Shown here one piece after another: positions 1 to 64,000 of a DNA stretch of 64,000 nucleotides. The stretch covers positions 1,042-65,041 of the forward strand of contig JADHXQ010000011.1 of the NCBI GenBank assembly GCA_016782885.1, given 5' to 3'. The first letter of the stretch is position 1. Each line of letters opens with the position of its first letter. The notes below the pieces were generated by a model that was not told the origin of the DNA, searched no databases, and saw nothing but the letters and a program-made list of their open reading frames with translations. Position numbers and translations under genes: made by a program. The stretch comes from Phycisphaerae bacterium (GTDB lineage Bacteria > Planctomycetota > Phycisphaerae > SM23-33).

Positions 1-340
1 CAAACCCGCTATTGGCCACCAGCAGGATGCTGGCGGCAGAGGCGAGTACGAAGATTATCCCGAGAACGGCGTCGCGCGGAAGGCGGTTGCTCTCGAATGG
101 ATAGCTCAGCACGATCACGGTTGCCAGTGTCAGCGCCGCGGCGCCGAGGAACGGGTGAATATGACACATGATGGCGGCCGCAATACCGCAAGCCGCAACT
201 TCCGACAACGCGATCCCGATGAAGACAACACGTTTGAGGATCACAAACACACCGAGCATCGCGCAGATTGCGCCGATCACCGCACCGGCGATAACAGCTT
301 CGGGGAACATTTCGAATATAGTCTGCATATTCTCCCACAT
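1..340 (-). CDS. Metal (Zn/Mn) ABC transporter permease, ZnuB/MntB family; runs off the window edge
   Basis: Manual translation from ATG at 340: MWENMQTIFEMFPEAVIAGAVIGAICAMLGVFVILKRVVFIGIALSEVAACGIAA, hydrophobic ABC-3 permease pattern; follows the ATPase gene; AAGGAGG RBS. Confidence 0.9.
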   Translation of the reverse strand, partial: MWENMQTIFEMFPEAVIAGAVIGAICAMLGVFVILKRVVFIGIALSEVAACGIAAAIMCHIHPFLGAAALTLATVIVLSYPFESNRLPRDAVLGIIFVLASAASILLVANSGF

Positions 341-342
341 GA

Positions 343-1086
343 TTACCGCCCTCCTTTCACGCTGTTATCGTTGGCTGTATTACCGGGCGATGCGGGCCTC
401 GCCGGGAACACATCGGACGTTTCGGCCAGGCGGACGCGGCCATGCTCGACGAGACAGATCCGCGCCGGAAGCTCCAGCACCTCGTGCATTCCGTGGACCG
501 CCATGAGAACGGTCTTGCCCTCATCCCGGTTGAGTCTCAGCAGGTGGGCGAAGACCTCCTTTTCGGACTTCTCGTCGAGTTGCGAGGTCGGTTCGTCCAT
601 GATGAAGACATCGGCGCCGCTGACGAACGCCCTTGCCAGCATGGCCTTCTGCTTCATCCCGCCGGAAAGCTCCGAGAATATCTTGTTCGCATGATCGCCC
701 AAACCGAACTCCTCCAGCGCCTTCTGGACGGTCAGTCTGAGTTTCTTCGGTCCGCGGCGCCACCACCCGAGCTTCGGATAAAGCCCCATCGCGGCGATCT
801 GTCGCACGGAGACCGGATACAGCGGATCGATCGTCCGGTGCTGCGGTACGTACCCCGGCGGCGAGGTCCCAAACGGCGTGATGATCTCGCCGCGGCGCGG
901 GCGAATCAGCCCCAGAATCGCACGAAGCAGGGTTGTCTTGCCCGCGCCATTGGGACCGACAAACGGAAGGAACGACCCGCGGGGTATCTCCAGCGATACG
1001 TCGTGGATCACCTCCTGCCGGCCGTAGGCGATAGAAACGTTGCGACAGGTAATTATCGCATCTTTGTTCGATGTTGTTGGAGTCAT
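343..1086 (-). CDS. Metal ABC transporter ATP-binding protein (ZnuC-like)
   Basis: Walker A GPNGAGKT, GYVPQ Q-loop, LSGGMKQK signature, IMDEPT Walker B. Confidence 0.93.
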   Translation of the reverse strand: MTPTTSNKDAIITCRNVSIAYGRQEVIHDVSLEIPRGSFLPFVGPNGAGKTTLLRAILGLIRPRRGEIITPFGTSPPGYVPQHRTIDPLYPVSVRQIAAMGLYPKLGWWRRGPKKLRLTVQKALEEFGLGDHANKIFSELSGGMKQKAMLARAFVSGADVFIMDEPTSQLDEKSEKEVFAHLLRLNRDEGKTVLMAVHGMHEVLELPARICLVEHGRVRLAETSDVFPARPASPGNTANDNSVKGGR

Positions 1087-2123
1087 TTCGTAGCCGCCTT
1101 GCTTATACGATCGACAATCAGGTCTATAAGTGCCAGATAGTCGACAGCTTCCTTCTGTCCGCCTACGGATATCGCGCAGACCACGACGGTAACGCCTGTC
1201 TTCTTGGCCACGAGGTCTGCGGCCTTGCGGTTGTACGCCGGTTCCAGGAGGATCAGACCGACGCCCTCGGCCTTGGCGCGACTCATCACTTTCAGCAGAT
1301 GCGCCCCGCTTGGCGGCACGCCGGGCTTGGGTTCGAGTTCAACCGCTACGATCAGTCCGAATCGGTTGACGAAGTACGACCAGCTCCGATGGTGCGTGAT
1401 GATCTTGCTTCCCCTCAGCGGACGCATGGCGGCCGACCATCCGCCCAGGTCATTGGTAAGCTTCCGGGCGATGAGGTACTCCTGCAGCGTGCCCTTGAGT
1501 TCCATCGCCCACAGCTTCCCCCCGCCGACCTTCCTGGCCAGCACCGCACCGAACATCCGCTCGTCGAGGGCATTCTGGAACGCCGCAAGATTTTTCTCGA
1601 ACGCCTCGGTGTTTTCCGGAGCCAGCTTCGACAGGCGCCTGGCGATCGAGGCGGCGACGATCCGGGCGTTCAGCGGATCGAGCCAATAGTGCGGATTGCC
1701 CTGGGGGTGAACGTCTCCCAGTTCTCGCGTGACCCTGGTCTTGGGCACCTCAAGGCGGAGCACCTTCTCGGACGCGTCGAGATGCCCGGGCTTTCCAATG
1801 CGAATGTTCCTGTTGCGCGACCCGTCGATAATCAGTTCTTCGTACCCGATTTCCAACTCGAGCCCGACCCGGATCCACAGGTCCGCCTTGCGGGCGAGCA
1901 TCATGAAGCTCGGCTTGGCCTGGACGTAATGAGGGTTTTCATATCCGGTGGCGATACTTGTGACGCTAACCTTCTCGCCGCCAACAGCCTGGGCGATCGC
2001 TTTCAGGTCCGTGGTAGTCGTGACGATCTGCAGCTTCTCGGTCTTCGCCGCCGCCAGAGCGGTCCCAGCCGCCGCGGAAGCCAACATCGCTAATATCGTG
2101 CATAGTATTCTTGTGTATTTCAT
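1083..2123 (-). CDS. Metal ABC transporter substrate-binding protein (ZnuA/TroA family)
   Basis: Signal peptide; NPHYVQAKPS, GNPHYWLDP, HHRSWSYF and ELEPKPGVPPS motifs; AGGAG RBS before MKYTR. Confidence 0.92.
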   Translation of the reverse strand: MKYTRILCTILAMLASAAAGTALAAAKTEKLQIVTTTTDLKAIAQAVGGEKVSVTSIATGYENPHYVQAKPSFMMLARKADLWIRVGLELEIGYEELIIDGSRNRNIRIGKPGHLDASEKVLRLEVPKTRVTRELGDVHPQGNPHYWLDPLNARIVAASIARRLSKLAPENTEAFEKNLAAFQNALDERMFGAVLARKVGGGKLWAMELKGTLQEYLIARKLTNDLGGWSAAMRPLRGSKIITHHRSWSYFVNRFGLIVAVELEPKPGVPPSGAHLLKVMSRAKAEGVGLILLEPAYNRKAADLVAKKTGVTVVVCAISVGGQKEAVDYLALIDLIVDRISKAATK

Positions 2124-2155
2124 TTCAAGTCTCCTTAAATCCTGTCGATGCGCAA

Positions 2156-3535
2156 TCAATACTTATGCGCAGGATGCGCACCAAGCCCAAAAATCAACTG
2201 TAGAAAGACCTGGTGGTCTTCGGGCGCGCCGTCCACGTCGAAGTTGCGACGGCTGTATTGATAAGCCAACCGCCAGGAGCAGAATTCGCTCTGAAGAAAC
2301 GTCAGGTAAACCGACCAGGCGTTCTCGTGCAGGTTTTCGTTCTCGGGCCACTGGGAGTAGTCGTACCGTCCGCCGGCGGCCCACTGCCGTGCGAACTGAT
2401 AGTCGACGGCGGTATACAGTCCGACGGTGTTCTCCCGGCGGTCGGCGAGTTCCTTCTGGGCGGCCAGTACTTCGCTCTGCCACGTGAAGGACTTGTACAA
2501 CCCTTTTTGGGGATGGCGCCATTTGTAGGTGACGTCGAGCCCTTCGATCCACGTCCGCCGGCGCCCGTGCCCGTGGTCGTTGGGCGCCGTAGCGCCGCTA
2601 AAACCGACCTCCAGCGTTGAATCGGCGGTGAGGTCGTGGAACGTCTTGAGGTGAGCCAAGTGGACGAAGTCGTCAGCCTCGTGACCCGCGAACATGTTCG
2701 CGTCGTCATTGTAGAGGCTCTCGCAGGTCAACTCGATGTACTTGTCCCACGGGTTTGGAACGAGCCAGCTTACCGAGGCGCCCTCGCCGGCAAGGCCTTC
2801 GGAGCCGAAGTAGTTGCGGACGGCCAGGGGATACTCCACCCACGGAAGAGCGTGCAGATGCCTGGTGTTTGCCTGTCCGAACTTCGCCCGGAACTTTCCG
2901 GCCTTGGCCTGAAGGTCCCAGGGCAGGTCCAGCAGCGTCAAGTACGCTTCTTCGATGTGCAGGTCGTAGTGTGCCCCGTGGGCATGCTCGCCGGGGGCCC
3001 GCTCGTCGTGGTCCTCATCGTGCTCGTGGGACTTGTGAATCCCCAGAAAGATGTCGACCCGCGCGTGGGGATCGATGCTGCCCGAAATACCGATTTCCAG
3101 TTCGCGGAACAACCACTGGTCGTCCAGCTCGCCGCCTTCGCGGCTGTCGTAATGCCCGACGAAGTCGCCGACGACGCTGATCTCGGGGTTGAAGTTCTGG
3201 ATGGCCCGCCCAACGCTGAACCAACCGTCGGAGTTCTCTCTGCCCCCGGCGTCCTCAAGCATTTTGCCCATCACCCCGGCGAGTTCATCTTCGCCGGACG
3301 GTTGGGACTTTCCCGAGGCGCGGGATTTTTCGAGATCATCGATCTTCCTGTTCAGACGATCGATTTCTGTCTTGTGGGCCTCAGACTGGGCCTTGAACAT
3401 CGCGCGGAGTTCCTGAAGCTCCTTTTTCACGCCCGCGATGTCCCCGGCCGGGGAGGGCTTGTCCTGCGCGAAAGCGGGCATTGCCCACAAGACCATCAGC
3501 GCAGGAGCGCACAGGAGAATAATTCGTTTTGCCAT
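2156..3535 (-). CDS. His-rich outer-membrane beta-barrel protein associated with metal uptake
   Basis: Signal peptide, N-terminal coiled coil, NPEISVVGD, His-rich loop HKSHEHDEDHDE...HAHGAH, alternating beta strands, C-terminal GAHPAHKY; first gene of the ABC operon. Confidence 0.75.
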   Translation of the reverse strand: MAKRIILLCAPALMVLWAMPAFAQDKPSPAGDIAGVKKELQELRAMFKAQSEAHKTEIDRLNRKIDDLEKSRASGKSQPSGEDELAGVMGKMLEDAGGRENSDGWFSVGRAIQNFNPEISVVGDFVGHYDSREGGELDDQWLFRELEIGISGSIDPHARVDIFLGIHKSHEHDEDHDERAPGEHAHGAHYDLHIEEAYLTLLDLPWDLQAKAGKFRAKFGQANTRHLHALPWVEYPLAVRNYFGSEGLAGEGASVSWLVPNPWDKYIELTCESLYNDDANMFAGHEADDFVHLAHLKTFHDLTADSTLEVGFSGATAPNDHGHGRRRTWIEGLDVTYKWRHPQKGLYKSFTWQSEVLAAQKELADRRENTVGLYTAVDYQFARQWAAGGRYDYSQWPENENLHENAWSVYLTFLQSEFCSWRLAYQYSRRNFDVDGAPEDHQVFLQLIFGLGAHPAHKY

Positions 3536-3543
3536 TTTGCGTC

Positions 3544-3666
3544 CTTTCCAACAATTGCATGTGGCTGCGCCACAACGATCGGAGAATCAGATCGGTGTCG
3601 GGCGCAAACGGGCCGGACGGGACACAGCAGCGACCCCGCCGGTGTTACACGATGTGAGTTGGAAAG
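3544..3666 (-). promoter_or_regulatory. Putative SD-sequestering RNA stem (anti-SD 3658-3666, SD region 3544-3552)
   Basis: Perfect 9-bp inverted repeat ctttccaac / gttggaaag covering most of the GGAAAGGA SD of the 3535 gene; the other arm lies 5 nt after the RAPP codons of the leader ORF. Confidence 0.6.
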
Positions 3667-4037
3667 CCTGCCGGCGGCGCACGTGAATGAAGGGGCAGAG
3701 GATGGTGGCGGCCGATGGGAGTATCCGCCCGGACAACGGGCGTCGACGGAAGTGTATGCGCCTCGTGATGGTCGACCGCCTCTGAGCACGAGGACACCGG
3801 GCGGGTCTTGAAGAACTCGCAGACGGGACACGAACCGCTCAGCACCGCCTCGCCGCGGGTGTGATGCGAAACGCCCGCCTCCGCATGGTTGTCCGCATCG
3901 CTGTCGTGCCGGAAGCAGTCGGATTGGTGACCCGACGGATGCACCAGAATATGGAACGCATGCACGCCAAGAACCGCGGCGAACATCGCTGCGAAGGCGA
4001 GGATACGGGCTACCGTGATTGTGCTGCGTGACTTCAT
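3645..4037 (-). CDS. DUF2946-like (CruR/CutF-type) leader protein with His-rich region, CxxC and C-terminal RAPP arrest motif
   Basis: N-terminal hydrophobic segment, many His, SCPVCEF, C-terminal HSRAPP; directly upstream of a metal uptake operon. Confidence 0.75.
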   Translation of the reverse strand: MKSRSTITVARILAFAAMFAAVLGVHAFHILVHPSGHQSDCFRHDSDADNHAEAGVSHHTRGEAVLSGSCPVCEFFKTRPVSSCSEAVDHHEAHTLPSTPVVRADTPIGRHHPLPLHSRAPPAGFPTHIV

Positions 4038-4085
4038 GTTGTCTGCCGATACCGCGGAACGCTGAAAGCGGAACCTGCAGACCGA

Positions 4086-4114
4086 CTACTAGCAGGCCCT
4101 CGCGGCCATGTCAA
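4086..4114 (-). promoter_or_regulatory. Possible sigma70 promoter of the metal uptake operon
   Basis: TTGACA-17 nt-TAGTAG with a TGn extension on the minus strand; the -10 box is imperfect. Confidence 0.35.
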
Positions 4115-4350
4115 GTCTATTGTCCCAACCGATGGCGCCAGTTGGGTTGCGCCAAACAAAGGGGTCAGGCGTTGGAATAAAGGTTTCCGCAACCGAAAAC
4201 TGCGTTGAGTTCTCCCGGAGATGGGATAGAATCATTGTAAAGGCCCACGGTGGTCGTCGGCGCGAGTTCATAGGGAATCTCGGATGAGAGCCAACCTCCG
4301 AATTCGAACCCGGCGCCTCGGCTTCATCGAGTTGATTGGAGAACGCGCCC

Positions 4351-4839
4351 ATGCGGGAACAGCGCGGCAGTCGTGATATTGTGAGCCGTAGGTTGGCTGT
4401 ACTTCTGATCATCATTGGGGCGATGTTTGCCGCTGATTCGGTCCTGGAACTGTCGGTGGCGCCGAAGCTGTGGCCCGTGCTGTTGACGATCGTCGCGGTC
4501 GGCCTGATCGGGATCTTCATCAAGCGCAGCGCAAGAGGCGGGGGCTACCTGGGCGGCGGTATTTACCTGCTGTGCTTCAGCGGGTTGGCCCTTTACTGCA
4601 ACTTCGCCGATTGGGCGATGCTCACAGTCCTGTGGCCTGTGTTTATCGTCTTCCTGGGGCTTGCCTTCCTTGCGGTGTTCTTCGCCTGCGGCCGAAACCG
4701 TTGGTATCTCCTGTTGGGCCTGTTGCTGCTGTCGACGGCTGTGGTGCTTTGGTTGTTCCTGGCCCTGAGTGGGCAGTTCTGGTGGACCGCCTTCATCCTG
4801 GTCGGCGTGAGCCTCCTTGTCTGGGAGAGAGGCCAATGA
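4351..4839 (+). CDS. Hypothetical integral membrane protein (LiaF/LiaI-like TM repeats, WP motifs)
   Basis: About six hydrophobic helices, LWPV twice; GGAG RBS; stop overlaps the next start. Confidence 0.7.
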   Translation: MREQRGSRDIVSRRLAVLLIIIGAMFAADSVLELSVAPKLWPVLLTIVAVGLIGIFIKRSARGGGYLGGGIYLLCFSGLALYCNFADWAMLTVLWPVFIVFLGLAFLAVFFACGRNRWYLLLGLLLLSTAVVLWLFLALSGQFWWTAFILVGVSLLVWERGQ

Positions 4840-6308
4840 GTCCAAAACGAGTGATCTTCATCGAGCCGTCTGCCAACAAGACCAACGTGTTCGATAGTTA
4901 CATGCGATTGCCCCTTATGGGCTCGCTCTACCTTGGTACTATTCTGCACGAACACGGTTACGACGTGCGTATCCTGAACGAGAACATCATGGGCCGGGAG
5001 ATTGACGCGTTCGAGATACCAGCCGACGTATTCTGCCTGACAGCCCTGACCGGCAGCGCCAGCCGCACCAAGTACCTCGCGGCCTACCTCAAGCGCATCT
5101 ACCCGGCGGCCAGGGTCATCGTGGGGGGCATTCATGCCTCTCTGCTCCCGGAGGAGTTCACTGATGTGGCCGACCATGTCGTCGTGGGGGAAGCCGAGGA
5201 GATCATTGTCGACCTCGTGGAGGGCCGATTTGACGAGAAGATCGTCCAAGGCCGAAAGGTCGCTGACATGGCACGGTTGCCCCTGGTGCGGTACGACCTG
5301 CTCGATGGATACCGGAAACTGGACCTTATCCCCCTGATGACCTCGCGGGGCTGCCCGTTCAACTGCAATTTCTGCACCGTAACCAAGGTTTTCGGACGGG
5401 AGTTCAGGATGCTGTCCCCCGAGCGGGTCCTGACCGAGATCGAGAATGCCCTTCAGTACTTCAGTACGCGGGACTTTTTCTTCTATGACGACAATTTCAC
5501 CGCCGACCGGAAGCGTCTGGCTGATCTTTGCGATCTGCTCATCGCCAGGCGCGTGGGCATCACTTGGGCGGCACAGGTGCGAACGGACCTTGCCCGGCAC
5601 CCGGACCTGGTGGAGAAGATGGCGCGGGCCGGTTGCCGGTGGGTCTACATCGGATTTGAATCCATCGAAAACGAGACGCTCAAGGCCCTGCGCAAGAGCC
5701 AGACCCGAGCAGACATCGAACAGGCCATTACCGTATTCCACCAGTTCGGTCTGAACATCCACGGCATGTTCATGTTCGGCGAGGATCACGACGCGCTCGA
5801 TACCTTCCCGCAAACGGTGGCTTTCGCCATCGAGCACCGGATCGACACCGTCCAATTCATGATTCTGACGCCGTTTCCCGGAACGGAATATTACGAGCGA
5901 ATGCTCGCCGAAGATCGGCTCCTGCATACGGACTGGGACTACTACAACGCCATGTTCGCGGTATTTCAACCGAAGAACATGAGCGCGCTGAAACTCCAGA
6001 CCGAGACATACAGGGCATACGGGAAGTTCTACTCGTTGCGCAGGACGGCTTTGGACGCCCTGTCGCTGACCGTAAACGTTCTGCTGGACGCGCTGGTATG
6101 GAACTTCGGACGGGCCCAGCGGCACAACCTCGACACGATCTTCATCCGGGGCGGGGCCAAAGCCATCGTGCTGAAAGGCGCACGTACGTCCGACAGCTAC
6201 TTGCGTTTCCTCGGCGAAGCCGAGCAACGCAAGCTGCTGCATGCCGGAGGGAAGAATGCAACCACAACGCCCCTCCCCGCCAACATCGCCCCACACCGCG
6301 ACGCATAA
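4836..6308 (+). CDS. Cobalamin-binding radical SAM protein
   Basis: VGGIHASL B12-binding motif, SRGCPFNCNFC CxxxCxxC, FYDDNF, IGFES, ILTPFPGT; ATGA overlap with the upstream gene. Confidence 0.9.
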   Translation: MSPKRVIFIEPSANKTNVFDSYMRLPLMGSLYLGTILHEHGYDVRILNENIMGREIDAFEIPADVFCLTALTGSASRTKYLAAYLKRIYPAARVIVGGIHASLLPEEFTDVADHVVVGEAEEIIVDLVEGRFDEKIVQGRKVADMARLPLVRYDLLDGYRKLDLIPLMTSRGCPFNCNFCTVTKVFGREFRMLSPERVLTEIENALQYFSTRDFFFYDDNFTADRKRLADLCDLLIARRVGITWAAQVRTDLARHPDLVEKMARAGCRWVYIGFESIENETLKALRKSQTRADIEQAITVFHQFGLNIHGMFMFGEDHDALDTFPQTVAFAIEHRIDTVQFMILTPFPGTEYYERMLAEDRLLHTDWDYYNAMFAVFQPKNMSALKLQTETYRAYGKFYSLRRTALDALSLTVNVLLDALVWNFGRAQRHNLDTIFIRGGAKAIVLKGARTSDSYLRFLGEAEQRKLLHAGGKNATTTPLPANIAPHRDA

Positions 6309-6374
6309 ACCAACACACGGGGAATCTTGCGGGAGATGCTCGGGGGAGGTATCCTGCCTGCTGAAAGGTGTGCG

Positions 6375-7094
6375 ATGTTTGAAGAACTCGACTACAGCCG
6401 GACCTCGCTTGGCGAACTGATCCTGCGGCGAAGAACGGTGCCCGCGATGGACGACGCCTGCCTCTACGAGGTCAAACTCGACGGGGAGTTCCTCATGTCG
6501 TCGATAGTGAACGAATCGGAGATCGCACTGGGGAACCTGGCGATGGAGGAATTCGGCGCCGCCGACTGCCGCGTACTGGTCGGCGGGCTGGGGCTGGGCT
6601 ACACCGCCGCCGCTGTGCTCGAGTTCGAAAACGTGCAATCGCTCGTGGTGGCCGAATATCTGCCCGAGGTGATCGGGTGGCACGAGCGCGGCCTGGTTCC
6701 ACTGGGCGACGAACTGACGGGCGACGGGCGATGCCAATTCGTCCACGCGGATTTCTTCTCACTCGTGGATACCGGTTTCAACATGGGCCCCGGAGCGAGC
6801 GTGCCTTCGATTTACGACGTGATAGTGGTCGATATCGATCACTCTCCGCGATTCCTGCTCGAACCGCATCATGCCGCGTTCTACGATCCGGCCGGCGTGC
6901 AGCGTCTGGCGGGCCACGTCGCCCCGGGCGGCGTCTTCGCCCTCTGGTCGGCAGACGCGCCGGACAAGGCATTTCTCGCGGCGCTGGGAGCGGGTTTTGA
7001 GTCGGTGCGCGCCGAGAGCATCGAGTTCTTCAACCCGGTAGTCGACTCGGCGGACACCAACACGATCTACATCGCCCGGCGCGGCGGCATCTAG
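6375..7094 (+). CDS. Spermidine-synthase-like SAM-dependent methyltransferase-fold protein
   Basis: VLVGGLGLGYT SAM motif, YDVIVVDIDHSP, PGGVFALWS. Confidence 0.85.
   Translation: MFEELDYSRTSLGELILRRRTVPAMDDACLYEVKLDGEFLMSSIVNESEIALGNLAMEEFGAADCRVLVGGLGLGYTAAAVLEFENVQSLVVAEYLPEVIGWHERGLVPLGDELTGDGRCQFVHADFFSLVDTGFNMGPGASVPSIYDVIVVDIDHSPRFLLEPHHAAFYDPAGVQRLAGHVAPGGVFALWSADAPDKAFLAALGAGFESVRAESIEFFNPVVDSADTNTIYIARRGGI
7056..7080 (+). repeat. 25-bp direct repeat, copy 1 (in the 3' end of the 6375-7094 gene)
   Basis: accaacacgatctacatcgcccggc, identical to 8681-8705. Confidence 0.9.
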
Positions 7095-7373
7095 CAGGCG
7101 CCAAAGAAAACTTCCTCCTCGATTAGCCTGGGGGCAAATCGAATCTTACTCTTCCAAAGACGACGCTCCGTTCGGGAGTAGTTCCCGTCGGTATGATGCG
7201 TCCGGTGTGTGCCTTTGGAGGACAGCACTATGAAAAACGTCAAAGCCATTCCCCCAACCTTTGGGCTCTTGCCTGCCGGCCCTTCCACCACCGTAGTCTG
7301 TTAATCCCCAGAACATACCCGTGTCGCGGGCGGCGTAGCCCGCAAACGGAAAATGATTACCCCAGGAGGTAGA

Positions 7374-7982
7374 ATGATGAACGGTATTACAAAAGTTGCG
7401 ATGTTGTCGGTAGTGTGTCTGGTCTGTTCCGGTGCAATGGGTGCGAGCTACTCTCTCGTCCCGCCTGACAGGGATCTCGGCGACCTGGACCACTACAGGT
7501 ACTATACTTGGGGACTCGACACCCCCTGGAGCGTCATCCCGGACGTGGACAACAACTACGAGCAGGCCATCGGCGCCTCGCTGTCGTTCAAATCGATCCG
7601 GAACTGGAATAACCAACCCAACGTGCTGTACATCCACCTGCTGGATAACGCGCCCCTGGGCATCAGGACGGGATATGACGGACAGGGCGGTGGAGACAAC
7701 TTCGCCGGCCAGGGGATCGTGCTGACCGTCTATCAGAATCTGCCTTCTACGGCCCAGAATCTGAGTTACTCGTTCTCCGGCGATGAGATTGAGGCCTTGA
7801 ACGACTATGCCGCGGACGGACGCTTCGCTCTCGGATTCGACCCCGACTGCCATTTTTACAATTGCGGAGTGAAACTGGACATCGACACCGCCGCGCAGGT
7901 GGTGCCCGAACCGGCGACAATGACGCTGCTGCTTGTCGGCGGCGGATTGGTGGCTCTTCGCAAACGGCGGAAGCAGAAGTAG
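7374..7982 (+). CDS. PEP-CTERM sorting domain protein
   Basis: Signal peptide; C-terminal VPEPATMTLLLVGGGLVALRKRRKQK; AGGAGGT RBS. Confidence 0.92.
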   Translation: MMNGITKVAMLSVVCLVCSGAMGASYSLVPPDRDLGDLDHYRYYTWGLDTPWSVIPDVDNNYEQAIGASLSFKSIRNWNNQPNVLYIHLLDNAPLGIRTGYDGQGGGDNFAGQGIVLTVYQNLPSTAQNLSYSFSGDEIEALNDYAADGRFALGFDPDCHFYNCGVKLDIDTAAQVVPEPATMTLLLVGGGLVALRKRRKQK

Positions 7983-8004
7983 CGTTCTATACAATTATCG
8001 CCTT

Positions 8005-8040
8005 AACGCGGGCAGGCCACTTTGGTCCGCCCGCGTTTTT
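8005..8040 (+). terminator. Intrinsic terminator after the PEP-CTERM gene
   Basis: aacgcgggcaggcca-cttt-ggtccgcccgcgttttt hairpin followed by a T run. Confidence 0.7.
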
Positions 8041-8109
8041 GCGCGCTTCGGGCCTCGGGGTTTGGCGCGAGCATGTCTGAACCCCACATCACCCCGCGAG
8101 GCATCTTCG

Positions 8110-8321
8110 CTCAGGGCGAGCGTATCTGAATCTGAGGCATCTGCAAACTTCTTCGATATCTCCGAAGTGATGATGTGGTTGCTCTCGTCAGGCAAAAGGC
8201 TCCAGGCGGTGGACTACTTCCTCTGGGCAGTGCAGCGGTTTTTGGACGAGGAGAAGATCGTTTTATCGAGTTGATCTGGCCCAAGGTGTATTGCATAACG
8301 GCTTGCTGTATCACACGTTAA
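8110..8321 (+). pseudogene. Frameshifted C-terminal remnant of a DUF3800-like gene
   Basis: LQAVDYFLWAVQRF in one frame continues as (G)RGEDRFIELIWPKV in another across a T5 run at 8239-8243; the QxxD motif recalls DUF3800 C-termini; no start or N-terminus. Confidence 0.5.
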
Positions 8322-8680
8322 CACCCTGTGACATATCACGCGGCGTCAAACGCAGTTTTGACAAACCGCCAGGGTGGATCGCATCACTGTAACCATTTAA
8401 TAAGCAGATGGTTATGGCAGTTTGCGGGGTGAGTATTTACGATTTGCGCCCTGGGCGGCAGGGTCACAGGCCCGACAGGTGTGAACCGCGCTTCGCGAGA
8501 AAGGTGAACAGTGGTAAGTGGTGAGTAGACAGGCAACGGCGACGGATCAACCAGCGCTAACCGCCGCCGCCATCAAACCTTCGCCCAACGCCACCGGGTG
8601 CATTTATCTCGGAGATCACAAGTAGTACCACTTTTCCGCACGCTGGGTCAGGCTGTGACACCTGTGTACCAATTGTGACA

Positions 8681-8705
8681 ACCAACACGATCTACATCGC
8701 CCGGC
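8681..8705 (+). repeat. 25-bp direct repeat, copy 2 (orphan alternative gene end TNTIYIARHGND*)
   Basis: Identical to 7056-7080; in-frame TGA at 8717-8719. Confidence 0.9.
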
Positions 8706-8724
8706 ACGGGAACGATTGATTGCT

Positions 8725-9996
8725 TCAGTTGAGCAACCGATTGATCGCGTTGGGCAGTTGAAGGACTTTGACGGTGGTTGTCGATGCGCCGGGCGGTATG
8801 AAGCCCATCGCCTCCACATCATTCAAACCGTACGGGGCAAGGCTGCCATAGGACGAATTGTTGCCGTTCTGCAGCGTAACATGGTAAAGCTTCTTGGTGT
8901 TCTCGTGTGCGGCGATCAGGCGATTGTTGACCGCATCCCACGCCAGCGCCTGAAACTTGCTGTTTGGAACGGCGTCGTTGTCGACTATCTGGGTAATCGC
9001 CCCGGTCGTCTTATCGATCTTGAGGATGCTGTCCTCGCTCTCATCGGTAACGTACAGCACCCCGTTACCGTCGAACGTCATGCCCTCGCCTTCCCCTACT
9101 TTCTCGCTCAACCCTTCCATCGCTCCGACGTCGCTGGTGACCTGGGCGGTGAGCTTGTTGATAAGCAGCAGGTGATCGGCCGTTCCCGACCCGCCTTTTT
9201 GCCCGAGCGCATAGAGCTTGCCATCGGTAGGGTCAATCGCCAGGCCGGTGATGTCTCCGGATGACCAGTTAATCGAGCCGACAATCTCAACAACGTTGGT
9301 CTGGGTGGTCGAGGCCGTGTTGACGTTGAATCGCATCAGGACCGGATCGGAATACGAGCCGATATTCCGCCCCGAAACCATATACGCCACACCATCGCCG
9401 TCGATCGTGAAGCCTTCGATATCACCCCTGGTGCGTTCGTACTCGCCATCGTCGTTCCAGTACAGCAGTCCGTATTTTGTCACATCCATGCTGCTCTGCG
9501 TATAGTCGGCGATTGAGAACAACATGCCGTCATCTTCGTTGACGCCCCAGAGAACCGTGTTCACCCCGACGCTGCCCTGTGATTGTCCCGGTGTCGAAAG
9601 CTTGACGGTCAGCGAATAGACCGCGTCCCCGACTGTCCCGGTGGCGATAAGGGTGGCCGGATCGCTGTTGTTGTCAGCCAGGTCGCCATCGCCCGGATCG
9701 ATCACCCTCCAATTGAAGCTTCCCGACCCCAGCGACCTGGTGGTCGTTACGCCGTTGAGGTTTGCCCGCCAACTGTCGGTATTGTTGATTTGGGTCATCG
9801 CGTGTTCGCTCGCCGAAAACGCGAGCATCCTGGCTTCGGCCCACTGGTTGGCTTGAGTGGTGCTTCGCGTCTGGACGCGGGAGACCGCGACGCTTCCCAA
9901 GCCGATGGCGGTAACGGCCATCGCGACCCCGAGCACCGAAACATACGTCGAACCGCGCCTCCGAGCGCTATAGGATTGTCTGTTATTGTCACTCAT
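8725..9996 (-). CDS. PilX/GspK-like minor pilin with C-terminal beta-propeller domain
   Basis: RRRG|STYVSVLGVAMAVTAIGLG class III-like signal without E5; repeated blades IEGFTIDGDG, ITGLAIDPTDG, GEGMTFDGNG, FQALAWDAVN; last gene of the pilin run. Confidence 0.75.
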   Translation of the reverse strand: MSDNNRQSYSARRRGSTYVSVLGVAMAVTAIGLGSVAVSRVQTRSTTQANQWAEARMLAFSASEHAMTQINNTDSWRANLNGVTTTRSLGSGSFNWRVIDPGDGDLADNNSDPATLIATGTVGDAVYSLTVKLSTPGQSQGSVGVNTVLWGVNEDDGMLFSIADYTQSSMDVTKYGLLYWNDDGEYERTRGDIEGFTIDGDGVAYMVSGRNIGSYSDPVLMRFNVNTASTTQTNVVEIVGSINWSSGDITGLAIDPTDGKLYALGQKGGSGTADHLLLINKLTAQVTSDVGAMEGLSEKVGEGEGMTFDGNGVLYVTDESEDSILKIDKTTGAITQIVDNDAVPNSKFQALAWDAVNNRLIAAHENTKKLYHVTLQNGNNSSYGSLAPYGLNDVEAMGFIPPGASTTTVKVLQLPNAINRLLN

Positions 9997-10009
9997 TTTC
10001 GATTCCTCG

Positions 10010-10654
10010 TCATTCACTCGAAACCGGGACCTTGTTGAGGACGTTCGTACCGGAAGTCACCCGATCGCTCGACTCCGTGCCGATCTGGAGTTCCACTCCC
10101 GCCCAGGTGACGAACGTGGTCTCCACCGACGGCGCCTGGTCGGCCGTACCGACATCACTGCGAATCGCAGCCACCGAACTTTGCTGATCGAACGGATCGG
10201 TTACCGTAACCGTAATCAGTTTGATGCCCTGGTCGGTCGCGCTGACCGAACTCAGATCGGTCGGCAGGACGTACTGCACGGTAACGCTCCGTGTCCATCC
10301 GTCCATACCGGCCAGGGGCGTGCCGTCCTTGTCCTGCGGTGTGGCCGACCAGTTGTGGTAATCGTCCACGTCGTCGAAACTGCTGCGATTCGAGCCGGTT
10401 TCGGAAGCTTCCCGCCCGAAGACGGGGGTTTCAGTCAGATCGGCATAGCTGGCCTGGAGTATCTCAGCCATCAGTTGCGACGCCAGCGCCGGCGCTCGCG
10501 ACTGAGTCTGCCTTATCTTTCTGCCTCGGACCGACGAACCGAGCGTGTTGATCACCATCACGAGCATCCCGCCTACGATCAGGATCGACATTACACTCTC
10601 GACGATGGTGAATCCCAGCCTGCGACAGGCCTTATTGTTCTGGTTTCTGGTCAT
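10010..10654 (-). CDS. Prepilin-type minor pilin (PilV/MshD-like)
   Basis: RRLG|FTIVESVMSILIVGG; FDDVDDY motif typical of MshD-like pilins; start overlaps the upstream stop. Confidence 0.85.
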   Translation of the reverse strand: MTRNQNNKACRRLGFTIVESVMSILIVGGMLVMVINTLGSSVRGRKIRQTQSRAPALASQLMAEILQASYADLTETPVFGREASETGSNRSSFDDVDDYHNWSATPQDKDGTPLAGMDGWTRSVTVQYVLPTDLSSVSATDQGIKLITVTVTDPFDQQSSVAAIRSDVGTADQAPSVETTFVTWAGVELQIGTESSDRVTSGTNVLNKVPVSSE

Positions 10655-12288
10655 TCGGGGTCCCCTAACGTAGTGTAGGTTCCGTAGACGGTGAACCGCA
10701 TGTCTTTCGAGCTTTCCGGGCTGCTCCACGAACTGCCGCTGTTCCAGGTGGTCATCCAGTGGGAATTGGACGTCATGGGATTCCCGTCCTTCTCGTATTC
10801 GATCTTGGCAATCGTCGAACTCCCTGAGGAATATGCGACCACCAGGCAGAATCCATCGTCCGGGCTCAGCTCGCCCAGGGGCGTGAAGTTGACCCGGACC
10901 CACTCAAAACTGCTGCTCAGGTCGGATTCATTGACAGTGCCCTGAACACGAATGGAGGATGTGGGCTTCTGGTTTGAATCGGCGTTGCGAATCTGCACCG
11001 AGATCACGCCGTTGGTGCTGCGGTCTTTCTTGAGCCTGATCCGTACGCCGTTGATTTTCCAGCTTTCGGTGTTCGACGGGAGGGTCGGCTTGAAGTACTG
11101 TGCGGACCACTCGTCATCCTTGATCTTGTCGTCCTTGAAATACCCGCCCGGGGCGTTATCGTGCTCGATGAGTGCCATCTCGGCGCTCTCCTGGGCCTCG
11201 GCGTCGCCGCCGGAACTTGCCGGTGCCAACAGCAGTTCAGGCCCGTTGCCCCCAGAGTGCTCTTTGGAGGCAAACTCCATCCACGCCCAGGAATTGTGCT
11301 TGATGTTCAGCGTGATCGATCCGGAAGAGCGGTAGGCTTCGACGGCCGATGCAGTCAGAGGAATCTCGATCCATTGGTTGGCCTGATAAGACGAGGAAGG
11401 GTCTATCGACCCGATCTCCGAACCGCGGATCCGGGTAAAATAACTCTGGCCGGCACCGCTGGCATTTTCCCATTTCTTGGGGTTGCGGGACTGGTAGCTG
11501 CGATACCTATAGCAGGCGGCCCCGGCTTCGTACTGACCGTTCTTTGTTCCCTCATACCAACTGGCGTTGTTTGCGGTATGCACCATGGGGTAGACGCTGA
11601 GTTTCGCGCTGCCATAGGCTCTGGTCGTAAACAGCCTGAGCTTCGCCGAGGCGATAGTGTAGTCCACACCCGAAAGATCGAAGCCCACCAGCCCCGTGTA
11701 GTAATCGTATCCGCGGACAATCATGGTCGTCCGCCCGCCGTAGCTCCTCGTGCTGGAGGAACCTGAGCTGACGAGCATCGTATCGCCAAGGGCCGCAACG
11801 GTGACTTCCTCAGCCTCGGCATCTCCCGTATCGGCGGCAGCCGGTTGGACGACCTTCGTAATATAGCCCAGATTGAAGTGGTGAACGTCTTCGGCGATAG
11901 TCACCACCGGCCCGCCGTTGTATTGTCGGGTAAGCGTCCCGCCGGCGCCTCCGGACCAGGCATACCTGACCGATTCTGACAATCCGTCGCCGTCGCGGTC
12001 GGGGACCTTGAACGCGGCGGTCGTGCTGGTGCGTTCGGTGAAGCTTTCTGCCAGACTGAGATCTGTCGTGATCTGCGAAATGGTATCGCGTGCCTGGTAG
12101 GTGTTTTCGGTCGCTTCGATGTTATTGTACGACGCCATGGAGGCAATCGACATCACCGAGACCATCCCGCCCATCAGCGTGGTGGTCACGCCGATCGAGA
12201 CGACGGCCTCCATCAGCGAAAAACCCCTTGCCCGGCGTCCGCGTCTCGGGTGGGGGATGAGTTTTCGTTTTCTGCCCGGATAAATCAT
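10651..12288 (-). CDS. Large prepilin-type minor pilin (PilW/GspJ-like) with extra C-terminal beta-sandwich domains
   Basis: RARG|FSLMEAVVSIGV; GLVGFDLS...IASAKLRLF...FASKE...PELLL resembles DNRLRE/CBM96-type modules. Confidence 0.8.
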   Translation of the reverse strand: MIYPGRKRKLIPHPRRGRRARGFSLMEAVVSIGVTTTLMGGMVSVMSIASMASYNNIEATENTYQARDTISQITTDLSLAESFTERTSTTAAFKVPDRDGDGLSESVRYAWSGGAGGTLTRQYNGGPVVTIAEDVHHFNLGYITKVVQPAAADTGDAEAEEVTVAALGDTMLVSSGSSSTRSYGGRTTMIVRGYDYYTGLVGFDLSGVDYTIASAKLRLFTTRAYGSAKLSVYPMVHTANNASWYEGTKNGQYEAGAACYRYRSYQSRNPKKWENASGAGQSYFTRIRGSEIGSIDPSSSYQANQWIEIPLTASAVEAYRSSGSITLNIKHNSWAWMEFASKEHSGGNGPELLLAPASSGGDAEAQESAEMALIEHDNAPGGYFKDDKIKDDEWSAQYFKPTLPSNTESWKINGVRIRLKKDRSTNGVISVQIRNADSNQKPTSSIRVQGTVNESDLSSSFEWVRVNFTPLGELSPDDGFCLVVAYSSGSSTIAKIEYEKDGNPMTSNSHWMTTWNSGSSWSSPESSKDMRFTVYGTYTTLGDPE

Positions 12289-12779
12289 TCCTGAACCTCC
12301 GCTTTTCCACTGTCGGCGTCGAGCACTATGGTCTTGCTGTAATCGCCTACCGCCACGACCACTGTCCCGCCGCTGTCGGGAACACCGTATCCGTCGAAGG
12401 TCACGTCGCCATTACCGTCGAAATTGGCAGAGACGATTCTGGCTTTGTATGGCGCCGACGACAGGGACACCGAATAATCCGACGCGGAAGTTTTCATGTC
12501 CGCCACGCCGGGGAGTTGGTATGCGTTATTTGCGACGTTGAAATTGACCGCCTGGGAGGTCGACGATATTCTGGCGCGCTTTCTGGCAAAGGTCAGATCT
12601 GCGGCTACTTTCCTGGCGGCCGATGCGGTTCGATAGCGGGCAACGGCCTGCCCGTAGCGTGGAGTGGCAATCGCCGCCAGTATCGCCATGATCACCATCA
12701 CGACGACCAGTTCGAGCAGCGAGAAACCGCCTCCGCTCCGTCTCGTTCTCCGTCGATCACTGTCCGGGCTCTTGCCCAT
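12285..12779 (-). CDS. Prepilin-type minor pilin (FimT/GspH-like)
   Basis: GG|FSLLELVVVMVIMAILAAIATP; VTFDGYGVP; GGAGGAG RBS. Confidence 0.88.
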   Translation of the reverse strand: MGKSPDSDRRRTRRSGGGFSLLELVVVMVIMAILAAIATPRYGQAVARYRTASAARKVAADLTFARKRARISSTSQAVNFNVANNAYQLPGVADMKTSASDYSVSLSSAPYKARIVSANFDGNGDVTFDGYGVPDSGGTVVVAVGDYSKTIVLDADSGKAEVQE

Positions 12780-12942
12780 TGCCGGCTCCTCCGTACAACT
12801 CACCCGCCCCTAAACGCCACAGGCCGCTTGGCGCCATTCCCAGGGGAATGCATGCCAAGCGGTCCTGTAAACTCTCCTCCCGGGAAAGCACACGGCCTTG
12901 CGGTCATCCCTCCCCGACCGCAAGGCACAGGCTCGTAATATC

Positions 12943-13422
12943 CTAGTACGTATTGTACGCCACGTCGGAAGAATCCTTCTCCGCATCAGTAGTGTTGGAC
13001 TTGATCGTGCCCGAAGCGGCAGTGTAGATCCAACCAACGGTGTCGCCGGTGGCGGCGGCGATACCGACCTGGCCCTTCTTGGCGCCTACCGGAAGCTTAG
13101 GGACCTTGCGAAGGTACGGACCGTAAAGGTACGTCGAAGACTTCGTGGCGTTGGTAGCCCCTGCGCTGCTGCTGTACAGCGTCAGTTGATTGGCTATGGT
13201 GCCCACGGCGGGGTACGTCCCGTTGTGCTCGCCGGCGTACATGTCGATGGCATTACGCAAAACGGACAAATTACCGCTCAACGCCGCATCGGCCGCTCCG
13301 GCTGAACCGCGGGACATCCGGGGGATCGCAACAGCAGCCACAATACCCATGATCACGATGACAATCACGAGTTCCAGCAGGCTGAAGCCGCTTGCCTTTC
13401 GTCTTTTTCTCCAACTATTCAT
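12943..13422 (-). CDS. Major pilin/pseudopilin (GspG/PilA-like)
   Basis: SG|FSLLELVIVIVIMGIVAAVAIP; LRNAIDMY..EH..YP; GPYLRKVP. Confidence 0.9.
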   Translation of the reverse strand: MNSWRKRRKASGFSLLELVIVIVIMGIVAAVAIPRMSRGSAGAADAALSGNLSVLRNAIDMYAGEHNGTYPAVGTIANQLTLYSSSAGATNATKSSTYLYGPYLRKVPKLPVGAKKGQVGIAAATGDTVGWIYTAASGTIKSNTTDAEKDSSDVAYNTY

Positions 13423-13492
13423 TTGTTTAATCTCCGTTTCCTTAGAGTGCATCTCTGGTCAGCCAGCGACCGCCGTTGGCTTCTATCAACTG

Positions 13493-13519
13493 GAATCGAC
13501 CAAGCGCAGGGTCGACTTA
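13493..13519 (-). promoter_or_regulatory. Sigma28 (FliA/WhiG)-like promoter upstream of the major pilin
   Basis: TAAG-N15-GTCGATTC against consensus TAAA-N15-GCCGATAA. Confidence 0.45.
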
Positions 13520-13607
13520 AGTTACGAATGATGTTTTTTCGACTCGGAGTCGGGCCTCAAAACCCTGCCTGAGCAGGGGCCCGGGTGAAATTGCCGGTTC
13601 GGCTATA

Positions 13608-14186
13608 TTATCGATTGACATTTTCGGGGGCTGCGGCATTGAGTTTCAATACCACTTCGGCGCCCTCGCAGGTCAAAACGGCCGTGTCAGCCGTTACAGA
13701 TTTCAGTTCAAAACCATCTACCTTCTGCCCGATAGACACGCAGTCACCGTTGATTATCGCGATACTGCGGTCCGAGGCTGTAATGGCGCCCTTAAGCTGA
13801 TGCGTGCGGGCAAACTCCTGTGCCTTAACCTCGGCGGAGTCAACTACGGGTTCCTCATCGACCACCACCTTGCCGCCTCGCGGGCCAACCCACTCAGGCG
13901 ACGGGAGGAATGCGTCCTTAACTGCTGACGGTTCCAGACGACGTGAACGTGCAAGTGAATCGAGGCGTTTTGCCAGGACGGTGCGAACTTCCGCAACCTG
14001 AGTCTCCCGGTCGTCAGCCGGAGAGAATACCTCCGCTGCGATCTCATCGCCCGCCTCGCCAATGGCGGCTTGGGCTTTGTCCGGACCGGCTGGGGAACCA
14101 CCGGGCATTACGCGGTCGGCAAGGAATACCGCCACCGCGAGGCCCAGAACCGCGAACATCACTTTATGTTTCTTCTGTATCTCCAT
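13608..14186 (-). CDS. Pilus/T2SS assembly protein (PilP/GspB/GspC-like)
   Basis: Single N-terminal TM; C-terminal LKGAI...AIING...IGQKVDGFELKSV domain; located in the pil cluster. Confidence 0.65.
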   Translation of the reverse strand: MEIQKKHKVMFAVLGLAVAVFLADRVMPGGSPAGPDKAQAAIGEAGDEIAAEVFSPADDRETQVAEVRTVLAKRLDSLARSRRLEPSAVKDAFLPSPEWVGPRGGKVVVDEEPVVDSAEVKAQEFARTHQLKGAITASDRSIAIINGDCVSIGQKVDGFELKSVTADTAVLTCEGAEVVLKLNAAAPENVNR

Positions 14187-14329
14187 CGGTATCTCCATCG
14201 CATGAAGTAGACGATACACATCGGGAGAAAGCAAATGTAGTCGGTATTTTTTTATCCAACGATACGTCTTTGTATATTAAGTAGCTACAGACAAGCAAAC
14301 AATTGGCGGCGTTCCAATTGCCATGCCGT

Positions 14330-14357
14330 TTGACATCGCCGGGAAACACGATACAAT
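14330..14357 (+). promoter_or_regulatory. Sigma70-like promoter of the beta-helix gene, with a palindrome at 14300-14320
   Basis: TTGACA-16 nt-TACAAT; CAATTGG-N7-CCAATTG just upstream. Confidence 0.6.
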
Positions 14358-14418
14358 CACCGGGAAAACCCGCAGACGACCGCCCGGGGCGAATGAGTAA
14401 CGTGCAGGAGATCGTGCA

Positions 14419-16773
14419 ATGACAGGACATAGGCATCTCAACCGATTCGAACAGGTTTCCTTTGCGCTCATTGCCTGGTTTGTTCTCTGCTCGAGCGCGG
14501 CGAGAGGGGCCAAAATCTATGTATCGCCCGATGGTAATGACAAATGGTCGGGGCAATTACCCGCAACAAAAGCGGACCGCACCGATGGACCGTTCCGTAC
14601 GCTGAAGCGGGCCTCCGCAACTACCGGGCCCGGTGACACCTGTTTCATTCGCGGGGGTATATACCACCAGACTCTCCGCCCCGCACAGAGCGGTAAGCCG
14701 GGGCAGCCGATCACGTTCAGAAACTACGAGAACGAGCGAGCGGTCATCAGCGGCGCCGACCGTGTAACTGGCTGGAAGAGAGGCGACGCGGGCGTCTACA
14801 CGGCCGGCGTCTCCTGGGATTTAAAGGACGGTAACCAGGTCTTCGCCGATGGGCGGATGCTAATCCAGGCCCGCTGGCCCGACATCTCCGGAACACTTAT
14901 GAAGCCCGTTCGCGCGCGGGCCCAAAGCGGGACTGCCAACACGCTGACCGACCCGAAGCTCACCGGCGCCGACGGCGCCTGGAAGGGCGCATTGCTTTGG
15001 TGTGCCGGAGGATCGGAGTGGATCTGCTGGTCCGCGCGCGTCACCGCATACAACGCCAAAACTCATACGCTGACGTTCGACCGGAAACAGACCAACCGGT
15101 GGTACCAACCGAGAAAGGGAAATCCGTACGTGCTGATGGGCGTGCGAAAGGCACTGGACTCAGGCGGTGAATGGTGGATGGACGGGAAAAATGGCAAGCT
15201 GCATCTTCGCCCACCGGGCGGGAAGACGCCCGCGGCGCTCGGTCTCGGTGTCAAACACCGCTTCGACGCGATCGACCTGTCCGCACGGTCCCACATTCAA
15301 ATCATCGGATTGCACTTCCACGCCGCGGGTATCCGCACGGACAAGGCATCGTCGGACATCGTTCTGCGAGGTCTGCGGGGCAGCTACGTCGCCCACTCCT
15401 ACGAAAAGGACATCTCCGGAAAGTCCGGCGTTTTGATACACGGCAGGCGGATCGACGTGTCCGACTGCGAGTTTGCCTTCAGTTCCGGAAGCGTGGTCGA
15501 CATGCGCGGCAGTGATAACCGGCTGGTCAACTGCTATATCCACAACGGTAATTACGGCGCCAAGTGGCGCGGTACGCTCGCCGCGGCCGGGCAAAGGCAC
15601 GTGATCGCCTACAATACCATTCGCCATTCCGGTCGCGACCTGGTCAACATCCACGGGCTCACCGAGAGCCTTATAGAATATAACGACCTGTCGGACGCGG
15701 GCTGGTTGACCAGCGACCTCGGTATGATCTACGGGCACAACACCGACTTCGGTAACACGGAGATCCGCTACAATCTCGTTCACGACAACCACGCCCCGGC
15801 GTGCAATATGGGAATCTACTTCGACCACCTCAGCCACAATGTCATCGTCCATCACAACGCCGTCTGGAACGTGCGGCGCGACCCGATCCGCATCAACAAC
15901 CCCAGCTACAACAACCTCGTCTACCACAACACCTGCTGGAACACTGGACCGATCACGACGTTCGACCACAGCCGGCGCAACGACCTGTTCGGCACGCGAT
16001 ACCACAACAATATCCTCAGCGCCCCCATCCGCCTGCCAAAGCACGTGTCCGTAACGCACAACCTCGTCGCCAAGGCCCCCGCGCTGGTCGATCCGGCCGG
16101 GCGTAATTTCGCGCTGAAGGGCAACTCGAAGGCCCGCAATACAGCCCTGGTCATCGAAGGTATGGTCTCAGCAGACATCGGCGCACTGGAGTTCGAGAAG
16201 AAGCCCTGGAAGGCGGGACACGACTTTTCCCGCTCGGCGCCACCGGTGAGCGTATTGAATCGCCCGAAAATCGGGTACATGAACCTCGTAAGAAACGCCT
16301 GCTTCGAGTTGCCAACGCTGGAAGGCTGGACCAAAACCGGCGCCCGAAAAGCCCAATTGACCCCCGGAAACGGGTGGGGCAACAATTTCGGATCCGGTAA
16401 GGCACACGCCACGGGAACATCCAAGCTTGAGCTTCGCCTCGGGCCCGGCGCAGACGGCATCGAGCAAACAGTCAACGGTCTGCATCCGAAAACTCGCTAC
16501 ACGCTGTCGGCGTGGTTAAGAGTTTCGGACAAGAACGAGTCGATCAGTCTGGGCGTCAGGGGCTTCGGCGGAAAGGAAGTCTCCACGTCGACAAGCAGCG
16601 CCGCCTGGGTCCGTAAAATAGTCACGTTCGAGACCGGACCAACCGCCCGCAGCGTAACAATCACCCTGAAAAAGACATCCTCCGGTCCGGGACGCGCCTG
16701 GTGCGACAACGTAGCGTTACCCCTTGCTCAGATTCACATCCGCCAGGGCGTACCAGAGCAGGTCGACCCGTAG
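14419..16773 (+). CDS. Secreted right-handed beta-helix protein with C-terminal CBM4/9-like module (probable glycan-active enzyme)
   Basis: Signal peptide, IYVSPDGND...GPFRTL, Asn-rich beta-helix repeats, NLVRNACFE...YTLSAWL module; AGGAG RBS. Confidence 0.85.
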   Translation: MTGHRHLNRFEQVSFALIAWFVLCSSAARGAKIYVSPDGNDKWSGQLPATKADRTDGPFRTLKRASATTGPGDTCFIRGGIYHQTLRPAQSGKPGQPITFRNYENERAVISGADRVTGWKRGDAGVYTAGVSWDLKDGNQVFADGRMLIQARWPDISGTLMKPVRARAQSGTANTLTDPKLTGADGAWKGALLWCAGGSEWICWSARVTAYNAKTHTLTFDRKQTNRWYQPRKGNPYVLMGVRKALDSGGEWWMDGKNGKLHLRPPGGKTPAALGLGVKHRFDAIDLSARSHIQIIGLHFHAAGIRTDKASSDIVLRGLRGSYVAHSYEKDISGKSGVLIHGRRIDVSDCEFAFSSGSVVDMRGSDNRLVNCYIHNGNYGAKWRGTLAAAGQRHVIAYNTIRHSGRDLVNIHGLTESLIEYNDLSDAGWLTSDLGMIYGHNTDFGNTEIRYNLVHDNHAPACNMGIYFDHLSHNVIVHHNAVWNVRRDPIRINNPSYNNLVYHNTCWNTGPITTFDHSRRNDLFGTRYHNNILSAPIRLPKHVSVTHNLVAKAPALVDPAGRNFALKGNSKARNTALVIEGMVSADIGALEFEKKPWKAGHDFSRSAPPVSVLNRPKIGYMNLVRNACFELPTLEGWTKTGARKAQLTPGNGWGNNFGSGKAHATGTSKLELRLGPGADGIEQTVNGLHPKTRYTLSAWLRVSDKNESISLGVRGFGGKEVSTSTSSAAWVRKIVTFETGPTARSVTITLKKTSSGPGRAWCDNVALPLAQIHIRQGVPEQVDP

Positions 16774-17292
16774 CTTTGTGGGTTCTGTGGGATTTGTCGG
16801 ATCGCCTTTGACTTCAAAAGACGCCACTGATGTGTCGGGAAACTCTCTTTGCAATTCCCGCAGAAGCTTAACGCATGCCGTGAAACTACCGCTTCCGACG
16901 AGGTAGATTGGCACGGTCTGGTATCTGCTGCCGCGCAAGCACTTGTCCGGTCGAAGGCGGTCGAGTTTCAACCCGCATTGTCCCGCAAGGTTCGCTATAC
17001 GGCCCAAGTGGCTGTTGACTTGACCGACCGGTTTCAGATCGACGGTGTTATCCGCCAATTCCTGCCTGATCTGCGTGATTTCAGAGGCGACACGCGCGAC
17101 TTTCGCGGACAGTTTTCTCGCCTTTTCATGCTGGGCCTTGAGTTCGATCTCCCTGAGAGCAAAACCCTGATGACGCCGGATAACCGGATAAACACCCACC
17201 GCATAGGCGATCAGGGCCAGGAGGGCGCAGATGCCTACCGCGGCCAGATCAACATACAAAGGTTTGAGTTTCGTGAACTTCATTCGATTCAC
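16717..17292 (-). CDS. pilO: Type IV pilus assembly protein PilO / GspM-like
   Basis: TM, coiled coil, ferredoxin-like C-domain (GSGSF..CVKLLREL); follows pilM and pilN. Confidence 0.75.
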   Translation of the reverse strand: MNRMKFTKLKPLYVDLAAVGICALLALIAYAVGVYPVIRRHQGFALREIELKAQHEKARKLSAKVARVASEITQIRQELADNTVDLKPVGQVNSHLGRIANLAGQCGLKLDRLRPDKCLRGSRYQTVPIYLVGSGSFTACVKLLRELQREFPDTSVASFEVKGDPTNPTEPTKLRVDLLWYALADVNLSKG

Positions 17293-17936
17293 CGTTTCCG
17301 GTCGGTTGTTCCTTCAAAGCGGCACTTCAGGCGGAAGGCAATGGCTTTGGCATTCAGGAAAGGCTCTCGGATAGTGCTTACGAGCCCTACGTTATCAAAC
17401 ATACCGGATCGTTCCAACCGCAGGACAAACTGCGAAACGGCCGTTTGCGACCGCCCGAAACCTGATACAGTCAAGACAAAAACCATCTTCTGTTTCTTCT
17501 CTTCCAAAACACTTGTCACAGGGATCTTCGAATCGCGCCGCCTGCCTGATGCCCCCTCCAGCGGGATCATTATCTCGTCGAGTTCGCAACTCCTGAGCAC
17601 AACTTCATTCCCAAGCCCGTCTGCCAGCAGCGCCAGCACCACACTCCAGTCGGGCTGACGACCAACGCCCCTGAATGTGTCAAGCTTCCAACGCGATGCA
17701 ACCAATTGCTCCCGCAACCCTGAGATAGTCCTTCCCGATGTCGCAATGCGGTCTCTGGTCTGTCGGATTTCACCGGCCAGCGGATCCGGTCCGACGCCCC
17801 ATGTCCTGTGGCAGGTGATGCAGATCATCACAAGCATCCCCACAAAAGCCACCCCGACCGCCAACCACTGGCGCACGCGAGCGCGGCAGGCCTTGGCCTG
17901 ACGTCTGGGAGCCGGCATGAGGTTAAAGCACTTCAC
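17289..17936 (-). CDS. pilN: Type IV pilus assembly protein PilN
   Basis: N-terminal FNLMP motif, TM, coiled coil, VSGFG...VSQFVLRLERSGMF. Confidence 0.82.
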   Translation of the reverse strand: MKCFNLMPAPRRQAKACRARVRQWLAVGVAFVGMLVMICITCHRTWGVGPDPLAGEIRQTRDRIATSGRTISGLREQLVASRWKLDTFRGVGRQPDWSVVLALLADGLGNEVVLRSCELDEIMIPLEGASGRRRDSKIPVTSVLEEKKQKMVFVLTVSGFGRSQTAVSQFVLRLERSGMFDNVGLVSTIREPFLNAKAIAFRLKCRFEGTTDRKR

Positions 17937-18997
17937 TTATTTCTCTCGGAAAACTGCCCCAGTCCAGCCGCCGCGGTAAGCGACGGACCGAACTGCTGTT
18001 CGATATCCGGCGAACATTTTACGATATCGCCTGAGCGAACCGTTCGTACGTAAAAATCAAGGACCGAATTCAGTTGCCCCTCGAGTCCGGGTATCCGCGC
18101 TCCCCCCCCGACCAGCAGCAGCGTCTCGGGCAATGCGTCGGGATACTGGTTGGCGAGATAGGAAAGCGGTATCCGCATTTCTTCGACCAGCGCCTCGCAG
18201 TAGGCGTTAACGGCAAGGTTAACCACCCGGACCGAGGCCGGAGTGATGTCCGCACATTCGGGCGAAAGGCCTACCTGGCGAACGAGGAGTTCGGACTTCT
18301 TGTGATGCAGTTTCAACTCCCTGCCCAGCGAGTCAACAACCGAACCGATACCGCACTTGACCAACTTCCGTTCGTAGACAACCACGCCCTGGTAGATGAG
18401 AACCAGATCGGCCTGATCCCATCCAAGGTCCAGAATTGCCGCAATGCCCGTGACGCCCTGTAGCAGCGGGCTGCACGCCCGCGATACGGCAGATGCGTGT
18501 ATGTCCAGTGCGTAGACGTCGAGGTGTTCGGCCTCGACGATATCCACAAGTTCATCGGCCTTTTCGTGGCTGAAACCTGCCGCCATCACATATGTAGCCC
18601 CTCCTGCGCGGGCCGGAGCGGGCAGATCCCAGCAGGCTATCTCGAACGAATTCGGTTCGCGGCGGTGCATTCTGGACAGTTCGCCCCTGGCCAACTGCTC
18701 GATCGGAGCACCCGAAGATCTGGGCGGAAGCTCCATTATACCGGTTAGCAGTTGACTGAATGGAACGGCAAGGACTACCCGGCGCCCCTTGAACAAACCC
18801 TTGGCAAACAGGTCGCGAAGTTGGACGATATCGGCGCTTTCCACCGGACCGCCCGGATTGTCGCGCGGGATAGACCCCGCCGCGGTGACGCACCACCGCC
18901 CCGGGGCGCCACGGAGCTGGACAGCCTTTATATGCCGCCCCCCAATGTCAACGCCTATCGGCAGAGAAGATGTTCCAGACAACAACCTCACTATCAA
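17933..18997 (-). CDS. pilM: Type IV pilus assembly protein PilM (actin-like)
   Basis: IGVDIGGRHIKAVQL, AILDLG, LLVGGGARIPGL, AAGLG. Confidence 0.87.
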   Translation of the reverse strand: MIVRLLSGTSSLPIGVDIGGRHIKAVQLRGAPGRWCVTAAGSIPRDNPGGPVESADIVQLRDLFAKGLFKGRRVVLAVPFSQLLTGIMELPPRSSGAPIEQLARGELSRMHRREPNSFEIACWDLPAPARAGGATYVMAAGFSHEKADELVDIVEAEHLDVYALDIHASAVSRACSPLLQGVTGIAAILDLGWDQADLVLIYQGVVVYERKLVKCGIGSVVDSLGRELKLHHKKSELLVRQVGLSPECADITPASVRVVNLAVNAYCEALVEEMRIPLSYLANQYPDALPETLLLVGGGARIPGLEGQLNSVLDFYVRTVRSGDIVKCSPDIEQQFGPSLTAAAGLGQFSERNK

Positions 18998-20280
18998 CCT
19001 CCACCAGTCATTGATGTTACGTCGAACAATGGCATAAACATGCTCAACGCAACGAAACCGACCAGCAATCCCATCACGATAAGGATCACCGGCTCGATAA
19101 TACTAGTCAACGCTTTAAGGGTTCCTTCGTTTTCCTCGTCAAGGAACTCGGCCAGGTTTAGCAATAACGGACCAACCTGCCCACTTTTCTCACCACTCCT
19201 GGTGGCCTCGTAGACCGCCGGAGTTATCAAATCGGTATCTGCGAAGACCGAACTGATCTCCTGTCCCTGGGAGACGGCCTTCTCCGCACGGTCCATAAGT
19301 TCGGTATAGTGAACGTTGGAAGTGGTGTCTCTGGTCAGCGTCAAGGCTTCCAGAACGGGCACGCGACTTTCCAGCAGTACACCCATCATCCGAACGATAC
19401 GCGCGGTCGAAAAACTCCTGACAATCCCGCCGATCTTCGGCATGCGGAGGACGAGTGTGTCGAACGCCCGTTTACCGCCGGGCGACCTGAAGTAGGTCCT
19501 CAGGCCCACGATCACAGCAACGAGCCCTCCAATGAGAGCCCACCAGTAATTTACGGCTATGTCACTGGCTGCCAGGAGGATGGCCGTCGTCGGCGGTTGT
19601 TCGGCGTCGAGGCTATCGAACAATTCGCCAAAACGCGGAATGACAAATACCATCAGCAGCACCAGCACCGACAGCGCCACCACACTCAGGAGGCAGGGAT
19701 AGATCATCGCTCCCTGGATGGCGGAACGGATATGCAGACGCTTGTGCGTCAACTCGGCCAGACGGTCGAGCATCCCGGGCAACTCTCCGCTCGTTTCACC
19801 GGCGGCAATCATGTGGCGATAAATCGAATCGAAGCACTCCGGGTGCGAACCCATCGCCTCAGACAGCGCACTGCCCTCCTCGAGACGCGCACGAACATCA
19901 CCAATAGCCTTGCGCCATCCGGAATCCTTGATCTGGCGTTCGAGCGCCAACAACGCCTGGGTCAACGGCGTGCCCGATGAAACCAATACGAACAACTGCC
20001 TGGTGAACATCGCCAGGGTCTTCAACCGGCGGGTCTTGCTGCCGCCAACACGCGCCTTGCCCTCGCCCGCGATCTGGGTCGCAGGAGCCCCAGTGCCCGC
20101 AGCCCCACCGCCGCCGCCGGACTTCCGACGCGGACCGGAACCTCCCCTGACCGGTGTAATGTCAGCAACGAACAGATCCTGTTTTCGCAGATCTTCGGTG
20201 GCCTCTGCAATGTCAGTGGCCTCGATAACATCGCTGACCTTCTGCCCGGTCTTGTCGAATGCCTCGTATACCAGTTTCAT
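18994..20280 (-). CDS. pilC: T2SS/T4P inner-membrane platform protein (GspF/PilC)
   Basis: FTRQL..LVSSG.PL, AGETSGEL, AMIYP, GEKSGQ, SIIEP, MFMPLF. Confidence 0.92.
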   Translation of the reverse strand: MKLVYEAFDKTGQKVSDVIEATDIAEATEDLRKQDLFVADITPVRGGSGPRRKSGGGGGAAGTGAPATQIAGEGKARVGGSKTRRLKTLAMFTRQLFVLVSSGTPLTQALLALERQIKDSGWRKAIGDVRARLEEGSALSEAMGSHPECFDSIYRHMIAAGETSGELPGMLDRLAELTHKRLHIRSAIQGAMIYPCLLSVVALSVLVLLMVFVIPRFGELFDSLDAEQPPTTAILLAASDIAVNYWWALIGGLVAVIVGLRTYFRSPGGKRAFDTLVLRMPKIGGIVRSFSTARIVRMMGVLLESRVPVLEALTLTRDTTSNVHYTELMDRAEKAVSQGQEISSVFADTDLITPAVYEATRSGEKSGQVGPLLLNLAEFLDEENEGTLKALTSIIEPVILIVMGLLVGFVALSMFMPLFDVTSMTGGG

Positions 20281-20323
20281 TTATCTAACCTCGCAGGCCG
20301 ACAGCGGGCGCCTTTGGCGTCTG

Positions 20324-22054
20324 CTATTCGGGGGTATCTTCACATTCCTCACCGTTGCTGTGAGTCACGTTGAGAATTTCTTCAAGCGTCGTCTTACCGT
20401 CCTTGGCCAGCAGCAACCCTTCCTGGCGGAGCGTCAAACCGCCCTCCTCGGTCCAGCGATCGCGGATCTCATGCGGTGAGACGCCCTTATGCACGAGCCG
20501 CCGAATCGAGGTGGATGCTTCCATCACCTCGTATATTCCGACGCGACCCTTGTATCCGGACTTGTGGCATTTGCTGCAGCCTTCGCCCCGTATGAACGTC
20601 TGTCCCTTAAAGTTGGCCAGGCCGGCCTCCTCGAGGAAAACGTCGTCGGGAACATAGGAGACTTTGCAGTGTTTGCAGACGGTCCGCGCGAGCCTCTGGG
20701 CCAGTACACCATTGATCGCGCTGGAAAGCAGGTAGGGTTCGACTCCCATGTCGACCAGGCGCGAAACGGCGCCCGGGGCGTCGTTGGTGTGTAAAGTAGC
20801 CAACACCAGGTGACCGGTCAGAGAGGCCTGAATAGCCACCCGCGCAGTCTCTTCATCGCGAATCTCGCCGACCATGATGACGTCCGGGTCCTGACGCAGA
20901 ATACTTCGCAGCGCCCTGGCGAACGTCATGCCAATCGCATCCTGAACCTGGATCTGGTTTATCAGGTCCAACTGGTACTCGACCGGATCCTCAACCGTAA
21001 GGATGTTCAACTCGGGACTGCGGATCAACTGCAAAGCCGAGTACAGCGTCGTTGTCTTACCGCTTCCCGTAGGCCCGGTAACCAGCACCAGACCATAGGG
21101 TTGGTGCAGGATGCGAAGGAATGCTTCCAGCGTTTCTTTCCGGAAGCCCAAGTCGTTGAGTTGGGTTTTCAGATTGCCCTTGTCGAGTATTCGCATGACG
21201 AGTTTTTCACCGAGCAGTGTCGGCATGCTGGACACGCGCAGGTCGACTTCCCGTCCGTCAGCCCCGATCCGAACACGCCCTTCCTGCGGGAGGCGTTTCT
21301 CGGCAATGTCCATCCGCCCGATGACTTTTATGCGCGATACTATCGAGGGATGCATGCCCGCCGGAGGAGCCGGCAGGTCGCGAAGCACACCGTCAAGCCT
21401 GTAGCGCATTCTCGTGGAGACCTTATCCGGTTCGATGTGAATGTCGCTGGCGCCTTCCCGTATCGCCTTGAGAAGGATCATGTTTATCAGGTTCACCACG
21501 GGGCTGTCACCGGAGATATCAGAGAGATCGGTCATCGAGGAGTCTTCGTCCTCCTCTTCAAGGACTTCCACGTCGCCGCTGGAGATTGCGGCTATCAGGG
21601 CATCCATATCAGTTTCGGCGCTGGTGAAGCGATCGATGTGCTCCAGTATGTTCGCCTCGGTGGCCAGGATCGCCCTGATGGTGCATCCGGTTAACTGGCG
21701 CAGGCGATCGACGCTTGGAAGGGATTGCGGTTCAGCCATCGCCACGGTCATGGTATCGTGGACTTTGAACATCGGAATGGCCCTGAGATGGCGAGCTTCT
21801 TCCTCACCGATGATTCCCAGCAGAGATGGATCGGCCAGGCCCTTGCGCAAAATGCAGTGACGCACTCCCAGGCGTTTGCCCAGCGCGCACAGGATCTCCT
21901 CGACGGTTACCAGGCCCTGATCGACGAGCATTTCGCCAAGTCTCTTACCGGTGCGTTTCTGCTCGGCGAGAACTTCCGTCAGCGTATCTTCGGTAACGAT
22001 CCCTTCTTCCACAAGGACTTCACCGATGCGAATCTTTTTTGCAGTAACCGTCAT
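20324..22054 (-). CDS. pilB: T2SS/T4P assembly ATPase (GspE/PilB) with N-terminal MshEN c-di-GMP-binding motif
   Basis: ASDIHIEP, TGPTGSGKTTT, LRQDPDVIMVGEIRD, CKHC/CSKC zinc site; RIGEVL..G and RLGEML..G tandem repeat. Confidence 0.93.
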   Translation of the reverse strand: MTVTAKKIRIGEVLVEEGIVTEDTLTEVLAEQKRTGKRLGEMLVDQGLVTVEEILCALGKRLGVRHCILRKGLADPSLLGIIGEEEARHLRAIPMFKVHDTMTVAMAEPQSLPSVDRLRQLTGCTIRAILATEANILEHIDRFTSAETDMDALIAAISSGDVEVLEEEDEDSSMTDLSDISGDSPVVNLINMILLKAIREGASDIHIEPDKVSTRMRYRLDGVLRDLPAPPAGMHPSIVSRIKVIGRMDIAEKRLPQEGRVRIGADGREVDLRVSSMPTLLGEKLVMRILDKGNLKTQLNDLGFRKETLEAFLRILHQPYGLVLVTGPTGSGKTTTLYSALQLIRSPELNILTVEDPVEYQLDLINQIQVQDAIGMTFARALRSILRQDPDVIMVGEIRDEETARVAIQASLTGHLVLATLHTNDAPGAVSRLVDMGVEPYLLSSAINGVLAQRLARTVCKHCKVSYVPDDVFLEEAGLANFKGQTFIRGEGCSKCHKSGYKGRVGIYEVMEASTSIRRLVHKGVSPHEIRDRWTEEGGLTLRQEGLLLAKDGKTTLEEILNVTHSNGEECEDTPE

Positions 22055-22386
22055 CAAATAGCCTCGGGGGTATACTCGACACTGTCGGAATACTCGAACA
22101 GCGACGCCAGTTCAGTTAGCTCCAGTATCTCGCGAAGAGTCTCGTCGGCGCCAGCGAGTTTCAGCGCCCGTCCGCTCCGAATAAGTTGCTCGGTCGCGTC
22201 GACGAGCACCTCGAGGCCTTTGCTGTCGATCTGTGTAACCTTCGAAACGTCGATCACAAGATCCTCCGGATTCTCGGCCATAACGCCCGCGAGAACTTCA
22301 CCAAACTGCACCGCATCGTCCCCGACGAGTGAATCGTTCGGGATAAGCATCGTCATGTCCTCGTAGTGCTCCTGGTCGATCTTCAT
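22054..22386 (-). CDS. STAS domain protein (anti-sigma factor antagonist type)
   Basis: LVIDVSKVTQIDSKGLEVL, ILELTEL; stop overlaps the ATPase start. Confidence 0.88.
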   Translation of the reverse strand: MKIDQEHYEDMTMLIPNDSLVGDDAVQFGEVLAGVMAENPEDLVIDVSKVTQIDSKGLEVLVDATEQLIRSGRALKLAGADETLREILELTELASLFEYSDSVEYTPEAI

Positions 22387-22578
22387 TCCAAACGACCTCC
22401 ATACGGCGGCAGGCGCCGATTCGATAATTCGCTGTAACTATCTCTCTTTTCGGAACATAACTATCCAGCAACCCTAAGGCGCCTCACCCGCCCGGACCGA
22501 TGAACTCAACTTGAGAACATCCATACGGACACAGGCTGCACTTACCGCCATGTTCATACGTTTTCGCGTCATTGTTAT

Positions 22579-22605
22579 CCATCGGCTATCCCTGTAGGAA
22601 CTTTA
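22579..22605 (-). promoter_or_regulatory. Sigma28 (FliA/WhiG)-like promoter of the STAS-pil operon
   Basis: TAAAGTTC-N11-GCCGATGG, close to consensus TAAAGTTT-N11-GCCGATAA. Confidence 0.65.
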
Positions 22606-22725
22606 GTAGTTACGAAAACTCCCGCGAATCGGACTTGGATTCCCCCAGCCCCTCAGCAATGACGCCGAATGGACCTGTCGGCGACCTGCAAATCGCTCGC
22701 TCTAGAGATACCTCGATCGGCACGA

Positions 22726-23307
22726 TCAGCGCAGTGTAGCCAAACCCTGCAGCATGCCCCCGAGGATCTTGATGGCAAAGTCCCCTAGTACCTCCTCAAT
22801 CGGCCCGCGGTACAATTGCCTCCGCCTGACGACCTCCAGACGGACCCTTCGGTCTCCGAGGTTTTCACACGTAACTTCCAGACCTTCGGCCTGGCCCTGC
22901 CGTTTGAATCCATCGACGATAACCTGACGCGGGTCCAGATCATCTTGCCCGAACGAGATCAACGAGATCGGGGCGCTTGCCACCGGGGCCCCGCCGGAAC
23001 TGATCTGCTCCGATGCACCTTCGGGCCTGACGGGTACAGCTTCCAGAAGTTGTGCGGCCAGACAGAGATAGTCGAGTGCTGTTCGCCTGGAGCGTGTCGT
23101 CGGATCGATCTCCCCGGTTTTCGATGGTTCGGCGTTTTCATCTGACACAAGATCGCCTGCGACCAGGTTCATTCGGGGCGTAAGCACCCCGGGATCGTCC
23201 GGACGCCGCTCATACCAGTCCTTCCACTGTCTGACAAAAACCCGCTGTTCTGTTTTCGGGTAAGTCCGGAAACATCCGTGGAGCGCTGGTATATCCCTCG
23301 CCGTCAA
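22726..23307 (-). CDS. Hypothetical protein or gene fragment
   Basis: 193-codon open frame with no recognised motif; starts inside the truncated ligase with a weak TTG start. Confidence 0.3.
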   Translation of the reverse strand: MTARDIPALHGCFRTYPKTEQRVFVRQWKDWYERRPDDPGVLTPRMNLVAGDLVSDENAEPSKTGEIDPTTRSRRTALDYLCLAAQLLEAVPVRPEGASEQISSGGAPVASAPISLISFGQDDLDPRQVIVDGFKRQGQAEGLEVTCENLGDRRVRLEVVRRRQLYRGPIEEVLGDFAIKILGGMLQGLATLR

Positions 23308-24187
23308 TTCGCACGAGGTCGCCTGTTTGGAACCATTTGTCGGATGCGAACGCGGCGGCCGTCTCGTCGGGACGATTGTGGTATCCCCTAGTCACGCAGT
23401 CGCCCCGCACCCAGAGTTCTCCTTCGTCACCCGAGTTCACCGATTGGCCTGAATCGTCTACGACCATCGCGTCGACCCAACCGAGCATTTTTCCGACCGA
23501 ACCGCGACAATTCCGCCCCGGTTGGTTGAAAGCCACCACCGGTGAAGTCTCCGTCAGTCCGTATCCTTCCAGCAGCGGCATGAGCACGGACGTCATAATA
23601 CCAAACGAGTGAAAAAGCGGAAGCATCCCGAGCACCACGTCGTCGCCGTCCAGATCAATATGCTCGCACGAACTCTCGAAGTTGCGGAGCAGGTTCTTGT
23701 GCGTCAGAATCACCCCCTTGGGCCGACCCGTACTGCCGGAGGTATACAGGACAGTGGCCTCATCGTCACCGCCCCGGCTGACCGGCGCCAACGGACGCGA
23801 GGCGTCGCGGGGCGCCTCGCCGATAAACAGGTGTTTGATCTCCAACTCCGCGACAAGCCCCTCGAAGGACCTCGAAGCGACAATCGTGTCGAAGCCCGCA
23901 TCAACCGCAACGAAACCCAACGATGCGGCATCCAGCAGGAAGTTCAACGGTACGGGCGTACGATCGGCCAGGAGGATACCAAAATAACCCGCCACAAACC
24001 CCGCCGAAGTCGGCGCCAGCAAACCCACACGCCTGTATTCGGTGGTCTCCTGCACGTTGCGGGCGATGCCCTCGGCAGCGGCAAGCAGTTGTCCATAAGT
24101 GTACGAATCAGTATCGTCGCAAATGGCTTCCTTGTCGCTAAAGCTTCTCGCAATCGCCGCAAACCTGCCGGCCAGGTTCATTGTCAT
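23210..24187 (-). pseudogene. Degraded AMP-dependent acyl-CoA synthetase (internal deletion and C-terminal truncation)
   Basis: LYTSGSTGRPKG, LPLFHSFG joined almost directly to EGYGLTETSP, GELWVRG, FQTGDL; no ITGR hinge or C-terminal catalytic Lys domain. Confidence 0.75.
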
Positions 24188-24397
24188 CCGCCTGTCTCCT
24201 GTGTTTCACCTGCATGGTTTGATCATCGCGCCGGCTTGCGGGGAATGATAGGCACGCAGGCACGCAAGGTCAACTCGAAGACGGCCGCTGAGATATTTGT
24301 TATGTTTCTTTACAATCCGGGTGGTTGTTCTTATGCTGACGGGTCTGCAAGCTGATTCGCGAAATATAACCCCTGGTTTCGAGGAGAGGTATGGATA

Positions 24398-25624
24398 ATG
24401 AGTAAACTCAATAGACGAAGGTTTCTGAAGGGTGTGGGAGCGGCCGCGGTTGCACTCCCGCACGTAATCACGTCCAGCGCACTCGGCGCAGAAGGCCGCC
24501 CCCCTGCCAGCGATCGAATCACCATGGGCGGCGTGGGCATGGGGGGACAGGGCTCAGGCGACCTCCGCGGTTTCATGGGCGACAAACGCGTTCAGGTCCT
24601 GGCGGTCTGCGACGTCAAGCACGGCGCACTTGCCGGATGCAAGAACAGCGTTAACGGCAGGTACAAGAACCAGGACTGCAAGGGATACCTCGACTATCGC
24701 GAGCTTATCGCACGCGACGACATCGATGCTATCGTCTGCGGGACGCCCGACCACTGGCACGCACAGGTCACCATCGACGCCATGAAGTCCGGTAAGGACA
24801 TTTACTGCGAAAAACCGCTTTCGCTGACCATTCGCGAAGGTCGCAAGATGGTCGAGGCGGCAAGGCGTTTCGGACGGGTCTTCTCCTGCGGCAGCCAGAG
24901 AGTGATCGGCGACTACGGGCACCTGGCCAAGGCCGCCAACAGCGGTCGCTACGGTAAGGTCCTCGTTGCCCACGCCAATCCGGGCGGACCGCCCCGCCAC
25001 TGCCACCTTCCCGGAGTACCGATCCCGCCCAATACGATCGAGTGGGACATGTGGCTCGGACCGGCGCCGTGGGCGCCGTACAATCCGTTCCGCTGCGGAC
25101 GCGCGTACGGGCTTGGGGGCAAGGGTTTCCGGACATGGTACGACTACTCCGGCGGTATGATGACCGACTGGGGCGGGCACAAGTTCGGCGGCGCCATGCA
25201 CGGATTGAAACTCGACCACACCGGACCGACGGATGTCCTGTACCCCGACGGTAAGGACGTCAAGATGCTCACGTACGTATTCAAAAACGGTATGAAACTG
25301 GTTCATGGCGGCGGGCAGAAGTACATCTGCGAAGGCGGAGAAGCCAAACCGATCCGCGGAGAAACCGTACCTCCGGGACTTCGCTGGTACGAAGACGGCG
25401 CAAACTACCCGATAAGGGACCTTGCAAACTGCATAATCACGAGAAAACGCCCGTTCCGCGACGTCGAATTCGCGCACAGGACCGCGACGATATGCCATCT
25501 CGGTAATATCTGCTACATGTTGAAGCGAAGCCTGAAATGGGATCCAGATAAGGAAGAGTTCATCGGCGACGCCGAAGCCCAGAAACTTATCGACAGGCCC
25601 AGGCGCGGACCGTGGCAGATATAA
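24398..25624 (+). CDS. Tat-exported Gfo/Idh/MocA family oxidoreductase
   Basis: NRRRFLK Tat motif, GVGMGGQG, TPDHWH, YCEKPL, WDMWLGPAP. Confidence 0.93.
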   Translation: MSKLNRRRFLKGVGAAAVALPHVITSSALGAEGRPPASDRITMGGVGMGGQGSGDLRGFMGDKRVQVLAVCDVKHGALAGCKNSVNGRYKNQDCKGYLDYRELIARDDIDAIVCGTPDHWHAQVTIDAMKSGKDIYCEKPLSLTIREGRKMVEAARRFGRVFSCGSQRVIGDYGHLAKAANSGRYGKVLVAHANPGGPPRHCHLPGVPIPPNTIEWDMWLGPAPWAPYNPFRCGRAYGLGGKGFRTWYDYSGGMMTDWGGHKFGGAMHGLKLDHTGPTDVLYPDGKDVKMLTYVFKNGMKLVHGGGQKYICEGGEAKPIRGETVPPGLRWYEDGANYPIRDLANCIITRKRPFRDVEFAHRTATICHLGNICYMLKRSLKWDPDKEEFIGDAEAQKLIDRPRRGPWQI

Positions 25625-25688
25625 GCATCGGATAAACGCGGAAACCCGAGACTTTTTTACATCAAAAGCATCGAAAAGAGATAAAAAA

Positions 25689-27710
25689 ATGATCAGGAAA
25701 TTGACAATTATATTAGCAGTTGGATGCCTGCTGACGCCGATGACGATGGGCGATGTGTGGCAGGATCTGGCAAAGTACGAGTACGGCGACAAGAGCAATG
25801 CAGCCGCCGAGGCCCACAAACTGCTTCAGGACACCCCCGTGTCCGGGCACGCCGCAATTGAAACCAAACTCATCGCATTAGTTTCAGCGAAAGACTCCAC
25901 CCAAACAGGCAAGGCCTGGGCCTGCCGCTACCTGCAGCAGATCGGTACGGAAAAGTGCATCCCGGCGGTTTCGGGCCTGCTCGGCGACAAGATCCTCTCG
26001 CACTACGCCAGGCTCTCGCTTGAGATGATCGATTCGCCAAAAGCATCCGCCGCCCTGCTCGCGGCGCTGCCCAAGGCGCCGGACAAACTCAAGTGCGGAA
26101 TCATCATGAGCCTCGGTAATCGCAAAGAAGCGACCGCCGTCAAGGCCATCGCCCCCTCGCTCGCCAGCAAGGAAGCAGGCACAGCGGCCGCTGCGATGAG
26201 ATCGCTGGCGATGATCGGCGGTAGAGACGCCGCGGCAATTCTTGAGAAGGCCAAGGCGCCCGACGCACTGCTTCCGGTCCTGCTGGAATCGCAGATCGTA
26301 TGCGCCGAAAGCCTGGACAAGACCGACGCCGCAAAGGTCTGCAGCACGATCTTCGCGGACGCAAAGAACTCCCCCCCCACGCGCATAGCCGCCCTCCGCG
26401 GCCTGATCAAGGCCGACGGTATGAAAGCCGCCCCGCTCGTGGTAGCCGCCATCAAGGGCAAACCCGGTTACATGAAGCAAGGCGCCCTGCGACTCGTCGC
26501 CAGCGAGCAATGCCCCTGCCTGACCGGCGCCGCTTCGACCGCTCTGGCCTCGATGAGCGAAGCCTGTCAGATCAAGGTCCTCGACGTGCTGGGGCAGCGA
26601 GGAGACATCAAAGCCCTCAAGGGCGTATCGGCGCTCTACTCCTCTTCGTCGGCGGAAGTGAAACTTGCGGCCTACAAGACGGCCGGACGCATCGGCGACA
26701 CCGAATGCATCAAGCCGCTGGTCGAACTGACCAACAACGCCGACCAGGGAATCTCACAGAAAGCTGTAGATGCTCTGGGTATCATCGATAACGACGCGGT
26801 CGACAAGACGCTGGCGTCGCTGATCGGCGATCCCAAGCTTGGTCCCGGCGCGATCAACGCCCTGAAACGCAGAGGATGCACCTCCGTCACCGCAGAAATC
26901 ATCAAGCTTGTCGAAAGTGGAAACACCGAAACGAAGATCGCCGGATGGGGCGCCATGGGCAACCTGGCCACCGACAGGGATCTCGGCTCGCTGATGAAGC
27001 AGATCGTCAAGATCAAGGATGACAAGGTCCTGGCCGCGGCGACAAACGCCATCAAGAACATCTGCACCAACTCAGGTGACAGGCGCAAGTGCTTTGACTC
27101 TATCGGACCCCAGTACGCCGGCGCCGACAAGAAGGTGAAGATGCTGATTATCACCATCAGTTCCGCCACCGGCGGAAACACGGCGATCGCCACGATCAAA
27201 GAGGCGATGAAGTCCTCAGACGCCGACATCAAAACCGCCGCGATGCGGGCACTGATGAATTGGCCCGACACCGGAGCGGCCGGCACGCTGCTCGATATAG
27301 CGAAAAACGGTCCGACCGACAAGGACAAGACCCTGGCCCTCAGGGGATACATCCAGGTCACCGGCAAGGAAGACGTCCGCAAACAGGTGGGAATGTACAA
27401 GAAGATCGCTCCGCTGGCCAAAACCTCTGACGCGAAGAACCAGATCATCAGCGGACTGCGAAACGCCCGCCAGTTTGAAGGACTCGCCATGCTGAACGAG
27501 TACATCGCTGACGAGTCGGTCAAGGCCACCGCCGAACGGGCCGCACTCGACGTCGTCGATGGCATCAAACGCGACAGGCGACAGAGGAACGTGATCAAGC
27601 AGAAGAAAAAGGAAATCCTGGCGATCGTCAAGAGCATCATGGACAGCAGCAAGAACAAGAAAAACACAGATCGAGCCAAGAAGCTCTACAAGGAATTGGG
27701 CGGTAAGTAA
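25689..27710 (+). CDS. Secreted HEAT-repeat protein
   Basis: Signal peptide, alpha-helical repeats (ACRYLQQIG, AAMRALMNWPD, LALRGYI); follows the Gfo gene. Confidence 0.85.
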   Translation: MIRKLTIILAVGCLLTPMTMGDVWQDLAKYEYGDKSNAAAEAHKLLQDTPVSGHAAIETKLIALVSAKDSTQTGKAWACRYLQQIGTEKCIPAVSGLLGDKILSHYARLSLEMIDSPKASAALLAALPKAPDKLKCGIIMSLGNRKEATAVKAIAPSLASKEAGTAAAAMRSLAMIGGRDAAAILEKAKAPDALLPVLLESQIVCAESLDKTDAAKVCSTIFADAKNSPPTRIAALRGLIKADGMKAAPLVVAAIKGKPGYMKQGALRLVASEQCPCLTGAASTALASMSEACQIKVLDVLGQRGDIKALKGVSALYSSSSAEVKLAAYKTAGRIGDTECIKPLVELTNNADQGISQKAVDALGIIDNDAVDKTLASLIGDPKLGPGAINALKRRGCTSVTAEIIKLVESGNTETKIAGWGAMGNLATDRDLGSLMKQIVKIKDDKVLAAATNAIKNICTNSGDRRKCFDSIGPQYAGADKKVKMLIITISSATGGNTAIATIKEAMKSSDADIKTAAMRALMNWPDTGAAGTLLDIAKNGPTDKDKTLALRGYIQVTGKEDVRKQVGMYKKIAPLAKTSDAKNQIISGLRNARQFEGLAMLNEYIADESVKATAERAALDVVDGIKRDRRQRNVIKQKKKEILAIVKSIMDSSKNKKNTDRAKKLYKELGGK

Positions 27711-27751
27711 TACTCCCCAAAAAGCCTGATCCCGCCGCTGGAGCTTTCTTG

Positions 27752-29038
27752 TTATTGCTTCAGCGGAGGGACGCCTTTTATTGTCGGAAGTACAATCTTC
27801 GGCGCCTTGCGTAAAGCGGGGCGCCGATATTTTTTACCGTACTTGTCCGAGCCCGGAACAAAACCGCCGTGTGACAAAAAGAACTGACCGTCCTCGACGC
27901 CCATAAAGCGGTCGAGGCGATCGCCCCGACCGGTGGCGTCGTGGCTGAATTTCGCATCCGTAATCTCAATCCACTTGCCCTCGCTCGTGCGAATCCACTG
28001 GTTCCCGTAGAGCGCCTTTCGCAAAACGTGGCCGTTCGCGCCACCGAAGTTCTCGCTGAAACTGTACAGGCCCCGCAAGTAACGCCCTTCCTTTGGTGCA
28101 TTCCAACTCGAAATCAGCATCCATTTCTTCTTGTCCGGGTGAAAATACCATCCGGAAAAGATCGTGTGCTTCTCCCCCACCGGTTTGGCGGTCACCAGGA
28201 ACAGTTGCTTTTCCCCGGTTTTCCAGGGGTAAACCAGGTGGCTGTGCCCGCCGGTGCCTTCACCGCCGAATGAATTGGTCTTGACGCCTTGGCCCTTGGC
28301 GACGAGCTTCACGCGGTTGGCGTCGTCCACCTTTTTGCGGTCCTTGGGCTCGCCGCCGCTGTCCCACACGCTGAAGATGATCCGGCGCTCGGTGGGGCTG
28401 TTGACCTGCATTCCGAAATACCCGCGATGCCAACCGCATGCCATGTAGTACGTCCACAACGGTTCTTCGAGACCTGTCATTTCGCAGTACATCGCGGCGA
28501 CCTTGACACCCTTGGGAACCGGATACGCAAGGTGAACCGATGCCGCATTGCGGCGCGGTTTGAGGTTGAAATGTGCATCCTCAATCGCAGGACCGCCCAG
28601 GATCAGAGCGTCGAGATCGCCGAACGGTTTGCCCGCTTTGCTGAGCGATTCGAGCGTAAAACGCTGGTATCCGGCCTTGGCGATATCGAACGTGCCGAAG
28701 TCAGCGGTAACATTGTCCTTTCCGGCTCCGGTGACGCTGGCCTTACGCGACTGTCCGGCGAGGGTAAGCTGCAGACTGGAAGTCGCCCCGGCCGCCAGAC
28801 GCATGCGGACGGCACATTTGATCTTACCGGTAGTCTTGATCTCCCCGAACCAGAGCACTTTCATCGCAGGGTCTTTCCAGTGCGTAACCCCGGATCGCCC
28901 AACGCGCGCTCCGCGCACGTTCGGCGAGATGTAGGCGGTGGCGGCGGGAACGCTGAGTTCCTTGCCAACCGGGGCGCCCTGGACCAATGCGGCGGTAAAT
29001 GAGACAACGATCGCTACGATAATACTTCTGTGGTTCAT
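27752..29038 (-). CDS. Secreted DUF5077/DUF3472-like protein
   Basis: RRNAASVHLAY, YYMACGWHRGYFGMQVNSPTERRIIFSVWD, FGGEGTGGHS, YSFSENF. Confidence 0.8.
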   Translation of the reverse strand: MNHRSIIVAIVVSFTAALVQGAPVGKELSVPAATAYISPNVRGARVGRSGVTHWKDPAMKVLWFGEIKTTGKIKCAVRMRLAAGATSSLQLTLAGQSRKASVTGAGKDNVTADFGTFDIAKAGYQRFTLESLSKAGKPFGDLDALILGGPAIEDAHFNLKPRRNAASVHLAYPVPKGVKVAAMYCEMTGLEEPLWTYYMACGWHRGYFGMQVNSPTERRIIFSVWDSGGEPKDRKKVDDANRVKLVAKGQGVKTNSFGGEGTGGHSHLVYPWKTGEKQLFLVTAKPVGEKHTIFSGWYFHPDKKKWMLISSWNAPKEGRYLRGLYSFSENFGGANGHVLRKALYGNQWIRTSEGKWIEITDAKFSHDATGRGDRLDRFMGVEDGQFFLSHGGFVPGSDKYGKKYRRPALRKAPKIVLPTIKGVPPLKQ

Positions 29039-29042
29039 AAGC

Positions 29043-30077
29043 TTACCTCCCGGGGTTGGATGCAAGGGCAAGAATCTCGGCCGGACTGGCCGTACCGGTC
29101 ATCCGGAGTTTGCGAACGGTTACGCATGCGGCAAGGTTGGCAAGGCGTCCGGCCAGGACGGGCCGGCCCCCACCGCCCAACACGGCCGCCAGTGCGGCAG
29201 TTACGGTGTCCCCGGCTCCGACCGGGTCGATCGGGCCCTCGCTGCGGATACCCGCCTCGACATGCACGCCGCTTGTCTCAGCAACGATCAACCCGTCGGC
29301 GCCGCGAGTTACGAATACCGGGCGACCCGTCCGCTCACACGCCCCGCGGGCCAGCTCGACCGCCTGATCGGCTGGAATCGCCGTCGACAGGTCAACATCC
29401 TCCCCCGCCAGGCAAGCCGCTTCGTGTGAGTTCATCTTCAGGACCCCTCCGCGATAGGCGCCGGGGCGATGGCGAGAGTCTATCACGAACACCTTGTCTG
29501 CATACCGGGCGGCCATCGCATTGAGCTGCCCGATCATCGCCTCAGTCGATACGCCCGCGGGCACCTGCTGGTTCAGAACGATCGCGTCGGATCGCCCCGC
29601 AGCGGCATCCAATGCCCCCGCCAACGCCTCGATCGATTCCAGCGAGGGAACGTTGAAGCCGCCAAAGTCCACGCGGTTCTGCTCCCGGTCATCCAGATGC
29701 GGCTTGGCGAAAACCTGACTCTGCCAGTCTTCCTGGCAGGTGAGCATGTCGGTGATATCGGCACCGATATCTGCCAGCCTCGCAAGCAGTTCCCTGCCGA
29801 AAAGGTCGTCGCCGACCATGCCCACCGCCCGCACCTCGGCCACTCCAAGAGCGAGAAGATTCGCCACCACATTCCCCGCCCCGCCCAGTCCGTAATGCTG
29901 CTTCCGCACGCGCCGCACCGGCAGCGAGGTCTCGACCGAAAGTTCACTCTCGTCGGGATCGACCGCCCAGTAGGCATCGAGTGCAAAATCTCCGAATACG
30001 GTTACGCGCGCCCGTCCTGCGAAATCCAGAGCCCGCCTGGCCCAGTGCCCATCTGTCGTTGTATTATAAGCCTGCAT
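29043..30077 (-). CDS. PfkB-family carbohydrate kinase (HldE/RfaE kinase-domain-like)
   Basis: VFGDFALDAY, LGGAGNVVANL, VTRGADG, DPVGAGDT. Confidence 0.88.
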   Translation of the reverse strand: MQAYNTTTDGHWARRALDFAGRARVTVFGDFALDAYWAVDPDESELSVETSLPVRRVRKQHYGLGGAGNVVANLLALGVAEVRAVGMVGDDLFGRELLARLADIGADITDMLTCQEDWQSQVFAKPHLDDREQNRVDFGGFNVPSLESIEALAGALDAAAGRSDAIVLNQQVPAGVSTEAMIGQLNAMAARYADKVFVIDSRHRPGAYRGGVLKMNSHEAACLAGEDVDLSTAIPADQAVELARGACERTGRPVFVTRGADGLIVAETSGVHVEAGIRSEGPIDPVGAGDTVTAALAAVLGGGGRPVLAGRLANLAACVTVRKLRMTGTASPAEILALASNPGR

Positions 30078-30233
30078 GATTTCACCCGAAGCATCTGACG
30101 GATCATTAACGCCTGCGGGCGATCGAATATCAAGGAATTGCCCGGCCTTATTTTTGCCCGCGGAGATTCTTTCGGGTAAGATGCCTTCAAATTAGATACA
30201 CTAACGCAATACTGACAATTGCGGAGGTCGAAT

Positions 30234-30701
30234 ATGACTGATCGCACGGGCCAAATGGATAAAGACCATCGCGGAAAGCGTTGGCTGCTTTCGGTCTTGC
30301 TGCTCCTGATCATCGTGGGGGTAATAGTCGCATTCTTCTTGTGGCCGGAACCCGGAGACGATAACCGACAAGATGTCGACCGGCAGTCCGGCAGCGAGAC
30401 GCAGCCGGCGGGCGGCGGGGAGAGGTTTGCGTACTCGGACTTCTACCACGCGACCGACGGCACGTGGATCATCAGCGATGACGGGATTCTCGTACTGAAG
30501 GAGCGGAAATTCATCACCGAGTCGGAGATCGACCGGTACTCCGTTCACAGGATCACCGGTCAGGATCGGGTGCGGATTGTCGAGTCCTCTCAGCGTTGGA
30601 AAAAATGCCAGGTCATTCGTGACGGAAAGACAATCGCCGAAGGCTGGATCGACGCGAACTTCGTCCGAAACGTCAAACGCGTCGAAAGGGCTTGGAAATG
30701 A
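30234..30701 (+). CDS. Hypothetical membrane-anchored protein, possible SH3-like C-domain
   Basis: GGAGG RBS, one TM helix, WKKCQV...EGWIDANFV. Confidence 0.65.
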   Translation: MTDRTGQMDKDHRGKRWLLSVLLLLIIVGVIVAFFLWPEPGDDNRQDVDRQSGSETQPAGGGERFAYSDFYHATDGTWIISDDGILVLKERKFITESEIDRYSVHRITGQDRVRIVESSQRWKKCQVIRDGKTIAEGWIDANFVRNVKRVERAWK

Positions 30702-30778
30702 GAAAACAATAGTAGATAATGGCTCGCGATGGGTAAGAGTCATTTGGATAACTTCGGTTAAAGAGGAAGGATATAACG

Positions 30779-32038
30779 ATGGCAGCAGAGCAGGGACAAT
30801 TGACGAGGCGCGGGTTTCTGTCCGCGGCGGCAGCGGCGGTCACACTTCCGCAATTCATTCCAGCCAGCGCCCTGGGCAAAGGCGACAAAGCGGCCCCCAG
30901 CGAACGGATCACTTTCGGCGTGATCGGCCTGGGCGATCGCGGACCGAGACACTGCAAAATGGGCGGAGCCGAAGGGCAACTGGTAGCCGCCTGCGACACG
31001 TGGAAGGACCGCCGCGAAAAAATAGCCGCTCAATATAAAGTTAAACCGTATGCCGATTTCCGCGAGGTGCTGGCTCGCAAGGACGTGGATGCGATCGTGA
31101 TCACCACGCCGGACCACTGGCACGTTCCGTTGGCGATCCTGGCGGCGAAGGCGGGCAAAGACATCTTCTGCGAAAAGGCCCTCGGCATCAGCGTCGAGCA
31201 GGATCTGGCGCTGCGGGCAGTGCTCAAGCGTTACAAGACGGTGTTCCAATACGGTCCCCAGCGGCGAGCGTCCCACAAGTTCCGCCACGCTTGCGAACTG
31301 GCGCGGAACGGGCGCATCGGAGAGATTAAGGAAATTCACATCGTGACGATGACTTTCGGCGCCTGTGCGCCCAAGAAGATCGCAGTCCAGCCACCGCCGG
31401 AGACTCTCGATTACGAAATGTGGATGGGACCATCGCGAAAGGTGCCCTACGTTCCCGGACGCTGCAAATCGCGCGGATGGTACACCATTTACGATCACAG
31501 CATTGGTTGGATCGCCGCATGGGGCTCGCACGTATTGTCCATCGCCCAGTGGGGATACGACATCCACAAAGCCGGCATCACCGAATACCAGGGCACCGGC
31601 GTGATCCCCAACGAAGGGCTCAACGACAACCTGATAAAGTGGGACGTGAAGATGCAGTGCGCAAACGGCGTGAAGATGACGCTGAAGACCGGAGGCAACA
31701 GCGTCAAGTTCGTCGGAACTGAAGGTTCGGTCTGGGCCGCCGACCGCGGACAGGGCTCCGACCCCGAATCGCTCTGGAAAGACGCGATCAAGCCGGGCGA
31801 GAAACGCCTGAAATCCGCCAACCTCGGAACCGACTTCATCAAGTGCGTCAAGACCCGCGCGGCAACCGTCGGCCCGATCGACGACGCGGTATACTCCGAC
31901 ATCATGAGTCACATCGCCGACATCGCCATCCGCCTCAAACGCCCGGTGAAATGGGACCCGGCCAAGGAAGTAATCGTCGGCGACGCGGAGGCAACCAAGA
32001 TGCTCTCCCGCCCGATACGCAGCCCCTGGGAAATCTAG
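30779..32038 (+). CDS. Tat-exported Gfo/Idh/MocA family oxidoreductase
   Basis: TRRGFL, VIGLGDRG, TPDHWH, FCEKAL, YEMWMGP. Confidence 0.93.
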   Translation: MAAEQGQLTRRGFLSAAAAAVTLPQFIPASALGKGDKAAPSERITFGVIGLGDRGPRHCKMGGAEGQLVAACDTWKDRREKIAAQYKVKPYADFREVLARKDVDAIVITTPDHWHVPLAILAAKAGKDIFCEKALGISVEQDLALRAVLKRYKTVFQYGPQRRASHKFRHACELARNGRIGEIKEIHIVTMTFGACAPKKIAVQPPPETLDYEMWMGPSRKVPYVPGRCKSRGWYTIYDHSIGWIAAWGSHVLSIAQWGYDIHKAGITEYQGTGVIPNEGLNDNLIKWDVKMQCANGVKMTLKTGGNSVKFVGTEGSVWAADRGQGSDPESLWKDAIKPGEKRLKSANLGTDFIKCVKTRAATVGPIDDAVYSDIMSHIADIAIRLKRPVKWDPAKEVIVGDAEATKMLSRPIRSPWEI

Positions 32039-32185
32039 CATCGGGATGCGGCGTGTATAGAACCCAAACGATGGGATAATAACGACAGCCCACAGATTGC
32101 AATTGCTATCTGTGGGCTTTGTCTGCAGGTTTGATACTCCGTTTGGATTTGATAACGACGCGCGAAACCGCAAGCGTTAGAATCC

Positions 32186-33103
32186 TCATCCGTTTCCCGA
32201 CCATTCGAAGAAACCGATGGCGTCGAGGTCCTTTCGGAGGTCCGCTTTCGCAGCGTCGTCCAGAACGCCCAGTGGCAGGCGACACCCGCCGACGTCGATA
32301 CCCAGCATGCCCATGACGGCTTTGATGCTCGGGTGCAGATTGTGCGCTATCAACACGCGAACCATCTCCACCGAGCACAATTGCCATTTCCTGGCGGCTT
32401 CGAGGTCGCCGGCCTGAAAAGTATCGATGATCCGCCGGTAGAGCGGCGCGGCGATATTGTACGTGCTTCCGACACCGCAAGTCGCCCCGACCACCAACGC
32501 CGACAACAGCATCTCGTCGCAACCCCAGAGTATGTCGAACCGCCCGCCGTCAAGATTCAGGCAGGCCTGGTACTCGTGGACCTTCAGGTCGGTATACTTC
32601 AGCCCGACGAGGTTCGGTATTGCCCGCCCGCCCCGGTCAAGGAAATCGAGCATGTCAACTTCGCTGCCGGTGAATCGCGGGATGTAGTAATGGTAGAACG
32701 GAAGATCGGGCGCCGACGAGGCAATCCGCGCCATCGCGTCGATGAGTCCGGAGACCGTATCGATCTTGAAATAAGACGGCGCGTTTGCCGACACGGCGTA
32801 TGCTCCGCAGTCGGCGGCATGGGTGGCCAGATCGCACGATTCAGCCAGCGAGTTGCTGCCCACCTGCACGATAACAGGCACTCGCCCCGCGGAGGCAGAT
32901 ACGTACGCTTCAGCCGTCGCCATGCGTTCGGCGGCCCGAAGAGATACACCTTCGCCGGTGCTTCCGACAGCATAAATCGCCGAAATGCCCGAGGCGATGT
33001 GGTGCTCGACGATCTGCGGGACGACACTGAGGTTCAGTTCGCCGTCGGAGTCGAACGGAGTGTGTGCGGCGACTATCAGTCCGGTCAGATGCTTATAAGC
33101 CAT
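32186..33103 (-). CDS. nanA: DHDPS-family aldolase, N-acetylneuraminate lyase-like
   Basis: GSTGEG, YHYYIP, GLKYT Schiff-base Lys, GCDE, VGSTYN. Confidence 0.75.
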   Translation of the reverse strand: MAYKHLTGLIVAAHTPFDSDGELNLSVVPQIVEHHIASGISAIYAVGSTGEGVSLRAAERMATAEAYVSASAGRVPVIVQVGSNSLAESCDLATHAADCGAYAVSANAPSYFKIDTVSGLIDAMARIASSAPDLPFYHYYIPRFTGSEVDMLDFLDRGGRAIPNLVGLKYTDLKVHEYQACLNLDGGRFDILWGCDEMLLSALVVGATCGVGSTYNIAAPLYRRIIDTFQAGDLEAARKWQLCSVEMVRVLIAHNLHPSIKAVMGMLGIDVGGCRLPLGVLDDAAKADLRKDLDAIGFFEWSGNG

Positions 33104-33119
33104 CAGTTCGCTTTCCTTA

Positions 33120-34520
33120 CTAAAGTTTCCACCCGTTCTGGTAGTCGGGCGTTAGAAGCTTGTTGGCGGCGGGTGAGTTTGTGAACTTCATATTGGGTCC
33201 ATCCCATTCCAGGTGCTTACCGGTGAGGACGGCCACACAGCCAAGCAGCACGATTTCGGTAAGCGGGACGGCGCAGTCGGGCCAGTGCTCTGAAGGTTTC
33301 TCCCCGCCGCAGACGGCCTGATACCATTCGCCATAGATTCCGCTGCGGCGTTTGAGAGTTTTGGGCGGAGGCGTGTAGGACTTCATCTTGGAATCGGGCA
33401 GGAGGCGGGGGATACCGCTGGCCCCACCGGCCATCATCACGCCCTTGGCGCCGACGTAGATGATCCCGTCGTTGGGCATCCTCCGCCCGGTCTCGATCTG
33501 CACCGGGCGCGGTGGCATGAGTCCGCCGTCGTACCAGACGATCTTGACCGGGGGCATCTTCTCGCGGGCGGGGAACTCGTACGTGATGATCGACGCCAGA
33601 GGCCAGGACTCGCCCATCATCTTCGTCGACGATGCACTGACGGATGTCGGGTGTCCAAGTTTCAGCGCCCGCCGCGGAGTGTTCCAGTGGTGGCAGCCCA
33701 TGTCGCCCAAGGCGCCCGTACCGAAATCGCACCATCCCCGGAAGTTCCACGGGTGATAGACCGCCGGGTTATACGCGCCGGCCTTGACCTGCGCCATCTC
33801 GAGCGAACCAGCGGGCCACCCCCTGACGAACGGGCGCTTCGGAGCCGGCCCGAGCCACATGTCCCAGTCGAACGTCTTGGGAATGGGGTCGCTGCCCTTG
33901 GGCCTGGCCATCCCGTGAGGCCAGAGCGGGCGGTTGGACCAGATATGCACCTCGGTGACGTCGCCGACGATCCCGTCCCAGATCATCTCGCAGGTGCGGC
34001 AGCCGCTGTCGGTGGAAGCCGGCGCGGCGGTCATCTGGGTCATCACCCCGGCCTTGGCGGCCGCCTCGGCCAGCATCCGCCCCTCGGCGATCGTTCGCGT
34101 CAGCGGTTTTACGGTCAGACAGTGCTTGCCCGCCTTCATCGCCGCCATCGAGACAATCGCATGGGTGTGATCGGGAGTACCGCAGTAAACCGCGTCGATC
34201 TTGTCGCCTTCCTTGGCGAGCATTTCGCGGAAGTCGCGATACTTTCTGGCCTGGGGAAACTTCTTCCAGGTTCGCGAGGCCATCACGTCGTCAACGTCGC
34301 AAAGAGCGGCGACGTGGAAACCGGCGGCGGCGCATTGCTGGATCTGCCCGTGCCCCACGCCGCCGATACCGACGCCTCCGATGTTTGGCTTGTCGCTCGG
34401 GGCGGTCTTGCCCTTCCCGCCGAGCACATGGCTGGGAACGATGGTTATCGTCGCCAGTGCTGCGGCGCCGCCGAGCACCTCTCGACGGGTGATTTTGGAC
34501 GACCGGCTCTTGTTTGCCAT
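33120..34520 (-). CDS. Tat-exported Gfo/Idh/MocA family oxidoreductase
   Basis: TRREVL, GVGIGGVG, TPDHTH, WDMWLGPAP, DFGTGALGDMGCH. Confidence 0.93.
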   Translation of the reverse strand: MANKSRSSKITRREVLGGAAALATITIVPSHVLGGKGKTAPSDKPNIGGVGIGGVGHGQIQQCAAAGFHVAALCDVDDVMASRTWKKFPQARKYRDFREMLAKEGDKIDAVYCGTPDHTHAIVSMAAMKAGKHCLTVKPLTRTIAEGRMLAEAAAKAGVMTQMTAAPASTDSGCRTCEMIWDGIVGDVTEVHIWSNRPLWPHGMARPKGSDPIPKTFDWDMWLGPAPKRPFVRGWPAGSLEMAQVKAGAYNPAVYHPWNFRGWCDFGTGALGDMGCHHWNTPRRALKLGHPTSVSASSTKMMGESWPLASIITYEFPAREKMPPVKIVWYDGGLMPPRPVQIETGRRMPNDGIIYVGAKGVMMAGGASGIPRLLPDSKMKSYTPPPKTLKRRSGIYGEWYQAVCGGEKPSEHWPDCAVPLTEIVLLGCVAVLTGKHLEWDGPNMKFTNSPAANKLLTPDYQNGWKL

Positions 34521-34541
34521 TTGCTTGTCTCCTCTGACGGA

Positions 34542-37500
34542 TTAAGGTTCTATATCGAAGCAGACTAGTGTTCCGTTGCTTTGTGCGACGAAGATTCGCC
34601 CGGACGCCATGGTTAGTCCGTCCCATACCGGCGGCGAATCCAGGAGTTTCTCGCCTCGTATCTTCCCGGTCTTGCGATCGACGATGAGCAGTCTACCGCC
34701 TTTGCGGCCTTCCAGGGCGGTGTAGGGATCCTTCGGGGATATCTCGTCTGGCAGACCGGCCACCAGCAGTGCGTTCGAAGTTAGCAGCATAGCCTGGCCT
34801 CGCACGGGTATTTTGCTCCGCCATTTGAATTTCGGCCTGGTCGTTCGGTAACCGAGATATGAAAACGCGGTCTTCTCGAACTGCGCGAGCGGTTCGCTTT
34901 TTTCCGGTAGTTCGGCTTCCATCAGCAGATATCCGCTTGTGACCTGGAAGGTTGAACTTCGGTGCATGCTGGCGGCCGCCCTGGCGGCGTAGATGCGACG
35001 ATCGTCGTGTACGATATTGCTTCCGGTGATTTTGCAGGCCCCCACGAAAGCCCAACCGAAACGATTGAACATCGAGCCGTCAAGCATTCCACCGGTGGCC
35101 AACAGGAAGGGTCTTTGCGGCGCGGGTGATAAGGGTTTACCGGGAAAGAGCGGTTTGCTCTGCAAATAGACCGTTTTTCCGTCGCTGACCAGGATGTGAT
35201 TGAGCGCTCCGTCAGCATCGTAGACCTGGTCTGAGTGTGGTATTGGCTTGTTGCTGTGCGAAGTGGTGATTCGGCGTTGCTTGCGTATTTCACCAGTGGC
35301 GGGGTCGAGGGCGAATGCGTACATGCCTCCGTCGAGGTACGACGATCGCCCGGCGACGAAGCAAACCAGATCCTCGCAGACCAGAACGCTGCCATGCACC
35401 GGCCAGGACGACTCGATCTGACCGCGGGCGAGTATCAGATTCACCGCCGGTGCAGCGCGGAATCGCCAGGCGAGCTGTCCGTCTTTTGCGCGCAGGCAAT
35501 AGACGTGCCCGTCGGAGGAACCGAAGAGGAGACGGCCTTTGTTGAATGTCGGGGCGCTATCGATCGGCCCGGAGGCGGTGAAACTCCAGATTTCTTTACC
35601 GTCGGCGGCGTTGAGCGCGAGTATTCGATGTGTGTTTTTGCAGTTGACAAACACCGTCCGGCCAACGCAGATCGCCTGGCCGATCGCGTCGTGAAGATCG
35701 ATTTTCCACGCCCTGTTAAGTGCGTCGACCGGTTGTGCGGCGTAGCCTTGCCTGCGAGGGTTTTTGCGGTGCATAGGCCAGTCGTGGGCGCCTGCCGGTG
35801 CGGCTTGGGCTTTTTGATGGGCGGGCCCTTTGGCCAGTCTCGGCGAGGTCTCCGGCGTCAGGTCCGCCCCGGTGGACAGAGCCAGCAGTCCGCCGACCTT
35901 GATGCGAATGTGACACGCGCACGGATCCGGCGGCACATACAGCATCCCGTTGGCCGGAACGATGCCGAATCGGCATTCTCCCCGCAGCCAGTGGTTGACG
36001 GAAATTTCACCGGTTTTCAGATATGCCAGTTCCGTTCCGCGTCGTCCTGAGAGTACGAAACGTTCGGTCGCGTTGTTGCGGTAGCAGCGATGATGATGCC
36101 CGATGTTGAAAATCGTTCGCGTGTCGAGTCGTTTTTCGATCTCACCGGTTTTTGGATTTATCGCCAGCATCGCGTATTTGATGTCATCGGGATTTACCGG
36201 ATCGGCGCCCCTCATTTTGCTCTCGATGTGTTCGTGAGCCCAGAGTTTTCCGCCGATCAGGAATACGTCCGCGTGGATGCCCCATGCGAAGGAGCCTATC
36301 CGGCGGTTGAGCGACCAAAGCGGTTTGCCCGTTTTCGCGTCGCAGGCGTACAGGTCGCATGGAATGGTGTGGAAGGTGTTTCGCAGTTTGCCTACCGGCT
36401 GGGCCACATACAGGCGTTCGTCGTCGGCAAGCACCGTGCAGTTATCGCTCATGTTCACCCCGAGCATCATACGATGCGTGGGATGCTCGCCTCGCGGATG
36501 GGACCACAGGCGTTTACCGTCTTGCAGCGCGTAAGAGACGATTTCGGTTTTTGTAATCGCGAACACATTCTTCGAGCGGACTGTAAGCTCCAGGTGGGTT
36601 CTGGTTCCCACCGCGTCGTAACGCCCGGCAAGTGCGTCAAGCCACGGCGAAGCCCATAGCTTCCGGCCCGACTGCGGATCGATAACCACGATCTTCTTCC
36701 TGAGCCCCGGCGAGGGGGGCTTTTTTCCGCGGGTTGGCCTGATGGGTTGCGCCGCGGGCCTGTCATGAACCGCCAGAATCAGTTTGCCATCGGCCAGGAG
36801 CAGTTCGTCTGCGTAATCAGTTCCCTCCAGGACCTTGATCGCCATTCCGGTCCGCGCATCGAGAACCGAGACCGGGGCGTTGAATCCCATCGTAACGTAG
36901 AGCCTGTCGCCGTCGACAACCATCCGTTTGGGCAGTTGGATCGGCTGGGCGAACCGGACGTTCTGCCTCACGCCCCAACTTTTCCAGCCCCAGTTCTTTA
37001 TGGGCTTCTTCCAGAGCAACAATCCGTTAAACGCGTCCCGTGCGATCAGGGAGAACTTTCCGCCGATGTATGGATGAAATGTGGACGGCGGCGATTCGTC
37101 GACAATCGCAAACAGGCGCCCTCCGCCGCTGACCATGGCGCTGGTGGCTAGAACCTCGTCGTGATGGCGAGAGTGCTTCGGCGCCGCGACCCAGCGAAGA
37201 GCCTCGGGCCGACCGACGCGAGTGTCCTTCGATACGGCGTTACCGTCCGCCGAGTGCAGAAAATGAGTCCACTCGTCCATATCCGCGGGCCACGGCTTGA
37301 CGGTTTTCGCCCATCGCCCGCTTTTCTTGATGCAGACCGCGCCAAGCGGACAAAGCACGCGCATAATCTCGCCGATCGGAACGTTCGCCGATCCGTCGGA
37401 GACCACCAGATTAACCAGATTGTCCGCATACGGAAGGCGTTTGGACGTCCAGTGCATCACCGACACGCGGCCATACAGACCCTTGGCATGGAGATAATCT

Positions 37501-37751
37501 CGCGCCTTGGCGACGTTCGCTTCATCGGCGTCCAAACCGTGAACGAGATATCGATCGCCGGTTTTGAGTTGAGCGGTAAGCGTTCCATCTCCGCAACCCA
37601 AATGAACGATCAGCCCGCCGGGCGTCTTGGCAGCGGCGAGTATGCTCTCGGCATCATCGGCGCCCCGAGCGGGGCGTGCTGACAGCAAAATCGCACTACC
37701 CCAGATAACAACCACCACTAAAACAGCTTTACTAATGCCCGGAAATTTCAT
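34542..37751 (-). CDS. Secreted methyltransferase-fold plus PQQ-like beta-propeller protein (alternative start 37772)
   Basis: VHLGCGDG...LPYADNLVNL N-domain; ARDAFNGLLLW, DWPMHR, GSSDGHVYCLRAKDGQLAWRF, ESSWPVHGS. Confidence 0.85.
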   Translation of the reverse strand: MKFPGISKAVLVVVVIWGSAILLSARPARGADDAESILAAAKTPGGLIVHLGCGDGTLTAQLKTGDRYLVHGLDADEANVAKARDYLHAKGLYGRVSVMHWTSKRLPYADNLVNLVVSDGSANVPIGEIMRVLCPLGAVCIKKSGRWAKTVKPWPADMDEWTHFLHSADGNAVSKDTRVGRPEALRWVAAPKHSRHHDEVLATSAMVSGGGRLFAIVDESPPSTFHPYIGGKFSLIARDAFNGLLLWKKPIKNWGWKSWGVRQNVRFAQPIQLPKRMVVDGDRLYVTMGFNAPVSVLDARTGMAIKVLEGTDYADELLLADGKLILAVHDRPAAQPIRPTRGKKPPSPGLRKKIVVIDPQSGRKLWASPWLDALAGRYDAVGTRTHLELTVRSKNVFAITKTEIVSYALQDGKRLWSHPRGEHPTHRMMLGVNMSDNCTVLADDERLYVAQPVGKLRNTFHTIPCDLYACDAKTGKPLWSLNRRIGSFAWGIHADVFLIGGKLWAHEHIESKMRGADPVNPDDIKYAMLAINPKTGEIEKRLDTRTIFNIGHHHRCYRNNATERFVLSGRRGTELAYLKTGEISVNHWLRGECRFGIVPANGMLYVPPDPCACHIRIKVGGLLALSTGADLTPETSPRLAKGPAHQKAQAAPAGAHDWPMHRKNPRRQGYAAQPVDALNRAWKIDLHDAIGQAICVGRTVFVNCKNTHRILALNAADGKEIWSFTASGPIDSAPTFNKGRLLFGSSDGHVYCLRAKDGQLAWRFRAAPAVNLILARGQIESSWPVHGSVLVCEDLVCFVAGRSSYLDGGMYAFALDPATGEIRKQRRITTSHSNKPIPHSDQVYDADGALNHILVSDGKTVYLQSKPLFPGKPLSPAPQRPFLLATGGMLDGSMFNRFGWAFVGACKITGSNIVHDDRRIYAARAAASMHRSSTFQVTSGYLLMEAELPEKSEPLAQFEKTAFSYLGYRTTRPKFKWRSKIPVRGQAMLLTSNALLVAGLPDEISPKDPYTALEGRKGGRLLIVDRKTGKIRGEKLLDSPPVWDGLTMASGRIFVAQSNGTLVCFDIEP

Positions 37752-38022
37752 AGCAGTGATTGTATCCAACACGCCGTCCCAAACAAGCGTTAAGGGACGC
37801 CGAGTTGCGTTTGGGGCTTACAGCGGCATTCAATTAGCAAATGAGGTGGCGTCCCCAGCCCTCCGGTCGAGCCGGTTGTTTTTCTCCTGCTCGAAATCAT
37901 GACAAAAAAAGTATTCGGATTGGACTCAATTGCCCTGGTTCCGGAGGCTCGGCTTGCAGAACTCCCCCCGGGCTTCTATCATTCGGACTCACCACGTGCG
38001 AACTGACAGCGAGGAAAAACTG

Positions 38023-39183
38023 ATGTTCGACAAAAGCATAGAATTGTTTCCCATAAAGCAAGAGACCGCGTACCTGGCTAATTGCGGTAACGCGCCGCTG
38101 TACAGTCACGGCGCCGACGAGATCGCAGCGTTCTCCAGCGCGCGGACCCTAACCGGCAGCGGGCCCGTGGCGGCCTACGGGCAGATACTCTCTTCGCTCA
38201 AGAGATCGCTGGCCGATCTGACCGGAGCGGAGAGCGAGAATTTCTCGTTCATGAAGAATACGGCTGAGGCGATGAGCCTTATCGCCAACGGATACCCCCT
38301 GTCCGAGGGCGACGAGATAATCAGCTACGTACATGAGTATCCGTCCAATCACTATCCCTGGCTCGTCCAGCAGCGCAGGGGCGCCAGGCTGGTGCTCCTG
38401 GACGATACCGATCCAATCGGCGACCTGGCACCGGGCAGGCCCAGGGGCTGGTCGATGGACGACCTCGAGCGGGCGGCCACCGACCGGACGCGCATCGTGG
38501 CGATAAGCCACGTGCAGTTCACCAGCGGATTCGCCGCGAATCTCGCGGAGGTCGGAGAGTTCTGCGATCAGCGCGGTATCGACCTGGTAGTCGACGTTGC
38601 TCAAAGCCTGGGCGCCCTTCCGGTCCGCCCGGAGGAGTGGCACATATCGGCGATGGCGGGATCGGGCTGGAAGTGGCTGCTCGGACCGGTTGGATCGGGC
38701 ATCATGTACACCTCGCCGGAGTTCCGCGCAAAGCTCGACATGGTCATTACCGGGGCGAATATCGTCGTGCAGGGGACCGACTATCTCGATCACACCTGGA
38801 ACCTTCTCGAAGACGGGCGGAAATTCGAGTACAGCACGGTCCAGTTGAGCTACGCGGCCGCCCTGGGCAGATCCATATCCGAAGTCTTCTGCAAGTACGA
38901 CCCGCAAGACGTGCGCGATGAAATCTTCCGCCTCCAGGACGTCTTCCTCAGCCGCGTCGACACGAAGCGATACCGCCCGGTGCTGTTCGCCCCGGAGCAT
39001 CGCTCGGGCATTCTGGCGATCGTAACCGAAGGCGACCTCTCCGAAATCGTCGCAAAACTCGCAGCCGACGGGATATGCGTCTCGGCCCGCGGGGGGTATC
39101 TGCGCATCGCGCCCCACTTCTACAATGATGACGATGAGATGATCCGAGCGGCCGACGCCTTGGGCTCCCTGCCGCAATCCTGA
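38023..39183 (+). CDS. Class V PLP-dependent aminotransferase-fold enzyme
   Basis: YLANCG, NTAEAM, EYPSN, SHVQF, VDVAQSLG, SGWKWLLGP, RIAPHFYN. Confidence 0.9.
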   Translation: MFDKSIELFPIKQETAYLANCGNAPLYSHGADEIAAFSSARTLTGSGPVAAYGQILSSLKRSLADLTGAESENFSFMKNTAEAMSLIANGYPLSEGDEIISYVHEYPSNHYPWLVQQRRGARLVLLDDTDPIGDLAPGRPRGWSMDDLERAATDRTRIVAISHVQFTSGFAANLAEVGEFCDQRGIDLVVDVAQSLGALPVRPEEWHISAMAGSGWKWLLGPVGSGIMYTSPEFRAKLDMVITGANIVVQGTDYLDHTWNLLEDGRKFEYSTVQLSYAAALGRSISEVFCKYDPQDVRDEIFRLQDVFLSRVDTKRYRPVLFAPEHRSGILAIVTEGDLSEIVAKLAADGICVSARGGYLRIAPHFYNDDDEMIRAADALGSLPQS

Positions 39184-39288
39184 TATACTCCAGCAACCGA
39201 CCGCAACGATTCATCATCCGGGTTTCTCACGATTCTTGCGAGAAAACAGCCGACGATGCGTTATAAGTGGTGTCTGGAAGTGCGTTTT

Positions 39289-40473
39289 ATGAACAGAACT
39301 AATTCGATGATCCTTGCCGCGGTGATGCTTTTCGCCTCTCTGTGCGCGCAATTCGCCGCGGGCGCGGACCTGTGCACCAGCGCGGTCGATCCGTACGACA
39401 TCGTCTCGGAGAAGGCGCGTTTCTACGCATCAGCCGGCAAGGACAACGAACTGTCGGCCACCGAGTTCGCAGCAATCCAGATCGGACCGACCGGTTTCAG
39501 GCGAAAGTTCGACAAGTGGTCGGAAATGCTGAAGTTCGACAGGGACGGAAACAAATCGCTCGACTGGCTGGAGGCGGGCGCATATCGCTTTGAAATGCGA
39601 AAGATGGTCCTCGCCGGTTACGACGCCAACAAGGACGGTAAGCTCGGCGGACCGGAGCGTCAGTCGGCCTGCAAGGCTCTCGCATCGGGCAAGATCCGTT
39701 TCCCGGTCAAACGGTCCGCTCCCCCCCCGCCATCGCCGCACCGTCCGAAGGACCACAAGAAACCAAACCACAAGCCGCCGAGCGGTAAACCCGACAAACA
39801 CCATGACACCAGGTCACGCGAGTCCGCCCAAGCCGCCGACAAGGAAGCTCGACTCCGCGAGGCCAGGCGGAGGCATGAGGAACACCAGGCCAGGCGGGAT
39901 ATCGAAAAGTTCGACAGCAACAAGGACGGCAGGCTCGACAAAAAGGAGAACGCTGAACGCGACAAGTACAATACCGAATCGCAGAAGCGGCAGTACGAGG
40001 GAAAGAAACGCTACAGCGAGTTGCTAAAGAAGTACGACAGGAACGGCGACGGAAGGCTGGACGACGGGGAGAAGGCTGCCGCCAAAGAATCCTACCGCCA
40101 GGAGGCCATGAAGCGAGCAGCCGCGGCAAGGGAGGCTTCCAAGAAGAAGATAGAGGAGTATCACCGCCGCAAAGAGGTCGAGAAATACGACAAGAACAAG
40201 GACGGCAGGCTCGACGAAGAGGAATCCGCCGCACTTAACGAAGCTCGCGCCGAACAGAAAAGACGCAAGGAGGAATTCTACAGGAAGTATGACTCCAACC
40301 GCGACGGGAAGATAAGCAGCGAGGAAAAAAATGTATACCTGCAGGAGTTGAAGAAGCGGAAAGAAGACCAGGACAGGGACAAGAGGAAGGGAAAAAAGGA
40401 CAAGGGCAAGAAGGATCCATCCAAACGCAAACCGCCCAAGTCACCCAAGAAGCACTCCAGGAAAGACCGCTAA
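39289..40473 (+). CDS. Secreted EF-hand repeat protein, highly charged
   Basis: Signal peptide; six DxNxDGxL-type loops separated by K/E/R-rich helices. Confidence 0.8.
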   Translation: MNRTNSMILAAVMLFASLCAQFAAGADLCTSAVDPYDIVSEKARFYASAGKDNELSATEFAAIQIGPTGFRRKFDKWSEMLKFDRDGNKSLDWLEAGAYRFEMRKMVLAGYDANKDGKLGGPERQSACKALASGKIRFPVKRSAPPPPSPHRPKDHKKPNHKPPSGKPDKHHDTRSRESAQAADKEARLREARRRHEEHQARRDIEKFDSNKDGRLDKKENAERDKYNTESQKRQYEGKKRYSELLKKYDRNGDGRLDDGEKAAAKESYRQEAMKRAAAAREASKKKIEEYHRRKEVEKYDKNKDGRLDEEESAALNEARAEQKRRKEEFYRKYDSNRDGKISSEEKNVYLQELKKRKEDQDRDKRKGKKDKGKKDPSKRKPPKSPKKHSRKDR

Positions 40474-40539
40474 CCTCCCCGGATGGCGGATTCACATCGT
40501 AAACTTCCGCGCCACCAAAGGAATTCCACGGAAAGTAGT

Positions 40540-40566
40540 CAAGAGCGGTTGCTCCGTATCCGATCA
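40540..40566 (+). promoter_or_regulatory. Sigma28-like promoter upstream of the CBS gene
   Basis: CAAG-N15-TCCGATCA. Confidence 0.4.
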
Positions 40567-40606
40567 GATGTCAGGAGGATACACAAAACAGTAACGGAGC
40601 AAGTTC

Positions 40607-41002
40607 ATGACAGCCATCGACGCGGTTGAAACCACCCGCGAGCAGACTCAGGAAATCATAGCTATCTCGCAACATGAGCGAATCATGGACGCCGCAAGAC
40701 TCATGCACGAAAACCGCGTTGGTTGCCTCATCGTCGCCGCGGATACCAATGACGAAACGATGGTGGGCGTAATAACCGAACGGGATATTCTCGGATGGAT
40801 ATCCAATGCCTCTCCCGAAACCTATTTCCAGCAGGTCCGAGAGATCATGACCACGAACGTTATTTCCTGCCGGCCGGACACGTCCGCCGGCGAGAGCCTC
40901 GAGCAGATGAAACGATTCCACATACGCCATATGCCCATCGTTGAGGACGGAAAGGCCGTAGGGATACTCTCGGTGCGAGATCTGCTCGAACAGCACCTTT
41001 AG
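40607..41002 (+). CDS. CBS domain pair protein
   Basis: VGCLIV, GVITERDI, VREIMT, IRHMPIV, GILSVRDL. Confidence 0.9.
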   Translation: MTAIDAVETTREQTQEIIAISQHERIMDAARLMHENRVGCLIVAADTNDETMVGVITERDILGWISNASPETYFQQVREIMTTNVISCRPDTSAGESLEQMKRFHIRHMPIVEDGKAVGILSVRDLLEQHL

Positions 41003-41166
41003 CCCGGACATCTCACGAAGTTCTCCGCAACTCCGGGGCGCCGAGGGGGAACTGTTCCCGGGCATGCTCGCGATAGTCACGGTGCATTGGGAAGACCGCG
41101 AAGCTTCTGGATTATCGTCTCGAATCTGCCGGCTTTGCCAGGGCGGTCAGCTACTCGGAAGCAGGC

Positions 41167-41195
41167 TTGACGGGCTTTGAGTGGGGCTATAGACT
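41167..41195 (+). promoter_or_regulatory. Sigma70-like promoter of nagBA
   Basis: TTGACG-17 nt-TAGACT. Confidence 0.55.
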
Positions 41196-41300
41196 CATGC
41201 GCATGAAGCTATCAACCCAATAATGTTTCATCCTGCGGGAGGGGGTGTTTCTCGTCGCGTTTTTTTTGAGGTTTTTTTGAAGTTCCTGAAAGGTTCCTTC

Positions 41301-42053
41301 ATGCGGAAGGTCGCATACAAAACGAAGGCGGAGATGGGCGCCGCCGTAGCCCGGATGGCGATTGTGGAAATCTCGACAGCTCTGGACAGGGCGTCAGCAG
41401 CTTCGGTTATCCTGGCTACCGGGGCGAGCCAGTTTGAAACCCTCGATGGCCTCGCCAACTCGCAGGCAGTCGACTGGTCCCGCGTCACGATGTTCCATCT
41501 CGATGAGTACATTGGCCTGGGCGAATCACATCGGGCCGGCTTCCGGAGATACTTGAAAGAGCGGTTCGCCGACCGTGTCGGAACCTTGAAGGCCGCGCAT
41601 TTCGTTAATGGCAACGCACCAGACGCCAGCGCTGAATGCCGGCGTCTGGGGGAACTTATCCGGATGAATCCTGTTGATGTCGCGCTGGTGGGGATCGGCG
41701 AAAATGGGCATCTGGCATTCAACGATCCGCCGGCCGATTTCGATACCGAAGATCCATATCTCGTTGTGGAACTCGACGAGGCCTGCCGGGCCCAGCAGCT
41801 CGGTGAGGGATGGTTCGAGACGATCGAGGATGTTCCGCACCGGGCAATCTCGATGAGCATACGGCAGATCATGAAGTCTCGCGTGATTCTTGTCTCCGTC
41901 CCCGACAAGCGTAAAGCCCGCGCGGTCGCCGATGCGCTGGAAGGTCCCGTAAGCAATACGGTCCCGGCCTCGGTTCTCCAGCAGCACCCCTGCTGCACGG
42001 TTTTCATGGACACCCCCGCCGCGAGCCTGCTGACCGAATACGAGAAGGAATGA
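41301..42053 (+). CDS. nagB: Glucosamine-6-phosphate deaminase family protein
   Basis: LATGASQ, FHLDEYIG, GIGENGHLAFNDP, VPASVLQ. Confidence 0.85.
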   Translation: MRKVAYKTKAEMGAAVARMAIVEISTALDRASAASVILATGASQFETLDGLANSQAVDWSRVTMFHLDEYIGLGESHRAGFRRYLKERFADRVGTLKAAHFVNGNAPDASAECRRLGELIRMNPVDVALVGIGENGHLAFNDPPADFDTEDPYLVVELDEACRAQQLGEGWFETIEDVPHRAISMSIRQIMKSRVILVSVPDKRKARAVADALEGPVSNTVPASVLQQHPCCTVFMDTPAASLLTEYEKE

Positions 42054-43039
42054 GCATGGTTTTTCCGGGTTTCGTGGATTTGCAGGTCAATGGCTTCGCG
42101 GGAGTCGATTTCTCGGCGCCCACGCTCGATACCGAGGCGTTCGCGGGCGCCTGCCGGGCAATACGCCAGTCCGGAACGGCGGCCTTCATGCCTACGCTCA
42201 TCACGTCGCCGGCGGAGGTTTACCAGAGGAACCTGGGCGTCATTGCAGGAGTCATGAAACGCCCGGAATTCGAGGACTGCCTGCTCGGAATTCATCTGGA
42301 GGGCCCGTTTATTTCGCCGATGGAAGGTGCGCGCGGAGCCCACAACCCCGATTGGATCGAAGAACCCTCTGCCGATTATCTCAGGCAATTGCAGGCCTGG
42401 GGCGGGGGAAATATTCGAATGATGACAATTGCAGCCGAACTGGAAGGCGCCGCTGAGCTCACTCGATGCGCGGTCGAAGCGGGTATCACGATTTCGCTGG
42501 GCCATCAGCTCGCAACGGGCGACGACCTGGAGCGACTGGGAGCCAGTGGCGCCAAGGCGCTGACCCATCTGGGCAACGCTCTTCCGGCCATGCTGCAGCG
42601 TCACGAGAATCCCATCTGGGCTGGCCTCGCCAATGACGGTCTGTTCGCTACAATCATTACCGACGGGCACCACCTTCCTGACGATCTGATCAAGGTCCTC
42701 GTCCGCGTCAAGGGACCGCGGCGCCTTGCCGTGGTGAGCGACGCGACCGCTATCGCCTCGCTGCCTCCCGGTCGCTATCAGACTCTCGGAAACGAGGTCG
42801 TTCTCGATGAGCGCGGTAAACTGTACAGTTCCGAGACGGGATATCTCGTCGGATCGTCCGCCACGATGCTGGATTGCATGAATCATCTGGCGTCACTCGA
42901 GTTGCTTTCATCTGAAGATCTCGTCGGCGTCGGTTTGGACAATCCGCTGAAGCTGGCGGGGCTCCGGCGAGAGGCAATTGCTGACAAGCCCCGCGTCGAG
43001 TATGTTCGGAGCGCCAATCGCTTTCGACTGATACCTTGA
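42050..43039 (+). CDS. nagA: N-acetylglucosamine-6-phosphate deacetylase
   Basis: PGFVDLQVNG, GIHLEGPF, GAH, THLGNA, DGHH, VSDA. Confidence 0.88.
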   Translation: MSMVFPGFVDLQVNGFAGVDFSAPTLDTEAFAGACRAIRQSGTAAFMPTLITSPAEVYQRNLGVIAGVMKRPEFEDCLLGIHLEGPFISPMEGARGAHNPDWIEEPSADYLRQLQAWGGGNIRMMTIAAELEGAAELTRCAVEAGITISLGHQLATGDDLERLGASGAKALTHLGNALPAMLQRHENPIWAGLANDGLFATIITDGHHLPDDLIKVLVRVKGPRRLAVVSDATAIASLPPGRYQTLGNEVVLDERGKLYSSETGYLVGSSATMLDCMNHLASLELLSSEDLVGVGLDNPLKLAGLRREAIADKPRVEYVRSANRFRLIP

Positions 43040-43076
43040 CGTGTTTTCCGTTCGTTCAGGAAGGGAAGGACAGTTT

Positions 43077-44366
43077 ATGAATAACTCGACAGATTCAACC
43101 ACGTCCAAAAAACGCCCTCCGTGGTGGCGGTCTCTGGGTCCGGCGCTGATCACGGCGTGTGTCGTATTCGGACCGGGCAGTCTCCTGATCAGCTCCAAGG
43201 TCGGTGCGGCGTACGGCTACGAATTCCTCTGGCTTCTCCTTGGGACCGGTGTGCTGATGGGGACCTACCTGACAATGGCCGCGAGAATCGGCGTTGTTGG
43301 CGGCGCCACGCCGTGCAGGCTGGTCGCCCAGCGGCTCGGACGCGTCTTCGCGGCGGTCGTCGGTATTAACCTGTGCCTGATCTGTACGGCCTTTCAGTTT
43401 TCGAACAATCTTGCTTTTGCGGCCGCAGTCAAAACCCTCGTCCCCGGGGTTAGACCCGAATGGTTCCTGTTTGGGCTTAACGGCATCATCATCGCTTTCT
43501 TTCTTTTCGCGGGGAATATCTATCGCGTTATCGAGCGGGTCATGAAGGTTACGATTGGGGTGATCCTGGTCTGTTTCGTGCTCAACCTGATTGCAGCCGG
43601 TCCGGGGCTTATGGACATTCTCGGCGGTTTGGTTCCGAGTTGGCCCGGGAATCTTCCCATCGGCCTGCCGGACAAGGTCGATGGTGAAATCCGCGACCCG
43701 ATGCTCCTTATCGCCTCGCTTCTGGGAACGACTTTCTCCGTGGCAGCAGCCTTTTTCCAGGGGAACCTCGTCAGGGAGAAGGGATGGAAAATCGAAGACT
43801 ACAAGCAAGGGGTCGGCGATTCGATTGTCGGTGTCGCCGTGATTGCCGGCGTCAGTATGATGATAATGATAACCGCCGCGACCGTTATCCCGGGACGCCC
43901 CGCCGCCGACATCGGGGCTCTGGCCCAATCCCTCAAACCCCTCCTCGGCAATTTCGCCCATATTGCTTTTTGCGTCGGTCTCCTGGTGGTCGCAATGAAC
44001 CCGTTCCTGATTAACGCCATGATCGGCGGAACCATGCTCGCCGACGGGATCGGCAAGCCCGCCCGATTGAGCGACCGCTGGCCCCGACGATTCACCATCG
44101 CGGTCCTGACCGTCGGGATGGTCGTGGCGATCCTCGCGCTGCGAACGGGGGCCAAGCCGATTCAGTTGATCGTATTCGGTCAGGCCATGACGGTAATCGG
44201 CAATCCCCTGATGGCCGGCGTCCTCCTGTGGCTGGCGAACCGCAAAGACATAATGGGCGACCGCCGCAATCGACTGACAGTAAACATTCTGGCTACAGTG
44301 GGATTCCTCGTTGTCTGCGCCATGGCCGTGCGGGTCCTTATGCGGTTGACATTCCAATTAACATAG
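43077..44366 (+). CDS. NRAMP-related (APC-fold) transporter
   Basis: LGPALITACVVFGPGS, GAAYGY..LW, about 11 TM helices. Confidence 0.82.
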   Translation: MNNSTDSTTSKKRPPWWRSLGPALITACVVFGPGSLLISSKVGAAYGYEFLWLLLGTGVLMGTYLTMAARIGVVGGATPCRLVAQRLGRVFAAVVGINLCLICTAFQFSNNLAFAAAVKTLVPGVRPEWFLFGLNGIIIAFFLFAGNIYRVIERVMKVTIGVILVCFVLNLIAAGPGLMDILGGLVPSWPGNLPIGLPDKVDGEIRDPMLLIASLLGTTFSVAAAFFQGNLVREKGWKIEDYKQGVGDSIVGVAVIAGVSMMIMITAATVIPGRPAADIGALAQSLKPLLGNFAHIAFCVGLLVVAMNPFLINAMIGGTMLADGIGKPARLSDRWPRRFTIAVLTVGMVVAILALRTGAKPIQLIVFGQAMTVIGNPLMAGVLLWLANRKDIMGDRRNRLTVNILATVGFLVVCAMAVRVLMRLTFQLT

Positions 44367-44450
44367 CAAACACCAGGCCTTTGTATTGCGCTGGCATTCA
44401 AGTATAATTACGATTGAAATATCCCCCTGGCTACGGAAGGCGGAAGCAAA

Positions 44451-47400
44451 ATGGCATATCCCAGACCTTTGATACCGTGTCGCATTGCGTGCGTGATCGT
44501 GACGATCCTGATCGCCTCTCACGTGACGGCCGGACCGGTCGCTGTCGACAAACCGCTGATCGCACACTGGACGTTTGACGATAACTCATCGGCAGGAGCC
44601 TCCTGCGCCGACGCGAGCGGTAAGGGCTTCAACGCGTCGCCCGCTGGCAAGGCTGGTCTGAGCCGCGTCGAGGGCGTTTCGGGGCGTGCGATGAGCTTTT
44701 CCGGTCGGCACAGGTTGCGCGTACCGAAAATGACCGATCTGACGAAGGTCAAAAAGATCACTCTCAGCGCCTGGGTGATGCCCGCCAGTTTCCAGACATA
44801 CAACGAGATCTTCCGCAAGGAAGACGCTCACTTCCGCATTCTGTTCTCGTTCCAGGAAAACGGGAGGACCCTGTCGCTCGGACTGAATATCGGCGGGTAC
44901 ATCGAGTGTGACGCCCGCATCAATCCGAAACAGTTGCTGGACGGGATGTGGCATTTCTGTGCGGCCACTTACGACGGTAAGACTATGCGCGTCTACCTCG
45001 ACGGAAAGGAAATCGCATCGCTCGATCGCCCCGGTGCGATCAACTCCCAGCGGAGCGCGGCGCCGTGCATCGGCTCGTCCAACGGCGGCGAATGCTTCCA
45101 GGGCGCAATGGACGACCTCCGCATCTACGCGGGCGCCCTGACCACAAAAGAAATCACCGCCCTCCACTCCCAGGGATTCAAAGCTCTCAAGGCGTACTAC
45201 GCCAAACAGGACAAGCATATCGATGCTTTTTCATCGGCCGACAAATCGCTGGCGCGCACGCTGGCCAAATGGCGGAAGGACCTCGTCGAGAAGCGCGTCG
45301 CCTTGAGTCCGAAACTCGCCCAGGCCGCCCGCAGGAAGCTCGGCGTCACCTTCCCCCAAGAGTACCGCAACTTCGTCGCCCTGACCGAAATAGACCCCAT
45401 AGAATATCTCCGCGCCACCGACGACAGCATAAATGAGAGGTTGGCAAATCGCGCGGTCGGACCGCTGGTCGAGTACAAACCTCTCACCAGGAACCAGTGG
45501 AGCAGGCAGAGCCCCGAAGACCTCAAGAAATGGAAGGCGATCGACGCGGCTGAGAAAACATTCGCCAACCTCCGAAAACAGGGCGCCGCGGCGCGCTTCT
45601 CGCCGGAATGGATCGAAGCGGCAATGCAGATCGGGCAAGACTACTCGAACGTCCCGACCAGACCCAGGACCAGGGAACGCGTGGCGCCCTACGTCACGCC
45701 GGCGACACCGGAGACGAAGAATCTCACCGCCGACGAAGCCAAAGAAGCCCTGCAGCGCGACTGGCTGCACCAGGCAGGCAATAAACCAACATCCCAACGT
45801 ATCGCCGACGAAATCAAGTGGACGCGACGTCTCGCGAAGAGAATCAAATCCGCTTCAGGCGGGAAGATCACTTTCGCCGCCGAACTTGTTAAGCTCGACG
45901 CCCTGGCGAAAACGGCTGCAACGCTCAAAACCGCATCGCCCGAGCTTTACTTCAAGGTCCGATCGATCAAGCGCGACATAGCCTTCAAGAACCCCGTCGT
46001 CGACTTCGCGAAGATACTGATGGTGGACATGCCTTATCCCGCGGGCAGCGAACCGATGCATGAAACGCGCCATCGTCTGGGCTACATGGCCGTTCCCGGC
46101 GCGCGGCTGCTCGTCCTGGACGGTCTGGCGCCGGACGGAAAACTCACCAAACTGGCGCCCAAGGCGCCGCTGCACGGATCGTTCTGGCGGCCTGACGTTG
46201 ATTTCGACGGAAAGAAAGTCCTGTTCTGCTTCAAACCGCATAACGAAAAATCATTCCACCTCTACGAAATCAACGCCGACGGGACCTCGATGGTCCAACT
46301 TACCGACGGGCCTTACGATGATCTCGACCCTATCTACCTGCCTGACGGTAAGCACATCATCTTCTCCACCACGCGCGGGCATACCTACGTCCGCTGCATG
46401 CCCCCCACCAACGCATACGTCCTGGGCCGCTGCGAGCGCGACGGGAAAAACATCTACCTGATCTCCCGAAACAACGAACCGGACTACCTCCCGTCAGTAA
46501 TGAACGACGGAAAAGTAATCTACACGCGATGGGAATACACCGACAAACCGCTCTGGCGGGCACAGGGCCTGTGGACCGTCAATCCCGACGGTACGCAAGT
46601 CGACACGTTCTGGGGTAACCAGAGCGTCTGGCCGGACCTGCTCAAGGATGCGCGCGCCATCCCCGGCAGCCGGCGAGTCATGTTCACCGGAAGCGCGCAT
46701 CACAACTGGTTCAGCGGAACGGTGGGCATTATCACGCCGGGCAAGGGCTTCAACTTCCCACACGGGCTTACCAAGGTCACCGCCGACCTGGCCTGGCCGG
46801 AATCCGGTAACGGTCCAAGCGACCCGATCGAATCGCCAAACTACCACGCATCGGGCAGGTACCCGGCGTACTACTCGCCGTACCCGCTCAGCGAGACCGA
46901 CTTCATCGTCTCGGCCAACCGCGGCGGGAAATTCCTGCTCTACCTCATGGACGTCGAAGGTAATCGCGAACTCATCTACGAAGGCGTGAACAATATTTTC
47001 CACGCCCAGCCCCTGAAGGCCCGCAAAAGGCCCCCGCTCGTCGAGGATCGAGTAACCTGGCCGACCGCCGAAAACCGCATGAAACCCAAAAGCGGCGTTA
47101 TCTACACCAACAACGTCTACCAGGGCGCACCGAAAGAGTTGGCCGGCAAGGCCAAGTACCTCCGCATCCTCAACATCGAGCACAAGACGTACACCTACTG
47201 GTACAAGCGCCCGTACCTTTCCACCGGCCCGGTAGTCTCCGCCGTGCAGTCCGAGGGCGTCAAACGCATCCTCGGCACCGTCCCGATCGAGAAAGACGGG
47301 TCGCTGGCGTTCGATGCGCCGGCTGGTATTCCGCTGCACTTCCAACTGCTCGACGAAAACTATCTCGCCCTGCAGACCATGCGGAGCTTCACCGGCGTCA

Positions 47401-48050
47401 TGCCCGGCGAGCGGCGCGGATGCCTCGGATGCCACGAACGACACAGCACCACCTCACCTCCGGCCGGGCGGGCAATCGCCCTTACCAAACAGCCGAGCAA
47501 GATCACCCCCCCGCCATGGGGCAGCGACACCGTCGGCTTCGAACGATACGTACGCCCGGTGCTCGACAAGTACTGCGGTAAGTGTCACCAGGGCGAGGGC
47601 AAGGGACGAAAAAAGCTCGACATGACCCCCCGCCCCGGACGACTCGGATTCGACGAAACGTACTGGCTGTTCACCGGAAAGCCCGCGTGGGGACGACCCT
47701 ACCACAAGCCCAAAAACCCCCCGCCGGGATTCGGAATCGCCGGTATGATCATGGTCGAGGGCTACCACCAGCGCGACCCCGTCGCTTACCAGACGCCCGA
47801 ACCGATGACGAGCCTCTCGTACAAAAGCCGCCTGGTCCACATAGCCTCCAGCGGAACGCACAACAAAGTCAAGGTCGATCCCGTAAGCCGCCGCAGGCTC
47901 ATCGCCTGGGTGGACGCCATGTGCCCATACCGCGGCGCCAGGGAAGTCCGCGCCATACCCGACCCGGTCTTCCAGGGCGTCGACTGGCTCTCAATCCGCC
48001 CAAAGATCAAGAACGCCCCGCGCATCACCAGACCGGGACCGGTGGACTGA
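44451..48050 (+). CDS. Secreted LamG plus hydrazine-synthase-alpha-like protein with two c-type heme motifs
   Basis: LamG (HWTFD, WHFCAATYDG, MDDLRIY); propeller (DLDPIYLPDG, YTRWEY); ILGTVPIEKDGS...QTMRS...PGERRGCLGCHE; YCGKCH. Confidence 0.85.
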   Translation: MAYPRPLIPCRIACVIVTILIASHVTAGPVAVDKPLIAHWTFDDNSSAGASCADASGKGFNASPAGKAGLSRVEGVSGRAMSFSGRHRLRVPKMTDLTKVKKITLSAWVMPASFQTYNEIFRKEDAHFRILFSFQENGRTLSLGLNIGGYIECDARINPKQLLDGMWHFCAATYDGKTMRVYLDGKEIASLDRPGAINSQRSAAPCIGSSNGGECFQGAMDDLRIYAGALTTKEITALHSQGFKALKAYYAKQDKHIDAFSSADKSLARTLAKWRKDLVEKRVALSPKLAQAARRKLGVTFPQEYRNFVALTEIDPIEYLRATDDSINERLANRAVGPLVEYKPLTRNQWSRQSPEDLKKWKAIDAAEKTFANLRKQGAAARFSPEWIEAAMQIGQDYSNVPTRPRTRERVAPYVTPATPETKNLTADEAKEALQRDWLHQAGNKPTSQRIADEIKWTRRLAKRIKSASGGKITFAAELVKLDALAKTAATLKTASPELYFKVRSIKRDIAFKNPVVDFAKILMVDMPYPAGSEPMHETRHRLGYMAVPGARLLVLDGLAPDGKLTKLAPKAPLHGSFWRPDVDFDGKKVLFCFKPHNEKSFHLYEINADGTSMVQLTDGPYDDLDPIYLPDGKHIIFSTTRGHTYVRCMPPTNAYVLGRCERDGKNIYLISRNNEPDYLPSVMNDGKVIYTRWEYTDKPLWRAQGLWTVNPDGTQVDTFWGNQSVWPDLLKDARAIPGSRRVMFTGSAHHNWFSGTVGIITPGKGFNFPHGLTKVTADLAWPESGNGPSDPIESPNYHASGRYPAYYSPYPLSETDFIVSANRGGKFLLYLMDVEGNRELIYEGVNNIFHAQPLKARKRPPLVEDRVTWPTAENRMKPKSGVIYTNNVYQGAPKELAGKAKYLRILNIEHKTYTYWYKRPYLSTGPVVSAVQSEGVKRILGTVPIEKDGSLAFDAPAGIPLHFQLLDENYLALQTMRSFTGVMPGERRGCLGCHERHSTTSPPAGRAIALTKQPSKITPPPWGSDTVGFERYVRPVLDKYCGKCHQGEGKGRKKLDMTPRPGRLGFDETYWLFTGKPAWGRPYHKPKNPPPGFGIAGMIMVEGYHQRDPVAYQTPEPMTSLSYKSRLVHIASSGTHNKVKVDPVSRRRLIAWVDAMCPYRGAREVRAIPDPVFQGVDWLSIRPKIKNAPRITRPGPVD

Positions 48051-48128
48051 GGGGCAACGGCCCTTGCCACAAATGACCAAAAGGCCACCAGGTTTTGGAA
48101 ACGCCCACGATACGGCGGGAAATGCGGA

Positions 48129-50663
48129 TCAGCCGCCGGTCTTCGGTGTTCCCCGCAGAGCGTCGCGCACGGCATGTGCCAGCGACCGGGCGGAGAACGG
48201 CTTGGTCAGGATCGGGGCGCCCGTCGTTATCGGGCCTCTCTTGGCGATCACATCGGCGGCGTGTCCGGACATGAAAAGAACCCTGGTGGCGGGATCGGCG
48301 TTCACTATCTTCCGCGAGAGTTCAAAACCGTCCAGACCCGGCATGACCACATCGGTCAGGAGGAGGTCGACTTTCCGGTCCGCCCGTCCGGCCTGGGCAA
48401 GTGCGCTGTCCGCCCCGTCGGCGACGAGCACGTCATACCCGCAATCCTGCAGCGTATCCCGTATCATCCATCGTATCGCCTCTTCATCCTCGACCACCAG
48501 GACGGTCCCGGTTCCGACGGGAAGAGGCGCCGCCGGGCCATTTTCGCCCCGGTCCGTCCCGGCGGGTGCATCGACCCTGGGGAAATACAACCGGAAGATC
48601 GTGCCCTGTCCCGGTTCGCTGTAGACCGCGACATGCCCCCCGCTTTGCCTGGCGAAACCGTAGACCATCGCCAATCCCAACCCCGTGCCCTTGCCCACCG
48701 CCTTGGTGGTGAAGAAGGGGTCAAAAACCTTCTCCATAATCTCCGGGGCCATGCCTTCACCGGTGTCGCTGACGGATATCATCACGTAATCACCGGGGTT
48801 GGCGCCGGGGTGCGATGCGGCGTAGGCATGATCCAGCACCGCGCAGGCAGTTTCTATGGCGACCCGCCCTCCGCCGGGCATCGCGTCGCGGGCGTTGACG
48901 ATGAGATTCATCAAAGCGTGCCGCAAATGGCCCGCATCAACCAGGATCCGCCCCAGGCCCTCGCCAAGCCTGGACGACAGGTCGACGTTCTCGGGGATCG
49001 CCTTGCCGAGCGTCTTTACGGTGTCCTCGATCAGACCGTTAGGCTCGACGACCTCCGGTTTCAGCATCTGTTCGCGGCTGAAGGACAGCAGGTCCGCCGA
49101 TACGACCGCCGAACGGTCCGCCGCCTTGAGAATCTCCTGAAGGTACTGCCCGCCTTTCTCCACGACCAGACCGCCCCTCAGGAGCATCTCCCCGTAACCC
49201 TTGATCACGGTAAGCTGGTTGCGGAAGTCGTGTGCGATTCCGCCGGCCAACTGTCCGACGGCTTCCATCTTCTGGGCCTGCATGAAGCGGTGTTCCATCT
49301 TTCGCCGCTCATCTTCGGTGTGCCGATGCTCGTCGATTTCCCTGGCGAGTCGATCGTTGGCGTCCTGGAGCTGGGACGTCCGCTCCCGCACGCGATCTTC
49401 CAGCGTGCCCTGCCATCTCTGGATGCGTTCGATCATGGAGTTGAACGATTCGGCGAGCCGGCCGACCTCGTCCCTTCGCACTACGATTGCGCGTACTGAA
49501 AGGTCTCCGCGACGGGCCTGTTCGGCGGTCCGGCTGAGCGCCAGAACCGGGCGGGCGAACCGATTCACCATCACCAGGAGGACCGCAAGGCTGATCGTGA
49601 ACCCCGCCATCCAGACCGTGATGGTCGTTCCCACCGCATCCCAGACCGGGATCAGGATATCCGCTTCGTCGCGCTTAACCACCATGCCCCAGTCCTGGTC
49701 GGGGCCTACGGGCAGGTGCCTGTACGCCGCCAGCACCCTCACGCCGCGATAGTCTTCAGTGCGGATCAGGCCTTCCTTGCCCATCGAGGCCAACAGGGCG
49801 GGCCTGGCCTGGATCTGGTAGTCCAGTTCCCTGGGCATGCTTCCATCGGCCAGCGGATGGCTCAGCCCCATCAGGATGCGCCGGTCCTCGTTGACCAGGA
49901 CAATCTCCCCGGTCGTCCCCAGCCCCCCTCCGGTGTAGAGCATGGGCTTGAGGAATTCGTCGGTGTCGATGTGGGCGACAACCACCGCGAGGACTTTGCG
50001 TTGACCGGCCTGCCCAAGGTCGAAATCGCAGATGGCCGTCGCGATATTCATGTAATGCCTGCCGGTCTGGGAGTCGAGGACCACGTCGACCCATTCTCGC
50101 CCTGCTGCAACCATGGCCTGGCGGAAGACCTCCGAATCGGCGATGCTTCGGCCCAGACCGGTCCCGTCCGTCGCGGCCAGGATGACGCCCCCGTCGGCAT
50201 CGGCGATTCTTATCCGTTCGAACACGCCGTAACTGCCCATGACGACGGCGAGGCGGCGAAGAAGGGTCTGGTAACCCGGTTCGCTCGTGATTCGCAACCG
50301 GAAGGCGTCCGGGGTCTCTCGGGGCTGTTTCTCCCTCGCCAGGCGAGAAAGCTCCTTCACCGACTCTTCGACGATTCCGTTCTGCGACAGCGCCCGGACG
50401 TTGGCCTTTCGCTGCTCGAGCCAGAGCAGAAAACGTTCCTTCTTCAGGTCGGCCACCACGTTGAGGTGCCTGGCGACACTGGCCTGTTCGTGGCCGTAGA
50501 CGCCTCCCCAATCCGTCAGAGGCAGGCCGAACGCCACCGAAAGGACGACCGCCGCCATGACGCCCGCAAGCAGCAGACCGAAATACATCGCCATCCTGAA
50601 TCGCAGGCTCAGGAAGAAGCGGACCTTCGCTCCGCCGGGATCGGGGGGGCTCATGGCGTTCAT
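48129..50663 (-). CDS. Hybrid sensor histidine kinase (Cache-like, HAMP, HisKA, HATPase, REC)
   Basis: Two [60 protein letters not shown]; start MNAMS overlaps the upstream stop. Confidence 0.92.
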
Positions 50664-51808
50664 TGATCGCCTCCCTCGTCGTGTCTGAACTCGCCAAGGC
50701 GGTACAGTGCGGGATCGGCGAGGATGCTCCGGAAGATTGTCCTGTCGAACATCGCCCGAATCGCCGCCCAGTCGGTATCGGCGGGCAGATGCCCCAGTCT
50801 CTTCAGGAAATCCAGTTCGCGATGCAGTTGGCCCCCATCCCTGAGAGCGAAAACCGGGACGAGGGAGTTGCGGCTGGTCCCGCTGGCCTGTACAACGGTC
50901 TGCACCATGTTGTCGACCGAGAACGGCGCGTCGTCTTCCGTTGCCAGGGGCCTGCTGGCCTGCTCGGCCCATCGGCAGGAGAGCAATATATTGTCCCTGT
51001 CTCGCAGCATCCAGGCGGTTGCCCGTTCGTGGGCGGCGAGTATCCGGCGAACGGCCTGGGGGCGGTTGTCGGCGAAGACCCTGGTAAAGTACAGGAATCC
51101 CAGGTACCGGCTGCGGTGAATCACGGCGCTGCCGGGGCAGTGTTTGAGCACGGACGACGTCAACGGTTCCCACGTTCCACAAGCATCGATCCTTCCATCG
51201 AGAAGCGCCGCGGACATTTTCGTGGGCTCCATCGCCACCAGAGTGACATCACCTTCATCGATTCCTGAGAGCTTCAGGCCGTCCAGCACGGCGTGATGGG
51301 TGGAGGCGCCGAAGGGCACGGCGATCCGCTTGCCCTTGAGCTGCTCGAGGCGAACGGCCCGGCGGGCGACGATCTCGTCATAACCCTGATCGGTCATGAC
51401 GGGGATGAGAACGGGTGTGCGGCTTGCGATGCGCAGGACGGCCATGTCACCGCAGATACCCCCGTCCAGGTCTCCTCGCTCGACGAAACAGTTGATGTCC
51501 GCGCCCGTCTGGAAGGAGTGGAACCGGATCTCCATACCGAGTTTCGCCAGTTCCTCCCTCAGGACCGCATCTCGCCGCATGACCTCCATGACGTTCCCGG
51601 CGAACGCCCACATCGGTTGGGTTCCCAGATGGATGACGTTCTCTCGCGGTGAAAAGTCGTACCGGGAGTAGACCGGGTGGCTGGCGGGGTCCTGTCTTAC
51701 GGGGTCGGCTTCAGGCGGCGGCTTCCAGAGAACCGCCACAATCGCAAGTGCGATTCCGCAGACCGGAACAAGTCCGAACAGCAGGACCGGTCTGGATATG
51801 ATCCGCAT
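50660..51808 (-). CDS. NrtA/SsuA-type periplasmic substrate-binding protein (alternative start 51853)
   Basis: N-terminal TM, GDLDG...GD, LKGKRIAVPFGAS, GRIDA...WEP. Confidence 0.82.
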   Translation of the reverse strand: MRIISRPVLLFGLVPVCGIALAIVAVLWKPPPEADPVRQDPASHPVYSRYDFSPRENVIHLGTQPMWAFAGNVMEVMRRDAVLREELAKLGMEIRFHSFQTGADINCFVERGDLDGGICGDMAVLRIASRTPVLIPVMTDQGYDEIVARRAVRLEQLKGKRIAVPFGASTHHAVLDGLKLSGIDEGDVTLVAMEPTKMSAALLDGRIDACGTWEPLTSSVLKHCPGSAVIHRSRYLGFLYFTRVFADNRPQAVRRILAAHERATAWMLRDRDNILLSCRWAEQASRPLATEDDAPFSVDNMVQTVVQASGTSRNSLVPVFALRDGGQLHRELDFLKRLGHLPADTDWAAIRAMFDRTIFRSILADPALYRLGEFRHDEGGDQ

Positions 51809-51881
51809 TGCCAACCGCCTTCCGGGAACACTACCCCGGATCGTGAGATTCACAGGTCGCCCAAATTAATTCACCCGAACC

Positions 51882-51909
51882 ATTCTACATCAGACTCCCG
51901 GAGTGTCAA
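51882..51909 (-). promoter_or_regulatory. Sigma70-like promoter of the binding-protein/kinase pair
   Basis: TTGACA-16 nt-TAGAAT. Confidence 0.6.
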
Positions 51910-52046
51910 GTTGCAAATTTGCCCCCGCCACAGACATATCTTCCAGCCCGCCGGACCGGGCGCATCCCGGCAGGTATGCAGATACACGCATCACAGGATA
52001 TTCGACCCAAACAGGTCTATGCCCGGGTCAACAGCGGGGCGTTCGG

Positions 52047-52592
52047 TCATGAACAGCACATGCACGGACCGCCGCCTTTCCCGCGAAGACAACCGCGTCG
52101 GTCAGCAGCGGGGCATTTTCCGTTCCTGCATCCATCTCCCCAGCCCCAGCGGCAGCGCTGCATTCGATTCCGGGTTGCCCGGACCCGTTCGGACATCAGG
52201 CCCATGAGCCTGGCGCGCTGCTGAGGTGAGAGGTGTTGGCGCACTTCCATGATGTGCTCGGCGACGCGGCGCTCCAGGGCGTTGTGCGCCAGCATCATCT
52301 TCTCGACCTGCGCCATCACCGTCTCCCGAGCGGCGCCGGAGTCCTCCAGCAATTCGGCGAGCCTGTCCTGCTCGGCGTCGAGTTTCATCGCAAGTTCGCC
52401 GGCCTCGCCGCGGAAGTTCGGGTCCGCCTTACCGATGGCGGATTCCTGCTCGGCTGACAGATCAAGCAGGTGCGACATCGGCGGTCTTCGCCGGGTTGTC
52501 GCCGCGGTGTCCGGACCGCGGGCGTATAGGAACGAGACGATACCCGATGCCAATGCTACAATCAGTATTACAAGCGTCGTGAGATTTTTCAT
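52047..52592 (-). CDS. Periplasmic heavy-metal sensor / Spy-CpxP-CnrX-like protein
   Basis: TM anchor, LDLSAEQ and LSPQQR motifs, His/Met helix, Cys/Gly-rich tail. Confidence 0.8.
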   Translation of the reverse strand: MKNLTTLVILIVALASGIVSFLYARGPDTAATTRRRPPMSHLLDLSAEQESAIGKADPNFRGEAGELAMKLDAEQDRLAELLEDSGAARETVMAQVEKMMLAHNALERRVAEHIMEVRQHLSPQQRARLMGLMSERVRATRNRMQRCRWGWGDGCRNGKCPAADRRGCLRGKGGGPCMCCS

Positions 52593-53059
52593 TGTTCTTT
52601 CTCCCCGGATTCCTTTGTCGCCGCCAGCACGTATTCCGAGAGGCCGGCCGGCGTACCGGATTCAAACGTATCGAGGTAAAGTGACGCGGCCGCCTGCTGC
52701 TTCAGGTTTCGGGCAGCGGCCGATGGCTCGGGACGATACGACCGCCCGGCTGCGTATCCGATGGCGGCGGCAAGGACGATCGATGCCGCGGTTTTCAGTG
52801 CGACCAGGGCGAACCTTCGCCATGCCGACGGGCAGCGCATCCCACGTGAGCCCGCGGCGATGACTATCCGCTCGCTGATGTCTCTGCCGGGCCGAATCGT
52901 CTCCCATTGGCCCAGGACTTCCCATGTGTTAACCAGTTGCTGATTCAGTCGCCTGCACGATTCACAGGCGGCGAGGTGGTCCTCGGCTGCGGCTCGCTCA
53001 TCCGAACCGGAATGCCCGCCGATCAAATCGAGCAATTGTGCTTCGGTAAGGTGTTGCAT
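52589..53059 (-). CDS. Zinc-finger (zf-HC2) anti-sigma factor
   Basis: HLAACESC motif followed by a TM helix; next to the ECF sigma gene. Confidence 0.87.
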   Translation of the reverse strand: MQHLTEAQLLDLIGGHSGSDERAAAEDHLAACESCRRLNQQLVNTWEVLGQWETIRPGRDISERIVIAAGSRGMRCPSAWRRFALVALKTAASIVLAAAIGYAAGRSYRPEPSAAARNLKQQAAASLYLDTFESGTPAGLSEYVLAATKESGEKEQ

Positions 53060-53077
53060 TATCGATCCCTTTGCATG

Positions 53078-53104
53078 TTAAACGTTCGCAATCTCAATAT
53101 CCTG
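53078..53104 (-). promoter_or_regulatory. Candidate ECF promoter of the anti-sigma/sensor genes
   Basis: CAGG-N16-CGTTTAA, matching the motif at 53803-53830. Confidence 0.45.
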
Positions 53105-53114
53105 CAAGTAATTC

Positions 53115-53666
53115 CTATGATTCTTCCATCAGCTTCGACAGCGATTTTCGGAGATTGGCATATGCCCGCACCAGCAGCGACTCCACCGCCGGCTGCGACC
53201 AGCCCGTAACCTCTGCAATGTCGCGATGCGAAAGGCCTTCGTAGCGGTGCAGATTCAACACCGTTTTCTGGCGATCCGGCAGGTCTGCGACGGCCTGGCG
53301 AATGATTTCCACCCGTTCGCTCGCTTCCAGCGGGTCCGGGACGCTCCGGACGGGTAAGTCAGCATCTTTCGACAGCGCCGCCGGGGCGCGTTTGGACCGG
53401 CGCATCGCGTCGAGGCACAGGTTAACCGCAATTCGATACAGCCATGTTGAGACTTTCGCCTTCGGTTGATACTTGCCCGCCGAATGATACACGCGCAGAA
53501 ATACTTCCTGGGCAACGTCTTCCGCAAAATCCCAACTCCCCAGGGTGCGATAGGCCAGCGCCTGAATGTTCTGCTGGTGTCGGCGGACCAGTTCGCCAAG
53601 GGCGTCCATATCACCGGACCCTATCGCCTTAACGAGGTCGGTATCGCTGTTGATTTCTTCTGGCAG
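53115..53666 (-). CDS. ECF RNA polymerase sigma factor (probable CTG start at 53666; first ATG at 53609)
   Basis: AEDVAQEVF, STWLYRIAVN, LPDRQK, EGLSHRDIA, VESLLVRA; upstream in-frame SDTDLVKAIGSGD. Confidence 0.9.
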   Translation of the reverse strand: MPEEINSDTDLVKAIGSGDMDALGELVRRHQQNIQALAYRTLGSWDFAEDVAQEVFLRVYHSAGKYQPKAKVSTWLYRIAVNLCLDAMRRSKRAPAALSKDADLPVRSVPDPLEASERVEIIRQAVADLPDRQKTVLNLHRYEGLSHRDIAEVTGWSQPAVESLLVRAYANLRKSLSKLMEES

Positions 53667-53802
53667 AATCAGGCCTTTCCGCTCTGGGGTTTTCGAGTAT
53701 CAATATCATAACGAACCGAGCACTTGTTTCCAATGGATGGGGCAATATGCATGTTCACCTTGAGAATCTCGGATTAATTCCAAAAAGCGCCAAAACCGAC
53801 CA

Positions 53803-53830
53803 CAGGTAAAGATGCCTTGTGAGCGTTTAA
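53803..53830 (+). promoter_or_regulatory. Candidate ECF promoter of the divergent secreted protein
   Basis: CAGG-N17-CGTTTAA. Confidence 0.45.
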
Positions 53831-53935
53831 GGGTAAAAAGGATTCCGAGGTCCGGGACTCCAGTGTTTGGAGGCTCGGCGGCCTCGGGAAGAACACGCAG
53901 TCACGGCGACTGCATTGCATGAGGAGATCGTTACC

Positions 53936-54322
53936 ATGAAGAAAACTCTCACCCTTACTCTTGTAGTATCTCTGGTCCTATGCCTCCTGGCGGTGGATGC
54001 TTACAGCAGGCGCGGAGGCGACCCATCTGACGGCGTGGTCATCATGATTTCCCCCAGGACGCTGGTTCTCGACTCTGCCGGCGGCGCCGCCGTGACGGTC
54101 CACACGAACCTCCCGCTGGGTTCAGTGGATCGCAGCTCGATTGAACTGAGCGGTATCCCCGCACTTTTCACCTTTGCCGACGACAGGGGCAATCTTGTAG
54201 CGAAGTTTGACGACGCGGTCGTCAAGTCCATCGTCGCTCCGCCTGAGGCGACCCTCACCCTGACCGGCGACAGGCTCAACGGACCGCCGTTCGCCGCGTC
54301 CGAGACCATCAACGTCAGGTAA
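53936..54322 (+). CDS. Small secreted hypothetical protein
   Basis: GAGGAG RBS, MKK signal peptide, DDRGNLVAKF, LTLTG beta-rich domain. Confidence 0.8.
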   Translation: MKKTLTLTLVVSLVLCLLAVDAYSRRGGDPSDGVVIMISPRTLVLDSAGGAAVTVHTNLPLGSVDRSSIELSGIPALFTFADDRGNLVAKFDDAVVKSIVAPPEATLTLTGDRLNGPPFAASETINVR

Positions 54323-54403
54323 CGGCGGACTTAACCGGCCCGATGACGGAAACGGCGGCCAGTAATAAATCACGCATCGCTCAGGGCAAGCAAACCCGGG
54401 ATT

Positions 54404-55111
54404 TCAGATCGGGCGTCGCCGGCGCTTCAACAGCAACGGTAGGGCTGCGGTCATCAGGATCATGGTCCCCGGTTCGGGAGCGCCGATGTAGAAGGTCAGG
54501 TCCTTGGCGCCCTGGTAGTCCGCACTGCCGGTATGGATGCCCGTACCGCGCCCATAGGGGCCTTCGGTGGTGTCGCCGGCGAGGCTGAACTGGTAATTGT
54601 TTGCGTGGTAAGGCGGAGTGAGCAGGCCGACGGAGTAAATCTGTCCGGCGGTCAGGGTGCCCAGCGAAGCAGTCTCGGCGGGGGTCAGCGTGATGGTAAT
54701 ATAGCGATTACCGGTAGCATCGAACGGACCGCCGGTGACCGTGATGTCGGGACCGCGCTGGGTCGTACCGGCGGCGAAGTCCTTACCGCGATGCAGCCGC
54801 AGAATAAAGTCCGCGGCCGGCTCGGCGGCGCTATTGCGCGGGTCCGTGGCGGCGCGGAACGTTATCGAGGAGAACCAATAGTCCGACCCGCCCGCGCTAC
54901 CGTGCGTAAACGACTGGCCGTTGGGGAGAGACTTGTCGGAAACCTTCAGATACATCCCGGTGGCGCCAGTGTCGTTCCAGGCATCGGGAAGGTACGTACC
55001 AGCAGCCGGGGGCGTGGGACTGGTGCTGATCGTAGCGGCTGGCGCGACGCTGCCTGCGCCCAGCAACAGACAGGCAGACACGGAAACCACAACGATACTC
55101 CGTAAAAACAC
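54404..55111 (-). CDS. PEP-CTERM sorting domain protein
   Basis: GTG start with AAGGAGAGG RBS, signal peptide, C-terminal APEPGTMILMTAALPLLLKRRRR. Confidence 0.88.
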   Translation of the reverse strand: MFLRSIVVVSVSACLLLGAGSVAPAATISTSPTPPAAGTYLPDAWNDTGATGMYLKVSDKSLPNGQSFTHGSAGGSDYWFSSITFRAATDPRNSAAEPAADFILRLHRGKDFAAGTTQRGPDITVTGGPFDATGNRYITITLTPAETASLGTLTAGQIYSVGLLTPPYHANNYQFSLAGDTTEGPYGRGTGIHTGSADYQGAKDLTFYIGAPEPGTMILMTAALPLLLKRRRRPI

Positions 55112-55447
55112 GAGCCTCTCCTTGTCCAGGACGAGCAATTCCAGACGAGCAGCAAGCGAGCAAACTGACACGGCCGTAATAGCATACCACGATACACCGT
55201 TTGCGACAAAACAATTCTTGTCCGGATTTGGAGATTCGTTTTCGAGCGATACCACACAGATACGCCCGGATCGGTTGGTTTTCGAGCAAGCGAAAGGCAA
55301 CTGGCTCGGCCGGGGCAAGTGTCACATTTGGTTCACAGGTCTCAGCCTTTCAGGCTGCACAACTTAACGGGAAAAACTTCTTTCAGATTTGCACAACTAT
55401 GTATTCGCCAGAAAAACTAGTCACACCCGTGCAAAGGTCGGGTTAAT

Positions 55448-55474
55448 ATATCCGTGACATACGTGACATCTGTG
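55448..55474. repeat. Degenerate 9-bp tandem repeat, three copies
   Basis: atatccgtg acatacgtg acatctgtg. Confidence 0.5.
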
Positions 55475-55602
55475 GTTTAAACGAGGGCGGACCGTCTTCG
55501 TCTTGCGACTGCGTCGTAACACGCTGCTGACTGTGAGGACGGGCGGATGAAAGACTGTGCCCCATGTAAAGAGACGCAATATAAGAGTCGAGAGTATCCA
55601 CA

Positions 55603-57528
55603 ATGATTGAGTATAAATGTCGATTCTGCGGTACAGACATGGCATCCCCGGAAAGCAGGTCCGGCGAGATGGAGCAGTGCCCCGAATGTGGAAAAGCACA
55701 GGCTGTGCCCGTCGCGGCAGACGGGGACGCGGCGGGGCTCTCGGCGGCGAATTCAACAGAGGACCTCTCGGATGTCACACAAACCTGCCCCCGCTGCCAC
55801 AAGTCCTTGTCGATAGCGTACACGCCAGGCCGCGAGCTGTCCTGCTCGTATTGTGTGGCGAAGCTTCGGATAGCACCGGACAAATCCGTGGTATCCATCC
55901 CGGATGATTCCAGTGAGGCCCCCCCGGATGGAACCGAAACTTGTCCTGACTCCAACGAGGCGTCTCAAAGCGACATGGAGCCCCCGCCGCCGAACCCTGC
56001 GACTGTTATATACGTCAAAGCGATCATTTTGAGCGTGATACTGGTCCCTGTAATCGCAACAGCGATCTACCTGGCTGCAGGTGGAGGCCGTTCCGGCCGA
56101 AGGCGATTCGACGAATGGGGGATACGCTTCTCCGCCCCGCCCGGCTGGAACAAATGGACTGGCAGTAAGGAGTATCAGGCCGTCGAGATGTTGCAATCGC
56201 AATTGGGCGGAACCGGCAGGCACGTCACTCACGCGGCCCTGTGGGAGACTCCTGACAAGCGTGCCGTTTTTGTTGTCGGAATGTACCGGGCCGCTTCCGA
56301 TGAGTACCTCCAATCATTGCAGAGCAGTGAGCGGAACCACATGGAAGCGGAGCAGCGGAGAGGCAACGTCACAAAAATCCATGAACTGGCGATAGTGAAC
56401 GTTGGCGGTCGCGATGCTGTGAAGTCCGACACGGAGAGAAGCAGCGGCGTGCGCAGCGAATGCTATTACTTACCGGACACACCCAACGTGGTGTGCATTA
56501 TGATGCTTGCCCGTAGAAGCTCGGAGTTTGGCACGTATCACGAACAGATCAAAGGCTCCCTGGCGGGCTTGTCGATCGGCTCCCGCCGCTCAGACAGGGA
56601 TGTTCGCGATCCTGATGACGCCGGCGAGGCCGGCGAGTTCCCCACGCTCACACTGGCCCTGATATTGGCGTCACTGACCGCATTGCCGGTGCTGGCGCGG
56701 ATGGGGCGAGTCAGGTCTTGTGAGCCTAAGGTGCGCGGACTGATTGCGCGTGATCAAGCGGATTATCGCGTTCGCAGGCTGCTTGAAAAAGCATTTGGCC
56801 GATTTCCTGACACGGCTGTGGGTCGGCGTGTCGCCAACTGTGCTCTTTTCTTCTTCTTTCCGCTGGCGATCGTGCTGGGGTATCTCTGCAGCCTGGCTTC
56901 ACTTCACTTCGGATGGTGTTGTCTCGCCGGCGTGGTTCTGGGTGGGGTGTCGGCCGGGTTCTTATCTGATTGGATATCTCAAATATCTGACGAAAGGATG
57001 ACGCTGCGCAAGCTCAGAGCACGCTTGCGGGAAGAGTTCCCGGAACTATGGCACAAACTTGCGGCATACTGGCGCCAGAGGTCCATGAAGGAACGCCAGG
57101 AGCAGCTCGAGTTCGAAAAGAAGGCCGAGGAATTCTGGGACGGCTTTTCAGGCGAGAGTCTGCGCAGGAGCCAGGAGCAAACACAAAATCCCGGCGCGCA
57201 AGGCCTCATCGACATGTGGCGCCAGATCAATCCAAACGGGGCGGTGTTTATCAACGGCGAAAAGGTTCCGTCCGGCCTTCCCAGCATTCCCGAACTCGAT
57301 GCGGCAGCCAGGAAGATAGCAAGCATGGCCACTAACACAGATGCTTCAAAGGCCTCCGGTCTGTATCCGCACGAAACAGAGATCGCGGCAATAGGGAGAG
57401 CCATTAACGCGTCTCATGGGTTCAAAGGCATGCAACATGTCTGGACGGTCCTCCGGAAACTGAAAGGCCCGGGACCGACAAGCGAACTAACACGAATATG
57501 GAACGGAATTGGAAAGTGGCAATCATAG
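55603..57528 (+). CDS. Hypothetical multidomain membrane protein with two Zn ribbons
   Basis: CRFC/CPEC and CPRC/CSYC, TM, PsbP-like FSAPPGW domain, further TMs, C-terminal ELTRIWNGIGKW. Confidence 0.75.
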   Translation: MIEYKCRFCGTDMASPESRSGEMEQCPECGKAQAVPVAADGDAAGLSAANSTEDLSDVTQTCPRCHKSLSIAYTPGRELSCSYCVAKLRIAPDKSVVSIPDDSSEAPPDGTETCPDSNEASQSDMEPPPPNPATVIYVKAIILSVILVPVIATAIYLAAGGGRSGRRRFDEWGIRFSAPPGWNKWTGSKEYQAVEMLQSQLGGTGRHVTHAALWETPDKRAVFVVGMYRAASDEYLQSLQSSERNHMEAEQRRGNVTKIHELAIVNVGGRDAVKSDTERSSGVRSECYYLPDTPNVVCIMMLARRSSEFGTYHEQIKGSLAGLSIGSRRSDRDVRDPDDAGEAGEFPTLTLALILASLTALPVLARMGRVRSCEPKVRGLIARDQADYRVRRLLEKAFGRFPDTAVGRRVANCALFFFFPLAIVLGYLCSLASLHFGWCCLAGVVLGGVSAGFLSDWISQISDERMTLRKLRARLREEFPELWHKLAAYWRQRSMKERQEQLEFEKKAEEFWDGFSGESLRRSQEQTQNPGAQGLIDMWRQINPNGAVFINGEKVPSGLPSIPELDAAARKIASMATNTDASKASGLYPHETEIAAIGRAINASHGFKGMQHVWTVLRKLKGPGPTSELTRIWNGIGKWQS

Positions 57529-57548
57529 CAATGCCTTGGGGATAAACC

Positions 57549-57582
57549 GGGTCAGAACTGCTCTGTAGAAAAGCTCTGACCC
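57549..57582. repeat. REP-like inverted repeat / possible terminator
   Basis: GGGTCAGA-N18-TCTGACCC, 20 nt after the stop codon. Confidence 0.5.
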
Positions 57583-57772
57583 CATTGGTTCCTGACCGGC
57601 GTACTGTCGGCCGCCATTCACGATTAAGGATGCATTCTCTTCATATCTTCAGTATTTACAGGCATCGGTAGCGCGGGGCGTTGCTTAACTGATAGCTGAC
57701 AGCGACCTGACGTCATGTTATGATGCCAGACGCACAATGAACATTCTTCAACCTTCAGGAGAAAGGGCCGCT

Positions 57773-59209
57773 ATGAGACATCTGCCCGCCAAACCGTTTG
57801 AGTTCGCGACTCGCCACGTTTGTGTGATGATGATCGCCCTTGCCATTATCAGCCCGGCGGCGATGGGCGCCAAACCCAATCGCTTCCTGCTTCTGGACGG
57901 GCGCATCGTCGAAAAAGCGGACAACGCGAAACTCGTCGTCGGGACCGTCGAGAAACACCAGGCCAACCCGCTCTTCGGCGAAGACAAGCCCTGGGAGATG
58001 CGCTTCGACAACCTCTACGGAAACATCATCTACGATCGGGCCGAAAAAATATACAAGTGCTGGTACAGCCCCTTCATCATAGACGCGCCCTGGTCGAGGA
58101 AGTGGACCGTTGAAGAGCGTCAGAAGAAGCGATACCGCAGCGGACGAAGGGAAATGGGCATCTGCTACGCGACGTCGAAAGACGGTATCGCCTGGGTAAA
58201 ACCGGAACTCGGACTGATGGATTACGACGCGGAGAATCGCTCGAAACGCGGCTCGGGCGACAAGAAGAACAACATCGTCCTTCGCGGCCCGCATGGGGCG
58301 GGCGTGTTCAGGGACGACCGCGATCCCGACCCCAAGCGCCGCTACAAGACCATCTACCAGGGCCTGAGCGTCAGCTTCTCTCCAGACGGGCTCCACTGGT
58401 CCAAAGCCCAAAAGTGCCAGGGCGTCCGCGTCGCGGGCGATACGCACAACAACGCGTTCTGGGCGCCGACGCTCGGGAAGTATGTTGGCATCACGCGTAC
58501 CTGGGGCCGCCCCAAGGGAAGGCAGGTGGCGAGAATCGAAAGCGACGATTTCGTCAAGTGGACCAAAGAAGTGGTGGTCCTCGAAGGGCTCAGCAATAAA
58601 CAGCAGACTTACGCCATGCCGGTGTTCTATCGCTGCGGCGTCTATATCGGACTGATCGCTATTTTCGACATACCGTCCAACCGAGTGTGGACGGAGTTGG
58701 CATGGTCCGCGGACACGAAGAAATGGAACCGCGTTTCGCCCGGCACGCCGCTGATCCCCTGCTCGGAGAAGAAACTCGACTACGATTACGGATGCGTGTA
58801 CCCCTGCGCATACCCCGTCTTCCTGAAAGATGGAATCCGCCTCTATTACGGCGGGAGCGATTACCTGCATAACGGATGGCGCACCGGTTTTCTCTGCCTG
58901 GCGACCCTCAGGCCCGACGGATTCGCCGGTTACGAGCAGGAAGACCAGAGCAAGCCGTCGATCGTCACGACAACCGCAATCCCCTACTCCGGACAGGCTC
59001 TTCAGATCAGCGCGGACGTGGCGAAATCCGGCTCGATCAAAACCTGCGTCGTCGACGCCGGCGGGAAAGTCATTTCGGAGGCGCAAACGATCACGCAAAC
59101 AGTAACTGACGCCCCACTGAAACTGTCGAAGAAGATCACAACCGACAATATCCGCCTCCGCTTCGAATTGAGAAACGCCAAGCTTTACTCATTCAGCTTT
59201 GGCGATTGA
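57773..59209 (+). CDS. Secreted five-bladed beta-propeller glycoside-hydrolase-like protein
   Basis: CYATSKDGIAWVKPELG, SPDGLHW, SDDFVKW, IRLYYGG, LATLRPDGF, KLYSF. Confidence 0.78.
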   Translation: MRHLPAKPFEFATRHVCVMMIALAIISPAAMGAKPNRFLLLDGRIVEKADNAKLVVGTVEKHQANPLFGEDKPWEMRFDNLYGNIIYDRAEKIYKCWYSPFIIDAPWSRKWTVEERQKKRYRSGRREMGICYATSKDGIAWVKPELGLMDYDAENRSKRGSGDKKNNIVLRGPHGAGVFRDDRDPDPKRRYKTIYQGLSVSFSPDGLHWSKAQKCQGVRVAGDTHNNAFWAPTLGKYVGITRTWGRPKGRQVARIESDDFVKWTKEVVVLEGLSNKQQTYAMPVFYRCGVYIGLIAIFDIPSNRVWTELAWSADTKKWNRVSPGTPLIPCSEKKLDYDYGCVYPCAYPVFLKDGIRLYYGGSDYLHNGWRTGFLCLATLRPDGFAGYEQEDQSKPSIVTTTAIPYSGQALQISADVAKSGSIKTCVVDAGGKVISEAQTITQTVTDAPLKLSKKITTDNIRLRFELRNAKLYSFSFGD

Positions 59210-59475
59210 ACGCTGACCACATCGGACGTTGATTGCTACGGTAAAACCGCTTGCGGTTTAGCGCGTCGTTGCTTTATCGTCATCCCGAAGGGATGAAAGG
59301 TCAGGCGCGTGCTATACAGATCGTTCGCACCCCCCGTCGACACACAAGAGAAGACGCCTTATTAACTATTCACGCTCTGACCCCATATGTCGCGGAACGA
59401 TGGTTTTGCGGGCGTTTTCGGATTTCTTATTTCGTACTGATCGGTATGGGGGTTGTGAACGTTATATATTGTGGA

Positions 59476-60525
59476 ATGTCACACATCTGGAACCCTACAT
59501 CATGCCGAACCTGCGAACTTATGCCGCTGGTTGCACTTCTCGTCGCATTGTTCATGTTGTACGGATGCGGGCCTTCGCGCCAGGAGCCCGTCGAACAACC
59601 TGAAACGCGCAACTCGCCGCCCGCCACCCAAAAAGCCCAGCCAAAAAGCAAACCCGCGCCGTTCGTTCCGAAACCGATCCGCATTTCCGCAGCCGGCGCC
59701 GTTGATTTCGATATCAACTGGCCGCCGAGATCTCTGACGCCAAGCAAACCGTCCAGACGAAGCCTGCTGACGGGCCAACTGCTCCTACGGGGCGACACGT
59801 CACAAAAGACCGATCCGAGAATATTCATCACGCTAGTCCTCACCCGCCCGCACACCACGGACGCCGACAGAGAGTTCTGGAACTCCGAAACCACCTTCAG
59901 ACAATACAAGAACTGGATGCCATACGTCCGAGGCCGGGACGCTGATGAGGGCCAGTGGCTCTGGCCGAACCTGGCGTGCCTGTTCAAAGCCCGAGGGACC
60001 GAGCGTGTAGAGCGTTACGGCGGCTGGGATCGAGGCCACAAGGCGGACAATGATTTCGGCGGAGTGCTGATCCGCAAATACGACGCCTCAGGCGCCACCG
60101 AATCCGGTAAGCCGCTGGTCTCAGGCGATTGGCGCGCCGTCGGTGACAACGACGCGGGGCTCTTCAATGTAGCTCACTCCGCCGAGTCGAACACTTTCAC
60201 GCTGCACCCCGGCGACATCGACAGGCCATGCCGCGGACGAGCCAGGGTCTGGTTCATCTACGGGGACTTCATGACCTGGCGACCACCATGGAAGTACGCG
60301 AGCGGACCCATGAAGGGTCGTCCGCTGAAAAAAGAGTACGCCGGCGGAATCATCGCGCAATTCCGGATCGACTGGACCTGCGCCCCCGGCCGCCCGTTCG
60401 AGTTTACGGTAACCCCCGAAACGCCGCGCGACGACACGGGTTTCGACTGGATAAAATGGGTCGCCAGAAAAACCGAATGGGACACGCCAATAGCCCGCCC
60501 AAGACTAACCGACCACATAAAGTAG
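59476..60525 (+). CDS. Hypothetical lipoprotein (alternative start 59521)
   Basis: LFMLYGC lipobox-like segment, Pro-rich linker, Trp-rich domain. Confidence 0.65.
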   Translation: MSHIWNPTSCRTCELMPLVALLVALFMLYGCGPSRQEPVEQPETRNSPPATQKAQPKSKPAPFVPKPIRISAAGAVDFDINWPPRSLTPSKPSRRSLLTGQLLLRGDTSQKTDPRIFITLVLTRPHTTDADREFWNSETTFRQYKNWMPYVRGRDADEGQWLWPNLACLFKARGTERVERYGGWDRGHKADNDFGGVLIRKYDASGATESGKPLVSGDWRAVGDNDAGLFNVAHSAESNTFTLHPGDIDRPCRGRARVWFIYGDFMTWRPPWKYASGPMKGRPLKKEYAGGIIAQFRIDWTCAPGRPFEFTVTPETPRDDTGFDWIKWVARKTEWDTPIARPRLTDHIK

Positions 60526-60590
60526 GCACCGCCGAACACCTTTTTTGTGTCCTTTGAAGTGTCGTCGCAGGCGCTCCCGCCGCAAGTGAA

Positions 60591-62114
60591 TCAATGCCCT
60601 TTTTTCAGGGCGTATAGTTTCTTCATTGTGGCGATGTAGATCGCGGAGTTGGCTGCGGTGGCTGCTCCGTGGACGGCGCTGTCAAGCTGGATGTCTGCGA
60701 GGATTTTTTTCGTTCGCCCGGCGGCGAGGATGAGGAACTGGCCTTTTCGCGTGCCCACGTAGATTTTGGAGTCCGCCGCCAGCGCCGAACCGTACACTTC
60801 GCCCTTTGTCTTGTGGGCCCACACAGTCTTGCCCGTATCGGCGTCGAGGCAGTATAAATTACCGCCCAGGTCGCCGACATACAGCAGACCGCCGGCGATC
60901 GCGACCGTGGCGCAGCAGTGCTGCGAGACCTCGCTCGACCATATCCCGGCGGTCGTGGTGACGTCGCCGCTCTTCGTCGCGTCGATGCACTTTACCCACG
61001 CCTTGCGCTTGCCCCACCAGATATCTCCGCCGACGGTCACATAGATGCGGTTCTTATGGAAGACGGGCATACAGTAGATGATGCTCGGGCCGGCGGCGCG
61101 GTTCTTGATATACTCGTTAAGATTGACTTTGGGCGCGGACGGATCGCAGTCGAATCGCCATATCCGCTTCAGCGCGGCGGGCTTGGCGGCAGGGGCGGCA
61201 TCAGGCTTCACGGCCGCAAAGGCGTAGACCACGCCGTCGCCGCCGCCGAAGAAAACCTGGCGTTTTCCGCCGACCTCGCCCATCGACGGCGGGGCCCAGG
61301 TGGCGTGGAATATTCGCGGACCGATCCGCTCGGCGTCCGCGGCGATGAGCTTTCCGGTGGTTTTGTCCAGCACGATCAGGCTGGGCGCGTCGGGGCGGCG
61401 GATCTTCTTGTGGGAGTTGTCCTTGCCGTTACTCGTGTTGAGGTACAGGTGGTTGCCCACCACCATAATCGAAACGCTCACCGAATCGTGGGGCCACATC
61501 CTGATCCCGTCTGCGGTGCGCATATCGAGCCGCCAGATAATGTCGGCGTCGAACTTGCCGAGTTTCACCGGCTTCGCGTCGCCCTGGGTCATGAACTTCT
61601 CTTCATCCTTGAAAGGCCCGTTGTTACCGTCTGACAGGGCGTTTATGTCCAGGCACACGACCTCGGCGCGGTTGGTGACAACGTAAACGCGGTCGCCATC
61701 GACCGTCGGCACGGAGCAGATTCCGACTTTGGGCCAGTCGAGATACCTGTCGCTCAGCAGTTTGGGCACGACGAGCTGCCATGCGAACTTACCGTCGGAC
61801 TCGTTGAAGCACATCAGCACGCCTAAATCTCCGGTGCGTCGCGGATCGCGCGGGCGTTCATTGTTCGTGCCGATAAACACCTTCCCGCCGGCGACGATCG
61901 GCGTGGAGTACGTGCGTCCGCCGATGTCCACCGACCACTTGACGTTCTTTCCGCTAGCCAGGTCGAAGGTCTCGGGCAGGTTCTTTTCGGCCGATACCAT
62001 ATTGCGATCGTAACGATTACCCCACTGCGGCTGATCGCCGGCCTGTGCGGCGATAACGAGAAACGCTCCGGCCAGCACGGTCGCCAGCGATCTGAAAAAC
62101 GGCGTGATGCGCAT
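60591..62114 (-). CDS. Secreted PQQ-like beta-propeller repeat protein
   Basis: DQPQWG..RN, NVKWSV, YSTPIVAGGKVFIGTNN, LYCLDADTGKTVW. Confidence 0.88.
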   Translation of the reverse strand: MRITPFFRSLATVLAGAFLVIAAQAGDQPQWGNRYDRNMVSAEKNLPETFDLASGKNVKWSVDIGGRTYSTPIVAGGKVFIGTNNERPRDPRRTGDLGVLMCFNESDGKFAWQLVVPKLLSDRYLDWPKVGICSVPTVDGDRVYVVTNRAEVVCLDINALSDGNNGPFKDEEKFMTQGDAKPVKLGKFDADIIWRLDMRTADGIRMWPHDSVSVSIMVVGNHLYLNTSNGKDNSHKKIRRPDAPSLIVLDKTTGKLIAADAERIGPRIFHATWAPPSMGEVGGKRQVFFGGGDGVVYAFAAVKPDAAPAAKPAALKRIWRFDCDPSAPKVNLNEYIKNRAAGPSIIYCMPVFHKNRIYVTVGGDIWWGKRKAWVKCIDATKSGDVTTTAGIWSSEVSQHCCATVAIAGGLLYVGDLGGNLYCLDADTGKTVWAHKTKGEVYGSALAADSKIYVGTRKGQFLILAAGRTKKILADIQLDSAVHGAATAANSAIYIATMKKLYALKKGH

Positions 62115-62276
62115 ATAGAAGAATCCTTTTGCCTGCGGGATCGAACGTTTATGCGAAGGCGTCGCGGAGATTCTACCATGATCCGCCGCCCGATTGTCAG
62201 ATGATTTGCATTTCCGCCGCTAGGTGCGGCCTCGATGGGACGGTATACTAATCAAACTACTAGTAAAGGCGGTGAT

Positions 62277-64000
62277 ATGATGCGAGTCAACTTATTATGT
62301 GCGGTGTGCGTTTTGGTATTCGTCGGACTCGCTGCAGCCTGGTGCGCCGGCGAGGGCGACGCTCTGAAGAGTCTCGAGCCGAAAGTCTTCCTCCCCGACG
62401 GGCGCGAGTTCAAGACGTGGCGGCCGACTCTGACGTTCTCACGCACCTTGTACGTCGACGGTTCAGCCGCCAACGCGTCCGACGACAATCCCGGTACGAA
62501 GAAACGCCCGCTGAAGACGATCAATCGAGCAGCCCAACTCGCCGCGGCGGGTCAGCGGGTGCTGGTGGCGGCCGGTGTCTATCGCGAGCGGGTCCGTCCC
62601 AAGCGCGGAGGCGAGTCGCCGGCGAAAATGATCAGCTACCAGGCCGCGCCGGGGGCGAAGGTAGTCATCAAAGGCTCCCGCGTTGTAACGGACAAATGGC
62701 AGGCGGGCGGCGCCAGGGGCGTCTGGAAACTCGCCCTCCAGGCCAAGTGGTTCGAGAACGACTACAATCCATTTGCGCTGCCCAACGTCACGCCAAAGCA
62801 GTTCGACATGATGTCGTGGGCCCAGCGCTGGCGGGGCAAAAAGCCTTACACGCTGCCGAGGGGCCTGGTGTTCCAGGACGCCCGGCGGCTCGTGCAGGTC
62901 AATACGCTCGACGATCTCGCCAAGCGCCCGGGGGCGTATTGGGTGGACGTCAAGGGTCAGATTCTGCACGTCCATCCGTTCGACAACAAGGATCCCAATA
63001 CCGCGGTAATGGAGATAACCACGCAGCGGTGCGTTTTCGCCCCCGAGCAGACAGGCCTGGGATACATCCACGTCGCGGGGTTCATCATCGAGCACGCGGG
63101 CAATGAGTTTCCATTCCCGCAATGCGGCGCCCTGTCGACCTGGCGCGGGCATCACTGGCTCATCGAGCGGAACACCGTGCGGGCGGTCAACAGCGTTGGT
63201 ATCGATATCGGAGACCAGTACTGGGCGCTGGCTCAGCCGAAAGTCCGGGCGGGATGGCATATCGTGCGGAACAATACCATTACCGGCTGCGGCGTGTGCG
63301 GTATCCAGGGCCTGTCCTGCCGCGACGGCCTCATCGAAAACAACCTGCTGGTCGGAAACGCGATCTACGATGTCGAGGGCTACTACGAGACCGCGGCGAT
63401 CAAGACGCACGGCAATGCCAACACGCTGATTCGCGGTAATCGGATTTTCGACACGCTGCACGGTGGCGGAATATGGATGGACTTCGCCAACGTCAACTCC
63501 CGCTGCAGCCGTAATATCATCGTAAACTCGAGCACGATGCACGGCGGGATATTCATCGAGGCGTCGCTGAAGCCCAACATGATCGACCGCAACTTCATCT
63601 GGAACACGCGCGGGGCGGGGATCTACGAACACGACTCCCGCGGCCAGATCATCTGCCACAACTTCATCGGCAAATCCACCGGGCCGGCGATCCGCCTGAG
63701 GGGCAAGGTCACTAACCGCAAGGTCGGCGGCGAGAAAATCGTCAGCGGCAACCACACGGTCACTAACAACGTCCTCTTCGGTTCCAAGGTCCCTCTTGAG
63801 ACGCGCGACAAGCATGCCGACCTGAGCAATAATATTTCCGAGGGTATCGTCGCCGAGTTCGATCGCGAGACAATGACCCTCAGGTGGTCCGGCGGCGGTA
63901 ATGGGCCTCGCTGCCGGGCTGTGAATAACATAACCCACGACTTCTTTACCAAACCCCTGAACCCCCAGGCCGTCGCGCCGGGTCCATTCGCCACGATACC
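62277..64000 (+). CDS. Secreted right-handed beta-helix protein (DUF1565/GH120-like), partial
   Basis: Manual translation MMRVNLLCAVCVLVFVGLAAAWC...LYVDGS...SDDNPGT..RPLKTINRAA...GVYRERV; absent from the ORF track, consistent with no stop before the window end. Confidence 0.85.
   Translation, partial: MMRVNLLCAVCVLVFVGLAAAWCAGEGDALKSLEPKVFLPDGREFKTWRPTLTFSRTLYVDGSAANASDDNPGTKKRPLKTINRAAQLAAAGQRVLVAAGVYRERVRPKRGGESPAKMISYQAAPGAKVVIKGSRVVTDKWQAGGARGVWKLALQAKWFENDYNPFALPNVTPKQFDMMSWAQRWRGKKPYTLPRGLVFQDARRLVQVNTLDDLAKRPGAYWVDVKGQILHVHPFDNKDPNTAVMEITTQRCVFAPEQTGLGYIHVAGFIIEHAGNEFPFPQCGALSTWRGHHWLIERNTVRAVNSVGIDIGDQYWALAQPKVRAGWHIVRNNTITGCGVCGIQGLSCRDGLIENNLLVGNAIYDVEGYYETAAIKTHGNANTLIRGNRIFDTLHGGGIWMDFANVNSRCSRNIIVNSSTMHGGIFIEASLKPNMIDRNFIWNTRGAGIYEHDSRGQIICHNFIGKSTGPAIRLRGKVTNRKVGGEKIVSGNHTVTNNVLFGSKVPLETRDKHADLSNNISEGIVAEFDRETMTLRWSGGGNGPRCRAVNNITHDFFTKPLNPQAVAPGPFATI

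What the first reader, a model, noticed from the sequence alone, without database searches (positions are those of the whole stretch)
3533..4037. Probable metal-sensing ribosome-arrest leader (CxxC + RAPP) with an anti-SD stem controlling a porin/Zn-type ABC importer
Seen: the 130-aa ORF has an export-like N-terminal hydrophobic segment, many His residues, CPVC and HSRAPP near its end. Five nt after the last Pro codon, the mRNA sequence CUUUCCAAC (3666-3658) is exactly complementary to GUUGGAAAG (3552-3544), which covers most of the SD of the outer-membrane gene; nearby CAUCGUG/CACAUG can extend the stem. Established: RAPP is an arrest motif (ApdA/ApdP), and DUF2946 leaders CruR (Bordetella) and CutF (Rhodobacter) use CxxC plus a Pro-rich C-terminus to control downstream copper genes post-transcriptionally. 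Inference: a ribosome stalled at RAPP would cover the anti-SD and switch uptake on, while metal binding or export pulling releases the stall. Here the switch precedes a non-TonB His-rich barrel and a ZnuABC-type importer in a probable planctomycete. The His-rich sensor suggests Zn/Ni/Co rather than Cu; I do not know of a described case.
Basis: partly seen in the sequence, partly recalled or inferred. Interest (0 to 1): 0.9.

Follow-up and report, generated by a model that had tools for sequence, protein, structure and literature searches.

The report
Arrest-peptide leader gating a metal-uptake operon
A small leader gene of the known CruR/CutF (DUF2946) ribosome-arrest family heads a porin plus zinc-type ABC importer operon in a planctomycete, and the RNA at its stall site can pair with the porin's ribosome-binding site, a layout found across the phylum.

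Summary
On the minus strand a 130-aa ORF (4037-3645) has an N-terminal hydrophobic segment, CPVC, and RAPP eight codons before the stop. CUUUCCAAC (3666-3658) is the exact complement of GUUGGAAAG (3552-3544) in the porin's Shine-Dalgarno region.

The ORF is a divergent member of the described DUF2946/CruR/CutF family. Its Pfam score is below threshold, but CxxC and RAPP are exactly 45 residues apart, the family hallmark.

New here: the leader, a porin-fold barrel and a 3-His ZnuA-type ABC importer form a conserved module. 12 of 12 class-level loci and 24 of 29 phylum-level porin loci carry such a leader. Across 39 loci the 36 nt starting at the Arg codon are complementary to their own porin's SD region (0 of 20000 permutations; z -7.5 at the stall site, near 0 further than 100 nt upstream). 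The pairing is not universal: 10 of 24 phylum loci and the relative L013 lack it.

Most likely a ribosome stalled at RAPP frees the SD and metal binding ends the stall, combining CruR's logic with CutF/SecM's RNA device. The metal is unresolved, Zn favoured. This is a new variant of a known kind, of moderate interest. Nothing was tested experimentally.

The parts
3645..4037 (-). Leader ORF, 130 aa: a divergent DUF2946/CruR-type arrest-peptide uORF
   Evidence: Pfam DUF2946 E 0.012, 16.8 bits against a cut-off of 23.7, profile 3-117 of 117. 11 orthologues have SRAPPA and CPVC invariant.
3963..4010 (-). Codons of the N-terminal hydrophobic (export or anchor-like) segment, residues about 10-25
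   Evidence: Read from the translation. No signal-peptide predictor was run.
3819..3830 (-). CPVC codons (residues 70-73), the candidate metal-binding motif
   Evidence: The first Cys is invariant in 16 of 16 aligned leaders. It lies 45 residues before RAPP.
3672..3683 (-). RAPP codons (residues 119-122), the predicted arrest site with Pro codons in the P and A sites
   Evidence: R, P and P are invariant in 16 of 16 leaders. The arrest geometry is taken from PMC10951233 (abstract) and PMC12992588 (passages).
3641..3718 (-). C-rich, G-poor stretch (C/G 2.5 over 78 nt) at the 3' end of the leader, a possible Rho-utilisation region
   Evidence: A Rho gene is present in the genome.
3658..3666 (-). 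Anti-SD arm CUUUCCAAC inside the last codons of the leader
3647..3651 (-). 5' arm of the second helix (CGUGU, overlaps the stop codon), pairing with 3558-3562
   Evidence: Pair list of the minimum-free-energy fold.
3613..3642 (-). Conserved hairpin directly after the stop codon
   Evidence: Kept in the window, L007 and L008 in the consensus fold. Pairs listed. Not called as an intrinsic terminator.
3563..3609 (-). Second internal hairpin of the intergenic region
3542..3552 (-). SD region of the porin gene: partner arm GUUGGAAAG (3552-3544) overlapping SD GGAAAGGA (3549-3542)
   Evidence: With the first 22 nt blocked, the SD unpaired probability rises from 0.24 to 0.54.
2156..3535 (-). Outer-membrane protein, 459 aa: signal peptide, coiled coil, porin-type beta-barrel with a His-rich loop (residues about 165-195)
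   Evidence: AF2 mean pLDDT 79.2. Foldseek hits are porins with TM 0.4-0.5 on the query. 579 relatives, all without a Pfam family.
1083..2123 (-). ZnuA-type (cluster A-I) substrate-binding protein with three invariant His
   Evidence: PF01297 9e-45. Best solved relative is Synechocystis ZnuA. H65, H145 and H245 are invariant in 16 of 16.
343..1086 (-). ABC ATPase; its start overlaps the stop of the binding-protein gene
2..340 (-). ABC-3 permease, 5' part; the gene runs off the window

Best explanation
The 130-aa ORF is a cis-acting regulatory leader of the DUF2946/CruR kind. It is not a conventional protein-coding gene.

Proposed mechanism:
1. While the leader is translated, the nascent chain arrests the ribosome at RAPP, with Pro codons in the P and A sites.
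2. At that moment the CxxC motif, 45 residues back, has just left the exit tunnel.
3. In the free mRNA, the stretch from the Arg codon to the stop codon pairs with the porin's translation-initiation region. The core is the 9-bp helix 3666-3658 with 3552-3544. This closes the 109-nt spacer into a domain and hides the SD.
4. A ribosome held at RAPP occupies or unwinds the 5' arm. The SD is then free, and the porin and the coupled ZnuA-type ABC importer are made.
5. When the metal is plentiful it binds the nascent Cys/His motifs and ends the arrest. The ribosome terminates, the helix re-forms and uptake is shut off. Rho may add to this on the C-rich 3' end of the leader.

What is shown and what is inferred:
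- Shown by sequence and comparison: the motifs and their spacing, the conserved three-part module, and stall-site-specific complementarity to the cognate SD.
- Inferred: that arrest occurs, the sign of the response, and the metal (Zn most likely, Cu next).
For: Family hallmarks:
- CxxC to R[AGP]PP spacing is 43-46 residues in 20 of 20 proteins, and exactly 45 in 16 of 20. These are the subfamily plus distant hits from 1.84 billion representatives.
- Spacing is 44-45 in 16 of 16 leaders found next to porin homologues.
- Roy 2022 gives 45, conserved to within 1-2 residues, as the family trait.
- 9 of 16 leaders hit DUF2946 at E <= 0.1. Distant relatives P0014 and P0017 pass the Pfam cut-off.
- Only RAPP or RGPP occur in 39 of the 40 leaders that met the motif rule; L063 has RPPP. 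PMC12992588 reports these two as the strongest arrest cores.

Module:
- Upstream leader in 12 of 12 class loci.
- In the phylum set, 24 of 29 by a strict rule. Three of the 5 misses have 227 nt or less of upstream sequence, and one is a variant leader.
- ZnuA homologue after the porin in 14 of 15 and 27 of 29 loci.

Anti-SD:
- 9-bp perfect match, genome-wide window frequency 0.00116.
- The helix is in the minimum-free-energy fold of the window and L007, and in the consensus fold of the window, L007 and L008.
- Pairing probability between the SD and the stall region is 0.76 in the window, reached by 1 of 100 shuffles. The mean over 15 loci is 0.516, against 0.263 for shuffles (highest replicate mean 0.374).
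- Cognate stall/SD pairs beat every one of 20000 permutations, both for all 39 loci and for the 24 independent phylum loci.
- The signal peaks at the Arg codon (z -7.5). It is +0.1 and +0.3 at -156 and -120 nt, between -1.9 and -3.4 at the other offsets from -192 to -24, and -0.8 at +24.
- Blocking 22 nt raises SD accessibility by more than 0.1 in 17 of 39 loci.

Other devices looked for:
- No Rfam family and no terminator-like site in the spacer.
Against: - No experiment and no RNA data exist for this locus.
- The window's Pfam score (16.8 bits) is below the cut-off of 23.7.
- Energy-only tests are weak: 5.6% of random genomic 33-mers match the duplex energy, and the fold z is -1.61.
- No compensatory double changes lie in the anti-SD helix among the three close loci.
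- L008's minimum-free-energy fold does not use the helix (P 0.18). The divergent orthologue L013 has none (P 0.00; 97 of 100 shuffles do as well or better).
- 10 of 24 phylum loci rank worse than the median of their own control windows.
- Blocking the stall site lowers SD accessibility by more than 0.1 in 2 of 39 loci and changes it by 0.1 or less in 20 of 39.
- In the window a ribosome at RAPP would cover only about the first 5 of the 9 anti-SD bases. This estimate uses a recalled footprint of about 15 nt 3' of the P site.
- Pro-Pro codons are C-rich, so generic complementarity to purine-rich SDs is expected. The shuffle null is already 0.26.
- The family's tested members sense Cu, while the cargo looks Zn-type, so the signal is uncertain.
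Confidence: 0.6

Rival explanations
1. Same leader and same arrest, but coupling to the downstream genes runs mainly through Rho, as in Bordetella CruR. The stalled ribosome shields a C-rich rut region and metal-triggered release lets Rho terminate before the porin. The SD helix is auxiliary or incidental.
For: - This is the mechanism demonstrated for the closest characterised relative, which shares RAPP, CxxC and the 45-residue spacing (Roy 2022 abstract and discussion).
- The last 150 nt of the leader have C/G 1.55. A 78-nt window reaches 2.5. In the 15 loci examined the ratio is 1.02-2.23.
- Rho is encoded in the genome.
- The spacer is long, 109 nt.
- About half of the phylum loci show no stall-site anti-SD.
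Against: - Cognate-specific complementarity to the SD peaks exactly at the stall site across 39 loci. Rho control alone does not require this.
- No rut site or termination was tested.
- The two mechanisms are not exclusive.
Confidence: 0.22
2. CutF-like sign: metal binding induces or prolongs the stall, so the operon is switched on by metal excess.
For: CutF, a DUF2946 member with an SD-shielding stem-loop, works this way (preprint 10.1101/2025.02.05.636593, abstract, introduction and discussion; PMC9973294 passages).
Against: - The cargo is an uptake system: a ZnuA-type binding protein, an ABC-3 permease and an ATPase. Inducing it under excess would be harmful.
- The motif is CxxC plus RAPP as in CruR, not the CxxxC plus PPP of CutF.
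Confidence: 0.07
3. The ORF encodes a stable exported or membrane-anchored metal-binding protein, for example a chaperone feeding the porin or binding protein. RAPP and the helix would have no regulatory role.
For: - The N-terminal hydrophobic segment and the many His and Cys residues.
- CutF was first conjectured to be a chaperone, as cited in the discussion of Roy 2022.
Against: - Only one Cys, R, P and P are invariant across 16 leaders. Mean column identity is 31% and indels are large, yet the distance to the C-terminal RAPP is fixed. That pattern fits a nascent-chain function.
- Complementarity to the SD is specific to the stall site.
Confidence: 0.06
4. The 9-bp match is a by-product of conserved Phe-Pro codons and a conserved SD. 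The porin's translation is not gated by RNA structure.
For: - The UUUCC core comes from F125 and P126. F125 is invariant and P126 is present in 8 of 11 orthologues.
- Energy nulls are weak.
- There is no compensatory change among close relatives.
Against: - The helix moves to a different register in L007 and L008 and uses quite different sequences in L019, L021, L023, L026, L036 and L056.
- The permutation and positional tests support specific pairing.
- The frequency of such a match is 0.00116.
Confidence: 0.05

Closest known systems
CruR (Bp2923, Bordetella pertussis), DUF2946 uORF
   Same: - Small first gene of a metal-uptake operon with an export-like N-terminus.
- CxxC, then 45 residues, then RAPP near the C-terminus.
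- Long structured spacer before an outer-membrane transporter gene.
- Expected logic: arrest keeps uptake on and metal ends the arrest.
   Different: - CruR has 3 residues after RAPP, this leader has 8.
- The downstream gene is a TonB-dependent transporter, not a porin plus ABC importer.
- Coupling in CruR was shown to go through Rho, and no SD helix is described in the main text.
- CruR senses Cu.
- The window's protein scores below the Pfam cut-off.
CutF (Rhodobacter capsulatus cutFOG), DUF2946-like
   Same: A stalled ribosome on the leader is proposed to melt an mRNA stem that shields the SD of the next gene. It has a Sec-type N-terminus and a Cys motif.
   Different: - CutF has CxxxC and a PPP motif.
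- Cu induces the stall.
- Its cargo is a detoxifying multicopper oxidase.
- Its anti-SD lies in an intergenic stem-loop. Here it lies in the codons at and just after the arrest site.
SecM, ApdA and ApdP monitoring substrates
   Same: An RAPP or RAGP arrest core near the C-terminus of a small exported protein. In secM-secA the stalled ribosome opens a helix that hides the downstream SD.
   Different: They monitor Sec or YidC activity and precede sec or yidC genes. There is no metal motif and no fixed 45-residue spacer.
ZnuABC / Synechocystis ZnuA (1PQ4, 2OV1)
   Same: The binding protein matches PF01297 and keeps the three His aligned with the PH, PHxW and HxSW motifs of Synechocystis ZnuA. The ABC-3 permease and ATPase follow.
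   Different: - No His-rich acidic loop.
- A 45-residue insertion splits the domain.
- An extra near-invariant His (GDVHxxGNPH).
- All NCBIfam scores are below the equivalog cut-offs.
- The genome also has a canonical ZnuABC with the His-rich loop.
- Regulation by Zur is the textbook case (recalled). Here a leader peptide is present instead.

Membership tests
DUF2946 / CruR-type arrest-peptide uORF | Match to Pfam PF11162 above the gathering score | tested here: not met
   - Window protein: 16.8 bits against 23.7, E 0.012, but full-length (profile 3-117 of 117).
- 5 of 11 orthologues and 9 of 16 module leaders match at E <= 0.1.
- Profile-linked relatives P0014 (27.7 bits) and P0017 (24.8 bits) pass.
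DUF2946 / CruR-type arrest-peptide uORF | Conserved CXXC motif | tested here: met
   CPVC at residues 70-73, invariant in 11 of 11 orthologues. Three distant leaders have CxxH instead.
DUF2946 / CruR-type arrest-peptide uORF | RAPP motif a few residues from the C-terminus | tested here: met
   RAPP at residues 119-122 with 8 residues after it. Tails are 1-8 residues in other loci.
DUF2946 / CruR-type arrest-peptide uORF | About 45 residues between CXXC and RAPP, conserved to within 1-2 (Roy 2022, section 9) | tested here: met
   45 in the window. 43-46 in 20 of 20 proteins. 44-45 in 16 of 16 leaders. In the phylum set, 24 of 29 loci have a motif within the 42-47 search window.
DUF2946 / CruR-type arrest-peptide uORF | N-terminal export signal or transmembrane segment | tested here: inconclusive
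   A hydrophobic stretch of about 16 residues after basic residues is visible in the translation. No predictor was available.
DUF2946 / CruR-type arrest-peptide uORF | First gene of an operon for metal homeostasis, with a long spacer | tested here: met
   Leader, 109-nt spacer, porin, ZnuA-type binding protein, ATPase, permease on one strand. The layout is conserved.
DUF2946 / CruR-type arrest-peptide uORF | Translation arrest at RAPP, relieved by metal | not testable with these tools
   Needs toeprinting or reporters.
CutF type | CxxxC motif and C-terminal PPP | tested here: not met
   The window has CxxC and RAPP. Motifs as given in the CutF preprint.
CutF type | mRNA stem that shields the SD of the next gene | tested here: met
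   In silico only.
Sec/YidC monitoring substrates (SecM, ApdA, ApdP) | Located upstream of a sec or yidC gene | tested here: not met
   The downstream gene is a porin-like barrel.
Cluster A-I metal ABC importer (ZnuABC-like) | PF01297 binding protein with His ligands, ABC-3 permease and ATPase | tested here: met
   No NCBIfam equivalog cut-off is reached, so the metal cannot be assigned.
TonB-dependent transporter | 22-strand barrel with plug domain | tested here: not met
   No TBDT Pfam hit. The model has about 16 strands after a coiled coil, and its best structural matches are porins.

The most novel reading that the evidence does not exclude
The module is a nascent-chain sensor for zinc rather than copper. 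An arrest peptide whose Cys/His motifs read Zn supply would directly gate, through an anti-SD built into the arrest codons, a dedicated outer-membrane metal porin and a second ZnuABC-type importer. It would do in many Planctomycetota the job that Zur does elsewhere. That would be the first arrest-peptide control of zinc uptake and the first metal-selective porin of this fold.
Probability: 0.35. Interest if true: 0.75.

Novelty: new variant of a known kind. Interest (0 to 1): 0.55.

Why it matters
1. The leader family is larger than Pfam shows. The porin family is in 186 of 401 sampled Planctomycetota genomes, and the best 29 loci nearly all carry a leader. Roy et al. noted only 'a few' planctomycete members.
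2. The 39 loci are a natural covariation set. They tie the arrest codons physically to SD sequestration, which suggests CruR-type and CutF-type coupling are two ends of one design.
3. The cargo has not been discussed for this family in the texts I could search. It is a porin-fold barrel with conserved His residues plus a 3-His ABC importer that is a paralogue of the canonical ZnuABC. It is a candidate route for Zn, or another metal, across a planctomycete outer membrane.
4. If the signal is Zn, it would be a new way of sensing that metal.

Tried and rejected
- Known riboswitch or RNA family in 3300-4400: none at E <= 1.
- Intrinsic terminator in the spacer: none called. The only minus-strand call lies upstream of the leader, at 4200-4183.
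- Sigma-70 promoter scan: one plus-strand match only, so no promoter was assigned for the operon.
- The weak tblastn hits to the leader in G047, G036 and G031 (E 0.0014-0.008) have no ORF with RAPP plus CxxC. I treated them as spurious.
- The profile of the close subfamily found nothing else in 400 other phylum genomes. Leaders outside the genus were found only through the porin.
- Gene neighbourhoods that might name the metal: in L032 and L034 the genes beyond the importer are unrelated.
- RNA evidence: no RNA holder listed.
- Whether the module occurs in other phyla (porin look-alike clusters in Acidobacteriota and others) could not be checked, because I had no handle to those genomes.
- The UniRef name of P0133 is printed only as 'Zinc-' and could not be completed.
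- The supplements of Roy 2022, PMC9973294 and PMC12992588 are closed. They may already list planctomycete members or porin/ZnuA neighbours. Their main texts hold no 'zinc', 'porin' or 'ZnuA'. No paper holds both 'arrest peptide' and 'ZnuA', and one search found nothing relevant.
- Slip: one search used a wrong end coordinate for L020. It was corrected, and only A4 is used.
Full report
**Observation.** The region is read on the minus strand. It holds a 130-aa ORF (4037-3645) with these features:
- a basic then hydrophobic N-terminus, and many His residues;
- CPVC at residues 70-73;
- HSRAPP, with RAPP at 119-122 (nt 3683-3672), followed by eight codons and TAA.

CUUUCCAAC (3666-3658) begins 6 nt after the last Pro codon. 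It is the exact complement of GUUGGAAAG (3552-3544). That partner overlaps the SD GGAAAGGA (3549-3542), which lies 6 nt before the ATG of the next gene (3535).

Downstream on the same strand lie:
- a 459-aa protein;
- a PF01297 ZnuA-type binding protein;
- an ABC ATPase whose start overlaps the previous stop;
- an ABC-3 permease that runs off the window.

**Is the helix more than chance in this locus alone?** The evidence is mixed.

For:
- 0.00116 of all 36-nt windows of the genome hold a perfect complement of 9 nt or more to the 24 nt before the ATG.
- 11 of 388 control windows of the same locus pair as well.
- The helix is in the minimum-free-energy fold, together with a 5-bp helix (3651-3647 with 3558-3562) and further pairs between the RAPP codons and the start-codon region.
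- The SD window pairs with the stall-proximal 45 nt with probability 0.76, a value reached by 1 of 100 shuffles.

Against:
- 5.6% of random genomic 33-mers reach the same duplex energy.
- The 181-nt fold has z -1.61.

**What the ORF is.** The Pfam match to DUF2946 is full-length but below threshold (16.8 against 23.7 bits).
- Eleven orthologues (54-100% identity) keep SRAPPA and CPVC invariant.
- A profile of them found only 10 proteins at E <= 0.001 among 1.84 billion representatives.
- All 20 proteins in hand have CxxC 43-46 residues before R[AGP]PP, and 16 of 20 have exactly 45. Two of the distant ones pass the Pfam cut-off.

Roy et al. [quoted passage not shown] They show that in Bordetella CruR copper sensed through CXXC relieves arrest at RAPP and triggers Rho termination before a TonB-dependent transporter gene. 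They mention a few members in Planctomycetes.

The CutF papers (passages of PMC9973294; abstract, introduction and discussion of the 2025 preprint) describe the other published device. [quoted passage not shown] PMC10951233 (abstract) and PMC12992588 (passages) report that:
- RAP in the P site blocks bond formation with A-site Pro-tRNA;
- RAPP and RGPP are the strongest cores;
- CruR arrests with its Pro codons in the P and A sites.

**The module is conserved.** The close subfamily is confined to the genus: 3 real hits in 61 relatives and 1 of 401 phylum genomes. Searching with the porin found far more.

Class Phycisphaerae:
- 13 of 151 genomes have a porin homologue.
- All 12 non-own loci carry an upstream same-strand small ORF ending in RAPP or RGPP plus 2-8 residues.
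- Each has Cxx[CH] 44-45 residues upstream, 16 of 16 when the window and its three close relatives (L007, L008, L013) are counted.
- A ZnuA homologue follows the porin in 14 of 15 loci. The exception is cut by a contig end.

Phylum Planctomycetota:
- A porin profile hits 186 of 401 genomes.
- Of the 29 best loci, 24 have a leader by a strict rule.
- Of the 5 misses, three have 227 nt or less of upstream sequence, one (L052) has a variant leader with RAPP, and one (L050) has none.
- ZnuA follows on the same strand in 27 of 29.

Longer contexts show leader, porin, binding protein, permease and sometimes ATPase, then unrelated genes.

**The anti-SD across loci.** I compared two windows in each locus: the 36 nt starting at the Arg codon, and the 24 nt before the porin start. 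In the first 15 loci I set the start codon by eye from the translated frame. In the 24 phylum loci I used a fixed rule.

- Register: the window, L007 and L008 keep a helix but in shifted registers. Others use unrelated sequences, for example 13 bp in L021 and long helices in L023, L026, L036 and L056.
- Control windows from the same locus: the stall window ranks in the best 5% in 6 of 15 loci and 8 of 24. It ranks below the median in 10 of 24.
- Cognate pairs beat all 20000 permutations. For 39 loci the sum is -641.0 against -510.9 +/- 16.9. For the 24 new loci it is -382.5 against -323.4 +/- 13.4.
- GC matching between a stall window and its own SD could mimic this, so I slid the window along the leader. 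The z-score is -7.5 at the Arg codon, -6.3 at -12 and -5.0 at +12. It is +0.1 and +0.3 at -156 and -120, between -1.9 and -3.4 at the other offsets from -192 to -24, and -0.8 at +24.
- Forcing the first 22 nt single-stranded, to mimic a ribosome at the arrest site, raises SD accessibility from 0.24 to 0.54 in the window. The rise exceeds 0.1 in 17 of 39 loci and the fall exceeds 0.1 in 2.

The device is therefore frequent and tied to its position, but not universal. L013 and about half of the phylum loci lack it. Those loci may rely on Rho or on other structures.

**Other parts.**
- Porin: the model has mean pLDDT 79.2, with an N-terminal coiled coil and a barrel of about 16 strands. Its structural matches are general and specific porins, with TM about 0.4-0.5 on the query. 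It is not a TonB-dependent fold. Its family has 579 or more members without a Pfam domain and with several conserved His.
- Binding protein: it is closest to Synechocystis ZnuA. H65, H145 and H245 are invariant in 16 of 16, and there is an extra near-invariant H139. It lacks the His-rich loop and passes no NCBIfam cut-off.
- Rest of the genome (90.9% complete): it also has a canonical ZnuABC with a His-rich loop. Its single Fur-family gene looks like PerR and sits next to a rubrerythrin-like ORF (named from its sequence by recall). Rho is present.
- The 3' end of the leader is C-rich (C/G 1.55, peak 2.5). Rho-dependent control as in CruR remains possible.

**Metal.**
- For Zn: the 3-His ZnuA-type site, His-rich leaders and porin loop, and no Zur-like gene found.
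- For Cu: the family precedent and CxxC.
- Neither is tested. My odds are Zn about 0.45, Cu about 0.25, other about 0.3.

**Verdict.** It is unproven for arrest, sign and metal. This is a new variant of a known kind. The leader type and both coupling principles are published. The new findings are the planctomycete-wide leader-porin-importer module, the anti-SD built into the arrest codons, and a cargo that may imply a metal other than copper. I found no mention of these in the searchable texts. The supplements could not be seen.

Noticed in passing
L028:366-3739 (G000 contig C21): A second, canonical ZnuA with a His-rich acidic loop, plus ATPase and permease. It starts 4 nt before the end of an ORF I take to be QueD-like, which follows a QueE-like radical-SAM ORF. 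Both names come from reading the sequence and were not scanned.
   Followed up: partly
L031:859-1893 (G000 contig C137): The only Fur-family gene found in the genome scores best against PerR models, below their cut-offs. It lies directly upstream of a rubrerythrin-like ORF. No Zur-like gene was seen.
   Followed up: partly
L018:662-720: After an intact RAPP leader comes a long perfect hairpin, then a porin ORF that lacks about the first 150 residues. This is possibly a deletion or insertion scar.
   Followed up: no
L013:4405-4570: A 12-nt stretch of the leader's last codons is repeated in the 209-nt spacer. A partner sequence about 50 nt before the start codon could pair with either copy. This locus has no stall-site anti-SD.
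   Followed up: no
L021, L022, L024 leaders: These leaders have CxxH in place of CxxC at the same 44-residue distance. They also have a second hydrophobic segment, and Cys on both sides of RGPP (C-RGPP-x-C).
   Followed up: no
L050:1-1640: A porin homologue with no leader upstream. It is preceded instead by CrcB-like and DUF190-like ORFs, named from their sequence and not scanned.
   Followed up: no
window 4336-6308 (+): Divergent from the leader lie a 167-aa multi-pass membrane ORF and a long ORF with a CxxxCxxC motif. It looks like a radical-SAM enzyme but was not scanned.
   Followed up: no
window 2950-3040 (porin residues about 165-195): The His/Asp/Glu-rich loop is much longer in the window's clade than in the family consensus, and it is modelled with low confidence.
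   Followed up: partly
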